Shown here: piece by piece, positions 1 through 51,875 of the stretch
How the letters are laid out: every line of letters starts with the position of its first letter
Position numbering within the stretch: the first letter of the stretch is position 1
Assembly (NCBI GenBank): GCA_002457305.1
Contig: NTKG01000003.1
Location: 1-51,875 of the forward strand
Length of the DNA: 51,875 nucleotides
DNA from: Bacteroidetes bacterium MED-G21
Lineage (GTDB): Bacteria > Bacteroidota > Bacteroidia > Flavobacteriales > UBA7430
Direction: 5' to 3'
Notes under the pieces: model-generated
The model's database searches: none
What the model saw: only the letters and a program-made list of their open reading frames with translations
Told to the model about the DNA's origin: nothing
Program-made: the position numbers and the translations under genes

Positions 1-2
1 AC

Positions 3-2045
3 CTTACATTATTTGTTAGCAACGGAGATGTAATTTTTGATTCAAATGGGACCCCATACACTGTTTCTGGTTCACAATCTGAATCGGGCGGATCACTCAC
101 AAGAATAGCATTTACATCATCGGTTCAGGGTGTATTTACAAATGGTAATTCCTATACCTCAAATATCGCATCGTGTGCTATTGAGGGTTGTACAGAGTCT
201 ACTGCTCAAAACTACATGTCTGATGCAAATACGGATGACGGATCTTGTGTTGTTTTTGGGTGTATGGACGAAAGCGCAAGTAATTTTAATTCAATAGCCA
301 ATAATGAAGATGATTCTTGTTTATACCCTGGTTGTACTGACCCTAATTATTTAGAATATGATGAAAACGCAAATACCGATGATGGCTCATGTTCTTGCGT
401 AAGCTCTGTAGAAATTAGCGTAACTACAACTTATGAAGAACCATTTGAGGCTGTCGTATCTGTCGTTGGAGACCATAACCTCTATTCTTCTGGTATTACT
501 GGTGATGATTTGATGGCTATCGCAAATTATAATTATGAGTGGGAGGAAGGTCAATATTGTTTTAATTACGGAGATCCAATGATGTGTGATGAGTTCGCAA
601 ACATTTTGAATTCCGAGATTTCTTTTGGTATTACTGGTGATGATTTGATGGCTATCGCAAATTATACTTATGAGTGGGAGGAAGGTCAATATTGTTTTAA
701 TTACGGAGATCCAATGATGTGTTATGAGTTCGCAAACATTTTGAATTCCGAGATTTCTTTTGGTGGTTCTAATTTTGAATGGTCTAATGATGAAGGTGTA
801 TTATCTACTTCAGAAGAATTTATTCTCAGCACTCCAGGAGAATATACTTTATCTCTCTCTCAAAATGGATGTGAGACACTAAATCAAAACTTTGTTGTAA
901 TAAGTGGTGAAGTAGTTTCAGGTTGTACAAATTCTACTGCAATAAATTATAATGAAGAAGCTAATTCAGATGATGGTTCTTGTATCATCGAGGGATGTAC
1001 TGATTCCATTGCATTAAACTATAATCCTTCCGCAAACCAAAATGATAATTTATGTCAATATATACTTGGGTGTACAGATAGTACCGCATATAATTTTGAC
1101 GCTGTGGCAACTCAAGATGACGGGTCTTGTGTATCGATTATTTTTGGATGTACTGATAGTACTGCTTTTAACTTTGATTCTCAAGCAAATACTGATGACG
1201 GAGCTTGTTTACCAAAAATATTTGGCTGCACTGACCAAAGTGCCTCTAACTTCAACTCTATTGCAAATACTGATGATGGCTTATGCATCCCTTATGTTCA
1301 ACTTCCTGAAGGCTGGAGTATGTTTGGGTATACATGCTTAGAGTCACTAGATGTAGTGGATGCCTTTTCTGAGATATCTGCTAGTATAGAAATTGTAAAA
1401 GATGAATGGGGGCTAGCCTACCTTCCAGCTTGGGGCTTTAGCGCATTTGATAATTTAGAATTTGGTGAGGGATACCAAATTAAAATGATAGAGAATGTTA
1501 CAGATTTTGAATTTTGTACTACAATCGCTGGAGGTGCATCTCAGAATGAATTGGATGCTGCTTATGCAGAAGGTGCAGCCTCGGTAATACCTGAAGATGG
1601 AATCAGTCAATCTGATGTAGAAGATGCTTATGCAGATGGTGTTGCATCAGTTGAAATTCCTGAATTTGAAAGATTTATTGGTGATTATTACCAAGGTGGT
1701 TATATATTGCAAATCAACGAAGATGGCACAGGTTTGGTAGTTGACATACAAGATTTAGGAGTATTTGCTTGGTATATTGCTATTGAAGAAGCTGAAAGTG
1801 CTACCTCCCAAGGCTACGACGATTGGTATCTTCCAAGTAAAGAAGAATTAGAGTTAATGTACAACACTATAGGTCAAAACGGACCGCAAGGTAATAGAGG
1901 GGTTTTTGAAAATGATTTTTATTGGTCTTCCTCGCAGTATTATGACAATAATTTCGGTGCGTGGGGCGTAGATTTCTCTGGTGGTGGTGCGGGAGGTGAC
2001 GTTATTCACAATAGTTACAGGGTTCGTGTTATTCGCGCTTTTTAA
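3..2045 (+). CDS. Cys-rich repeat (GCTD...DDGSC) surface protein with C-terminal DUF1566/Lcl-type C-type-lectin-fold domain; 5'-truncated by the window edge
   Basis: The frame of ORF 216..2045 is open back to position 3 (LTLFVSNG...IEGCTESTAQNY-MSDANT). Eight GC[TM][DEN]xxxxNY/FxxxAxxDDGxC-type repeats. C-terminus GYDDWYLPSKEEL...YWSSS...AWGVDF...RVRVIRAF is typical of DUF1566. Confidence 0.85.
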   Translation, partial: LTLFVSNGDVIFDSNGTPYTVSGSQSESGGSLTRIAFTSSVQGVFTNGNSYTSNIASCAIEGCTESTAQNYMSDANTDDGSCVVFGCMDESASNFNSIANNEDDSCLYPGCTDPNYLEYDENANTDDGSCSCVSSVEISVTTTYEEPFEAVVSVVGDHNLYSSGITGDDLMAIANYNYEWEEGQYCFNYGDPMMCDEFANILNSEISFGITGDDLMAIANYTYEWEEGQYCFNYGDPMMCYEFANILNSEISFGGSNFEWSNDEGVLSTSEEFILSTPGEYTLSLSQNGCETLNQNFVVISGEVVSGCTNSTAINYNEEANSDDGSCIIEGCTDSIALNYNPSANQNDNLCQYILGCTDSTAYNFDAVATQDDGSCVSIIFGCTDSTAFNFDSQANTDDGACLPKIFGCTDQSASNFNSIANTDDGLCIPYVQLPEGWSMFGYTCLESLDVVDAFSEISASIEIVKDEWGLAYLPAWGFSAFDNLEFGEGYQIKMIENVTDFEFCTTIAGGASQNELDAAYAEGAASVIPEDGISQSDVEDAYADGVASVEIPEFERFIGDYYQGGYILQINEDGTGLVVDIQDLGVFAWYIAIEEAESATSQGYDDWYLPSKEELELMYNTIGQNGPQGNRGVFENDFYWSSSQYYDNNFGAWGVDFSGGGAGGDVIHNSYRVRVIRAF
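186..392 (+). repeat. Three tandem ~24-aa GCTD-type Cys repeats
   Basis: GCTESTAQNYMSDANTDDGSC / GCMDESASNFNSIANNEDDSC / GCTDPNYLEYDENANTDDGSC. Confidence 0.9.
492..761 (+). repeat. In-frame 135-bp direct tandem duplication (2 copies, 2 mismatches)
   Basis: 492-626 vs 627-761 are identical except A532/C667 and G588/T723; encodes GITGDDLMAIANY[N/T]YEWEEGQYCFNYGDPMMC[D/Y]EFANILNSEISF twice. Confidence 0.97.
921..1286 (+). repeat. Five tandem GCTD-type Cys repeats
   Basis: GCTNSTAINYNEEANSDDGSC through GCTDQSASNFNSIANTDDGLC. Confidence 0.9.
1920..2045 (+). other. Candidate DGR variable region (VR)
   Basis: YWSSS...AW.V.F...VR.IRAF scaffold; 22 of the 27 codons at 1938-2018 end in a pyrimidine, as expected for codons derived from AAY. 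Confidence 0.55.
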
Positions 2046-2066
2046 CAATTTTAAGTATAAATACTG

Positions 2067-2098
2067 AAAAAAGCCACTCTAAAAGGGTGGCTTCTTTT
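2067..2098 (+). terminator. Intrinsic terminator after the surface-protein gene
   Basis: AAGCCACTCT-AAA-AGGGTGGCTT stem (one G:U) followed by CTTTT, with an A-tract before it. Confidence 0.8.
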
Positions 2099-2396
2099 AT
2101 GATATCTAAACTCAAAAAATAATTGATTTAACAATCTTCCACCCCTAATTACCCATCTATCCAAGCAAATTAAATTAATGTGTTAAATCAATTTTATTCA
2201 ATTTATATCGTACTATTTTATGTGGTAGTTTGATGAGAATATTATTCTCTCTATTTAGAATGAAAAAGTCTAATTATAAATTATTTTGACAAGAATATTT
2301 ATCAAAAATGAAGTGATTTAAGTCTTATTTTTGATTTTGTTAATCACTCTATAACCCCTATAAAACCTCAGAAAAAGGACTCGAAGAGGCTAAAAT

Positions 2397-4238
2397 CTAC
2401 TCAACTGTAACCGACTTTGCTAAATTACGAGGCTGGTCTACATGACAGCCTCTCATTACTGCAATATGATACGAAATCAATTGTAAAGGAATAGTGGTAA
2501 GGAGTGGGCTTAACCGTTCATCTACCTCTGGTATTTCAATCACGTGATCGGCAATTTTACTGACAACAGAGTCTCCGTCATTTACAATGGCAATGATTTT
2601 TCCGTTTCTTGCTTTAATTTCCTGAATGTTACTAACCACTTTTTCGTAATGCTCGGTTTTTATTGCAACCACAACGGTAGGCATGTCTGCATCTATTAAA
2701 GCAATCGGACCGTGTTTCATCTCCGCTGCTGGGTAGCCCTCTGCGTGGATATAAGAAATCTCTTTAAGCTTTAAAGCGCCTTCTAGTGCTACTGGAAAGT
2801 TTATACCCCTGCCTAAGAACAAACAGTTTGAGACATCTTTATAAACTGAGGCAATGTGCTTCGATTGCGCGTCTAGATTAAGTGTTTGCTGAACTTTTTT
2901 GGGAATTGCATTCAACTCTCTAATCAGCTTTCTATATAGTTTTTTAGAAATCGACCCCTTTTTTTCAGCCAGGCTCATCGCAATCAAAGTAAATAATGTT
3001 ACTTGTGCAGTAAATGCTTTTGTTGAGGCCACACCAATTTCTGGCCCTGCATGCGTGTAAGCACCTATGTGGGCTTCTCTGGCGATGCTTGACCCAACAA
3101 CATTACAAATACCAAAAATAGTTGCTCCTTTAGCTTTAGCTAACTGTATCGCAGAAAGAGTGTCTGCGGTTTCGCCAGACTGTGATACAGCAATTACAAT
3201 GTCTCGCTCAGTGATAATGGGGTTTCTATATCTAAACTCTGATGCGTATTCAACCTCAACCGGAATACGAGCGAGGCCTTCAATTAAATACTCAGCAACC
3301 AAGCCGGCGTGCCAAGAGGTTCCGCAAGCAACAATAACGATGCGGTCTGCATTCAAGAATTTTTTTTCGTACTGATTGAGGGCGTTTATACTAATGTTGT
3401 TTTTATCGACAATCAAGCGACCTCTAAGGGTATCAAAAATAGATTTAGGCTGCTCATTTACCTCCTTCAACATAAAATGGTCGTAACCGGCTTTTTCTAT
3501 AGACTCTATTTCTAAGGCCAGCTCTTGAATGTATGGGCGAATCAATTTGTTAGCAATCGTTCTTATTTCTAATCCTTTTTTCAATGAAATTAAAGCAACT
3601 TCTTCTTCTTCCAGGTAAACGGCTTGGTTGGTATATTCAATAAAGGGGGTTGCGTCGGAAGCAATGTAGTACTCACCGGTACCAATACCAATAACTAAGG
3701 GGCTCCCTTTTTTTGCAACAACTATTTGATCATTGTTGCCTTCTTCAATAACTGCTATGGCATAAGCGCCAACTACCTGATTTAAAGCAATGCGAACAGC
3801 TTCGGCCAAAGAAACTTCTGTGTGCAGCAACACATCTTCTATTAAATTCACCAGAACCTCAGTATCTGTTTCGCTTTCAAAAGTGTAACCACGCTTTAAA
3901 AGACCTTCTTTTATTGAGGCATAATTCTCAATAATACCGTTGTGAATAATTGCTATACGTCCTGAATTAGAATAGTGCGGATGAGAGTTGATATCGTTTG
4001 GGGAGCCGTGTGTTGCCCAGCGGGTGTGACCAATACCTAATGAAGATTGGGGATCTGCATCTAATACAAGGTTTTCCATTTCGGCAACTTTACCTTGCTT
4101 TTTAAAAACCTCTATTCGGGAATCATTTATTATAGCAATCCCCGAACTATCGTAGCCGCGGTACTCTAGCCTCTTTAAACCTTTAATTAAAACCGGGGGC
4201 GCTTGCTTATCACCAATATAACCAACTATTCCACACAT
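2397..4238 (-). CDS. glmS: Glutamine-fructose-6-phosphate transaminase (isomerizing)
   Basis: N-terminal MCGIVG, GHTRWATHG, C-terminal DQPRNLAKSVTVE. Confidence 0.99.
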   Translation of the reverse strand: MCGIVGYIGDKQAPPVLIKGLKRLEYRGYDSSGIAIINDSRIEVFKKQGKVAEMENLVLDADPQSSLGIGHTRWATHGSPNDINSHPHYSNSGRIAIIHNGIIENYASIKEGLLKRGYTFESETDTEVLVNLIEDVLLHTEVSLAEAVRIALNQVVGAYAIAVIEEGNNDQIVVAKKGSPLVIGIGTGEYYIASDATPFIEYTNQAVYLEEEEVALISLKKGLEIRTIANKLIRPYIQELALEIESIEKAGYDHFMLKEVNEQPKSIFDTLRGRLIVDKNNISINALNQYEKKFLNADRIVIVACGTSWHAGLVAEYLIEGLARIPVEVEYASEFRYRNPIITERDIVIAVSQSGETADTLSAIQLAKAKGATIFGICNVVGSSIAREAHIGAYTHAGPEIGVASTKAFTAQVTLFTLIAMSLAEKKGSISKKLYRKLIRELNAIPKKVQQTLNLDAQSKHIASVYKDVSNCLFLGRGINFPVALEGALKLKEISYIHAEGYPAAEMKHGPIALIDADMPTVVVAIKTEHYEKVVSNIQEIKARNGKIIAIVNDGDSVVSKIADHVIEIPEVDERLSPLLTTIPLQLISYHIAVMRGCHVDQPRNLAKSVTVE

Positions 4239-4268
4239 TTAATATGTTCTTTAAAATTATCTCTATCG

Positions 4269-5546
4269 TTAATGAGAAACCAACAAGTTTAATCGAAGCC
4301 CCACACTGTCTACAGAATGATTATTAATGATAACTCGCTCTGGTTGTGAAACAGAAATCGGCACATATAGCGCCAACCTATTTGAATAACCCTCCTGAAC
4401 AACCTTATGAATATAACGTGCTATATTAAATGTATACGTTTGGGCTGACTCATTTTTATTGCCATCAAAATAACTGCTTCCCAGAACGTTTTGGTCTTCC
4501 GTTAGAACCTCTAAATTTCCATCGCTGTTAACCGCGGCTAAGCCCAACTTTTCGGGACTTGAAAAAATACTATCTGCTTCGGTTGAAATATAAGGAATGG
4601 TTAATTCTGCACTATGAAAAACATAATTAGAATCTTTTAAACTCTTGAGGTCAGGTAGTTCAATATAGGTTCTTAAGCCAACGCTACCTTGAACATATGA
4701 CTGAGAGACATATTCCATGTCTAGTGCTGTTTCTATTTCAGTCGCAGAATAATCGTGTGCCCACCGCGTCATTCTGTCTGTACTACTATTTATTTGGAAG
4801 TCGTAAGACAAAGAGTCTGACGTCTCGTTATGGTAATATATCGTTAGTTTACTGTTTTCAGCTAACAAATCAAGTTCTAATAGCAGGCCGCTTCCGGGGC
4901 CTTGGTCTGCCGAAACATACAAGCCGTTAAAAAGGCTCTGAAAAGCGTCGTTATCTGTGTAGTTTGCGGTGTCTGCATCTAATATGTGCTGAGCAAAGGT
5001 GTTTGAAAGCTTTACTTTTAGCTCAGAATTAACAATAGACTGAAGGGTCTGTTGGGGCTCATTAAGAAGTTGAGGGTCAAAATCAAAATCATCTGTAGAA
5101 TAAATGTTAACCGAACTCTCAACATCTAAACCCTCTGTTGTTGTGGTTTCTATTGTCTCTAGCATTTCTCTTACGCTAATGCTCAAAGGGGAAAGGGTGT
5201 CGCCATAATAGCTCGCTATATCTAAATATAACACAATTGAGTCTGCTTGAGCAGAGCTCCCAAAGTCAACATCTGTCGAAGGAATGCGAAATTCTGTATA
5301 TAAAGATGCTGTTGTGTTTCCAAAATAAGGATCCTGTATAGATCCAATAAAAGATGTGGGCCGGTTTAAGGTTGATAATGAGTCTTCCCTTACGGTAGAG
5401 ATTTTAATTTCTTGATCATCAAAAGAAAAGACCTCTAGGTCGTCAGACACAACCAATTGAGATCCCAACTCATTCCACTCTTTTTTACATGCGGTAAAAA
5501 GAACAACTACAGCCAATATGGCTATAGATCTAAGTGTGTATTTCAT
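4269..5546 (-). CDS. DUF4270-family lipoprotein
   Basis: Lipobox LFTAC; sits between the GT5 gene and glmS as in Bacteroidota; FGxTTASLYTEF and DSIVLYL motifs. Confidence 0.8.
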   Translation of the reverse strand: MKYTLRSIAILAVVVLFTACKKEWNELGSQLVVSDDLEVFSFDDQEIKISTVREDSLSTLNRPTSFIGSIQDPYFGNTTASLYTEFRIPSTDVDFGSSAQADSIVLYLDIASYYGDTLSPLSISVREMLETIETTTTEGLDVESSVNIYSTDDFDFDPQLLNEPQQTLQSIVNSELKVKLSNTFAQHILDADTANYTDNDAFQSLFNGLYVSADQGPGSGLLLELDLLAENSKLTIYYHNETSDSLSYDFQINSSTDRMTRWAHDYSATEIETALDMEYVSQSYVQGSVGLRTYIELPDLKSLKDSNYVFHSAELTIPYISTEADSIFSSPEKLGLAAVNSDGNLEVLTEDQNVLGSSYFDGNKNESAQTYTFNIARYIHKVVQEGYSNRLALYVPISVSQPERVIINNHSVDSVGLRLNLLVSH

Positions 5547-5551
5547 ATAAA

Positions 5552-6358
5552 TTATTCCTCAAACAAGGTTTCGTAAAAAGGCTTGTACTGCTCCTTATAT
5601 TCGCCATCTGCATACTCTAGGGTTGGCAACTTAGAATCCTCAATGAGCTTTAATAGGTCTTCATCAAGTTCTGTACTACCCTTAATAACAGCGTCTGAGT
5701 AATTTAATGCCGTTTCTGCTAGCTTTTTATAGTCTACTTTTTCAAATCCGGCAAGATCCTCTTCGCTGTAACCGTCAAACTTTAGCTTATCTGTTAGCCC
5801 ATCACTTAGGGTTCCTTCGAAAGACTGGTTGTAAAGGGAAACAACAATTTTGGTTTTCTCAAAAATAGGGTCGTCGTGATAAAACTTTTTCAAATACATC
5901 GGCAAAAAGCTCGCCATCCAACCATTACAGTGAATAACGTCTGGAGACCAACCCAGTTTTTTAACAGACTCTATGACTCCTCGACAAAAGAAAAGTGCGC
6001 GCTCATCATTGTCTGAATAAAAAGCTCCTTTTTTGTCTTCTGTTGTAAACTTGCGTTTGAAATATTCTTCGTTATCTATAAAGTATACTTGCATTCTCGC
6101 TTGTGGTATTGACGCCACCTTAATGATTAGGGGTTGGTCAATATCGTTAACAATTAGGTTCATCCCTGAAAGTCGGATGACCTCATGTAGTTGGTGTCTT
6201 CTTTCATTAATACACCCAAAGCGAGGCATAAACAATCTAACATCTATTCCAGATTCATTCATTGCTTGTGGCAAAAACCGAGAGGTTTTAGACAAATCGT
6301 TCTCCGGTAAATACGGGGTTATTTCTTGTGAAACGTATAATATTCTTTTCTTAACCAT
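5552..6358 (-). CDS. Glycogen/starch synthase catalytic-domain protein (stand-alone GT5 N-terminal domain)
   Basis: RILYVSQEITPYL, RLFMPRFGCINERRHQLHEVIRLSGMN, DNDERALFF, WSPDVIHCNGW. Confidence 0.9.
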   Translation of the reverse strand: MVKKRILYVSQEITPYLPENDLSKTSRFLPQAMNESGIDVRLFMPRFGCINERRHQLHEVIRLSGMNLIVNDIDQPLIIKVASIPQARMQVYFIDNEEYFKRKFTTEDKKGAFYSDNDERALFFCRGVIESVKKLGWSPDVIHCNGWMASFLPMYLKKFYHDDPIFEKTKIVVSLYNQSFEGTLSDGLTDKLKFDGYSEEDLAGFEKVDYKKLAETALNYSDAVIKGSTELDEDLLKLIEDSKLPTLEYADGEYKEQYKPFYETLFEE

Positions 6359-6468
6359 GGCCCAACTTTCTTTTTAATCATAAAACAAACACACAAAAAT
6401 ACAAAATTTTATCCACTTTATTAAGTTTTTCAGTAGCTTTAGCTCCATTTTGCAATATTTTACGGTGC

Positions 6469-7317
6469 ATGAAAATTATTTCAAGCGTATACGAATTAAC
6501 TCTTTTTCTGGGTAAGCATTCAAAAAAGATGTCACTTGGATTTGTTCCAACGATGGGCGCACTTCATCAAGGCCACCTTAGCTTGTTAAAAAAATCACGC
6601 TCTCAAAACGAGCTTAGCCTATGTTCTATTTTTATAAATCCAACTCAATTTAACAACAAGGCTGACTTAAAAAACTATCCCAGCAGACTTAAAGAAGACA
6701 TAAAGTTATTAGGTGCGGCTGGATGCGATGTGGTGTTTACACCACCAGTCTCTGAAATATACCCTGGTGGGTTGCCGTCCGAAGAATATGATTTTGGGCA
6801 ACTCGATAAAGTGATGGAAGGTGTTCAGCGTCCGGGTCACTTTAATGGTGTGGCAATGGTGGTGGCTCGATTCTTCGAAATCATCCAGCCACAAAGAGCC
6901 TACTTTGGCGAAAAGGACTATCAACAACTCGCGATCATTCGGTCACTTGCTGCACAAAAGTTCAAAAATATTGAAATCGTTTCTTGCCCTACCTTGCGCG
7001 AAAAAAGTGGCTTAGCAATGAGCTCTCGAAATTTACTTCTTAACGAGCGTTATCAAATTGCTGCGCAAAGAATATACCAGCGCTTGTTGTCTGTTAAAAA
7101 GCGCGCAAAGAACGCTAACGTTGCAGAGCTTGAGTTGTGGGTCGCAAATGAATTTAAAAAAGATGGTGACCTGGTTCTTGAATATTTTGAAATAGTAGAT
7201 GCAAAAAGCTTAAAAAAAAGCACGGGTTGGTCTGATTTTCCAGAGCACGTCGCTTGTCTTGCTGTTTTTGCCGGAACCACGCGTTTAATTGATAACATTT
7301 TATTAAAAATTAATTAA
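6469..7317 (+). CDS. panC: Pantoate--beta-alanine ligase
   Basis: GFVPTMGALHQGH, RPGHFNGV, FGEKDYQQ, GLAMSSRN, RLIDN. Confidence 0.99.
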   Translation: MKIISSVYELTLFLGKHSKKMSLGFVPTMGALHQGHLSLLKKSRSQNELSLCSIFINPTQFNNKADLKNYPSRLKEDIKLLGAAGCDVVFTPPVSEIYPGGLPSEEYDFGQLDKVMEGVQRPGHFNGVAMVVARFFEIIQPQRAYFGEKDYQQLAIIRSLAAQKFKNIEIVSCPTLREKSGLAMSSRNLLLNERYQIAAQRIYQRLLSVKKRAKNANVAELELWVANEFKKDGDLVLEYFEIVDAKSLKKSTGWSDFPEHVACLAVFAGTTRLIDNILLKIN

Positions 7318-7335
7318 AATGTCTAATTTTGAACC

Positions 7336-7686
7336 ATGCAAATAGAGGTTGTAAAATCAAAGATTCATCGCGTTAAGATTACCCAAGCCAATTTAAACTA
7401 CATTGGGAGTATTACCATTGATGAAAAACTCATGGAAGCATCTAACATTGTTGAAGGAGAAAAGGTGCAGGTGGTTAATATAAATAATGGTGAGCGGTTG
7501 GAAACCTATGTTATTAAGGGGGTGCCTCGCTCTGGGGAAGTTTGTATGAATGGCCCGGCGGCTCGAAAAGTTCAATCAGGCGACTTGGTCATTATCATCA
7601 CTTATGCTAGTATGAGTATTAAGGAAGCTAAAGCTTTTAAGCCAACCTTAATTTTTCCAAACGAAGAAACCAACACTCTAGACTAA
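7336..7686 (+). CDS. panD: Aspartate 1-decarboxylase
   Basis: [14 protein letters not shown] (G-S self-cleavage site), [14 protein letters not shown]. Confidence 0.99.
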
Positions 7687-7687
7687 T

Positions 7688-8701
7688 ATGAAGGATAAAC
7701 TTCTTTCTGTCTTTAAATATCTTTTCTTTTTAATCTTAGGGGGCGGCATTTTATACCTTGTCTTAAAAGGTAAAGATCTTAATAAAATGCTTGAAGATTT
7801 AAAAAGTGCAGAATACAAGTATCTCGTTGCCTCAATGGTCTTTGGTTACGCAGCATATCTTTTTCGTGCACTAAGATGGGTGTTGTTACTTAAAACGATG
7901 AGCTATAAAACGAGTGTTGGCCATGCAACTCACGCTATTGCCGTGGGTTATGTTGCAAATGTCATTTTTCCAAGAGCTGGCGAAATTGTTCGATGCACAA
8001 GTCTTTATAAGGTTACTGGTATTCCGGTAAACAAACTTTTTGGAACAGTGCTCTTGGAGCGTACTATTGATTTAGTGATGTTGGTTGCTTGTATTGCCAT
8101 GGGGTTTGCGTTAAAATATAATGAGCTAAGTTCTTTCCTCGGGTCGGTTAGCGGAGGGGCTGGTTCTGGACATATTAGCAATACAAAGCTGCTTTTGATT
8201 GTTTCCTTATTTATCATTTTAGGCGGGCTGTATTTTTTTCGTGAACAACTAAAACAGAGCAAGCTTTACCGAAAAGTCGTATCGCTTGGTATGGGTGTTA
8301 AAGAGGGGTTTCAGACCGCATACTTTATGAGACAAAAAGAATTATTTGTTTTACACACCCTTCTTATTTGGTTAATGTACCTATTAATGACATACATCTG
8401 CTTCTTTAGCATTCCCGAAACCTCTAATCTGCGTTTTTTAGATGGGCTTTACATTATGGTTATAGGTGGCCTCGGAATGATTGTTCCCGTCCAGGGTGGC
8501 TTGGGCCCATATCATGCAGCCGTAACCTTAGGAATTGTAAGCCTGGGGTTGTCAGAAACGACCGGTATAACACTTGCGGTGTTAATACACACCGCGCAAT
8601 CAATAATGATTCTCATCACAGGAATTATTGCCGCAATTGTTTTATCTTTCGCTAAAAGAAAAGCTGTGCTCAATGAACCAAATAAGTCGTCTTCAGTCTA
8701 A
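7688..8701 (+). CDS. Lysylphosphatidylglycerol synthase TM-domain (flippase-like) membrane protein
   Basis: RALRW, PRAGEIVR, GTVLLERTID, PVQGGLGPYH; multiple TM helices; typical neighbour of panD. Confidence 0.9.
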   Translation: MKDKLLSVFKYLFFLILGGGILYLVLKGKDLNKMLEDLKSAEYKYLVASMVFGYAAYLFRALRWVLLLKTMSYKTSVGHATHAIAVGYVANVIFPRAGEIVRCTSLYKVTGIPVNKLFGTVLLERTIDLVMLVACIAMGFALKYNELSSFLGSVSGGAGSGHISNTKLLLIVSLFIILGGLYFFREQLKQSKLYRKVVSLGMGVKEGFQTAYFMRQKELFVLHTLLIWLMYLLMTYICFFSIPETSNLRFLDGLYIMVIGGLGMIVPVQGGLGPYHAAVTLGIVSLGLSETTGITLAVLIHTAQSIMILITGIIAAIVLSFAKRKAVLNEPNKSSSV

Positions 8702-9164
8702 AATTTTATCTTTTGAGGCATTAAAAATTCTGCTGAAAAAATGGCGTGATGAAAACGAAAAAATCATCTTCACAAATGGTTGTTTTGACCTACTTCATTT
8801 AGGTCATGTTGATTATTTAGCAAAAGCGCGTGATTTGGGAGGCCGCTTAGTTGTTGGCTTAAATTCTGATGCCTCAATTAAACGCATAAAAGGGCCGTCA
8901 AGACCTATAAATAATGAGCAAAGCAGGGCTGCTCTGTTGGCTGGAATGACCTACGTAGACGCGGTTGTGCTGTTTGATGAAGAAACCCCCGTAAACCTAA
9001 TTTCTGAAGTCATGCCCGCCGTTCTGGTAAAGGGAGGGGACTATAAAATTAAAGAAATTGTGGGTCATGAAATGGTTTTAAATAACGGAGGCGAGGTATG
9101 CACTATAGACTTTGTAGAAGGCTATTCCAGTTCTGAATTAATAAAAAAATTTAAGGCTAGCTAG
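8673..9164 (+). CDS. rfaE2: D-glycero-beta-D-manno-heptose 1-phosphate adenylyltransferase (RfaE domain II / HldC-like)
   Basis: FTNGCFDLLHLGH, VVGLNSDAS, KGPSRP, VLVKGGDY; ATG at 8673 chosen over the upstream TTG. Confidence 0.92.
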   Translation: MNQISRLQSKILSFEALKILLKKWRDENEKIIFTNGCFDLLHLGHVDYLAKARDLGGRLVVGLNSDASIKRIKGPSRPINNEQSRAALLAGMTYVDAVVLFDEETPVNLISEVMPAVLVKGGDYKIKEIVGHEMVLNNGGEVCTIDFVEGYSSSELIKKFKAS

Positions 9165-10529
9165 ATGGCGAAAACAAAAGTAAAAACAGCTTATTTTTGC
9201 CAAAATTGTGGCGCGCAATACCCAAAATGGCAAGGTCAATGTTCCGCGTGCAAGGAATGGAATACAATTGTAGAAGAGGTTGTTCAGAAAGAAGTTGGCA
9301 AGCCTTGGGCAAACAAAAGGACTGATTCAAAATCAAAGGCCTTAAAAGTTGCAGACATTTCATTAACAACTGAATCTAGAATAAAAACAGATAACACAGA
9401 GTTAGACCGCGTTTTAGGTGGTGGAATCGTTCCTGGGGCAGTCGTTTTACTTGGTGGGGAGCCTGGTATTGGTAAGTCGACGTTAATGCTTCAATTGGCC
9501 TTAGGGCTAAAGAATTTCAAAACGCTTTATGTTTCTGGAGAAGAAAGCGCCAAGCAAATTAAAATGAGGGCAGAGCGGCTTGGTGAGGGTTCTTCAGATT
9601 GCCTCATATTAACCGAAACCTCTACTCAAAACATTTTTACACACATCGATGCTGTAAAACCAAACCTACTTGTTATTGATTCCATCCAGACCCTACATTC
9701 TCAAGCCATAGATGCTTCGCCGGGTTCTGTTTCTCAAATTAGAGAATCCGCCTCAGAGCTTTTGCGTTTTGCAAAAGAAACCGCCACCCCTGTTATTTTA
9801 ATTGGCCATATTACAAAAGATGGGGGTATTGCAGGGCCAAAAATTTTAGAGCACATGGTCGATGTTGTACTCCAATTCGAGGGCGACCGAAATCATATTT
9901 ATAGAATTCTTAGGGCCCAAAAAAACCGCTTTGGTTCTACCTCAGAGCTGGGTATTTACGAAATGGTTAGCCATGGGCTAAGAGAGGTTCACAACCCTTC
10001 TAAAATCCTTATTTCACAAAAAGATGAAGCACTTAGCGGAACGGCAATCTCTGCAACCATTGAGGGGGTGCGGCCAATGCTCATTGAGGTTCAGGCGCTC
10101 GTAAGCACTGCTGTTTATGGAACACCACAGCGGAGCGCTACTGGTTTTGACCTTCGTCGGTTAAGCATGTTGCTTGCCGTTCTAGAGAAGCGCTGTGGAT
10201 TTAGGTTGGGGGCTAAAGATGTATTCTTAAATATTACTGGGGGTATAAAAGTAGACGATCCTTCTATTGATTTGTGTGTGGTTGCAGCGATCTTGTCGTC
10301 TAATGAAGATGTTGCTATTTCTGATAAAATCTGTTTTGCTGGAGAAGTGGGCTTGTCGGGGGAAATTCGACCCGCCACCAGAATTGAACAGCGCATACTC
10401 GAAGCAGAAAAATTGGGCTTCGAGCAAATCTTTATCTCAAAATACAATAAAATTGAGGTGGGAAAATTCGCAATAAACATTTTGAGCTTTGGTAAGATAG
10501 AAGAAATCTACCAAACCCTGTTTAACTAA
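9165..10529 (+). CDS. radA: DNA repair protein RadA/Sms
   Basis: N-terminal C4 zinc finger, GGEPGIGKST Walker A, KNRFG motif, Lon-like C-terminus. Confidence 0.99.
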   Translation: MAKTKVKTAYFCQNCGAQYPKWQGQCSACKEWNTIVEEVVQKEVGKPWANKRTDSKSKALKVADISLTTESRIKTDNTELDRVLGGGIVPGAVVLLGGEPGIGKSTLMLQLALGLKNFKTLYVSGEESAKQIKMRAERLGEGSSDCLILTETSTQNIFTHIDAVKPNLLVIDSIQTLHSQAIDASPGSVSQIRESASELLRFAKETATPVILIGHITKDGGIAGPKILEHMVDVVLQFEGDRNHIYRILRAQKNRFGSTSELGIYEMVSHGLREVHNPSKILISQKDEALSGTAISATIEGVRPMLIEVQALVSTAVYGTPQRSATGFDLRRLSMLLAVLEKRCGFRLGAKDVFLNITGGIKVDDPSIDLCVVAAILSSNEDVAISDKICFAGEVGLSGEIRPATRIEQRILEAEKLGFEQIFISKYNKIEVGKFAINILSFGKIEEIYQTLFN

Positions 10530-10553
10530 CCAAACCCTATATGTTGTTCGTCT

Positions 10554-10892
10554 TTAATGTGGTTTTTTGCAACAAAAATGTAAATTTTCATATGCAAGCG
10601 AATCTGCCTTAACAGAGTCTGCGGAATACCCCAAGCTGCTAATAAGACTCCTTAAGTGCGCGACGGATGTTTTATCTTTTCTGTAATTTACCGTTAAGAC
10701 GCCCGTTTTAACATCCATTTCTGCATACTTAACACCTTTTTCGAAAGCTAGGTTTTTTTGGATAATTAAATCTTCACACATGCCGCAAACAGCGCTTGTT
10801 TGAATTTCTACTGTAGCTGTTTTTTTACCGTTTGTTTGGGCGCTTGCATAGTTTGATAAAAATGCCAACAAAATCCATATTAAATTTTTCAT
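10554..10892 (-). CDS. Exported heavy-metal-associated (HMA) domain protein
   Basis: Signal peptide, CGMC motif, LGY, C-terminal LHFCCK. Confidence 0.9.
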   Translation of the reverse strand: MKNLIWILLAFLSNYASAQTNGKKTATVEIQTSAVCGMCEDLIIQKNLAFEKGVKYAEMDVKTGVLTVNYRKDKTSVAHLRSLISSLGYSADSVKADSLAYENLHFCCKKPH

Positions 10893-10901
10893 ATCACTGT
10901 T

Positions 10902-13175
10902 TTAATTGTTCATATTAAGTCGAATACCTGTAAACCATTTTGTTCCCATAACTGGTCCCCATATCATTCCGGCATCAAAATTATCGCTAAATGGGTTTTC
11001 GACGCCTCGTATAGGATTTGGCTGCATATAATTTAGAGCGTTCTCAACGCCTATATACCAATCAAACTTTTTAAAGCGGCGGGTTATTTGCCCGCTAAGA
11101 AGGTTGAAGTTGTCTGACCAAAATTCCTCTATGTCTCCCTGACCAGGAACACGACTTGGTCCCACATTCTGTAGGGTAATGTTAATGTCCCACTTTTTTT
11201 GCCAAGTGGTGTAATACACTTGTACTAAAGAACGGTACTTTGGAATAAAGGGTGCTTGTTTTGTTACATAATCAAGGCCTGAATCGGTTTCAATATTATA
11301 TGTGGTTTGTGTTTTGTTCCACTTATGTGCATATTTTAACTCCCATCCATCAGCGGGTTCAAAAGTAAAATCTAGCTGCAAGCTTTTAGAATTAGAAGGG
11401 CCTTCTAAATTGTAAATGGCTAGTTTTTGAGTTTGCTCTATATCTGCTACCACTTGATTTTGAAAGTCTGTCTGATAAATGTCTATGTTAAATGATGTCG
11501 CTTTTCCTGCTATATAAAAATTGTGATTAATGTTTGCGCCATAATTGATTGCTTCTTCTGGTTTAAGCGAATTGTAATCTTCGAGTACTAAGTTTCTTGA
11601 GCTAAACAAATAAGACATGTTTTCTGAAATCGGATTGGCTTGTCTGTAAGCTTTTCCTGCAGAAAGCCTAAACGCTGTGTTGTCTGTAGGTTTGTAGCGC
11701 ATATTTAATCGAGGGGTGTGCCAAAGACCAAAATCTTTAGAGTAGTCTGCCCTGTAGCCAATGATGCTGGACAGGCGTGGGCTGTGGCTCACAATAAGCT
11801 CTGTGTACGCGCCTAGAGTTTGATCTGTTCGAACATATAAGCCCTCATATACATAGGGCGTGGAAGGCCTTAGCAATAAAAGTGTTTCATCATAGCGGTC
11901 GCCATAATACGACAAGCCTATTTTATATAGCTTTGTGGTATCTATAATGGTAGACTGGTAACTTGCTTTTACATATAGACTGTATTGCGCTCCTGAATAC
12001 ATTGAGCCCCCAAAGGATGATTCTTGTTTGTGGTAACGTATTTGAGAGGTGATGCCTACACTGGTGAAGGGTTTGTTAAAAATGTGTCCAATTTTTGAAT
12101 TAAATTCGGCCTGCTCCGTTTTTATTTCCACCTCATATGGGCTGTCAAATTCAAACGACTCGGTGTTTAAGTCATCTCCTGATATTTGGCCTGAAAGTTT
12201 GTCCTCCGATAAATATCGAAAACTAAATTCTATATGCCTGTCAGGGCGAGCTATATAGCGCCACCTATTTAATAGGGCTATTCTGTTTATTGCTATTTCG
12301 TCCACAAAAGAATCGCCATTTCTATCTATACTTCTACCTAAATAAGAATAGTGTCCCAAAAGAGCTGTTTTCCAGTCTTTCCCAACAAAAGAAGCGGTAA
12401 TAAAATTGTTTTCAATCATTCCTACACTACTCAAATAAGAATTCCAAAAAAAACCATCTATCGTCTCGGGTTTATAAAGCTCTGTGTTTATTTGACCCGT
12501 AAGCGCTTGAAATCCACTCGTTACTGAGCCCGTTGCTTTCGCAATCTGTATGGATTCAATCCAGGAGCCTGGAATATAATTTAAACCGTAAGTGGCTGCA
12601 AGCCCTCTTAAAAAGGGTTTGTTTTCAACTAAAACATCGCTGTATACACCATCCAGTCCGAGCATTTGTATTTTTTTAGCACCTGTTATGGCGTCTGAAG
12701 AGATAATGTCAACTGATGCGTTTGTTTCAAAACACTCCGAAAGATTACAGCAAGCCGCCTTTTGAAGTTCCTGACCAGATATCCATTCAACATTACTTAC
12801 TTTTAAAATTGATTTTGCATTTGTTTTTTTGCGCTCTATGAGTTTAACCTCATTCAAAGTGCTGGGACTTAATACAAATTCTATTGCTTTCGCCTTTTTT
12901 ACTTCAATCGTGTCGCTTTCATAACCAACAAAACTGGCTGATATGCTTTGAGGAAAAGGGTGGTCTGTGTAAATTAAAAAGAAGCCTTTTTGATCCGTAA
13001 CTGATCCATTTTGATTTGTTACAGAATAAACGTGAGCGCCCGGTAAAGGCTTTAAGTTTCCTTTTGTGTCGCGCTCAAAAACATAACCACTAATCTCTTG
13101 GTTAGGCGTGGTCTGTGCAAACAATATATTTATGCCCGCGAACAACAGGGCAAATAATGCAAGATGTTTTCTCAT
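10902..13175 (-). CDS. TonB-dependent receptor, probably for a metal
   Basis: CarboxypepD-like N-terminal domain (SFVGY), plug with KAACCNLSECFETN, beta-barrel ending GIRLNMNN; lies between Cys-rich and HMA genes. Confidence 0.92.
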   Translation of the reverse strand: MRKHLALFALLFAGINILFAQTTPNQEISGYVFERDTKGNLKPLPGAHVYSVTNQNGSVTDQKGFFLIYTDHPFPQSISASFVGYESDTIEVKKAKAIEFVLSPSTLNEVKLIERKKTNAKSILKVSNVEWISGQELQKAACCNLSECFETNASVDIISSDAITGAKKIQMLGLDGVYSDVLVENKPFLRGLAATYGLNYIPGSWIESIQIAKATGSVTSGFQALTGQINTELYKPETIDGFFWNSYLSSVGMIENNFITASFVGKDWKTALLGHYSYLGRSIDRNGDSFVDEIAINRIALLNRWRYIARPDRHIEFSFRYLSEDKLSGQISGDDLNTESFEFDSPYEVEIKTEQAEFNSKIGHIFNKPFTSVGITSQIRYHKQESSFGGSMYSGAQYSLYVKASYQSTIIDTTKLYKIGLSYYGDRYDETLLLLRPSTPYVYEGLYVRTDQTLGAYTELIVSHSPRLSSIIGYRADYSKDFGLWHTPRLNMRYKPTDNTAFRLSAGKAYRQANPISENMSYLFSSRNLVLEDYNSLKPEEAINYGANINHNFYIAGKATSFNIDIYQTDFQNQVVADIEQTQKLAIYNLEGPSNSKSLQLDFTFEPADGWELKYAHKWNKTQTTYNIETDSGLDYVTKQAPFIPKYRSLVQVYYTTWQKKWDINITLQNVGPSRVPGQGDIEEFWSDNFNLLSGQITRRFKKFDWYIGVENALNYMQPNPIRGVENPFSDNFDAGMIWGPVMGTKWFTGIRLNMNN

Positions 13176-13226
13176 AATAACTTGTAATTAACTGATTTTG
13201 TTTTTAACGGTTTCGTAAAAACAGAA

Positions 13227-13652
13227 TCAAATAACAAGTACGGAATATAGATGAAGTATTTCTCTCCCTGATTTTGGTGGAGGGATGGTGTGGGCGGCTA
13301 TTCTGTTTTGCAACAGTAGTATATGTGGGTTTGGAAGAGAGGTTTCGGAATCAAAAGCTATGCTGGAGTTAAACTCTTCTGTGTCGCCAGGTTGGGCCTC
13401 AAAATTGAACTGTATATACTTACTAAAAGAAAGGTCGCACGATCCGTCACCCATCTCTGAACGCAAACATGCTGCCGCTTGAGGAGCGCCAGAACAACAA
13501 CAAGAGTTTTGGTCCACAACTGCACACACCGGCTCAGCATCAGCATGTAAACAAGCCTCCCAATGGTAAGTATAACCAGTGCTAAGTGTTAAAACAAGCA
13601 GGGCTAATAAGAGGGCTTGGGTTCGAATTATATAGCGTTTCGTTTTACACAT
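13227..13652 (-). CDS. HYC_CC_PP-like Cys-rich exported protein
   Basis: Signal-like N-terminus, His/Cys clusters (HWEAC, CCC), C-terminal PPP...LYSVLVI; first gene of the TBDR-HMA unit. Confidence 0.7.
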   Translation of the reverse strand: MCKTKRYIIRTQALLLALLVLTLSTGYTYHWEACLHADAEPVCAVVDQNSCCCSGAPQAAACLRSEMGDGSCDLSFSKYIQFNFEAQPGDTEEFNSSIAFDSETSLPNPHILLLQNRIAAHTIPPPKSGREILHLYSVLVI

Positions 13653-13748
13653 TTAATACAAATATACAAATGTCTAACTATAAATCAACTTTGTGGTTTG
13701 TTTTACAGCTCGTATTAGCCTCCACATTTTTCGTTTAGTTCTTTATCT

Positions 13749-14945
13749 CTAATACAAAAAGGTGTTATATGGATATCTTTTTGTGTGGATTTCTTTAATG
13801 CGCTCATATAAATTCCCTTTAAAGGTGTCCCAATTGTCTTTTTGAGCTGCAGAAATAAAAATACAATTATTGTTCATTTTCGAAATCCAGGTTTTCTTCC
13901 AATCTTCTAGAGAGTTGTTTTTCCATGTTCTTGGGGTTAGGTCGTCTGCTTCTTTTAAATCGTAAGTAAACAAATCCGTTTTATTAAAAACCATTAATGT
14001 TGGTTTGTCTATCGCGTGAATTTCATCTAAAATGCTGTTTACAGACTTTATCTGCTCCTCAAAGTTTTCATGAGAAACATCTACTACGTGTATTAAAAAG
14101 TCGGCTTCTCGAACTTCATCGAGCGTAGACTTAAAAGACTCTACTAATTCTGTAGGTAGTTTGCGAATAAACCCTACTGTATCTGAAAGTAAAAATGGCA
14201 AATTTTCAATAACTACTTTTCTTACGGTGGTGTCTAGAGTTGCAAAGAGTTTGTTTTCCGCAAACACTTGAGATTTACTCAGGGCATTCATAATTGTAGA
14301 TTTACCAACATTGGTGTACCCCACTAAAGAAACGCGGATCATCTGGCCTCTATTTTTTCGCTGCGTGGCCATCTGTTTGTCGATCGTTACTAGTTTCTTT
14401 TTCAAAAGAGAAATTCGTTCGCGGATAATTCGCCTGTCTGTCTCTATTTCAGTTTCCCCCGGTCCCTTCATTCCAATTCCTCCTTTTTGTTTTTGAAGGT
14501 GTGTCCACATTCTTGTTAGACGGGGTAATAAGTATTCGTATTGTGCGAGTTCCACTTGTGTACAAGCGTGTGCTGTTTGAGCTCTACCGGCAAAAATATC
14601 TAGTATGAGGTTGGTTCTGTCTAGTATTTTGCGCTCACCAAAAACCGATTCTATATTTCGCAATTGAGAGGGGCTTAATTCGTCATCAAAAATAACGAGA
14701 TCAATGTCGTTAGCATCTACATAAGCGGCAATTTCATTAATTTTTCCTGAGCCTATAAAGGTTTTTGGATTCGGATTAGACACCTTTTGGGTAAACCTTT
14801 TTACCGGATTAGCACCTGCTGTTTCAACTAAAAATGCAAGTTCGTCTAAATACTCTTTAGACTTTTTTTCATTTTGCTGCTGCGTAATAACACCCACCAA
14901 CACCGCCTTTTCTCCTGTGGGCTTAATAATTACTTTTTGAGACAT
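13749..14945 (-). CDS. hflX: GTPase HflX
   Basis: GPGETEIETDRR, GYTNVGKST, LFATLDTT, DTVGF, NKTD. Confidence 0.98.
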   Translation of the reverse strand: MSQKVIIKPTGEKAVLVGVITQQQNEKKSKEYLDELAFLVETAGANPVKRFTQKVSNPNPKTFIGSGKINEIAAYVDANDIDLVIFDDELSPSQLRNIESVFGERKILDRTNLILDIFAGRAQTAHACTQVELAQYEYLLPRLTRMWTHLQKQKGGIGMKGPGETEIETDRRIIRERISLLKKKLVTIDKQMATQRKNRGQMIRVSLVGYTNVGKSTIMNALSKSQVFAENKLFATLDTTVRKVVIENLPFLLSDTVGFIRKLPTELVESFKSTLDEVREADFLIHVVDVSHENFEEQIKSVNSILDEIHAIDKPTLMVFNKTDLFTYDLKEADDLTPRTWKNNSLEDWKKTWISKMNNNCIFISAAQKDNWDTFKGNLYERIKEIHTKRYPYNTFLY

Positions 14946-14955
14946 AAATAGAGTT

Positions 14956-15390
14956 TTATAACCACGCAGACCATGGTATTCTGCTTAATATCAAAAGAAG
15001 AGCAATACCGAAGTAGACGCTCTTCACTTTGTGCTTTAACTGGTCGGAAAGGTCTTTTTTGGATTTTGAATAAGCCATTGTAATAAGCGTAATGGCTAAA
15101 ATCATCATTAGGGGATGTTCTAGTGTGTACAAGCGTAAACTTGAGTCTTTCATGGCTAAACCAAAATCATTTAACCCACTTCTGCTCATGGGGCTCACAA
15201 AATAAAGAACGCAGCCAATTAAAAGCTGTAAGTGTGCAAGTATTAAAACAATCAATCCGTTTTTTCGATGACCCTCTGTGTGGGGGTGCTTGCCTCGATA
15301 AGCAATCACTGATCTTAAAAAGGTAAATAATAATACCGTTAGCAATAAATAGGGTAAAAAACTATGAAGATGTTTTAGTCCGATATACAT
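14956..15390 (-). CDS. Conserved 4-TM membrane protein with TM histidines (cytochrome b-like)
   Basis: HLHS, AHLQLLIG, RLYTLEHP, IPW motifs; four hydrophobic segments. Confidence 0.7.
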   Translation of the reverse strand: MYIGLKHLHSFLPYLLLTVLLFTFLRSVIAYRGKHPHTEGHRKNGLIVLILAHLQLLIGCVLYFVSPMSRSGLNDFGLAMKDSSLRLYTLEHPLMMILAITLITMAYSKSKKDLSDQLKHKVKSVYFGIALLLILSRIPWSAWL

Positions 15391-15502
15391 TGTTTGAGTT
15401 TTTGTTTATACAAACTTACTAATTTTATGGTGCAATGCATATACAAAAGAGGGGGTACATTCCCGGAAATATGTTAATTTCACGCTTGTAAAACTTAATT
15501 TT

Positions 15503-18500
15503 ATGAAAAATATAATCCTCTTGTTTGGTTTTTTGGCTCATTCTGTGGTCACCTGCGCTCAAGAAAACTTTCCCGTAAATGGGGTTGTTTCAAAATACAA
15601 TAGTGTACATGCTTTAATAAATGCTGAGATCCATGTTGATGCTGAAACAATATTAAAAAGAGCTGTGTTGCTCATAAAAAACGATAAAATTATTGGGGTG
15701 GGTAATACTATTGATATTCCTGAGAATGCAATCATTCATAACCTTGAGGGGGCGCACATTTATCCTTCTTTTATTGACTCTTATACCAATTATGGTCTCC
15801 CTGAGGTCAAAAAGTCTGAATGGAAGCCTAATCCTCAAATGAAAAGCAAAACAACCGGGCCTTTCTCTTGGAATCAGTCGGTTAAGCCCGAATTTGACGC
15901 TGCTGCAGTTTTTTCTCCAAACCAAGCTTCTGCCAAGTCTTTCCGTGAAGCGGGTTTTGGTACTGTGTTAACTTTTCAAAATGATGGAATCGTTCGTGGT
16001 AGTTCTGCAGTTGTTAGTCTTGGGGAGGCTTCCGCACAAGAAGTGTTGCTCAAGCCAAGGGTCATGGCTCATTACGCTTTTTCTAAGGGCAGCTCAAGGC
16101 AAAGTTACCCAAATTCTTTTATGGGGGCAGTTGCTCTATTGCGGCAGTCTATTTATGATGCAATATGGGCACATCATAATGGCGATCAAAGAAACTTAGC
16201 TTTAATTGCTTTACATGATAATTTAAAGCTAAAGCCGGTAATTGAGGTTGACAACCACAATGCTATTCGTAATGCATTAAATCTTAGTGAAGAATTTAAA
16301 ATGAACTTTATAATTAAGGGGGCTGGCGATGAGTACTTGAGCTTAGATGACTTAAATGATGCTCAATTTATTCTTCCTGTAAACTTTCCTGATGCCTATG
16401 ATGTTAATGACCCATATGAAAGTTTGGACTTAAGCTTGGAAAAAATGAAACATTGGGAGCTGGCCCCTGCTAATGCAGCTATATTAGCTTCTAAGGGCGT
16501 TGCTTTTGCTTTTACGGCTTTTGGCTTAAAAAACACGGAAGATTTGCTGGAAAATGTAAGGCGTTGTGTAAAATATGGTTTAAGTGAGGAGGTTGCACTA
16601 AAAGCTCTTACAAGTGTTCCGGCAAAAATGCTTGGAATTTCTGACACACATGGGGCTCTCAAAAAAGGCATGAAAGCAAACTTCATTGTGTGTGAAAACA
16701 ATCTTTTTAATTCTAATAGTAAAATTCTAGAAAACTGGATTCTGGGTAAATCTTATATAATAAACCCTAAGCAAAATCACGATTATAGGGGTAATTATAT
16801 CCTTAAAATAAATGGTGAAATTTTTCCTTTAGAAATCGTTGGTGAGCCTGAAAATTTGCAGGCCAAACTCATTTCTAAAGATACAACAAAGGTCTCTTTT
16901 ATAATAGAAGACGAGCTAATTACGCTTTCATACAAAGACAATGGTGGTGGTGTGGTTCGGCTAAGTGGTCACGGCAAAGACCCTATTGAAGGGCAGGGCC
17001 AGCTCTCTAATGGTAGCTGGGTGTCCTTTTTAATAAAAAGAAAGGCGGGGTTTGAGGGGGCTGCAAAAAATGATGCGGAAAACAATTCACTTATAAACGT
17101 AGACCACGTCCAAATGCTAAATAATATGGGAGATCGCTGGTATCCTAACATGGCTTACGGTTGGGTAGAAAAGCCCGAGCAAAAAGCTGTGATTTTTAAA
17201 AACGTCACTTTGTGGACAAATGAAAAAGAAGGGGTTCTCAAAAATTCATCCTTAGCCATTTTAGATGGCGAAATTCTTGCCGTGGGAAATGAGGCTGTTC
17301 AAGAGGTTAAAAACAGGTTTGCTTTTGAAGTTGTCGATGGAAAGGGAAAGCACTTAAGCTCTGGAATAATAGACGAGCATTCTCATATTGCCTTAAGAAG
17401 CATAAATGAGGGCTCCCAGGCCAGCTCTGCAGAAGTAAGAATGTCAGACGCAATTAGGCCTAACGATATTAACATATACCGCCAACTCGCCGGTGGGGTA
17501 ACAATCGCACAATTACTTCACGGTTCTGCCAATCCAATTGGTGGTCAGTCGGCTTTAATAAAAATGAGGTGGGGTTCTAGCGCTAAAGATTTGCTTTATG
17601 ATGGCGCAAAACCTTTTGTGAAATTTGCTCTGGGAGAAAATGTCAAACAAAGCAATTGGGGTGATTATTCTCGCGTTCGCTTTCCTCAAACTCGAATGGG
17701 TGTAGAGCAAGTTTATTATGATGCATTTATTCGGGCTAAAGAATATGATAAAGAATGGCGGTCGTGGCGAAAACTTTCTGCAAACCAGAAAAAAGAGGGT
17801 AAAATGCCTCGAAGAGATTTAGACTTAGATTGTTTATTAGAAATATTAAAGGATGAAAGGGAGATTACTTGTCATTCCTATCGACAATCCGAGATAAATA
17901 TGCTCATGCAGGTTTCAGACTCTATGGGTTTTACCCTAAACACTTTTACGCACATTTTAGAGGGGTATAAGGTCGCTGAAAAGATGAAAGCACACGGTGT
18001 TGGTGCTTCAACGTTTTCAGACTGGTGGGCATATAAGTATGAAGTAAATGATGCGATCCCTCACAACGGCGCCCTGTTAAACGAGATGGGAATTGTTACT
18101 GCTTTTAACTCGGATGACGCAGAAATGGCAAGGCGTTTAAACCAAGAAGCGGCTAAGGCCGTGAAATATGGGGGTGCCTCAGAAGAGGATGCTTGGAAAT
18201 TTATTACGCTTAACCCCGCTAAGTTGCTACATATTGATGACAAAACCGGAAGCTTAAAAAAGGGGAAAGATGCTGACTTAGTGCTCTGGTCTGGACACCC
18301 CCTGTCTGTGTATACCATTGCTGAACAAACATACATTGATGGTCGGCTATATTACTCTTTAAACTTGGATCGGGAAAATAGATTGCGCAACACAAAAGAA
18401 AGAAACCGATTAACACAAAAGATGCTCTCAGAAAAAAATAAAACAAAGGAATATCAAAAAATTAAGAAAGGACGCTCTTATCTTTTCCATTGTGACGATG

Positions 18501-18517
18501 AGTCTTATTCGTTTTAA
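15503..18517 (+). CDS. Exported two-domain amidohydrolase family protein
   Basis: Signal peptide; two amidohydrolase-like modules; the second has IDEHSH, HSY, HILEG, FNSDD, GSLKKGKDAD. Confidence 0.9.
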   Translation: MKNIILLFGFLAHSVVTCAQENFPVNGVVSKYNSVHALINAEIHVDAETILKRAVLLIKNDKIIGVGNTIDIPENAIIHNLEGAHIYPSFIDSYTNYGLPEVKKSEWKPNPQMKSKTTGPFSWNQSVKPEFDAAAVFSPNQASAKSFREAGFGTVLTFQNDGIVRGSSAVVSLGEASAQEVLLKPRVMAHYAFSKGSSRQSYPNSFMGAVALLRQSIYDAIWAHHNGDQRNLALIALHDNLKLKPVIEVDNHNAIRNALNLSEEFKMNFIIKGAGDEYLSLDDLNDAQFILPVNFPDAYDVNDPYESLDLSLEKMKHWELAPANAAILASKGVAFAFTAFGLKNTEDLLENVRRCVKYGLSEEVALKALTSVPAKMLGISDTHGALKKGMKANFIVCENNLFNSNSKILENWILGKSYIINPKQNHDYRGNYILKINGEIFPLEIVGEPENLQAKLISKDTTKVSFIIEDELITLSYKDNGGGVVRLSGHGKDPIEGQGQLSNGSWVSFLIKRKAGFEGAAKNDAENNSLINVDHVQMLNNMGDRWYPNMAYGWVEKPEQKAVIFKNVTLWTNEKEGVLKNSSLAILDGEILAVGNEAVQEVKNRFAFEVVDGKGKHLSSGIIDEHSHIALRSINEGSQASSAEVRMSDAIRPNDINIYRQLAGGVTIAQLLHGSANPIGGQSALIKMRWGSSAKDLLYDGAKPFVKFALGENVKQSNWGDYSRVRFPQTRMGVEQVYYDAFIRAKEYDKEWRSWRKLSANQKKEGKMPRRDLDLDCLLEILKDEREITCHSYRQSEINMLMQVSDSMGFTLNTFTHILEGYKVAEKMKAHGVGASTFSDWWAYKYEVNDAIPHNGALLNEMGIVTAFNSDDAEMARRLNQEAAKAVKYGGASEEDAWKFITLNPAKLLHIDDKTGSLKKGKDADLVLWSGHPLSVYTIAEQTYIDGRLYYSLNLDRENRLRNTKERNRLTQKMLSEKNKTKEYQKIKKGRSYLFHCDDESYSF

Positions 18518-18536
18518 ATTTTAAACTGAATTAAAC

Positions 18537-19835
18537 ATGAAAAACCTGTCATTAACTATTATTTTTTTAGGCTTCTTTGCTATAAGCCTTGCTCAAACAC
18601 CTGCTCCAAATCAAAACAAAAAAATTCTATTGTATGGTGGCATTGCCCATGTTGGAAATGGTGAAGTTATAGAGAACTCATTAATTATTTTAGAAGATGG
18701 GAAAATTTTAACCATTGAAGACGCAAGCAATATAAGAATAGACATTTCAGATGCGGAATATTATGATGTTATTGGTAAACATATCTACCCAGGGCTTATT
18801 CTTCCAAACACAACTCTTGGTTTAGCTGATATTGATGCCGTTCGAGCAACACGAGATTTTGATGAGGTGGGTGATTTTAACCCTCACGTTCGAAGTATCA
18901 TTGCCTATAATACTGATTCTCCTGTTGTTCCAACGGTTCGAACAAACGGTATTTTGATTGGGCAGATTACACCTCGTGGTGGTGTCGTTTCCGGAACCTC
19001 TAGTCTCGTAGAGTTTGACGCCTGGAATTATGAAGACGCCCTATATAAACAAGACGATGCCGTTCATATGAACTGGCCTAAGTCTTCCTTTTCATATTGG
19101 GGTCTCGATCATCAAGAAAAGGTTGATGATGAATTTGAAAAAAAACTATCAGAGGTTGAAGAATTCTTTAATAAAGCTAGAAGCTATGCAAAATCGTCTA
19201 GTAAAAAAACAGACCTAAGATTAGAGGCTATGAGGGGGGTTTTCAATGGGTCAAAAGGGCTTTTCGTTCATGTTAGAACGGTAAAAGAAATAAAAAGCGC
19301 CGTTTTGTTTGCTAAAAATCTAAACCTAGACAACTTGGTTTTAGTGGGGGCAAATGATGCATGGCGTGTGGCTGACTTTCTTGCGGAAAACGAAATTCCT
19401 GTTGTTTTAAATCGAGTACACAGACTTCCTATGAGAAAAAGTGAAGATGTTGATATTGCATATAAAAGCGCAAAGATTTTACTTGACGCTGGTGTTTTAT
19501 TCTGTTTAGATTACGAGGGAGATATGGAGAGGATGGGCGCCAGAAATCTTCCGTTTACCGCTGGTACCACCGTTGCTTACGGATTAACCAGGGAGGAGGC
19601 TCTTATGAGTATTACGCTTAGCGCTGCTAAGATTCTAAAAATAGACGGCTCTCTTGGAAGCCTTGAACCAGGAAAAGACGCAACTTTATTTGTTTCTGAA
19701 GGGGACGCCTTAGATATGATGACCAATGATGTTAGTTTAGCCTTCATTCGTGGAAAAAAATTAGAGCTTGGAAACCACCAAATAGACCTGTATGAAAAAT
19801 ACAAAAAGCGCCATAAAAAGCTTTCTAATAAATAG
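18537..19835 (+). CDS. Exported amidohydrolase-family protein, partner of the preceding gene
   Basis: GKHIYPGLI, RTNGI, GSLEPGKDATL; lacks the HxH motif. Confidence 0.88.
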   Translation: MKNLSLTIIFLGFFAISLAQTPAPNQNKKILLYGGIAHVGNGEVIENSLIILEDGKILTIEDASNIRIDISDAEYYDVIGKHIYPGLILPNTTLGLADIDAVRATRDFDEVGDFNPHVRSIIAYNTDSPVVPTVRTNGILIGQITPRGGVVSGTSSLVEFDAWNYEDALYKQDDAVHMNWPKSSFSYWGLDHQEKVDDEFEKKLSEVEEFFNKARSYAKSSSKKTDLRLEAMRGVFNGSKGLFVHVRTVKEIKSAVLFAKNLNLDNLVLVGANDAWRVADFLAENEIPVVLNRVHRLPMRKSEDVDIAYKSAKILLDAGVLFCLDYEGDMERMGARNLPFTAGTTVAYGLTREEALMSITLSAAKILKIDGSLGSLEPGKDATLFVSEGDALDMMTNDVSLAFIRGKKLELGNHQIDLYEKYKKRHKKLSNK

Positions 19836-19868
19836 TTGCGCTTCTTACTTGTTTATAAATAATTGTCT

Positions 19869-20351
19869 ATGAAGTACCGTGTTTTGAACACTAAAGAGTT
19901 AGAGCCCTTAAAGGATGATTTCATCAAATTTCTTTCCGCAAACACAATTACTGGAGAGGATTGGGCTAAAATAAAATCGACCAAACCAAGCCAAGCACAC
20001 AAACTTATTGAGCTTTTTAGTGATATTGTTTGGGAAAAATCTATAGAAAAAATAAAATACCTAGAACACAGGGACGATAAATATTTAAAGGTCTTTTATT
20101 GTGGTAAAAATAAAATGGAAATGGTTGGTTTTAAAGTAACCGAAAAAAGCGCGCCCTCTCTTCTTGACGATAAAACTTTTAAATTACTTGGGTCTGGAAA
20201 GCTCAAGTTTTCTAAGCTTAAGGCTGTGTTTTCTTCATGTGAAAAAAAATATACTGTTTCCCGAAATAAAGACCTCTTTTCTATGATTGAATCTGGTTGC
20301 GTTCCCTGTGAAAAAGCCTATTACTACGGAATTAAGTCTTTGTTGAAATAA
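19869..20351 (+). CDS. DUF6495-like conserved Bacteroidota protein
   Basis: MKYRVLNTKELEPLKDDFIKFLSANTITGEDW...FSDIVWE pattern. Confidence 0.7.
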   Translation: MKYRVLNTKELEPLKDDFIKFLSANTITGEDWAKIKSTKPSQAHKLIELFSDIVWEKSIEKIKYLEHRDDKYLKVFYCGKNKMEMVGFKVTEKSAPSLLDDKTFKLLGSGKLKFSKLKAVFSSCEKKYTVSRNKDLFSMIESGCVPCEKAYYYGIKSLLK

Positions 20352-20387
20352 CTTTTTAGTTGCAAGCCTGGGTGATTTTGTGTTTAT

Positions 20388-20416
20388 AAAAAAACCCTCT
20401 TTCGAAGGTTTTTTCT
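20388..20416. terminator. Likely bidirectional terminator between convergent genes
   Basis: AAAAAAACC-CTCTTTCGAA-GGTTTTTT hairpin flanked by A and T tracts. Confidence 0.6.
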
Positions 20417-20428
20417 TTAATCGCTTTT

Positions 20429-22216
20429 CTAGTAAAATTTAGACCTATTGTCTTCTATGTCGGCCATCTCTTTTAATGCATTAAATACCTCGAGGTTTGC
20501 TCTTGGGTGAAGCTGGCTTTCGAGTTGCCTTTTTAAAGACGTAAAGTCTTTTGGGGCTGCTGATTTTTTTATTCCCTCTGTTGAAACAACATATACTCCG
20601 CTATTGCCAACCACTGGTTTTGACATCTGGCCCTCCTCTATTCCGTAGAAAGCACCAACAACTTTTGGCTCAAATCCGTCTGGTATTGAGTTAGAAGAAA
20701 AAGATAGAAGTGCTGCTGATTCTGGAGCTGTGTTCATTGTTTTTGCCAGTTCGTCTATATCACTTGAATTAGATAAGGCTTTATTAAATTCTTCTTTCAA
20801 TACGTCCGCGCTCTTTTCTCTCTTTACTGCAACTTCTACCTGAAAACGAACATCATCAAGATTTTGTATTCCCTCTTCTGTAATGTTGGTTAGCATTGCA
20901 ACAATAATCCGACTATTTTGATCATCTAGCTTTACGGTGTTTATCGCTGTGTTCTCATTGTAGGCCCAAAACACAAAGTTTCGGGCTTCTCCGATTCCTG
21001 AAACGTTTCGGTCTGCCTCCTGTATTGATGCTGTTGTAAGGGCAATGTTTTTCTCTTCCGCCATTGCTTCAAAGCTACTTAAGTCGGTGGATGAAGCCAT
21101 TTCGCTTGCCTGTGCATAAATTTCGTTTGCTGTCTGCTCGCTCGCGTCCATCGCCACTTCAATTATGGCTACCTGAATGGAGTCGTTAATGCGCGCATTT
21201 AATCTTGCCAATTTATAACTGTTATCTTCTTCGTAAGGGCCATATATAAATCCTATCTCTTCGTTTCTTATTACCGTTTCTATGGCTGGCGAAAGCTGAC
21301 CTTCTGCATAAAACGTTGGGTCAAATGAACCGTCTGAATAGGTGTCAACATATGATGCAGCATCGAGAGTATTTCTAAAGCCCTTTACTATTTCTTTCTT
21401 TTTGCTTGTTTTATTATAAACCTCTTTGTCTTCAATAAGCGCTTCCAGTTGTTCTTTAATTACTTCTTTATCTGATTCGGTAGGAAGGATTTCAAAAACG
21501 GCCAATGTGAGCTCACGTGATTCATTTTGAGGATAAGCGTCTTTATTATCTCTATAATATGACTCTATTTCTGATTCTGTTACCTCAATCTTTGTGTCAA
21601 AAGGCTTAAATACATATCGCCCATTGGCTTGAGCGCCTTGCTCGTCGTAGTAGGTCTGTGCGTCTGTATTTGAGGCTACCAATCCTAGGCGAACTAAGTT
21701 TGAGTATTTTTGACTTAATCGCTCTTTAAGAATAATGTTTTCAAAATACATCCACCTAAGGGGGTCTGTGTCGTGAATTTGTTGAATAACTGAGGCCAAT
21801 TGCTCTGGGGAAACATCTTGTGCGTTTGCTCCAAAAAATTGTCTTGCCGTTGATGACATCTGTGCTGACTTATATCCAAAAGTTAATCCTGCTAATTCTT
21901 CGGCACTAACCATTAAACCTATATCGTTATATTGCTCACCCATAACAATTTCACTTACCTTGTCTGACCACAAGTTATCTCGTAAACCGTTTCGATCTTG
22001 TTGGCCATTAAAAATTCGATCTATATTTTGGGCTTCTGTTTCAAATTCTCGATAGTCTACAACCTCGTCGTTTATTTCTCCCAATACTCCTTGGGCACCG
22101 TTTAACAGAGAGGATCCGGAGTTCATTAAGTCTCCTAAAAGAAAGGCTAAAAGAGCAAAACCAATTGCTGCAATAACGAGGCCTGAGCGTTTTCTGAGTT
22201 TATCAAGTGATATCAT
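20429..22216 (-). CDS. PpiD-like periplasmic chaperone (SurA N-terminal domain), apparently lacking the parvulin domain
   Basis: LRKRSGLVIAAIGFALLAFLLGD N-terminal anchor, SKPVVGNSGVYV, C-terminal IEDNRSKFY. Confidence 0.85.
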   Translation of the reverse strand: MISLDKLRKRSGLVIAAIGFALLAFLLGDLMNSGSSLLNGAQGVLGEINDEVVDYREFETEAQNIDRIFNGQQDRNGLRDNLWSDKVSEIVMGEQYNDIGLMVSAEELAGLTFGYKSAQMSSTARQFFGANAQDVSPEQLASVIQQIHDTDPLRWMYFENIILKERLSQKYSNLVRLGLVASNTDAQTYYDEQGAQANGRYVFKPFDTKIEVTESEIESYYRDNKDAYPQNESRELTLAVFEILPTESDKEVIKEQLEALIEDKEVYNKTSKKKEIVKGFRNTLDAASYVDTYSDGSFDPTFYAEGQLSPAIETVIRNEEIGFIYGPYEEDNSYKLARLNARINDSIQVAIIEVAMDASEQTANEIYAQASEMASSTDLSSFEAMAEEKNIALTTASIQEADRNVSGIGEARNFVFWAYNENTAINTVKLDDQNSRIIVAMLTNITEEGIQNLDDVRFQVEVAVKREKSADVLKEEFNKALSNSSDIDELAKTMNTAPESAALLSFSSNSIPDGFEPKVVGAFYGIEEGQMSKPVVGNSGVYVVSTEGIKKSAAPKDFTSLKRQLESQLHPRANLEVFNALKEMADIEDNRSKFY

Positions 22217-22279
22217 TGTTGTTTTCTTTTTCGTTTGTCAAGTCTGCGAATATACAAAAGTTCTTCAAAAATAGGGGTG

Positions 22280-23545
22280 TTAGGGCTGCCAGAATAGTTT
22301 TACCTTCTCTATGCGAGTCTGATTTACCTCTAGTATTTCGAAAACAAACAAACCAACTTTTATTTGTTCATTTAATTGGGGTATACTCTCGCAGTGGTTA
22401 ACTATAAGGCCGCTAAGGGTTTCATAATAATCTGATTCCGGAAGATTTAAATTGTATTTTTCATTTAGGTAATCTATTTCGTGACGGCCAGAAAAAATAA
22501 ATTTATTCTCGGAAACCTTTTTTTCTTCATGATCTACCGGGTCGTGTTCGTCTTTAATATCTCCAAAAATTTCTTCTATGATGTCTTCAATTGTAAGTAG
22601 GCCAGAGGTTCCCCCAAATTCATCAATAACTAAAGCGATGCTTTTTCTTTCTTTAATAAATAAATTAAGAATCTCGCCCGCTTTCATGGTTTCTGGAACA
22701 AGGGCTATTGGAAGTAAAATAGACTTGATGTGTTTTGGTTTTTTAAAAAGCTCATAAGAGTGTGTGTAACCAATAATTTGATCTATATTTTCTCTGAAAA
22801 TTAAAATTTTAGAAAAACCTGTTTCTACAAACTTATTAGTCAGCTTATTTATATCCTCGCCTATTTCCATTGCTACAATTTCATTTCTTGGAACCATGCA
22901 CTCCCTTGCTTTAACACTTGAAAAGTCAAGTGCGTTTTGAAATATTTGTATTTCGGGTTCAAGTTGGTTTTTGTCTTTCACTGTGGTTGCGTGCTCTTTT
23001 ATGTATTGTTTTAAATCAACCCTACCAAAAACTCTTTTTTGGTCAAGCTGTTTAACTCGCATTATTTTTTTTAATAAAAATTTAGAAATGGACACAATTA
23101 ATGAAACAAAAAAATACAACCCAAAATAACTTAAAGCTGCTGGAACAGCAAATAATCGGACAAGCCGATTCGCGTTTATACTAAATAATACTTTTGGAAT
23201 AAACTCCGCTGTTACCAAAACTATTAGTGTAGATATAACTGTCTGAGCCAACAACACTAAACTATCGTTATTTGTTAAATTTTGTTGAATATGTGGTTCT
23301 AATATGTTTGCCATCTCTACCCCATAAACAACCAAAGCAATGTTATTTCCAACAAGCATTGTAGCAATAAATCGAGATGGTTTTTCTAAAAAGTATGATA
23401 AAACACGAGAATTCATCTCTCCTCGTTTTTTCATAAGCTCTATATGAAGCTTATTAGAGGCAATAAAAGCGATTTCCATACCAGAAAAAAAGGCAGAAAA
23501 TAAAAGAGATAAAATGATAGTCAGAAGACTACTGTCGGGGTCCAT
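22280..23545 (-). CDS. Hemolysin-family (CNNM/DUF21-CBS-CorC) membrane protein
   Basis: SAFFSGMEIAF, LVGNNIA, AEFIPK, ARECMVPR, VIDEFGGTSGLLTIEDIIEEIFGDI. Confidence 0.93.
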   Translation of the reverse strand: MDPDSSLLTIILSLLFSAFFSGMEIAFIASNKLHIELMKKRGEMNSRVLSYFLEKPSRFIATMLVGNNIALVVYGVEMANILEPHIQQNLTNNDSLVLLAQTVISTLIVLVTAEFIPKVLFSINANRLVRLFAVPAALSYFGLYFFVSLIVSISKFLLKKIMRVKQLDQKRVFGRVDLKQYIKEHATTVKDKNQLEPEIQIFQNALDFSSVKARECMVPRNEIVAMEIGEDINKLTNKFVETGFSKILIFRENIDQIIGYTHSYELFKKPKHIKSILLPIALVPETMKAGEILNLFIKERKSIALVIDEFGGTSGLLTIEDIIEEIFGDIKDEHDPVDHEEKKVSENKFIFSGRHEIDYLNEKYNLNLPESDYYETLSGLIVNHCESIPQLNEQIKVGLFVFEILEVNQTRIEKVKLFWQP

Positions 23546-23605
23546 TAAGGTTTTTTTATTTAGTATTATAAAGACGCTTGTATAGAGTAAAAGCTCAACA
23601 TTAAA

Positions 23606-24199
23606 TTACTCTGGTTGGTCTAAATTAATAATTCCTCGGGTATTTTTAAGGGTATATTTGCTAAAAGACGTATTTGACTCAAAACCATATCCAATAATTG
23701 ATTGCCCTTGCTTGGTTATTTTAACCAGCTCCTCGGTGAAAATTTCATTGCGGTTTTCGTTCCAAACTAAAAACTCTGTTTCTAGTTTTTCTCCTTTTAA
23801 ATTCTCTATAAGAACTGCCCCCTTTGCCTCTATTGTCTTGTCTTCTAAATGTTGAATTGCGTAGTCTGACCTCATAAACGCTTCTTGTTCGCCTTCTGCA
23901 TTAAAAGAAAAAATCTCTAAGCCCAGAGGAAACTCTATATACTCTTTTTCCTCTTTAAACTTAAGCACTTTCGGACTTGTAAGTTTATGTGAAAGTATGC
24001 CGTTTTTTGTGTAAACCCACTCTACACCCTCAGAAGAAACTAGGGGTTCGCGAGTATCATTTACGAGCGCGTCTATTTTTTGTGTGTTGCTTTGGCACGA
24101 AAGAATGAGATTTACGATAAAAAACACTATAGCACATCTTGTTACACTCTGATTTATGTGGCTGGGTGTTTTTTGAAAACGAATAAGTGTGGTAATCAT
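23606..24199 (-). CDS. lptC: LPS export ABC transporter periplasmic protein LptC
   Basis: Lipobox ILSC, EFPLGL, LETEFLVWN, IFTEELVKI, GYGFES; typical Bacteroidota context. Confidence 0.85.
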   Translation of the reverse strand: MITTLIRFQKTPSHINQSVTRCAIVFFIVNLILSCQSNTQKIDALVNDTREPLVSSEGVEWVYTKNGILSHKLTSPKVLKFKEEKEYIEFPLGLEIFSFNAEGEQEAFMRSDYAIQHLEDKTIEAKGAVLIENLKGEKLETEFLVWNENRNEIFTEELVKITKQGQSIIGYGFESNTSFSKYTLKNTRGIINLDQPE

Positions 24200-24205
24200 A
24201 AATTA

Positions 24206-25600
24206 TTATGGTACCCTAATTTTTACTGTTTCGCTATACCAACAATCAATTTTATATGTTGGTTCATCTATCAAGCCTTCAGTGAAAATGTCTGTTTTGC
24301 TTGGCATCTGTTCTTTATATTTTTCAATTCGTTCGTTTGCCTTTGTAAGTAGTTGTCGGTCTAATCTCTTTGCGTATTCGTATTTATCTATTGCTGCCCA
24401 ATAGCCAACTCTCTTTAAAAATTCTGTCTTGAGTTCTCCACACTGGCGAGAGGTTTTGGCGTACAAGTCGCCTATTAACATATAGGGCTCACCCCATCCT
24501 GATCGAAAAGAAGCTGCTTTTAATGCATATGATTTTGCAGACTTGTTTTTATTCATAGCGCCATATGTTTGTGCCAAACGATATGCATATTGTGCTTTAT
24601 TAATCTTGTCCAATTCATTATCCAGTGCATAAGTATAAAAACCTTCCGCTTTTTCGTAATCTTTTCGTTTCAAAGATCTAATGCCCATATTTGCTGCTGC
24701 TGATGAAGACGGTTCTATATTATATAGTGCTTCTGATATAGAAAAGAATATGTCTGATTCGGTACACTCTTTTTTATTTAAAAGCTTGGCGGCTCGCCTC
24801 ATCCAGGCAGCGTCTTGTTTATTTTGTTCAAAGTTTTTCGTATACAATTCAATAAGTTTTTCACATGTCGCGTGGGGGGCAAGCGTTTTTTCTAAATTGT
24901 TTTTTACGTCTCCTAGGGTTTTTAGCTCCTTTTGGTTTTTCTTTAATTGTTTCTGCTCTTTTGGACTTATGTCTTCAATCTGTTCCGCATTGTATATGTC
25001 TTGTGTGAGCTTGGCTTCTTTATATGATATAACACCTGAAAGGTCTGAAAATAGACCTATCAAATCCTCTACTTTTAAAACTTTGGCCTGAACTAATTTT
25101 GTTGTTGCCATAAAATAATAATTCAGCACGCTGGCGGTGCTCTCGTTTCCTGCCATTTCAAAAGAACTACGAAGTACTTTGTGTGAAGCCTGAAGGCCTT
25201 CTGTGGTTGTTTTCATGTATTTATACATGTCTGCGCCCTTCATGCCTGTCACGTAGGCTTCTTTTCCTGGGTAATATACATTTCTTTGATCATAAACCAT
25301 CTTTAAAGAGTCAACTAGTGTTGTTTTTCTAGCTTCGTCACTTATGTTTTTTATTAGTCCCTTTATAATTTTAGGGCCGTGTAAATAAATATTCTTTGTT
25401 CGTTTTGGCGCGCTGTTAAACAAATAAGACCACGGTTTATATGCGTCCTCATAATTTTTTTGCTTGTAAAACTCTATATAAATAGATAAGTTTTCCTCAC
25501 AAAGGTCTTTGTTTGTGCCGTATTTTAATACCTCGTCCTGTGCTTGTGATTGGGTTGAAAAAACCGCTATCGCTAATAATAAAATGTTTTTAATTCTCAT
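24206..25600 (-). CDS. Exported TPR-repeat protein
   Basis: Signal peptide, helical repeats, GEPYMLIGDLYA, YWAAIDKY, CWYSE C-terminus. Confidence 0.8.
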   Translation of the reverse strand: MRIKNILLLAIAVFSTQSQAQDEVLKYGTNKDLCEENLSIYIEFYKQKNYEDAYKPWSYLFNSAPKRTKNIYLHGPKIIKGLIKNISDEARKTTLVDSLKMVYDQRNVYYPGKEAYVTGMKGADMYKYMKTTTEGLQASHKVLRSSFEMAGNESTASVLNYYFMATTKLVQAKVLKVEDLIGLFSDLSGVISYKEAKLTQDIYNAEQIEDISPKEQKQLKKNQKELKTLGDVKNNLEKTLAPHATCEKLIELYTKNFEQNKQDAAWMRRAAKLLNKKECTESDIFFSISEALYNIEPSSSAAANMGIRSLKRKDYEKAEGFYTYALDNELDKINKAQYAYRLAQTYGAMNKNKSAKSYALKAASFRSGWGEPYMLIGDLYAKTSRQCGELKTEFLKRVGYWAAIDKYEYAKRLDRQLLTKANERIEKYKEQMPSKTDIFTEGLIDEPTYKIDCWYSETVKIRVP

Positions 25601-25611
25601 GTTTTCCTTTC

Positions 25612-26904
25612 TTAATCTATTTTACGCTTTTTAAACCATTTATCATTAAATGTAAATGCCAAGTGAAACTTGATATAGTTTTCTTCAATCAGCCCCGCGT
25701 CTGTTGTACCCCTCTTTCCTATCTGTACCCCTATGTTTGCTGTTGTGTTTGACCGCCTCATTGGAAGCCCCAAACCAAAGCTTAGATTTAGGTCACTAAT
25801 ATCTGTTTGTGGGTTGTTTGTTCCAAGGGCAGAAACCGAGAGATGACCACTGTTATAATTAATGCCGGCGCGGTACTGAATTATATTTAAATAATTGTGA
25901 ACATCTTTAGCGTTTGGAATCCACCATGCACCAATCTTAAAATGCATTGCATCTTTTAAGCTTGGGTCTGTCGTGTTAAAAAAAGTCATTTGTGACCACT
26001 CTTTAAAACCTAGCTCCCCTGATAAAAACCATCGATCCTTCTCCTCTATCGCTAAACCTGCTGTATAAGACTTCGGAAGTACGAAGCCATTTGATTCGTT
26101 ATAAAAAACAGTTGCTGTGTCTAAAATGATTCCAAGATCGTTAGACAAATCATATGTGTAGCTTGCGCCGCTGTTACTTGCGCTTAAATTCGCCTCTGGA
26201 CAATATGTGGCGCCCAGCGTTAAATTCTTATTTGCGCGCTTTATTTGGTATTGAAAACCTAAATCATAAGTATAATCTCGAGTTGTGTAGGAGTTTTCAT
26301 CTCTTCGGTTAAGTATGTTAGGTTGGTCAAATACCAGTTCTCTTTTCTGGTTTATTGTTCCGAAAATCATTGATGCTGTTGCACCGACAGAAAAACCTTT
26401 AAAAAGTTGGGCGCCAAAATTAGCATATGCCCTGTTTAAACCTCCCGATCCGCTGTGATTGACAACATAGGTTAAAGCATCTTGATTCGATACAATATTG
26501 TTTTGCCTTAACTCAAACCCCTTATATGAATACGGAAGTAGCCCTCCACTAACAGCAACCCCTTTTAGTAGTGGGAATCCTAAGCTAAGGTATGAAAGTG
26601 TCGACGTAAAAGCCTCCTGAGACAGTGTGTTATCTGTTAAATAAATTGCAGAGCCGTTAATTCCTGTTTCAAAAACGGTAACACCTATTGCGCTTAATGA
26701 GGCGGGATTTATTGGGTTTAAATAATTCGCCGTTCTCATTGCCACACCAACTCCGCCCAGAGAAGTATTTAGTGAAAACCCTTGTTCTTGGGTGTCTCCT
26801 ATTCCAAAAGACGAGTATGGTGATATTGTACCTTCTTGGGCTAACAAAATTGCTGGCAGGGAAACAAAAAGAATTAATACCGCTTTATATTTATTTATTT
26901 GCAT
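25612..26904 (-). CDS. Outer-membrane beta-barrel protein (FadL/TodX-like)
   Basis: SPYSSFGIG, NPASL hatch motif, GSGGLN, C-terminal NDKWFKKRKID. Confidence 0.8.
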   Translation of the reverse strand: MQINKYKAVLILFVSLPAILLAQEGTISPYSSFGIGDTQEQGFSLNTSLGGVGVAMRTANYLNPINPASLSAIGVTVFETGINGSAIYLTDNTLSQEAFTSTLSYLSLGFPLLKGVAVSGGLLPYSYKGFELRQNNIVSNQDALTYVVNHSGSGGLNRAYANFGAQLFKGFSVGATASMIFGTINQKRELVFDQPNILNRRDENSYTTRDYTYDLGFQYQIKRANKNLTLGATYCPEANLSASNSGASYTYDLSNDLGIILDTATVFYNESNGFVLPKSYTAGLAIEEKDRWFLSGELGFKEWSQMTFFNTTDPSLKDAMHFKIGAWWIPNAKDVHNYLNIIQYRAGINYNSGHLSVSALGTNNPQTDISDLNLSFGLGLPMRRSNTTANIGVQIGKRGTTDAGLIEENYIKFHLAFTFNDKWFKKRKID

Positions 26905-27616
26905 GTTGCTTTAGTATAAAATACATCCCTTTTAGTAAAATATCTTTATCGGCAAAGATGCTATTTTTTAACTTCTTATCAAAGAAGCCCAGGTCTCCAC
27001 CTGTAAGTACAACGATTGTGTCGGAATAACGCTTTTGATATGAATCTATTGCCCCCTCTAGCTCTTTTATAGCCCCGTTAACAACGCCAGAAAGAATAGA
27101 CTCTTTAGTTGAGGATCCTATAAGGTCTTTTGGTTCAGAAAGCTCAACTAGAGGTAGCGCATCTGTTTGACTGCCCAAGGCTTTTAATCTCATTTTAAGG
27201 CCTGGTGAAATGGATCCCCCAAGATATCTTGTTTTTCTATCTATAAAATCAATTGTTATACAGGTGCCTACATCTATAATTAAAACTGGCCTATTCGGAA
27301 AGACAAAAGCCGCTCCGGCGACTAAGGAGAGCCTATCTGAACCAAGTGTTTTTGGTGTTTCATAAACAATTTTAAAAGGCATTTCCATTTCGGAGGATAA
27401 AACAACAAGGTTGGGTTTGTGTTTTATAGATTCGGATAAAATATTGTCGGGTATGGTTTTTACCGAACTTAACATGACGTTCTTCGCCTTTCCAGAATAA
27501 TGAGATACAATTTTTGGAACATCTTCAAGGGTTCTGTTTCCTTTTTCTTTAATCCTCCCGCCTACAAAATATGCGTACTTAGTTCTTGTGTTTCCTATAT
27601 CAATTACTAAACTCAT
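26891..27616 (-). CDS. coaX: Type III pantothenate kinase
   Basis: IDIGNTRTK, LGSDR, IDVGTCIT, GGSISPG, LTGGD. Confidence 0.97.
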   Translation of the reverse strand: MSLVIDIGNTRTKYAYFVGGRIKEKGNRTLEDVPKIVSHYSGKAKNVMLSSVKTIPDNILSESIKHKPNLVVLSSEMEMPFKIVYETPKTLGSDRLSLVAGAAFVFPNRPVLIIDVGTCITIDFIDRKTRYLGGSISPGLKMRLKALGSQTDALPLVELSEPKDLIGSSTKESILSGVVNGAIKELEGAIDSYQKRYSDTIVVLTGGDLGFFDKKLKNSIFADKDILLKGMYFILKQHANK

Positions 27617-27694
27617 TTTGACTTATTATTTTCCAAAAATATGAATAATGTAAATTATTATTCCTTTTTCTTTGATAGATAAAATGCTTGTGTT

Positions 27695-27702
27695 TATATT
27701 TG
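27695..27702 (+). promoter_or_regulatory. Bacteroidota -7 promoter element for tRNA-Phe
   Basis: TATATTTG (TAnnTTTG) 16 nt upstream of the tRNA. Confidence 0.7.
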
Positions 27703-27718
27703 CTGCCTTAACAATTAA

Positions 27719-27791
27719 GGTGCTATAGCTCAGTTGGTAGAGCAAAGGACTGAAAATCCTTGTGTCCCCGGTTCGATTCCTGGTAGCACCA
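27719..27791 (+). tRNA. tRNA-Phe(GAA)
   Basis: GGTGCTA/TAGCACC acceptor stem, anticodon loop CTGAAAA, T-loop GGTTCGATTCC. Confidence 0.98.
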
Positions 27792-27794
27792 CAA

Positions 27795-27828
27795 GCGGAA
27801 CCAATCATTTATTTTGGTTCCGTTTTTA
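27795..27828 (+). terminator. Intrinsic terminator after tRNA-Phe
   Basis: GCGGAACCAA...TTGGTTCCGT stem followed by a T-tract. Confidence 0.8.
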
Positions 27829-27945
27829 TTTGGCTGTGTTTCGGTATTGGTTCTGATGGCTTATTTGTGGTTGTTTGCCCCTCGTTTTTTACTAAAACAA
27901 AAAGCCCCGTCTAAACAAGGCCTGATCAATAATTATTTGGCCCTT

Positions 27946-28182
27946 TTATTGTTTCTTAAAAACAGAATACAAAACCAATAATGTCGCTATTCCAATAAAG
28001 TTACTTTGACCCATTGAATTAATAGCGCTTTGTAAATTTTTAATTGGGTTCCACCCAAAAAGACTCTCTCCAACGATTAGTTGAACCACAACGCCTAAGC
28101 ATAAAAGAGGTACCGCAACATCTAAGGCGCCTCGTAAATACTTTCGGGTTAACTTGAGCTGTTCTTTAAGTTTTTCTCCCAT
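27946..28182 (-). CDS. Small hypothetical membrane protein (paralog of the next gene)
   Basis: 78 aa, two hydrophobic segments, aligns by eye with 28242..28463. Confidence 0.75.
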   Translation of the reverse strand: MGEKLKEQLKLTRKYLRGALDVAVPLLCLGVVVQLIVGESLFGWNPIKNLQSAINSMGQSNFIGIATLLVLYSVFKKQ

Positions 28183-28200
28183 TTCTTTATTGTTTAAATA

Positions 28201-28233
28201 ATTAAAGCCCTCATTTAAAATGAGGGCTTTAAT
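28201..28233 (-). terminator. Perfect 16-bp inverted repeat (terminator-like) between the two small genes
   Basis: ATTAAAGCCCTCATTT-A-AAATGAGGGCTTTAAT. Confidence 0.75.
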
Positions 28234-28241
28234 TATGTTAA

Positions 28242-28463
28242 TTATTTTTTACCCATAAAGGATAAAATTACTAGTAATGCTACTAATCCTGCGAGATCTG
28301 CTGATGCAAATCTAGACACTAGACCCGATATAGAGCCAATAACATCCATTCCGCCCCAGCCTATTCCTAAAACTTGAGCTGTTATTCCAAGCCCTATTAA
28401 AGACATTAATAAAGCTGTTAAACCTGAGATTAAATCTCCTAGCATTTTAAAAGCGTTAGCCAT
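28242..28463 (-). CDS. Small hypothetical Gly-rich membrane protein
   Basis: 73 aa, hydrophobic/amphipathic helices, C-terminal KK, followed by a strong hairpin. Confidence 0.8.
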   Translation of the reverse strand: MANAFKMLGDLISGLTALLMSLIGLGITAQVLGIGWGGMDVIGSISGLVSRFASADLAGLVALLVILSFMGKK

Positions 28464-28782
28464 AACAATTTATTTTTATTAGTTAATACGTTCAAATATA
28501 AGAACATAGGAATTTCCCCACCAAAAAAATAACCCTACCCGAACTAAAGTTCGGTTTTTTGTTTTTTTACCTGTTTTTTTTGGTTAATTTGATTTTATTA
28601 TCTTGATTTACAGGCGTTTAATGTTTTTATTCGTGTTTTTTATTTTAGTTTTTGGTAGGGGTTATCAACACCAGTTTGTTATTAACTATAGCACCCCTTT
28701 AGGCCTTGTTTTTGCTGGGTTTTTAGTTAAAAACAGCTTATTTAAGGGGTTTTCAGCATTTTTTTAGCCGCATTTGACATTT

Positions 28783-30480
28783 TTACACGTTTAAATTCAT
28801 TTCTAACTGTATTTTTGCGATTTTTTTTGTTAACCGCTTCTTTGTTTTTAAGTATTCTGATTTGCTATTAAGGTGTGTTTGAACTGAAAAATAGTATTTA
28901 ATCTTGGGTTCAGTTCCTGATGGTCGAGCCGTAATCTTTGTTCCTTTTTTTGTAATAAACTGTAAAACATTTGATTTCGGTAAGCCTGTTTTTTCTGAAT
29001 CTAAGTAGTCTATGACGCTTAACACATCTTCTCCTGCAATTTTTTTTGGTGGATTGTTCCGTAAATCAGTCATCTTTTTAGATATCTCTTCTTGGCCCAA
29101 GCGGCCTTGTTTTGTTATAGATATAAGGTCTTCTAGGTAAAACCCGTGCTCAATATACATCTCCTCCATTAGGTTAAATAGTGTTTTACCCGAGCATTTT
29201 GCCCAGGCAACCATTTCTGCTATTAAAGCACAAGACATTACCGCATCTTTATCTCGCACAAAATCTCCTGCTAAATACCCGTAGCTTTCCTCTCCCCCAC
29301 CTATAAAATTTTTCTTTCCTTCTAGTTTTTTTATAATTGCACCTATATGTTTAAACCCCGTTAATGTGTTATACACGCTTACTTTCTTTGCCGCAGCGAG
29401 TTTATCAATTAAATCTGTTGTAACAATTGTTTTGGCAACAAACTCTTTACCTTTAATCTTTCCTAATTCTGCCCACCTTAATATCAAATAATTAACTAAT
29501 AATGAGCCCGTTTGGTTTCCATTTAATAAAACGTATTCACCTTCTGGGCTTGGAATCGCTATACCGACCCTATCTGCGTCCGGGTCCGTTCCCATTACAA
29601 GTTCCGCACCTTTTTCTTTAGCCAACAATATTGCTTGTTCTAAAGCCGACGACTCCTCTGGGTTTGGTGAATATACTGTAGGAAAGCTCCCGTCTATAAC
29701 ATCCTGAGAAGCAACTGTGGTAACATTTTTAAAACCAAATACCTCTAGGGCTTTTGGAACCATGACTACTCCTGTGCCGTGAATTCCAGTAAAAACAATT
29801 GGAAGGTCTTCTTGTTCTTTTATAGATTCTGGAGAAAGGCTTAATGTTTTTAACCGCGCTAGGTAGGTTTTGTCCATTTCCTCGCCCAAACCAAATATTA
29901 AGGCCTTGTTTGCATTAAAATTAACATCGTTTATAGATAGCGCCCTTACTTTTTCTATTAATTCTGTGTCAAAAGGGCTTGTTATTTGGCACCCATCTGC
30001 ACCATACACTTTAAAGCCGTTATATTCTTTTGGATTGTGGGACGCCGTTATAACCACCCCCCCTTTGCATCCCAATTCTCTTACTGCAAATGAAAGTTCG
30101 GGGGTTGGTCGTAAAGAATTAAATAAATATGCTTTTATTCCATTTGCCGTTAAAACCTCTGCCACGCTTAGCGCAAGCTTATTAGAGTTGTTTCTACAGT
30201 CATAGGCAATGGCAACAGAAATGTCTTGGTATTTATATAGATCAACTAGTGTGCTTGCTAAGCCCTGTGTGGCTCTTCCTATTGTATATTTATTAATTCG
30301 GTTTGGACCAACACCCATTATGCCTCTCATCCCTCCTGTACCAAAGTCTAATTCTTTATAAAACGAATCTATTAATTCTTCTCCGCCCTTTTCAATGAGG
30401 CTTTTAACCTTTTCTTGTGTTATTTTATCATAAGGAAAGGAGAGCCACCCCTTGGCTGTTTTTAAGCTTTTTTCGTGCAT
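28783..30480 (-). CDS. pgm: Phosphoglucomutase/phosphomannomutase
   Basis: FGTGGMRG, TASHNP phosphoserine motif, DPDADR, GEESYG, RPSGTEPKIK; ATG at 30480 avoids overlap with the upstream gene. Confidence 0.95.
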   Translation of the reverse strand: MHEKSLKTAKGWLSFPYDKITQEKVKSLIEKGGEELIDSFYKELDFGTGGMRGIMGVGPNRINKYTIGRATQGLASTLVDLYKYQDISVAIAYDCRNNSNKLALSVAEVLTANGIKAYLFNSLRPTPELSFAVRELGCKGGVVITASHNPKEYNGFKVYGADGCQITSPFDTELIEKVRALSINDVNFNANKALIFGLGEEMDKTYLARLKTLSLSPESIKEQEDLPIVFTGIHGTGVVMVPKALEVFGFKNVTTVASQDVIDGSFPTVYSPNPEESSALEQAILLAKEKGAELVMGTDPDADRVGIAIPSPEGEYVLLNGNQTGSLLVNYLILRWAELGKIKGKEFVAKTIVTTDLIDKLAAAKKVSVYNTLTGFKHIGAIIKKLEGKKNFIGGGEESYGYLAGDFVRDKDAVMSCALIAEMVAWAKCSGKTLFNLMEEMYIEHGFYLEDLISITKQGRLGQEEISKKMTDLRNNPPKKIAGEDVLSVIDYLDSEKTGLPKSNVLQFITKKGTKITARPSGTEPKIKYYFSVQTHLNSKSEYLKTKKRLTKKIAKIQLEMNLNV

Positions 30481-30491
30481 GTTTTTTTGAC

Positions 30492-31328
30492 TTATTTGTT
30501 TTTGAAAGTGGCATTTAATATTACCCCCGAAAGTAATAGGAATATTCCAAATACACTCCAAAATGAATAGGTTTCTTCAAAAATAAAATACCCATAAATA
30601 AAAGCAAAAACAACCCCAATATATTTGTATGTCATTATATTTCCTGCTGAGTCGCTTTGAATACCTTTAGTCATGAAAACTTGAGCCACCTGTGTTACGA
30701 CTCCGAGCACTATAATGTAAACCCAGTCGAGTCCCCGCGGATTAACCCAATTAAAAAGTGATAAAAATCCCATTATTGGTGTTGCCACAAGAGGAAAATA
30801 AAAAACAACGACTAGGGTCGGCTCTGTTGTTCTTAGGTGGCGAATGCAATTGTATGCTAAGCCTGAAAAACAGGCCGAGACAACCCCAACTAAAACAAAA
30901 TAATAAGAGATTTTACCCGAAACGTCAAAGCCTTTTAATAGGCAAACGCCTATAAACGCAAGAGAAAAAAAAAGCCATTGTTTTTTTTTGACACGCTCTC
31001 TTAATATTGCAACTGCAAAAAGTGCGGTAAAAACTGGCGATAAATATTGTATTGTTACTGCCCCTGCTAAAGGAATGTTTTGAAGGGTTATAAAAAACAA
31101 ACAAAGGCCTATTGTTCCAAACAAGCCCCTCGCAAAAAGCACCTTTTTGTTATTGCCAAAAATTGGTGTTCTGCCTTTATTTAAATAAAAAAGGGTTATC
31201 AGTAAAGAGCCTAGTGACCTAAAAAAAACCAACTCAAAAACTGGTATATGTGGCATTGCTTTAACACATAAATGCATTAAAGAAAAAGCAAAAGAAGAGA
31301 TTATCATATACTGAGCACCCTTGTTCAT
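30492..31328 (-). CDS. EamA/DMT family transporter
   Basis: About 10 TM helices, ELVFFRS, YLSPVFTALFAVAILRERV. Confidence 0.92.
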   Translation of the reverse strand: MNKGAQYMIISSFAFSLMHLCVKAMPHIPVFELVFFRSLGSLLITLFYLNKGRTPIFGNNKKVLFARGLFGTIGLCLFFITLQNIPLAGAVTIQYLSPVFTALFAVAILRERVKKKQWLFFSLAFIGVCLLKGFDVSGKISYYFVLVGVVSACFSGLAYNCIRHLRTTEPTLVVVFYFPLVATPIMGFLSLFNWVNPRGLDWVYIIVLGVVTQVAQVFMTKGIQSDSAGNIMTYKYIGVVFAFIYGYFIFEETYSFWSVFGIFLLLSGVILNATFKNK

Positions 31329-31470
31329 TGTTTTTGTTTTTGTTTTTAGCAAAGATAGGCTGCTTTATTGTAATTTATTATTTACACCATTATAATACTG
31401 GTATTTTTAATTCATCTAATTTCTATCTATCAAATTACCTTATATTAGCTCTTTGCCTGAATATAAAAAT

Positions 31471-34287
31471 ATGACACCACTGGTAGATAAAAAACTTTTT
31501 CTGTTTGACGCATTTGCATTGATATATAGAGCATACTTTGCTTTTGCTAAAAACCCTAGAATTAATTCTAAGGGTCAAGACACTTCTGCTGTGTTGGGCT
31601 TAGTGAACACATTAATGGATGTTCAAATGAAAGAGCAGCCAACTCATTGGGCTATTTGCTTTGACACATCAGAACCCACAGAGCGCCACATTGAATATAA
31701 AGAATATAAGGCTCAACGCGAAGCAATGCCTGAGGGGATTTCTTCTGCGCTTCCATATATTTTTAAATTAATGGAAGCGCTTAATATCCCCGTAATAGCT
31801 AAGCCGGGTTTTGAGGCAGATGATGTTATAGGAACGCTTGCAAAAAAGGCTGAAAAAGAGGGGTTTGTAACATACATGATGACGCCTGATAAAGATTTTG
31901 CCCAGCTTGTCTCTGATAATATTTACATGTACCGCCCTCCTAGAATGGGTAATGGTGCTGAAATTTGGGGGATTCCAGAGGTGCTTAAAAAATTTGAAAT
32001 AAATCGTATAGATCAGGTCATTGATTATTTAGGAATGATGGGAGACGCCTCAGATAATATACCTGGTATTCCGGGTGTTGGGGATAAAACAGCAAAAAAA
32101 CTATTGGCTCTATACGATAATATGGACGGCTTGTATCTTCATACTCACGAGTTAAAAGGAAAACAAAAAGAAAAAGTAGAAGCCAATAAGGATTTGGCTT
32201 TTCTTTCTAAAAAATTAGCAACGATAAACACAAGTGTTCCTGTAGAATTTAACTCCGATGATCTCGTCCGAAAAGAAATGAATAAAGATGCGGTGCTTGA
32301 TCTTTTTGAGGAGTTGGAGTTTCGGCGTTTAGCGGAGCGTTGGTTTGGAAAAGATTTACCTAATCCAACTGGTGGTGGTGAAAGTTCGGCTAAGATTAAA
32401 CCTTCTAAAACAGGGCAAATAGATTTATTTGCGGCTGAAGAAAACGGTGGTCAAAAATCTCTTTTTGAATCCTCATATGAGACTATAGAAACCACTAAAG
32501 TCAATTATGAATTAGTAGACAATATTTCTGACTGTTACAGTTTAGTTGAGAAATTGATGGTTCTTAAGTCTTTTGCTTTCGATACAGAAACCTCTTCATT
32601 AAACGCTTTGGAGGCGGAAATTGTGGGTATGTCTTTTTGTTATAAGGCTAAAGAGGCTTATTATGTTCCTACTCCCACTAACACAAAAGAAAGAGATGAA
32701 ATTCTTGCTGTTTTTAAACCATTATTCGAAAATGAACGTATTGAAAAAGTTGGTCAAAACATTAAATTCGACTATCATATTCTTGCCAATTACGGTATCG
32801 AATTAAAGGGTCGGTTATTCGACACAATGATTGCGCACTATCTTATTCAAGCAGATATGCGTCATAATATGACTGTTCTTGCTGAGACCTATTTAAACTA
32901 TTCTCCAATTAAAATTGAATCCATTATAGGAAAAGGAAAAGCGCAATTAAATATGCGTGATCTTCCTGCTATAAAAATAAAGAAATACGCTTGTGAAGAT
33001 GCTGACATCACTTGGCAATTAAAAACTGTTTTTGAACCCCTTTTAAAAAAAGAAGATTTAATTTCTCTATTCCGAGAAATAGAAATGCCCTTGGTTTCTG
33101 TGTTAGCAAAAATGGAGCGACAAGGAATTAATTTAGATAGAGAAGGTTTGAAAGTATTTTCTAAAGAATTAGAATCGTTTGTAAAAGATGTTCAAGTCGA
33201 AATATTTAATGTCGCAGGAACGGAGTTTAATATTTCATCTCCTAAACAGTTGGGGGAGGTTTTATTCGACTACCTTAAAATAGATGATAAAGCAAAAAAG
33301 ACTAAAACAGGACAATATTCGACATCGGAAGAAGTTCTTTCTAAGCTAAAAAAGAAACACCCTATCGTAGAAAAAGTTTTAACTTTTCGCTCCTTACAAA
33401 AACTCCGTTCTACATATGTAGACGCCCTACCAGGACTTATTAATACTAATACTCAACGAATACACACCTCGTTTAACCAAGCGGTTGCTGCTACAGGAAG
33501 GTTGAGTTCTAATAACCCTAACCTACAAAACATTCCTATTCGCACAGAAAGGGGTCGTGAAGTGCGAAAGGCTTTTATTCCTCGTGATGATAACCACGTT
33601 TTACTTGCTGCTGATTATTCTCAAGTTGAGCTTCGTTTAATTGCTGAAATGAGTAAGGACCCGGTAATGGTTGAGGCTTTTCAGCAGGGTTTAGATATTC
33701 ATGCTGCAACTGCTTCAAAAGTTTTTAATGTTCCTTTAAAAGATGTTACTAGGGAAATGCGATCTAATGCTAAAATAGTAAACTTCGGTATTATTTATGG
33801 CGTTTCTGCTTTTGGCTTAAGCCAACAATCTTCACTGTCGCGAAAAGAAGCTGCTGAAATCATAAAAAACTATTTTGCGACCTACCCTAAATTAAAAGAA
33901 TATATGGATGCGAATATTGCTTTCGCACGAGAACATGGTTATGTAAAAACGATTATGAATAGAAAACGACGTTTAAAAGATATTAATTCTAGAAATGCTG
34001 TCGTTCGTGGCCATGCTGAAAGAAATGCTATAAATACCCCCATACAAGGATCTGCTGCTGATATAATCAAGTTGGCTATGATTAAAATTCAAACAGAAAT
34101 AGATGTTTTAGGTTTGCAATCAAAAATGTTATTACAGGTGCATGATGAATTGGTTTTTGATGTTTTAAAAACAGAACTCCCTGTGCTTAAAAAATTAATA
34201 AAAGAAAAAATGGAGGGTGTTTTAGATTCAATTGTTCCTCTTGTTGTTGATTTAGATGTGGGTAAGTCGTGGTTAGAAGCGCATTAA
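31471..34287 (+). CDS. polA: DNA polymerase I
   Basis: 5'-3' exonuclease (FEADDVIGT, DKDF), 3'-5' exonuclease (FDTET), polymerase motifs DYSQVELR, KIVNFGIIYG, QVHDEL; start could be TTG 31453. Confidence 0.99.
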   Translation: MTPLVDKKLFLFDAFALIYRAYFAFAKNPRINSKGQDTSAVLGLVNTLMDVQMKEQPTHWAICFDTSEPTERHIEYKEYKAQREAMPEGISSALPYIFKLMEALNIPVIAKPGFEADDVIGTLAKKAEKEGFVTYMMTPDKDFAQLVSDNIYMYRPPRMGNGAEIWGIPEVLKKFEINRIDQVIDYLGMMGDASDNIPGIPGVGDKTAKKLLALYDNMDGLYLHTHELKGKQKEKVEANKDLAFLSKKLATINTSVPVEFNSDDLVRKEMNKDAVLDLFEELEFRRLAERWFGKDLPNPTGGGESSAKIKPSKTGQIDLFAAEENGGQKSLFESSYETIETTKVNYELVDNISDCYSLVEKLMVLKSFAFDTETSSLNALEAEIVGMSFCYKAKEAYYVPTPTNTKERDEILAVFKPLFENERIEKVGQNIKFDYHILANYGIELKGRLFDTMIAHYLIQADMRHNMTVLAETYLNYSPIKIESIIGKGKAQLNMRDLPAIKIKKYACEDADITWQLKTVFEPLLKKEDLISLFREIEMPLVSVLAKMERQGINLDREGLKVFSKELESFVKDVQVEIFNVAGTEFNISSPKQLGEVLFDYLKIDDKAKKTKTGQYSTSEEVLSKLKKKHPIVEKVLTFRSLQKLRSTYVDALPGLINTNTQRIHTSFNQAVAATGRLSSNNPNLQNIPIRTERGREVRKAFIPRDDNHVLLAADYSQVELRLIAEMSKDPVMVEAFQQGLDIHAATASKVFNVPLKDVTREMRSNAKIVNFGIIYGVSAFGLSQQSSLSRKEAAEIIKNYFATYPKLKEYMDANIAFAREHGYVKTIMNRKRRLKDINSRNAVVRGHAERNAINTPIQGSAADIIKLAMIKIQTEIDVLGLQSKMLLQVHDELVFDVLKTELPVLKKLIKEKMEGVLDSIVPLVVDLDVGKSWLEAH

Positions 34288-35690
34288 TTTTTTGTGTTTG
34301 AACAAAAAATTTCTGTCTTTGGAATTTTTGTTCTTTTTATTGCTGCATACCCTCCTATTACATCAATTAAGTTTTTATATCCTTTTGATTTTAAAATAGA
34401 AATATAAATTACTGAACGGTATCCCCCTGCACAGTGTATGTGGTATTTTTTTTCTTTATCTATTTCTTTATAGTGATTAAATAAATCGTCTAATGGTTTA
34501 TTGTTTACTGATTCTATATGCCCTAAATTATATTCTGATGATTTTCTTACATCTAGTATGTTAATTCCTTTTTTATTTTTTTCTTCAAGCTCTTCCGCTG
34601 TTTCCTGTGTAATTACGTCTACTTTTCTTCCTGTCTTTTCCCAAGAAAGAAAAGATCCTTTTAAAAATCCTACTGAATTATCGTATCCAACCCTTGCTAA
34701 TCGTGTAACAACCTCTTCTTCTCTTCCTTCTGGGCAAACAATCACAATTTTTTGTTTTATATCTTTTATTAAGGTTCCTACCCAAGGAGCAAAACCTCCA
34801 TCTATTCCTATAAACCAAGATCCGGGAATAAAACCTTTAACAAAATCTTTTTGATGGCGAACATCTAAAATTAAAGCTCCTTTTTTTACTTCGTTGTCAA
34901 ACTCTTTAATAGTTAATGGTTTTGCTCCAGAAATAATTATTTGTTCGATTGTTTTTTTTGCTATTGTTTTATTTAATTCTACGTTTTTAGGAAAATATTG
35001 TGGTGGTGGTAAAATTCCTTGTAATACTTCTTTTATAAATTCTTCTTTTTTTAAATTTTTATTTAATGCATAATTTGTTTGTTTTTGATTTCCTAATAAA
35101 TCAAAAGTTTCTTTACTTATGTTTTTTCCGCAAGCAGACCCCGCACCATGTGCTGGATAAACTATTATATCGTTTTTTAAAGGCAGTATTTTGTTTCTTA
35201 ATGAATCAAAAAGAAGGCCTGCTAAATCTTCTTTTGTTAAGTTTGTTTTAACTGCTAAATCTGGCCTACCAACATCTCCTATAAATAATGTGTCTCCTGA
35301 AAAAAGGGCTCTTTCTTTTCCTTTTTCATCAATTAATAAATAACACGTTGATTCTATTGTATGACCAGGAGTATGTATGGCTTTTATTTTAATTTTTCCT
35401 ACTGATAGTATTTCTCCATCTTCTACCTGTTTAAATTTAAATTCTGTTTTTGCATGAGGTCCAAAAACAATTACTGCTCCTGTTTTTTTTGCCAATTCTA
35501 CATGCCCAGAAACAAAATCTGCATGAAAATGTGTTTCTAAAATATATTTAATTTTAGTATTATTTTCTTTCGCCTTTTCTATATAAGGCTCAACTTCCCT
35601 TAAGGGGTCTATAATTAATGATTCTCCTTCTGATTCAATATAATAAGCAGCTTCAGATAAACAACCTGTATATATTTGCTCTATTTTCAT
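34284..35690 (-). CDS. MBL-fold hydrolase with two rhodanese domains (persulfide dioxygenase-sulfurtransferase type)
   Basis: ETHFHADFVSGH, TPGHT, GDTLFIGDVGRPD, PAHGAGSACG, two LDVR motifs, HCAGGYRS. Confidence 0.93.
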   Translation of the reverse strand: MKIEQIYTGCLSEAAYYIESEGESLIIDPLREVEPYIEKAKENNTKIKYILETHFHADFVSGHVELAKKTGAVIVFGPHAKTEFKFKQVEDGEILSVGKIKIKAIHTPGHTIESTCYLLIDEKGKERALFSGDTLFIGDVGRPDLAVKTNLTKEDLAGLLFDSLRNKILPLKNDIIVYPAHGAGSACGKNISKETFDLLGNQKQTNYALNKNLKKEEFIKEVLQGILPPPQYFPKNVELNKTIAKKTIEQIIISGAKPLTIKEFDNEVKKGALILDVRHQKDFVKGFIPGSWFIGIDGGFAPWVGTLIKDIKQKIVIVCPEGREEEVVTRLARVGYDNSVGFLKGSFLSWEKTGRKVDVITQETAEELEEKNKKGINILDVRKSSEYNLGHIESVNNKPLDDLFNHYKEIDKEKKYHIHCAGGYRSVIYISILKSKGYKNLIDVIGGYAAIKRTKIPKTEIFCSNTKN

Positions 35691-35716
35691 GTTTAACCTA
35701 AATAATAATTTTTGTT

Positions 35717-36502
35717 TTAATAAAGTTCTTTTAAAAATATAAATACAGCTATTGATAAAACAAAATAGCCAAATATTTTTTTAAGTTTTTCGCCTGACAT
35801 AAATCTACTAATATATAAACCTATAAACATCCCAAATAAAGAAAAACAAGAAAAACTTAATAAAAAAGGCCAATCAATATTTAATGATAATTGAAAGTCT
35901 CCTATTATTCCAATTAATGATTTTAAGGAAATAATCATTAAAGAGGTACCTATTGCTTTTTTCATAGATAACCCACCAAATAAAACCAACATAGGAATAA
36001 TTAAAAACCCTCCTCCTGCTCCTACTAATCCAGTAACTAATCCAATTATTAGTCCTTCTATTATAATAATAAAATAATTAATTTCTTTTTTTATTATACT
36101 ATTGTTTCTGTTTGTAATCATTGATACTGCAGCTAACACCATAATAAGTGCTAAAAAAATTAATATTAATTGTTCTGTTTTATAATAAAAGGTATCTGTT
36201 ATTTTAATTTTTTGAGGAAGCGAAGGTAAAATAAAACGTCTTGTAAAATATATAGATAATAAAGAAGGCGATGTAAAAATTAGCCCAATCTTAAAATCTA
36301 TATTCCCTTTTTTAATATTTTTTATTGCACCAAAAAAAGCCGTTAAACCAACAATAAATAATGAATAAGTTGTAGCTAAAATTGGTTCAATAGTAAAAAT
36401 ATAAACTAAAACAGGAATGGTTAAAATAGAGCCACCACTACCTATTAAACTTAATATTATTCCAATAATAATAGCGCTTATATATCCTATTGCATCTATC
36501 AT
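35717..36502 (-). CDS. Sulfite exporter TauE/SafE family protein
   Basis: GSGGSILTIPVLVY, GLVGAGGGFLIIP, KKAIGTSL. Confidence 0.93.
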   Translation of the reverse strand: MIDAIGYISAIIIGIILSLIGSGGSILTIPVLVYIFTIEPILATTYSLFIVGLTAFFGAIKNIKKGNIDFKIGLIFTSPSLLSIYFTRRFILPSLPQKIKITDTFYYKTEQLILIFLALIMVLAAVSMITNRNNSIIKKEINYFIIIIEGLIIGLVTGLVGAGGGFLIIPMLVLFGGLSMKKAIGTSLMIISLKSLIGIIGDFQLSLNIDWPFLLSFSCFSLFGMFIGLYISRFMSGEKLKKIFGYFVLSIAVFIFLKELY

Positions 36503-36510
36503 TTTATCAT

Positions 36511-36541
36511 AAAAAAAAGACCCTTTTTTGGGTCTTTTTTT
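36511..36541 (-). terminator. Intrinsic terminator (possibly bidirectional)
   Basis: AAAAAAAAGACCC-TTTTTT-GGGTCTTTTTTT. Confidence 0.8.
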
Positions 36542-36545
36542 ATTT

Positions 36546-37895
36546 TTACAAATTGTTTTTTAAAAATAACATAAGCTCTTGTTTTCCTTTTGGCTTATTT
36601 ACTATTTTCATTTCCTTATCTAAAACAAAAAATGCAGGTGTTTTATTTATTTTATAATCTTTACAAACGGGAGATTGATAATTTTTAAATTGACTAACAT
36701 TAATCCAATTAAAATTACTGTTTTGTATTGTTGTCTTCCATTTATTTTCATTTACATCTAAAGCAACTCCTATTACTTCTAAACCTTTTGGTTTATATTC
36801 ATTATAAACAGGAACAAATCCAGGTAAATCTCTCATACAGTGTCCACAATGAGAGGCCCAAAACATAATAATTGTGTATTTATTATTAGCACATGTGTTT
36901 TTTAAATTTATTTCTGTTCCAAAATTACTTTTTATAGTAAAATCTGGTGGTATATTTCCAACTTGTAAATTTTTTATTAATTGAGCTTTTTGTCTTAATA
37001 AATCATTTATTTCTATATCTCCACAAGCTTCCCCATAAAAATATTCTTCCATTATATAAGTAGCAATATCTTCTAATCCTGAACCATAAAAGCCATCTAA
37101 TAAATTATATAAAGAAAACTCGAACACTTTTTCATTAACTTTTGCTTTATTCATAATTTCATCTACAGCATTGTAATATCCTACCTCTGTATGTCCACTA
37201 TGTTTAATTATATAATCGGTAAATCTTGTTGCAAATACTTCAGATCTAATAAATGTTTCATTATTAAAATCTAAATCGTCAAAATATTTTTTCTTATCGT
37301 CTTTATTTTTTGCTTTACTAGCAACCTTTGCTTTAGAAAAATAAGAATTTGGGTATTTATTAATTACGTTTTGTGTGTGGTTAAATTTTTCTTTTTCTAT
37401 TTTTTCAATTTCATTTTTAATCTCATTTACTTTAACTTGATTACCTTGAGATTTAAATTGTCCTATTTGCTTTTTTAAACCTTTAACAATTTTATTTAAT
37501 TCTAGTTCTTTATTTTTAAATTCCCAATATGCTTTATTTTCTAATGAATTGATAACGGTTACATCCCTTTCTAAATAAACTTGTCCAAACTCTAATTCTA
37601 CTAATGATTCTTTTGGATTTAAAATAACCTCAATTATATTTTTATCATTTGTTAGTGCTAATTTATAATAACCTAATTCATATTGTTTATTATTAAATAT
37701 AAATGATCCATCTATATTAATTTTAACACTGTCAATTTTATATTTATAATTTCCTTCTGTTCTATAAAGAAATAATTCTTTTCCTTGTTGTCTTTTATTT
37801 AAAAAATTACCTTTTATTGTTTGTGCATTTACAGCCGGATCATTTCCACAGCTTAACACAAATAAACTCATAATTATCAATATTATTTTTTTCAT
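36546..37895 (-). CDS. TlpA/redoxin-family lipoprotein
   Basis: MKKIILIIMSLFVLSC lipobox; C-terminal thioredoxin fold FWASHCGHC...TPAFFVLD. Confidence 0.88.
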   Translation of the reverse strand: MKKIILIIMSLFVLSCGNDPAVNAQTIKGNFLNKRQQGKELFLYRTEGNYKYKIDSVKINIDGSFIFNNKQYELGYYKLALTNDKNIIEVILNPKESLVELEFGQVYLERDVTVINSLENKAYWEFKNKELELNKIVKGLKKQIGQFKSQGNQVKVNEIKNEIEKIEKEKFNHTQNVINKYPNSYFSKAKVASKAKNKDDKKKYFDDLDFNNETFIRSEVFATRFTDYIIKHSGHTEVGYYNAVDEIMNKAKVNEKVFEFSLYNLLDGFYGSGLEDIATYIMEEYFYGEACGDIEINDLLRQKAQLIKNLQVGNIPPDFTIKSNFGTEINLKNTCANNKYTIIMFWASHCGHCMRDLPGFVPVYNEYKPKGLEVIGVALDVNENKWKTTIQNSNFNWINVSQFKNYQSPVCKDYKINKTPAFFVLDKEMKIVNKPKGKQELMLFLKNNL

Positions 37896-38545
37896 TTCTC
37901 TTTTTATTTTCGTTGAAAATTTAGAAGCACTAAAATAGTTAAAATTATTAATGCTTAGCAAAGCTATAATATTATAAATAATTTTTTAATTTATAATTTA
38001 ATAACATTTAACAACTATATATATATAATAACATTCTTTTTATTTAAAAAATATAATAAAATATATAATAATAATAGGCTGTTTATTACTTGTATAATAT
38101 TAAGAGGTTTTATTAGGAAATGTGTTTTATTAAAATTAATAAACATAATTTGGAGGTTTATAAACAGGTATAAGTCAAAATAATCAATAGTATAGGGTAA
38201 AAATTAACAGCTGTTGATAAATTAAAAAAGAAGTTTTAATACAATAAAATATTGTGATTTTTAATGTTAAAAAGCAATTTGAAAACACTAATTACATAGT
38301 GATAAAAAATAAATAAATCACCTTGCCTTTTTGGTATAAATTATTCCTTATAAAAATTATAAATAAAAACAATACATAGTTTTAATAAAGGTTTAACAAA
38401 GAAAAAGAAGAATCAATAAAAGATTGTTAATAAACACCTATTGAATATTAAGGTTTTATAAAAAAATGAACAAAGTTTTTTATAATTGTTGATAAGGAGA
38501 AAAAAGAGGAATAATCATTACATTTGACACTTAAAAGAAGGGGTT
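37896..38545. other. Candidate chromosomal replication origin (oriC)
   Basis: ~650-bp very AT-rich gap between divergent genes; TAA-TAA-TAA-TAG-GC-TGTTTATTA at 38066-38088; box-like TGTTGATAA at 38212 and 38487, TGTTAATAA at 38425, TTATAAACA at 38158. Confidence 0.65.
38519..38526 (+). promoter_or_regulatory. Bacteroidota -7 promoter element for rpiB
   Basis: TACATTTG 19 nt before the ATG. Confidence 0.65.
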
Positions 38546-38977
38546 ATGAAAATAGCAATAGCATCCGACCACGCAGGTGTTGGGTATAAAATACAGTTGG
38601 TTAACTATCTGAAAACAAAAAAGGTTGAAGTAAAAGATTTTGGACCTATGAATGAAGAAAGTGTAGACTACCCGGATTATGCTCATCCCGTAGCTAATGC
38701 AGTAGAAAAAAAAAATACTGATTTAGGTATTTTATTATGTGGTAGCGGAAACGGAATTAATATGAGCGCAAACAAACATCAAGCCGTTCGTTCAGCATTA
38801 TGTTGGAAAAAGGAAATTGCCGAACTCGCTCGTTTACATAATAATGCAAATGTTTTAGCTATGCCCGCTCGTTTTATTTCATATGAAGAAGCACAAGAAA
38901 TAGTAGATATTTTTTTAGAAACAAAATTTGAAGGAGGAAGACACGAAAGAAGGGTAAATAAAATAGCGTGCCCCTAA
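38546..38977 (+). CDS. rpiB: Ribose 5-phosphate isomerase B
   Basis: IASDHAG, SVDYPD, CGSGNG, HNNANVL, FEGGRHERRV. Confidence 0.98.
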   Translation: MKIAIASDHAGVGYKIQLVNYLKTKKVEVKDFGPMNEESVDYPDYAHPVANAVEKKNTDLGILLCGSGNGINMSANKHQAVRSALCWKKEIAELARLHNNANVLAMPARFISYEEAQEIVDIFLETKFEGGRHERRVNKIACP

Positions 38978-38983
38978 AAATCG

Positions 38984-41821
38984 TTACGATCTAAATGCTT
39001 CTGGGTCACAAAAGCGACAAGGTTCTTTTCTATTTTTATGTTCAAAATTAATGTTCGGGTTAAAAATTTCTTTTAACAGATTCTTAAATTCTTTTTCAAA
39101 ATCACTCAATAAATCAGAGTTCAAAAGCTTATTAACCTTCCCATCTTCTTTGAATCCTGCAGGTAAAAAGCCTTTTTTCAAAGATCTGAAACTCACAATA
39201 CCTGTTTCCAATAATTCCTGTTCCGGATACATTTGTTGATACATATAAGCATAGAGGTATAGCTGGAACCCTTTATGGAATTTTTTCTCTCGGATTAATT
39301 TTTCCATATCATCGGTTTGTAATTCATTAAGCTCTACTTTACCTGTTTTATAATCTATAATACGGAGTTGACCGTTGAGTTTATCTATTCGGTCGGCATT
39401 TCCATTTAGCTTGACATTGAAGTCGATTTCCTCGATACAAATTTCGGTTTTGAGATCTTTTTCCAAGCCTTTAATATAAATTTCATTTCCTTTTGAAATT
39501 AATTTTATCTCTTTTTTGATAAAAGAGTGTAAAAATTGTTCGGCTACAGTGTAAATCAGCTTGTTTTTACCCTTGTTGAATATTCCGCTTTTAAACTCTT
39601 CCAAGAAGAGTTCTTTCAGTTTAGCAGGAATTTTAGGCAGCATAGATTTTAGATCTTCTGTGTTGATTTCCCGATTTAAATAGGGGCGGTAAAAATCTTC
39701 TAAAGCACGATGAACAACTGTTCCTAAAGTGTTGGCCTCAATCGTTTCTTTCATTACGGCTGGCTCTTTAATATTTAGTATTTTTTCATAATAAAATTGC
39801 AATGGGCAGTTTTTGTAGGTGTTTAATGAAGAAGGAGAAAACCCTTTATCTGTAGCGATTTCTTTTAATCGTTCTTTAATAACCTCATCTTTTATAATAG
39901 ACAACTCTTTAGGTTCTACTTTTTTTAGTGGATGTGATAAAATCTCTTCGTTAAATTTTATTTCTTCAGGATATTTAAACTGAAGTTCGTTTTCGAGTTG
40001 GGTGATAAACCGACTTTTTTCTCCCGAATTCAATGCGTCAGTTTCGGTATTGTAAACCAAAGTCAGCGATTTGCATCGCTGTGCCAACCTGTAGAAATGA
40101 TAAGCAAAAACAGCGTCTTTATCCATATAAGTAGGTAAACCAGTCTCTTTTCGAATATCGAATGGGATAAAAGAGTGATCACTTTTTCCTGTTGGCAGAA
40201 AACCTTCGTTTGCAGAGAGTAAAATAACGTGTTCAAAATCTAGGTTACGCGTTTCCAGCATTCCCATCAATTGCAAACCGGTAAGCGGCTCTCCGAAAAA
40301 AGAAAGGTTTTCAATTTTTGCACTTTGTTGAAAAAGGTGGTGAAGTGTTTTTAACTCTTGAATAAATCCATATTTATCTTGTAAATTTTTAATTTGGTTA
40401 AAGAGCTTTGCAAAGGCAAAAAGCGACTCCAGATCCAATGAATTTTTTCGTCCTTGTGCAATGATCTCATCTTTGATTAAAGCGGTTAATTTCAATGCAT
40501 TGTCAATAATCTCAAAAGGATTTGAGCTTTGATAATTCAGCAGCGCCTTAATCCAGGGTAAAATATCTGATTCACAAGAATTTAAAATATCTTCTTGTGA
40601 CGGAAACGAGTGGTTTTGTTTTTGTAGACTACTCTTTAGTTTTTCCAGGGATTTAGTGCTTCCTGAATTTTGGAACGCCGGGTGTTGCCATATTTTAAAC
40701 AGATCCTGGTAGTAGAATTTTGTTTTACCGCCACTCAATTTTTCTCTATTGATATGTAATTGAAAGAAGGCATCAAAAAAGGCGTACAGATGTACGTTTC
40801 GCAAGGAATTCCCCATGGTGATGTTTAGTTTGTCAATGGAATTTGGTAAGAATTCCAATACAGGTAAGAGCATTTTTTCGTCTGCCAGCACCAGGGCAAC
40901 ATCTTTTAATTCTTGGTTTTTTGATATAGATTTGTCAAGTAAAGAGCCGGCTAATTGTGCCTGGGCAACACCTTTAGGAACCCCGTAAACAGTTATGTTT
41001 TTTGGTTTTTTCAATTCTGAGCAAACCCAGTTAAATTCACGATTCTCGAATTCCGGCCACTGTTGATATTGTCGTAAATACTTCCCCGCTTCCTGTTTTT
41101 TATCTTTAAGGTAATATTCATCAGCATCCCAAAACACTTCCGCAACATCTTCCGCAATAAGCGTTCGCATAATATGGGCTTCACAAGGATTCATGGCATT
41201 AAACCCGAGATAATAAACAGAAGATTTAAGTGGGTTCTTTTTAGTGATCCATTTTGAAACATGATCCGAAGCTTTTCTATAGGCCATTCCTTGAAATGCG
41301 ATATTTTGTTCTTTTAAGCGTGCTTTAAAATCAGTAAAAAGCAAACCCATTAATTCCCAAAAACGAAGATATTTTTTAACCATTTCACTAGGCTCTCCAC
41401 CTAAAGGAGTCCATGCTTCAATCTTTTTTGCTTGATGGATGTAGTTGAATAATTTTTGAGGTTGCTCGAAATAAGAGTCGATATCGTTGAAGTCGGTAAG
41501 TAGCATAGGCGCCCATTTCAAAAACACTTCAAACGAGTCTTGCTCATCTTTAGGAAATACATTTTGGTAAGAAATATACATTTCAAAAAGCAACTGTGTT
41601 TTATCTATAATGGTAAAACCAGAAAGTTCTTCCAACCACTCTTCAATAGAATAAATTTTAGGCATCCAAAGTGGAACATCGCTTAAGTCAGAAAGAGCTT
41701 GCTTAAAAAATGTCCCAGCTCGTTTACTCGGCAATACAATACTTAGCTCTTCTAGTTGATGCTGTTTTGTACCGTAAATTTTTTTGGCTATTTTATTGAT
41801 AAATTTATCCATACTACACAC
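38984..41821 (-). CDS. AddB-like PD-(D/E)XK nuclease family protein
   Basis: VLPSKRAG, GLQLMGMLETRNLDF, FSPSSLNTYKNCP, GNADRID...IIDYKTG, QLYLY; start may be the ATG at 41812. Confidence 0.88.
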   Translation of the reverse strand: MCSMDKFINKIAKKIYGTKQHQLEELSIVLPSKRAGTFFKQALSDLSDVPLWMPKIYSIEEWLEELSGFTIIDKTQLLFEMYISYQNVFPKDEQDSFEVFLKWAPMLLTDFNDIDSYFEQPQKLFNYIHQAKKIEAWTPLGGEPSEMVKKYLRFWELMGLLFTDFKARLKEQNIAFQGMAYRKASDHVSKWITKKNPLKSSVYYLGFNAMNPCEAHIMRTLIAEDVAEVFWDADEYYLKDKKQEAGKYLRQYQQWPEFENREFNWVCSELKKPKNITVYGVPKGVAQAQLAGSLLDKSISKNQELKDVALVLADEKMLLPVLEFLPNSIDKLNITMGNSLRNVHLYAFFDAFFQLHINREKLSGGKTKFYYQDLFKIWQHPAFQNSGSTKSLEKLKSSLQKQNHSFPSQEDILNSCESDILPWIKALLNYQSSNPFEIIDNALKLTALIKDEIIAQGRKNSLDLESLFAFAKLFNQIKNLQDKYGFIQELKTLHHLFQQSAKIENLSFFGEPLTGLQLMGMLETRNLDFEHVILLSANEGFLPTGKSDHSFIPFDIRKETGLPTYMDKDAVFAYHFYRLAQRCKSLTLVYNTETDALNSGEKSRFITQLENELQFKYPEEIKFNEEILSHPLKKVEPKELSIIKDEVIKERLKEIATDKGFSPSSLNTYKNCPLQFYYEKILNIKEPAVMKETIEANTLGTVVHRALEDFYRPYLNREINTEDLKSMLPKIPAKLKELFLEEFKSGIFNKGKNKLIYTVAEQFLHSFIKKEIKLISKGNEIYIKGLEKDLKTEICIEEIDFNVKLNGNADRIDKLNGQLRIIDYKTGKVELNELQTDDMEKLIREKKFHKGFQLYLYAYMYQQMYPEQELLETGIVSFRSLKKGFLPAGFKEDGKVNKLLNSDLLSDFEKEFKNLLKEIFNPNINFEHKNRKEPCRFCDPEAFRS

Positions 41822-44800
41822 GCTTCAATTTTATAGATTCATCGTTGATATAAACCAAAAGACACTCTTTTACCTTATAACCCATGTTTTCAATTTCAGT
41901 TTTGTATTCCAAAATTTGTTTTTTATGCGTATTGTTTTCCAGGCCAGTTTTATAGTCAATGATGGTCACTTCATTTTCTTTAAAGATTAATCGGTCTGGC
42001 CTAAGAATATTCCCGTTACTTAAAAGAATTTCTTCTTCATTTTTCACCTTCAAACCCTCAGCGAAATAAGGTTTCATTTTAACATTTTTAAGCACTATAT
42101 TTAAGAGGGATCTCATTTCTCCCTCTTCACAGTTGGTAATTAAGCCCAGGCGGAGTGCTTTTTTTAACGCATCATCAAGATCATTTACTGTTTTGATATA
42201 GGATAGAATTTCGTGTACCCTCCGCCCTTTATCAGCCCCTTTTTCCGGATGATTGACTTCCCACATTTTTGGTGCCTGTCGATTAATCTGAAGAATTTTC
42301 GATAAGTCTTTTACAGGTTGCGATGTCGGAATTTTTTTATTTTCTTTTTGTTTATTGTTAGCCGCTTTTACTGTTTTACCGAAGTTGTATTGAGTTTTTC
42401 CATCTTCCCAAAGACCTTTTGATTGTATGAAAGCATCAAAAAAGGTGTTTAAATTTTTACCTCTTTCTTTAGCAGAGGTAAAGATGTATAGCCGTGTTTT
42501 AGGTCGGGTAAGAGCCACGTAAAGCATGTTTAGATTGTCTAGTAGAACTTTTGCTTTATGCTCTTCATAAATAGCTTGTAACTGTTTCGTGCCAGATTTC
42601 AATTTATCATTTAACGGAATTAAGGAGCTTGGTAAACCTTCTAATTCCGGTTCATTTATTTCTACCCAGGATTTTGCATCCCGCTCACTGGTTGCATTCC
42701 AGTTTGCAAAAGGAAAGAGCACCACTGGAAACTCTAAGCCTTTGGATTTATGGATTGTCATTACCTGTACGGCGTTAATACCTTCCGGAATAATTACAGA
42801 CAACTTGTGTGCGTGCTCTTCCCAATAATTTAAAAAACCAAACAAGTCTTGTGAATATTTGTTGCTATATACCCAGACCTCGTCGAGAAAAAACTGCACA
42901 TAAACACGGGCCCTTTTTTCCAATTGAAAGGCTTTGGTAATTTTATGACACAACTCGATGAGTGAAGAGGAGCGCCATTTTAACAGGTCGAAATCGATGA
43001 CAAGCTCTTTTAGAAAAGCATAAAATTTATTTGCAGAACCCTTACACAACGGTTCTATTTTTTCATTCATCATTTCAGGCGACCAGGGGTAAAACGCTTT
43101 TTCATGTAAAAATTCGATGACCTTAAACCGATATCGAGGATGATTAGGCTCGTTTAAAAATCGAAGGAAGTTTAATATAAAACGGATTTCTGTTGATTGT
43201 TCTAATAATAACGATTCAGAAGAAATTACTGGAATATTTTTATCGGAAAGCGTTTTTACAACTAAAGCCCCCTTGGCTTTGGTTCGTGTTAAAATACAGA
43301 TGTCCCCATAGTTAAAACCATCTTTATTTAGTTCTTTGACCGTTTTTAAACAACGACCCAGTTGTAGTTCATCGTGTCCCGCACCATTTTCCAGATATTC
43401 TAAAGAAACATAACCACCATTACCTTTTACCACTTGTGCTTTGAGGTTTATAAAAAGCTCTTTGTATTTTTTATGCTCTATTTGATGAGCGATGGAAGAG
43501 AATAATTCATTGTTGAAATTGACCACCTCTGCCCTGGAGCGATAATTGTTTTTGAGAGACAAGTGCTCCATTTTATAAGCTCCTTGCGTGTTTGGATTTA
43601 CTGCTACCTGTTGTAGGTTTATAAATTGGTCTACCTCTCCGCCTCTCCATCGGTAAATGGCTTGTTTTGAATCCCCAACAATCATTACCGAACCGGGTTT
43701 TTGGCCATCTGCAATGGCGTTTTCGATTAAGGGCACTAAGTTATTCCACTGTAATTCGGAGGTGTCTTGAAACTCGTCGATAAAGTAATTAGCGTATCGT
43801 TCACCCAACCTTTCGTAGATGAAATTACCCTCCTCATTTTGTAGTACTTCAGCAATTTTTTTATTGAACTCCCCTATAGGGATGATGTTGTTTTGCTCTT
43901 TGATTTGCTCCATTTCTTTGGAAATCTCGTGTAAGACGGCCACAGAATATAAGTTATGAGCGATTAATTTGAAGTGTACGTATTTTGGGTATTCTTCTAA
44001 AATGTCAATCGCCTTTTTAACTAAAGGATAAAACTTTTCTTGAACCGCATCAATTTGACCAGACACCTCTTTTGGCGCCTTTCCGGAACGCCAACTTTCT
44101 TTTTCTATATTCTTAAGGTTTGAATCACTGGGTTTGTATTTTCCCCAATTTTTAGAACTTAGAAATTCAAAGTATTTTGGCAGACCAGAACGAGCCCCCC
44201 CCGCAAACCAATCGGCCTTTAAGCCGCTGTTTTTACAATCAGAAAGAAACCTTTGACCTATAGTTGAAAGTTCATAATCGATTTTATTCGTGAAGCTTTC
44301 AACTTCTTTTCTTAGTTTAAAGAAGCCGTCTAAACTTAAATCTTTCAAATTTTCGCAATGTACCTGACCGCTTTCTTTTAAAAGTTCCTCGGCGATGGCG
44401 TAAAAGTCTTTTTCTATTAACCAGCTTTTATCATCGGCGGTTTTATTTTGTATAAAACTGACAAATAGTTTTGTCAACTTTTTATTTTCTCCAGCTTTAT
44501 TAATTAATAAATCTACCGCTTGTTTAAGCAATAGCTTATGTTCCATTTCCACTTCAAAATTATTTGGCAAGCCCAAGTCTTGTGCAAATGTTTTAAGTAC
44601 CCTGTGGGTAAATTTATCAATGGTTCCAATGGCAAACCTGGAATAATTATGAAGGATATTCTCAAAGATTAATTGAGCCCTAGATTGAAGCTCTTTTTTT
44701 GCAAGCCCAGTCTCTTCTGCTATTAGCATCATCATATCCAGCTCGGTTTGTTCAGCTTTGTTCGGATCTGAAAAAGCCTTTAAACTCTTTATGATGCGCT

Positions 44801-44966
44801 CCTTCATTTCTGTTGCCGCCTTATTAGTAAACGTAATGGCAAGGATTGCCATAAATTTTTGTGGCGACCCTGCTTTTATACAAACCTTAAGGTATTCCTT
44901 CACCAGAGTGAAAGTTTTACCCGATCCGGCTGATGCACTATATATTTTAAAGGGCGCGCTTTTCAT
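41814..44966 (-). CDS. AddA-like UvrD-family helicase/nuclease
   Basis: ASAGSGKT, AITFTNKAA, IDEFQDTS, VGDSKQAIYRWRGG, MTIHKSKGLEF, YVALTR, RPDRL...IIDYKTG. Confidence 0.92.
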   Translation of the reverse strand: MKSAPFKIYSASAGSGKTFTLVKEYLKVCIKAGSPQKFMAILAITFTNKAATEMKERIIKSLKAFSDPNKAEQTELDMMMLIAEETGLAKKELQSRAQLIFENILHNYSRFAIGTIDKFTHRVLKTFAQDLGLPNNFEVEMEHKLLLKQAVDLLINKAGENKKLTKLFVSFIQNKTADDKSWLIEKDFYAIAEELLKESGQVHCENLKDLSLDGFFKLRKEVESFTNKIDYELSTIGQRFLSDCKNSGLKADWFAGGARSGLPKYFEFLSSKNWGKYKPSDSNLKNIEKESWRSGKAPKEVSGQIDAVQEKFYPLVKKAIDILEEYPKYVHFKLIAHNLYSVAVLHEISKEMEQIKEQNNIIPIGEFNKKIAEVLQNEEGNFIYERLGERYANYFIDEFQDTSELQWNNLVPLIENAIADGQKPGSVMIVGDSKQAIYRWRGGEVDQFINLQQVAVNPNTQGAYKMEHLSLKNNYRSRAEVVNFNNELFSSIAHQIEHKKYKELFINLKAQVVKGNGGYVSLEYLENGAGHDELQLGRCLKTVKELNKDGFNYGDICILTRTKAKGALVVKTLSDKNIPVISSESLLLEQSTEIRFILNFLRFLNEPNHPRYRFKVIEFLHEKAFYPWSPEMMNEKIEPLCKGSANKFYAFLKELVIDFDLLKWRSSSLIELCHKITKAFQLEKRARVYVQFFLDEVWVYSNKYSQDLFGFLNYWEEHAHKLSVIIPEGINAVQVMTIHKSKGLEFPVVLFPFANWNATSERDAKSWVEINEPELEGLPSSLIPLNDKLKSGTKQLQAIYEEHKAKVLLDNLNMLYVALTRPKTRLYIFTSAKERGKNLNTFFDAFIQSKGLWEDGKTQYNFGKTVKAANNKQKENKKIPTSQPVKDLSKILQINRQAPKMWEVNHPEKGADKGRRVHEILSYIKTVNDLDDALKKALRLGLITNCEEGEMRSLLNIVLKNVKMKPYFAEGLKVKNEEEILLSNGNILRPDRLIFKENEVTIIDYKTGLENNTHKKQILEYKTEIENMGYKVKECLLVYINDESIKLKRV

Positions 44967-45132
44967 ACGTACAAGTTTAAGGATTCTTGATTAAATAAAT
45001 TCAGTCTTTAATAGCTTAAAGTGAATAAAGATAAAAACACACAAACGTCTTGATCTGATAATTTAGCCATCTACCTGTTTTGTTTCGATCAGAGTGGATA
45101 TAATAAATAACACAAACAAGCTTAAGGTGTTT

Positions 45133-45148
45133 TTGGCCCGCTTTTTGA
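45133..45148 (+). promoter_or_regulatory. Sigma-54-type -24/-12 promoter
   Basis: TTGGCCCG-CTTT-TTGA vs consensus TGGCACG-N4-TTGC; GG(45135) and GA(45147) are exactly 12 nt apart. Confidence 0.55.
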
Positions 45149-45180
45149 GATATTAATCTTGAAAACTAAAACCGTTACAA

Positions 45181-45327
45181 GTGTCAGACATTATTACCAA
45201 AACATTAGAAGAGGTAAGGAAAAAAGGAAAATTAAAACGAATAGACGTCGTCATTCGATATTTGAAAATGAAATATAAATTAACCCTGACAAAATCTGTT
45301 TTGGAAAAAAGAATAGGAAACTTATAA
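45181..45327 (+). CDS. Small basic hypothetical protein (48 aa), below the ORF-track cutoff
   Basis: GTG start; MSDIITKTLEEVRKKGKLKRIDVVIRYLKMKYKLTLTKSVLEKRIGNL*; amphipathic helical pattern; 32 nt downstream of the sigma-54-like promoter. Confidence 0.65.
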   Translation: MSDIITKTLEEVRKKGKLKRIDVVIRYLKMKYKLTLTKSVLEKRIGNL

Positions 45328-45567
45328 CAACCCTCATTCGAACAGGTTTAATTTTTTTGTACGCCCAACCACAGCCCAACCTAATCTTAGTTAAGCAAAG
45401 AAGCCAATTAAAAATGATTTTAAAACGAAAGGTCTTCGAAAAAATGGCGCAAACAAGAACAAGCTGTTAATTACTTTTAGGTGAAGAAACACAACCAATG
45501 CTCCGATTAGGAGGCGTCAAGGAAAAAAGTAAGCAAACCGTTAATTATAATGTTTTGCTATTAGTTG

Positions 45568-45639
45568 AGGTCGGAACCGGATTCGAACCGGTGTAGACGG
45601 TTTTGCAGACCGCTGCCTAAGCCTCTCAGCCATCCGACC
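45568..45639 (-). tRNA. tRNA-Cys(GCA)
   Basis: Reverse complement GGTCGGATGGCTGAGAGGCTTAGGCAGCGGTCTGCAAAACCGTCTACACCGGTTCGAATCCGGTTCCGACCT; -7 element TACATTTG at 45661-45654. Confidence 0.97.
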
Positions 45640-45707
45640 TTATGTAAGGACAGCAAATGTAACAAATTCAACAGCTTTCACAAATAATATAAAGAGATTT
45701 TGGGCGG

Positions 45708-46064
45708 CTATTTTTTAGCTTCAAGCGTCACGCTTACACGCTTTACCTCTCCATAAATGGGTGCCGCATGCTTTACAACCACGACTTTAGAAGATTCCAC
45801 AGAGCAGAAATCCTGCATCAGGCGCTTAATTATCCTTTGTGCTACGTGTTCAATAAGCTTTGACCTGATAGCCATCTCTTCTTGAACAAGCCGACTAACA
45901 GCAACGTAATCTATCGTGTCGGCAAGTAAATCAGATTTTGCCGAAACACTTAGGTCTGCTTTTAACTCTACATCAACGCTAAACTCTGTTCCAACAACAC
46001 CCTCCTCCTCCAGACACCCATGGTATGCAAAACAACGTATATCTTCTACACGAATAATGCCCAC
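45708..46064 (-). CDS. folB: Dihydroneopterin aldolase
   Basis: AYHGCLEEE, SDLLADTIDY, SKLIEHVA. Confidence 0.96.
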   Translation of the reverse strand: MGIIRVEDIRCFAYHGCLEEEGVVGTEFSVDVELKADLSVSAKSDLLADTIDYVAVSRLVQEEMAIRSKLIEHVAQRIIKRLMQDFCSVESSKVVVVKHAAPIYGEVKRVSVTLEAKK

Positions 46065-46067
46065 GAC

Positions 46068-47609
46068 CTAATTGTTTATAGAGCTTAAAGCAGAGTCAAT
46101 TCTTTTTAGAACTTCCTCTTTACCTAAAAGCGCCGCAATTTCATTCATTGAGGCGCCAGCCCCCAAACCAGTAACAGACAAACGAAAACCAGGCATTACA
46201 ACCCCAAAGCCAAGGTTTTTTGATTCAAGAAAAGACTTAAAACACAGCCCAATGCTTTCTGGGTCGAAAGACGGAAGTTTCTCTAATAAAAGACTTAATT
46301 CATTTATAATTTCTGGCGTTTGCTCTTTCCATTTTTTATTAACCGTTTTCTCATCGTAAGACTTTGGCGCCTCAAAGAAGTAGCGCCCATCATTTAGGAT
46401 GTCTTTAACGAATGTTGCCCGCTCCTTCATTAGGTTACAAACCTGAACAACATAATTGTTTTCTACGTTAAACCCTTCTTTTTTTAGATGGGGGGTTAGC
46501 TGTTTAGCCAGGTCACCACCCGTTTGGTTTCTTAGGTATTGTTGGTTAAACCATTTTGTTTTATCGAAATCAAATTTAGCACCAGCCTTGCCAACACGAT
46601 CCAAAGAGAATGCACCTATTAATTCTTTCATTGTGAATAGCTCTTGGGTTGTGCCAGGGTTCCAACCTAAAAAGGCTAGCATATTATTAAAGGCCTCAGG
46701 ATAGTACCCGCGTTCACGGTATCCAGAAGACTCTTCTCCTGTTTCGGGGTTGGTCCAATTTGTTGGAAAGACAGGAAAGCCGAGTCGATCTCCATCCCTT
46801 TTTGAAAGCTTTCCGTTTCCATCTGGCTTTAAAATAAGGGGAAGGTGCGCAAATTTTGGCATAACACTTTCCCACCCCAAAAACCGATATAATAAAACAT
46901 GTAAGGGAGCTGAAGGCAACCACTCTTCACCGCGGATGACGTGAGAGATACCCATTAGATAGTCGTCAACAACATTTGCTAAGTGATATGTTGGCATTCC
47001 GTCTGACTTAAACAACACTTTGTCATCAAGGTTGTTTGTGTTGACGCTCACCCACCCTCGAATAATGTCTTCAAATTTAACATCCTCGTTGCGAGGCATT
47101 TTAATTCTAATTACGTATTTATCGCCCCGATCAAGCCGTGTTTTAACATCTTTTGCGGGCAGCGTAAGAGAATTTTTCATACCACTACGCGTAACCGCAT
47201 TGTATTGAGGAGAGGCCATCCCCGCGGATTTCATGCGCTCTCGCATTTCTGTTAATTCCTCTGGCGTGTCAAACGCATAATAAGCGTGTTCGGATTCAAT
47301 TAACAGGTCTGCATATTGTCGGTAAATCGCTTTTCGTTCAGATTGTTTGTAGGGTCCCTTTGATCCACCGGCAGAGACTCCTTCGTCAATATGAATACCA
47401 CACCATTTTAGCGCATCAACAATATAATTCTCAGCACCAGCAACAAAACGAGACTGGTCGGTATCTTCTATGCGAAGTAAAAAATCACCTCCATTTTTTT
47501 TAGCAAACAAGTAGTTGTAAAGAGCCGTTCTTACCCCACCTATATGTAAAGGGCCGGTCGGGCTTGGAGCAAATCGCACTCTAACGCGTCGGTTTTCCAT
47601 TTGTGTCAT
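46068..47609 (-). CDS. gltX: Glutamate--tRNA ligase
   Basis: RVRFAPSPTGPLHIGG (HIGH), LRIEDTD, SHVIRGEEW, KLSKR. Confidence 0.99.
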   Translation of the reverse strand: MTQMENRRVRVRFAPSPTGPLHIGGVRTALYNYLFAKKNGGDFLLRIEDTDQSRFVAGAENYIVDALKWCGIHIDEGVSAGGSKGPYKQSERKAIYRQYADLLIESEHAYYAFDTPEELTEMRERMKSAGMASPQYNAVTRSGMKNSLTLPAKDVKTRLDRGDKYVIRIKMPRNEDVKFEDIIRGWVSVNTNNLDDKVLFKSDGMPTYHLANVVDDYLMGISHVIRGEEWLPSAPLHVLLYRFLGWESVMPKFAHLPLILKPDGNGKLSKRDGDRLGFPVFPTNWTNPETGEESSGYRERGYYPEAFNNMLAFLGWNPGTTQELFTMKELIGAFSLDRVGKAGAKFDFDKTKWFNQQYLRNQTGGDLAKQLTPHLKKEGFNVENNYVVQVCNLMKERATFVKDILNDGRYFFEAPKSYDEKTVNKKWKEQTPEIINELSLLLEKLPSFDPESIGLCFKSFLESKNLGFGVVMPGFRLSVTGLGAGASMNEIAALLGKEEVLKRIDSALSSINN

Positions 47610-47826
47610 AAATTAAGAGGCTAAAATTACGAATTATTAAATTGAGGGTTAAAAATATAAAGTTGAAAATAAAACACGAGCAACAAAAAATAATCAAAGC
47701 CTTGCGTTGGGTTATGTCTTCCTGCCACCACCACCACCCAATACCGTCTTTTGTTGTAGGGTTTAGTGGGTATAATCTACTCAGGAAATAAGTAAATAAA
47801 TAAAGAGAATAGTGTATTTTTGTTTT

Positions 47827-50800
47827 ATGCAAGACGCCTATTCTATATTGATTAATAAGTTAAGTGCCTTTACCCAAAAGTATTACAAAAACCAACTGAT
47901 AAGAGGCTTGGTTTTGTGTTTTACCATAGTAGCAATAGGTCTTATTACTTTTGCTGTGATAGAATATTATGGACGCTTTGGTGTTGTTGCCAGAGCAATT
48001 CTGTTTTGGGTTTTTGTTGTTTTATCCACCCTTATTTTGTCTTTACTTGTATTTAGGCCGCTGTTTAAATTAGCGAAAATAGGAGAGCGGTTAAGTGACG
48101 ATCAGGCAGCAAAAATTATAGGAAGCCACTTTGATGACGTATCAGACAAGCTGCTTAATGTTATTCAACTAAAAAAGCAAAACACGGGCAGCACAGCCTT
48201 AATTGAAGCAAGCATAAATCAAAAAGCAGCTGAGCTAAAACCAATACCCTTTTTAAATGCGGTCCGGTTTTCTGAAAACAAACGGTATATACGCTACGCG
48301 CTTATTCCCCTTTTTATTTTTGCAGGTCTTTATGCTGCAGACAGAGAGGATTTAATTACAGAGAGCTCTGCGCGGATTATCGATTACAAAACGGAGTACA
48401 CCCCACCCAAACCTTTCGAGTTTGATGTTTTAAACAACAGCTTGGTGTGTATACAAAATCAGAATTATACTGTGACGGTTCAGTTACGGGGTAAAGAAAT
48501 CCCATCCGAAGCATACATTCAGATGGCGGGCCAACCCATTAAAATGAAAAAAAAGGAAAACCACCTTTTTGAATACAACCTTATAAATGTTCAAAAGCCA
48601 CAGGTATTTAAATTTAATGCGGGAGGGCTTTATTCCGAACCCTACCAATTAAATGTTTTACCAGCCCCTTCTTTGGCTTCGTTTGAATTGAGTATTGAAT
48701 ATCCAAAATATATCGGAAAAGAAAACCAGTATTTAGAAAACACAGGAGAGGTTTTGATACCCGAAGGGAGTAACGTGAGGTGGGATTTTTTCACTGAAAA
48801 CACAGACACATTTAGGGTGCTTTGGGGCGAAAGACTTTTAAACACAAAAAAAACCTCGAAAAATCATTTTAGTTTTTTCAGAACAGCAAAAACCTCTTTA
48901 AATTACACCCTACTTCCATTTAACTCTGATGTTCAAACGCTTGACTCTGTTAACTATAATTTTAAGGTTGTAAAAGACGGCTTTCCCATAGTAGACGTTT
49001 CTGAAGTGGTCGATTCAACAAACCTAAAAACACGCTACTTCCAAGGACAAATAAAAGACGACTATGGTTTTCGAAAACTACAGTTTGTCGTAAAAAAACC
49101 AAACAATAACTGGGACAGTATTGTGCCCATTACAGTCAACACTGCAACCAACATAGAGAGTTTCTTTTTTGTTTTTGACCTAAACACCACTCAAATTAAG
49201 GAGGGGGAGTCTCTCGAATACTATTTTGAAGTTTATGACAACGATGGCGTAAATGGCTCTAAAAAAAGTCAGAGCAGAGCCTTTGAGTTTAACGCTCCCA
49301 CGGAAGAAGAGCTTCAAGAACAGCAAGAGATAAAAACAAAAGACCTTAAAAACCAGTTAGAAGAAAATGTTGAGCTTGCAAAAGACCTCCAAGAAGAATT
49401 TGAAGAGCTGCGAAAGAAGCTTTTAAATAAAGAGGAGTTGAGCTGGGAAGACAAACAACAAGTGAGCGAGGTTTTAGATAAACAGAAAAAACTTGAAAAA
49501 AGCATCGATCAGATTTCAGAAAAAAACAAAGAAAAAAACGCCCAATTAAATGAATTTTCTGAGCAGGACAAGCGGATTTTAGATAAGCAAAAACAGCTAG
49601 AAGCGCTTATGGAGGAGCTCATGACAGAAGAAATGCGCGAGCTTTTTGATGAAATGGAGGCGCTTATGGAGGAGATGAAGACCGACGAGTGGATGAAGAA
49701 GCTGGAAGAGCTTCAAATGAGTAATGAGGATTTGGAAAAAGAGCTTGACAGAAACCTAGAAATGCTCAAAAAATTTGAATTCGAACAAGCACTTGAAGAA
49801 AGCATAGAAAAGCTGCAAGAAATAATCGAGCAACAAGAGGGTTTAAAAGAATCAAATGACGAAAAGTCCCAACCACAAGAATCAATAACAGAGCAACAAG
49901 AAGAACTGAATAAGGCTTTTGAAAAGCTTTCCGACAAGCTAGACGGGCTCCAGCAAAAGAACGAAGAGCTTGAAAAAAAAGCCAACCTCTCAGACACCGA
50001 CTCCCTTCAGAATACAATTGAGGAACAGATGAAAGAAAGCAAGGAAAGCTCAGAAAAAAACAAGCGAAAGAAAACCACCCAGTCTCAGCAAAAGGCGCTT
50101 GATAAAATGGAGGAGTTAAAGGAAAAACTTCAGCAAGCACAAAGTCAGCCAGGAGAGAGCGGCCCACCAGAGGATATGAATGCTTTAAGGCAGATTTTAG
50201 AAAACCTTATTGACCTTTCGTTAGATGAAGAAAAGCTCTTGAACGACTTGTCAATAACCAACAATGACGACCCCGAATACGTTTCGCTCATTCATTGGCA
50301 AAACAAGCTGAGTGATGATTCTAAAATCCTAGAAGACTCCCTTTACGCACTTAGTAAAAGACAGGCCCAGATAAAAGCAACTATTAACCGAGAGATGCGA
50401 GCAATCAGCAACAACATCGAAAAATCTTTGTATAATATGTCTGAGCGTGAGTCAGAAAAAGCGGTTGGCAAACAACAATTAGTTATGACCTCTGCAAACA
50501 ATCTAGCCCTTATGCTGAGTGACGTTCTTCAGTCTATGCAAGAGGATTTGGCCGACAAAACACCGGGCCAGCAGCAGTGTGACAAACCCGGCTCAGGCAA
50601 CCCAAGCCCATCAGATATTAAAAAGATGCAAGAGCAGCTAAAGAAGCAATTAGAGCAAATGAAAAAAGGCCCAGACGGCTCTAAGAAACCAAAAAATAAG
50701 CCAGGCGGAAAAGACTTGGCTAAAATGATGGGTAGACAAGAAATGATTCGTCAACAGCTGGAAAAGATGGCTGAAAAAATAGAGGAGTCTGAAAGCGGAA

Positions 50801-51126
50801 ATTCTGATAATTTAAGGGATGCAATTGATAAAATGGAGCAAACAGAAGAGGACATTGCAAATGATAGGATTACCCAGGAAACACTTAATCGACAAAATCA
50901 AATAATTGAACATCTTTTAGAGGCGGAAAAGGCTGATCAAGAAAGAGATAAGGATAAGAAGCGAGAGGCAAAAGAGGCAACCCAACTCCCCCACCATGTA
51001 CAAGAATTACTAGAAGAATATCAAAAGAACAAAATCAAACAATCCGAAATGCTTAAAACAATTCCAGCAAAGCTAAAACCATATTATAAAGGCAAGGTAA
51101 AAGAGTATTTTAAAAACATTGATTAA
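47827..51126 (+). CDS. DUF4175-like membrane-anchored large coiled-coil protein
   Basis: N-terminal TM helices, Ig-like middle (DDYG, YYFEVYDNDGVNG), long E/Q/K-rich coiled coil; lies between gltX and ybeY; ATG at 47827. Confidence 0.82.
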   Translation: MQDAYSILINKLSAFTQKYYKNQLIRGLVLCFTIVAIGLITFAVIEYYGRFGVVARAILFWVFVVLSTLILSLLVFRPLFKLAKIGERLSDDQAAKIIGSHFDDVSDKLLNVIQLKKQNTGSTALIEASINQKAAELKPIPFLNAVRFSENKRYIRYALIPLFIFAGLYAADREDLITESSARIIDYKTEYTPPKPFEFDVLNNSLVCIQNQNYTVTVQLRGKEIPSEAYIQMAGQPIKMKKKENHLFEYNLINVQKPQVFKFNAGGLYSEPYQLNVLPAPSLASFELSIEYPKYIGKENQYLENTGEVLIPEGSNVRWDFFTENTDTFRVLWGERLLNTKKTSKNHFSFFRTAKTSLNYTLLPFNSDVQTLDSVNYNFKVVKDGFPIVDVSEVVDSTNLKTRYFQGQIKDDYGFRKLQFVVKKPNNNWDSIVPITVNTATNIESFFFVFDLNTTQIKEGESLEYYFEVYDNDGVNGSKKSQSRAFEFNAPTEEELQEQQEIKTKDLKNQLEENVELAKDLQEEFEELRKKLLNKEELSWEDKQQVSEVLDKQKKLEKSIDQISEKNKEKNAQLNEFSEQDKRILDKQKQLEALMEELMTEEMRELFDEMEALMEEMKTDEWMKKLEELQMSNEDLEKELDRNLEMLKKFEFEQALEESIEKLQEIIEQQEGLKESNDEKSQPQESITEQQEELNKAFEKLSDKLDGLQQKNEELEKKANLSDTDSLQNTIEEQMKESKESSEKNKRKKTTQSQQKALDKMEELKEKLQQAQSQPGESGPPEDMNALRQILENLIDLSLDEEKLLNDLSITNNDDPEYVSLIHWQNKLSDDSKILEDSLYALSKRQAQIKATINREMRAISNNIEKSLYNMSERESEKAVGKQQLVMTSANNLALMLSDVLQSMQEDLADKTPGQQQCDKPGSGNPSPSDIKKMQEQLKKQLEQMKKGPDGSKKPKNKPGGKDLAKMMGRQEMIRQQLEKMAEKIEESESGNSDNLRDAIDKMEQTEEDIANDRITQETLNRQNQIIEHLLEAEKADQERDKDKKREAKEATQLPHHVQELLEEYQKNKIKQSEMLKTIPAKLKPYYKGKVKEYFKNID

Positions 51127-51129
51127 TAA

Positions 51130-51552
51130 ATGAAGGAGTCAAATATTTCTTTTTACTCTGTTCGTACATTTTCACTAAAGACAGAGGCCGCAGTCACAGC
51201 TTGCATTAAGGCTATAACTGCAGAAGAGTCGCGCGAGATTGGAAACATCACGTTTGTTTTTTGCGATGACAACTACCTTCTTAAAATCAACAAAGAGTTT
51301 CTTGATCACGACACCTATACAGACATTATAACGTTTGACTATTCCGCTGGAAATGAGATAATTAGCGAGATTTATGTGAGCACAGACCGGGTTGAAGAAA
51401 ACGCTAAAAAACACAAACAAACCTTTGAAAAAGAAATGCACCGCGTCATGATTCACGGCGTACTTCATCTTTGTGGCTACAACGACAAGCTTGCAGAAGA
51501 GAAGCAAATTATGCGAGATAAAGAAAACCATTACTTATCTTTGATGGCTTAA
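51130..51552 (+). CDS. ybeY: rRNA maturation RNase YbeY
   Basis: HDTYTDIITFDY, HGVLHLCGYND. Confidence 0.97.
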   Translation: MKESNISFYSVRTFSLKTEAAVTACIKAITAEESREIGNITFVFCDDNYLLKINKEFLDHDTYTDIITFDYSAGNEIISEIYVSTDRVEENAKKHKQTFEKEMHRVMIHGVLHLCGYNDKLAEEKQIMRDKENHYLSLMA

Positions 51553-51592
51553 GTTGCTGTCGGTCAGCATTAAATAGTTATAAAATCTAAAC

Positions 51593-51608
51593 AGTTCCAC
51601 GTGGAACC
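51593..51608. promoter_or_regulatory. parS centromere-like site
   Basis: AGTTCCACGTGGAACC: 14-bp perfect palindrome matching the parS core TGTTNCACGTGNAACA except at the two terminal bases. Confidence 0.8.
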
Positions 51609-51614
51609 ACTTGT

Positions 51615-51875
51615 ATGTTTCTAAAAGAGTACGATGTAATAGTTGTAGGCGCAGGCCATGCGGGCTGTGAAGGCGCAGCAGCTGCGGCTAATCTTGGAGC
51701 TAAAACGCTTTTGGTTACCATGAACATGGATACCATTGCTCAGATGTCGTGCAACCCTGCAATGGGCGGAGTTGCTAAAGGCCAAATTATTAGAGAAATC
51801 GACGCCTTAGGCGGCTACTCTGCCATGGTAACAGACGAAACCATGATTCAGTTTAAAATGCTTAATCAGTCTAAA
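51615..51875 (+). CDS. mnmG: tRNA uridine-5-carboxymethylaminomethyl(34) synthesis enzyme MnmG/GidA, 3'-truncated by the window edge
   Basis: [21 protein letters not shown]...[24 protein letters not shown]. Confidence 0.98.

Follow-up and report, generated by a model that had tools for sequence, protein, structure and literature searches.

A DUF1566-class C-terminus in a small-genome marine Flavobacteriales-like lineage: a variable region of DGR type by descent, probably not diversified now

The window, as the whole analysed stretch of 51,875 nucleotides is called here, begins with a surface-protein gene whose 3' end raises the question of whether it is, or once was, a variable region (VR) of a diversity-generating retroelement (DGR). 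In such systems transcription of an AAY-rich template repeat (TR) comes first; the reverse transcriptase (RT) copies the TR with misincorporation opposite adenines, and the cDNA replaces the VR between conserved flanks. A sequence-only reading of the window had proposed a cellular DGR target, possibly a remote one diversified in trans. This is supported in kind, as the flanks are those of a VR family and a TR with an RT occurs in another genome of the bacterial family (G010), and unsupported for the copy as one being diversified at present, which looks static and drifted and is without the downstream element of the family. The reading preferred here, at a probability of roughly 0.62, is that 1920-2045 is a VR of the DUF1566/C-type-lectin class that was written by a DGR in the past and is now rewritten no longer or only rarely.

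The gene and its surroundings comprise the following features.

3..2045, + strand: open reading frame of a secreted, modular surface protein (5' end open, truncated by the contig start)
186..392, + strand: three 21-aa Cys modules (GC[TM]x...DDxxC), first stalk block, found by regular expression on the translation
492..761, + strand: 135-nt (45-aa) stretch duplicated in tandem, copies differing at 2 positions
921..1286, + strand: five more 21-aa Cys modules, found by regular expression on the translation
1320..1650, + strand: middle domain with no Pfam match, boundaries approximate, highly repeated in the bacterial family
1767..2036, + strand: Lcl_C/DUF1566 domain, C-type-lectin-like (Pfam PF07603, E 1e-11, aa 589-678)
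1920..1934, + strand: 5' conserved VR flank, TAT TGG TCT TCC TCG = YWSSS, DNA-identical to family VRs
1935..2018, + strand: variable core of 28 codons, from alignment to the family template
2019..2045, + strand: 3' conserved VR flank, AGG GTT CGT GTT ATT CGC GCT TTT TAA = RVRVIRAF*
2071..2093, + strand: ordinary intrinsic terminator, hairpin plus T-run (stem of 10 pairs; the stretch folds at -10.2 kcal/mol, z -3.8)

A full-length relative from the same cluster, record P0122 (687 aa), has 52 N-terminal residues more than the window gene and, judged by eye, begins like a signal peptide; the 135-nt duplication is single-copy in this record. The stalk of Cys repeats described by the sequence-only reading consists of eight 21-aa GC[TM]x...DDxxC units, at 186-392 and 921-1286, and the modules of 186..392 matched no Pfam family at E <= 0.01. 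Its DUF1566 assignment is borne out as well, with a score of 45.5 bits against a curated gathering threshold of 34.9. The VR, the last 42 codons of the gene, is located at the 3' end inside this domain, where a DGR target is expected to carry it, and the protein ends in YWSSS...AW.V.F...RVRVIRAF*. Residues 1-70 of the query window:1320-2042, corresponding to the middle domain, match many places in 17 of 17 family genomes, including the window's own assembly (G000).

The relatives of the segment lend support to a DGR origin. Dozens of DUF1566/Lcl_C C-termini have flanks with exactly the DNA sequence of positions 1920-1934 and 2019-2045, and C-termini of this VR family are present in 8 of 17 genomes of the marine Flavobacteriales-like family as well as in dozens of metagenome contigs. 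The 20-mer 2019-2038, with at most 2 mismatches allowed, occurs at 27 places in 8/17 family genomes and 5/7 genera, with 0 places for the reversed control. Paralogs that share this 3' end, for which the sequence-only reading had asked to look, do exist, including one in the same genome (C18:19981-20170), and G000 holds four DUF1566 ends. In G004, a 1.6-Mb genome that is 94% complete, 7 places lie within 3 scaffold mismatches and the 3' flank is found at 9 places, on four or five contigs. VR-like ends are also carried by internal domains with no stop codon (13/76). The taxon names Flavobacteriales and Crocinitomicaceae come from homologous proteins only. The family 3' flank had 0 matches in viral contigs. 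A search of a limited literature collection returned no DGR report for marine Flavobacteriales; survey supplements, in which the family may be listed, were outside its reach.

An AAY-rich template of the kind that the sequence-only reading had called for, adjoining a DGR-type RT, was found in G010, a genome of the same bacterial family and another genus, where nt 11-130 of contig C222 form a TR of the predicted sequence. Downstream of it lie a 287-aa ORF with no Pfam match and then an RT with GLPIGNLTSQ and YVDDF, motifs which we take to mark DGR RTs and on which the RT is called DGR-type. The scaffold and flank patterns missed this TR, which has 4 mismatches to the pattern and was recognised by reading the contig; in the 17 family genomes they returned VR-like ends only and no AAY-rich copy. 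The contig, 2.1 kb long, begins at the TR and is without a VR, and no VR for this TR was found in G010's own assembly. Among 77 VR ends, 32 lie within 4 non-A mismatches of the G010 TR over 54 nt, and in these 32 the A sites are changed at 377/800 and the non-A sites at 80/928. The variation of the family matches adenine mutagenesis of an AAY-rich template. The predicted template behind the VRs of other genera, which was found nowhere, would differ from the G010 TR by about two bases. In G004, with its 7-9 VRs, no RT was found, which is ascribed, as an assumption, to repeats breaking assemblies and to binning loss.

Several other candidates for template or RT were rejected. Exact copies of the inferred 30-nt template motif are present in 6 genome records and in 3 viral contigs from other taxa; judged by sequence, they are template-like repeats (YWSST..NNAWNVNFNNGNTNNNNK..VRCVR), and they were rejected as the TR of this VR family, with 3' flanks that differ in all of them. 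The ATG-started reading frame after one of the repeats, L161, is guessed to be an RT. A 27-nt template motif had 0 matches among viral contigs. Of two RVT_1 matches in G007, both judged by eye, the first has WYL-like neighbours, QGSPTSP and YADD and no TR/VR repeat, and the second resembles a group II intron maturase; neither was accepted as a DGR RT.

Compared with the family template, the window core is gapless from GCGTGG (1959) onward and has two extra codons in its 5' part; the last 12 bases of the 5' flank (TGGTCTTCCTCG) match the G010 TR exactly. Over 54 nt the core differs from this TR at 19/25 template-A and 7/29 non-A positions, the own-genome paralog on C18 at 9/25 and 2/29, and mismatches to the family scaffold number 8/42 for the window core and 0/42 for the paralog. 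Three of the window's departures are the Gly codons GGT, GGA and GGT at scaffold NNC positions, and the genome's Gly codon preference is GGT 0.43, GGA 0.34 and GGC 0.14. Some of the non-A departures look like synonymous drift; alternatively, the departures from the scaffold could stem from a different TR variant and not from decay. The well-kept VR of the G000 genome is probably the paralog on contig C18.

The copy is also set apart by what follows its stop codon. Of the 63 VR ends next to a stop codon, 53 have a downstream element, consisting of TATTTACC repeats and a small GC hairpin, at a distance of about 28-37 nt from the stop; the window is among the 10 without it, and its terminator at 2071..2093 occupies the site. 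The scaffold is kept to at most 3 mismatches in 30/53 ends with the element and in 0/10 without (Fisher P 0.00096, for sequences that are related and not independent). Among 51 tails the stem varies with pairing retained (ACCGC/GCGGT in 17, TCCCC/GGGGA in 4, GCCGC/GCGGC in 2), and in 28/51 a perfect hairpin is absent by the criterion used. The idea that this hairpin is a thermodynamically unusual fold was rejected (z 0.09), and it may be a simple terminator.

The strongest competitor of this reading is that the window VR is an active remote target: the 27% of the genome absent from the assembly, or an element left out of the bin, would hold an RT and a TR variant of the VR's length, which would still rewrite 1935-2018 in trans; we regard it as unlikely, though with an appreciable share of the probability. 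In its favour, the two flanks are complete and share their DNA sequence exactly with clean VRs, template-A positions are heavily substituted (the 19/25 given above), and remote DGR targets are documented (Wu et al., 2018, PMC5758913). As the sequence-only reading had stated, no TR or RT is in view, and none was found in the window or in G000: RVT_1 had no match in this assembly, which is 72.6% complete, so that absence is not thereby established; with the G010 DGR-type RT as query, the lowest tblastn E was 2.0; and the best non-self candidate for a cognate TR showed 25 or more non-A mismatches over 120 nt. The template copy beside a DGR RT that was to be looked for in the own assembly was not found at this completeness. 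Nor did G001, the sole same-genus genome searched (71% complete), yield a TR or RT, so that the absence from the genome and its close relatives, which had been named as grounds for refutation, applies to G000 and G001 and not to G010 of the same family. Assembly is seen to scatter DGR parts in relatives, with TR and RT but no VR in G010 and VRs but no RT in G004. Among about 180 loci, no TR fitting the window VR in length was found, and the best non-self candidate has 17/87 non-A mismatches; TRs of this length architecture occur in nature, L162 being an example. Since no cognate TR for the window VR was found, its DGR descent rests on flank and scaffold homology.

Against present activity stand the missing downstream element, the non-A departures resembling synonymous drift, and the sameness of the segment wherever it was sampled. 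The window VR is identical in 3/3 cluster protein records that cover it. Contigs of run X2 span 1845-2047 with 0 differences from the window; in run X5 there are 2 differences over 1792-1955 and none over 1974-2137, and in run X4 there are 0 over 1547-1951. Among 78 database matches of 132-422 aa, no near-identical variants of the window VR were present. These data consist of consensus contigs and protein records that possibly share samples or campaigns; because consensus contigs lose rare variants, low-level diversification of the window VR may still occur. The X4 and X5 contigs end at 1951 and 1955 and restart at 1974, with low depth in the 1915-2001 bin; at depths of 2.5-5 such a gap was not taken as a sign of hypervariability.

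Less probable by a wide margin, and already disfavoured, is an ordinary DUF1566 domain that never had a DGR, in which a loop rich in N, D, Y, G and S gives the T/C endings and protein conservation gives the YWSSS and RVRVIRAF flanks. The codon endings, the first sign offered for a DGR, do speak for it. The count of 22/27 T/C-ending codons in 1938-2018 is correct, compared with 406/653 (62%) in the remainder of the gene, and at least 22 are also reached in 14/654 sliding windows of 27 codons, including those at 450-459 and 1215-1239. The amino acids predict 20.5 from gene codon usage or 20.2 from genome usage (P = 0.29 or 0.25), so that the count is not significant by itself; all codons for Y, D, N, F and H have T/C as last base, and for Gly the preferred codon is GGT. 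The count was rejected as DGR evidence. YWSS and VR.VR are moreover general in the Pfam family, and the genome has no TR or RT found. The P0109 cluster (90% cluster), chosen as a control that should show VR diversity, was rejected for that use, as it proved to be another DUF1566 paralog, which lacks the scaffold and hardly varies at its end; its C-terminus, YWSSTPTSNN...KARFVRAF, shares the general motifs and also exemplifies how a non-scaffold end looks. Against this reading, the window flanks match other genera exactly over 15 and 27 nt, synonymous sites included, despite about 66% protein identity in the rest of the domain to other-genus relatives, and the core fits the family scaffold gaplessly at 34 of 42 specified positions. 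The claimed enrichment of C/G-ending codons, which a foreign template predicts, is real but weak: G/C-ending codons number 16/41 in 1920-2042, where 9.3 or 10.9 would be expected (uncorrected P = 0.009 or 0.044), and 10 in the 27 codons of 1938-2018 alone against 6.4 or 7.2 (P = 0.065 or 0.145).

How the family varies bears on whether reverse transcription was involved at all. In 33 scaffold sequences the variable columns number 37; codon positions 1, 2 and 3 account for 19, 17 and 1 of these, and A is the most frequent base in 28 of the 37. The six codons upstream of GCGTGG, which are outside the search pattern that defined the scaffold set, have third positions conserved at 91-100% and positions 1-2 at 39-82%. 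Four loci (L010, L034, L037 and L067) are identical over about 480 nt upstream and about 75 nt downstream, with differences confined to the VR: L010 and L037 have 0 differences in 200 nt upstream and 28 in the 100-nt VR, 24 of them at codon positions 1-2, and L034 and L067 have 0 and 24, with 23 at positions 1-2. The other ground named for refutation, a segment that varies no more than the remainder of the gene, applies to the window locus and not to the VR family. Least probable of all is that recombination or gene conversion among DUF1566 paralogs, or chimeric metagenome assembly, made this variation: the 12-40 matches per family genome to window:1320-2042, the mosaic upstream parts of the four identical-flank loci and the length classes one codon apart between loci with the same flanks would suit it, but shuffling cannot yield near-invariant third positions beside four bases at positions 1-2 with A commonest, nor the contrast between A-site and non-A-site changes relative to a real TR.

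In the preferred reading, that of a formerly written VR, a DGR would have written the window VR, which is the C-terminal tip of a secreted surface protein with Cys modules, and the copy would later have drifted at non-adenine positions, changed in length and lost the downstream element. Its inactivity is inferred from this non-A drift, length difference and loss together with its sameness across samples, and the copy is accordingly a DGR-type VR by descent that is probably not diversified now. A wider and only tentative proposal is that a single trans-acting DGR serves many dispersed DUF1566 surface genes in streamlined marine Flavobacteriales (at least 7-9 VR ends in one 1.6-Mb genome, some internal), with the 287-aa protein as an accessory unrelated to known accessory families. 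Copies without the element might then fossilise, the window holding a fossil copy and C18 a live one, in a birth-and-death of hypervariable binding tips that binned genomes systematically hide.

The mechanism is not new, as DUF1566-class DGR targets are already known; what is added is that modular surface proteins of an abundant small-genome marine lineage bear variable tips of DGR type, which make up a large family shared across genera. Since TR with RT and VRs land in different assemblies, surveys requiring an RT beside the VR would miss most of them. Non-adenine departures from the template place each VR on a scale from clean to drifted, which offers a means of separating live from fossil targets by sequence alone.

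Three comparisons with known systems can be drawn. In phage DGRs, the IMH is accompanied by a hairpin/cruciform with stems of 7-10 bp and 4-nt GRNA loops at a distance of 4-34 bp (Guo et al., 2011, PLoS Genet 7:e1002414, PMC3240598). Most family VRs likewise have a conserved non-coding GC-rich inverted repeat downstream, at a similar distance from the stop (about 28-37 nt), whereas its stems are of 5 bp and its loops of 3 nt (GCA, GAA, GTA, ACA), and the window is altogether without this element. Multiple targets are described for Treponema, with seven non-adjacent ones, and for Stenotrophomonas, with eight in tandem (Wu et al., 2018, Nucleic Acids Res 46:11, PMC5758913); dispersed VRs similarly share a scaffold within G004 and within G000, while some VR-like ends here are internal with no stop codon, and no genome here has TR and VRs together, so that service by one TR is not demonstrable. 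Wu et al. (2018) also place DUF1566/DUF823/Fib_succ_major targets with CLec2 VRs, such as Legionella LdtA, in a category 'd', and state that about half of such targets bear added adhesion or surface domains. Compared with these targets, the window copy differs in having no cognate TR or RT found and in being apparently fixed, and the G010 cassette, the one seen, differs in the 287-aa ORF between TR and RT. The host here is a small-genome marine Flavobacteriales-like lineage. The likeness to the class lies in the C-terminal VR within the DUF1566 domain, in a surface protein with appended Cys-rich modules and, for the window's VR family, in the AAY-rich template and A-specific substitution.

The segment at the 3' end of the surface-protein gene (1920-2045, +) is a variable region (VR) of the diversity-generating retroelement (DGR) class, located at the DUF1566 tip of the encoded protein, which carries Cys modules. 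The sequence-only reading, which took it for a probable DGR target, named its kind correctly; current diversification is not supported, and no variation was seen. The genome (G000) is a MAG of 1.40 Mb in 66 contigs, 72.6% complete and with 34% G+C, and the window is one entire contig of it (C23).

Features of the gene carrying the VR
3-2045, +: surface-protein gene, an ORF whose 5' end is missing, cut by the contig start
186-392 and 921-1286, +: eight 21-aa Cys modules, GC[TM]x-x12-DDxxC, no Pfam match
492-761, +: 135-nt (45-aa) tandem duplication, its copies differing at 2 positions
1320-1650, +: middle domain (PEGWSMFGYTCLESLDVVDAF...EGYQIKMIE), no Pfam match
aa 589-678, +: C-terminal Lcl_C/DUF1566 domain (Pfam, E 1e-11)
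2071-2093: intrinsic terminator 3' of the gene

Cys modules, 45-aa duplication, middle domain and C-terminal Lcl_C/DUF1566 follow one another in that order. The full-length record of this protein (P0122, 687 aa) has an extra N-terminus resembling a signal peptide, and a single copy of the 45-aa repeat versus two in the window; either copy number is variable or the repeat was collapsed in one of the assemblies. The middle domain is present in many copies in every family genome and on many metagenome contigs, often 5' of DUF1566. The 21-aa Cys module also precedes VR-bearing domains in relatives, for instance 'GCTGPDHCNYNSLANTDDGSC' in loci L010 and L034.

A metagenome scan using the last 241 residues of the window protein as query yielded 79 loci. 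Four loci, L010 (family genome G013), L034, L037 and L067, are identical in DNA over about 480 nt upstream and, on the downstream side, over about 75 nt; all their differences fall within about 80 nt bounded by TCTTCCTCG and AGGGTTCG. The pair L010/L037 shows 0 differences in 200 nt upstream and 28 in 100 nt of VR, 24 of these 28 at codon positions 1-2; for L034/L067 the values are 0 in 200 nt, 24 in 100 nt and 23 of 24. The window flanks TATTGGTCTTCCTCG (1920-1934) and AGGGTTCGTGTTATTCGCGCTTTTTAA (2019-2045) are DNA-identical to those of the four loci, the remainder of its domain sharing only about 66% protein identity with them. With up to 2 mismatches allowed, the 20-mer 2019-2038 has 27 occurrences, spread over 8 of 17 family genomes and 5 of 7 genera (reversed control, 0). 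The collected loci include 77 distinct VR-type ends with the common scaffold GCG TGG NNC GTC NNT TTC NNT NNT GGT NNC NCG NNC NNC NNC NNT AAG NNC NNT NCA NNC AGG GTT CG. Among 33 sequences fitting it, 19 of the 37 variable columns are first codon positions, 17 are second and only 1 is third, with all four bases present and A the commonest at 28 of the 37. In the six codons 5' of GCGTGG, which had no role in selecting these sequences, conservation is 91-100% at third positions and 39-82% at positions 1-2. This is the pattern given by adenine mutagenesis of an AAY-rich template; ordinary divergence, paralog recombination or chimeric assembly would not yield such an A-rich, position-1-2 pattern.

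Genome G004 (1.6 Mb, 94% complete) carries the 3' flank at 9 places and the scaffold at 7, several in tandem on short contigs (C177, C134, C83, C170; loci L128, L132, L134, L136-L139, L141, L146, L149-L153), and its RVT_1 search gave no match. In L130 (G015:C89) and L133 (G014:C34), truncated VR 3' ends with the family's downstream element come after stop-containing non-coding sequence and appear to be what is left of deleted targets. Three VR-like ends in G008 (L119, L126, L131), their frames broken by single-base deletions in the VR, could be pseudogenes or assembly errors.

Codon endings had been offered as evidence for the window segment. The count of 22 T/C-ending codons among the 27 of 1938-2018 is exact; by itself it is no evidence, since 20.2-20.5 are expected from the amino-acid sequence (P 0.25-0.29). 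In the remainder of the gene 62% of codons end so, and 14 of 654 sliding windows reach at least 22, those outside the segment starting at 450-459 and 1215-1239. G/C-ending codons, also pointed to, are weakly enriched (16 of 41 observed, 9.3-10.9 expected; P 0.009-0.044, uncorrected).

A reverse transcriptase (RT) and a template repeat (TR), said earlier to be out of view, were not found in the 72.6%-complete G000 assembly: the Pfam RVT_1 search gave no match, tblastn of a relative's DGR-type RT reached a best E-value of only 2, and an ungapped scan of both strands, allowing any mismatch at A of the candidate template, found no TR partner, the best non-self candidate having at least 25 non-A mismatches per 120 nt. 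DNA relatives of the segment there are solely coding paralogs, on C18, C28 and C40, and paralogs had indeed been predicted. RVT_1 matches occur in 2 of 17 family genomes, G007 (two) and G010 (one). Those of G007 were rejected as DGR RTs, one looking defence-type and the other a group II intron RT. In L032 (G007:C28, 6199-16415), an RT with QGSPTSP and YADD lies between two WYL-like regulator genes with several large ORFs of unknown function, a setting more like that of a defence island than of a DGR.

The G010 match, on a 2,143-nt contig (C222, locus L030), has the motifs GLPIGNLTSQ and YVDDF, which we take to be marks of DGR RTs; in the order such RTs are uncommon, with matches in 7 of 401 sampled genomes. 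The contig starts at the repeat, and its start, read directly, holds a TR at nt 11-130 (TGG TCT TCC TCG GAG AAC AAT AAT AAC AAC GCG TGG AAC GTC AAC TTC AAT AAT GGC AAC ACG AAC AAC AAC AAT AAG AAC AAT ...), followed by a 287-aa ORF (187-1050) and the RT. Pfam gave no match to this ORF at E <= 0.01; it occupies the place expected for the accessory gene and may encode an unrecognised accessory protein. No VR for this TR was found in G010's own assembly. Compared with this TR over 54 nt, 32 of the 77 VR ends have no more than 4 non-A mismatches, and taken together these 32 have 377 of 800 A sites and 80 of 928 non-A sites changed; the C18 paralog has 9 of 25 and 2 of 29, and the window 19 of 25 and 7 of 29. 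Exactly two non-A mismatches are found in 21 VR ends, mostly at the same two third-codon positions, indicating that their own unseen TR is slightly unlike that of G010. Exact matches to the inferred template motif lie in 6 genome records (Campylobacteraceae, Sulfurovum, Bacteroidales, two Bacteroidaceae, Berkelbacteria) and 3 viral contigs; judged by sequence, these are template-like repeats with other flanks, which makes the scaffold the common type of template for DUF1566-class targets.

Most family VRs are followed by TATTTACC-type repeats and then a small GC hairpin; the window VR is without this element, whose presence tracks scaffold cleanness.

Scaffold cleanness of 76 VR ends (clean, <=3 non-A scaffold mismatches)
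Stop codon, with element: n=53, clean 30
Stop codon, without element (including the window, 6 mismatches): n=10, clean 0
Internal end, without element: n=12, clean 3
Internal end, with element: n=1, clean 1

For stop-codon ends with versus without the element, Fisher's exact test gives P 0.00096, the sequences being related and not independent. The hairpin (perfect 5-bp stem, 3-nt loop) occurs in 23 of 51 tails versus 33 of 10,200 shuffled tails, and its stem has three versions with compensating changes; thermodynamically it is not notable.

At specified scaffold positions the window departs at 8 of 42 and the C18 paralog at 0 of 42. The window VR also has two extra codons 5' of GCGTGG. Three departures are GGT, GGA and GGT in place of scaffold NNC, the preferred Gly codons of this genome, suggesting that they drifted synonymously once rewriting had ceased; they could equally derive from a different TR variant. 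The paralog (C18:19981-20170, -; L002) has the conserved downstream element, and its gene is cut by the contig end at 20332, just 5' of the domain, the kind of cut that an assembly broken at repeats would show. No present variation of the window VR was seen. The 90% cluster of the window protein has 4 members, and all 3 covering the VR are identical there, one differing by the 45-aa repeat. Contigs from other sequencing runs show 0 differences at 1845-2047 (X2) and 1547-1951 (X4), and 2 at 1792-1955 and 0 at 1974-2137 (X5). No near-identical variants of the window VR occur among 78 hits (132-422 aa). All these are consensus sequences, possibly from shared campaigns, in which minority alleles would not show. 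Together, the data point to the window VR having once been written by the DGR of this family and having later left the cycle, the C18 paralog keeping a clean VR.

What adds interest is how large and widespread this VR family is in a marine lineage with small genomes, together with the scattering of the DGR system's parts by assembly. DGR targets of the DUF1566 class, as well as remote or multiple targets, are already in print (Wu et al. 2018; PMC5758913). Compared with the phage hairpins of Guo et al. (2011; PMC3240598), the family hairpin is weaker.
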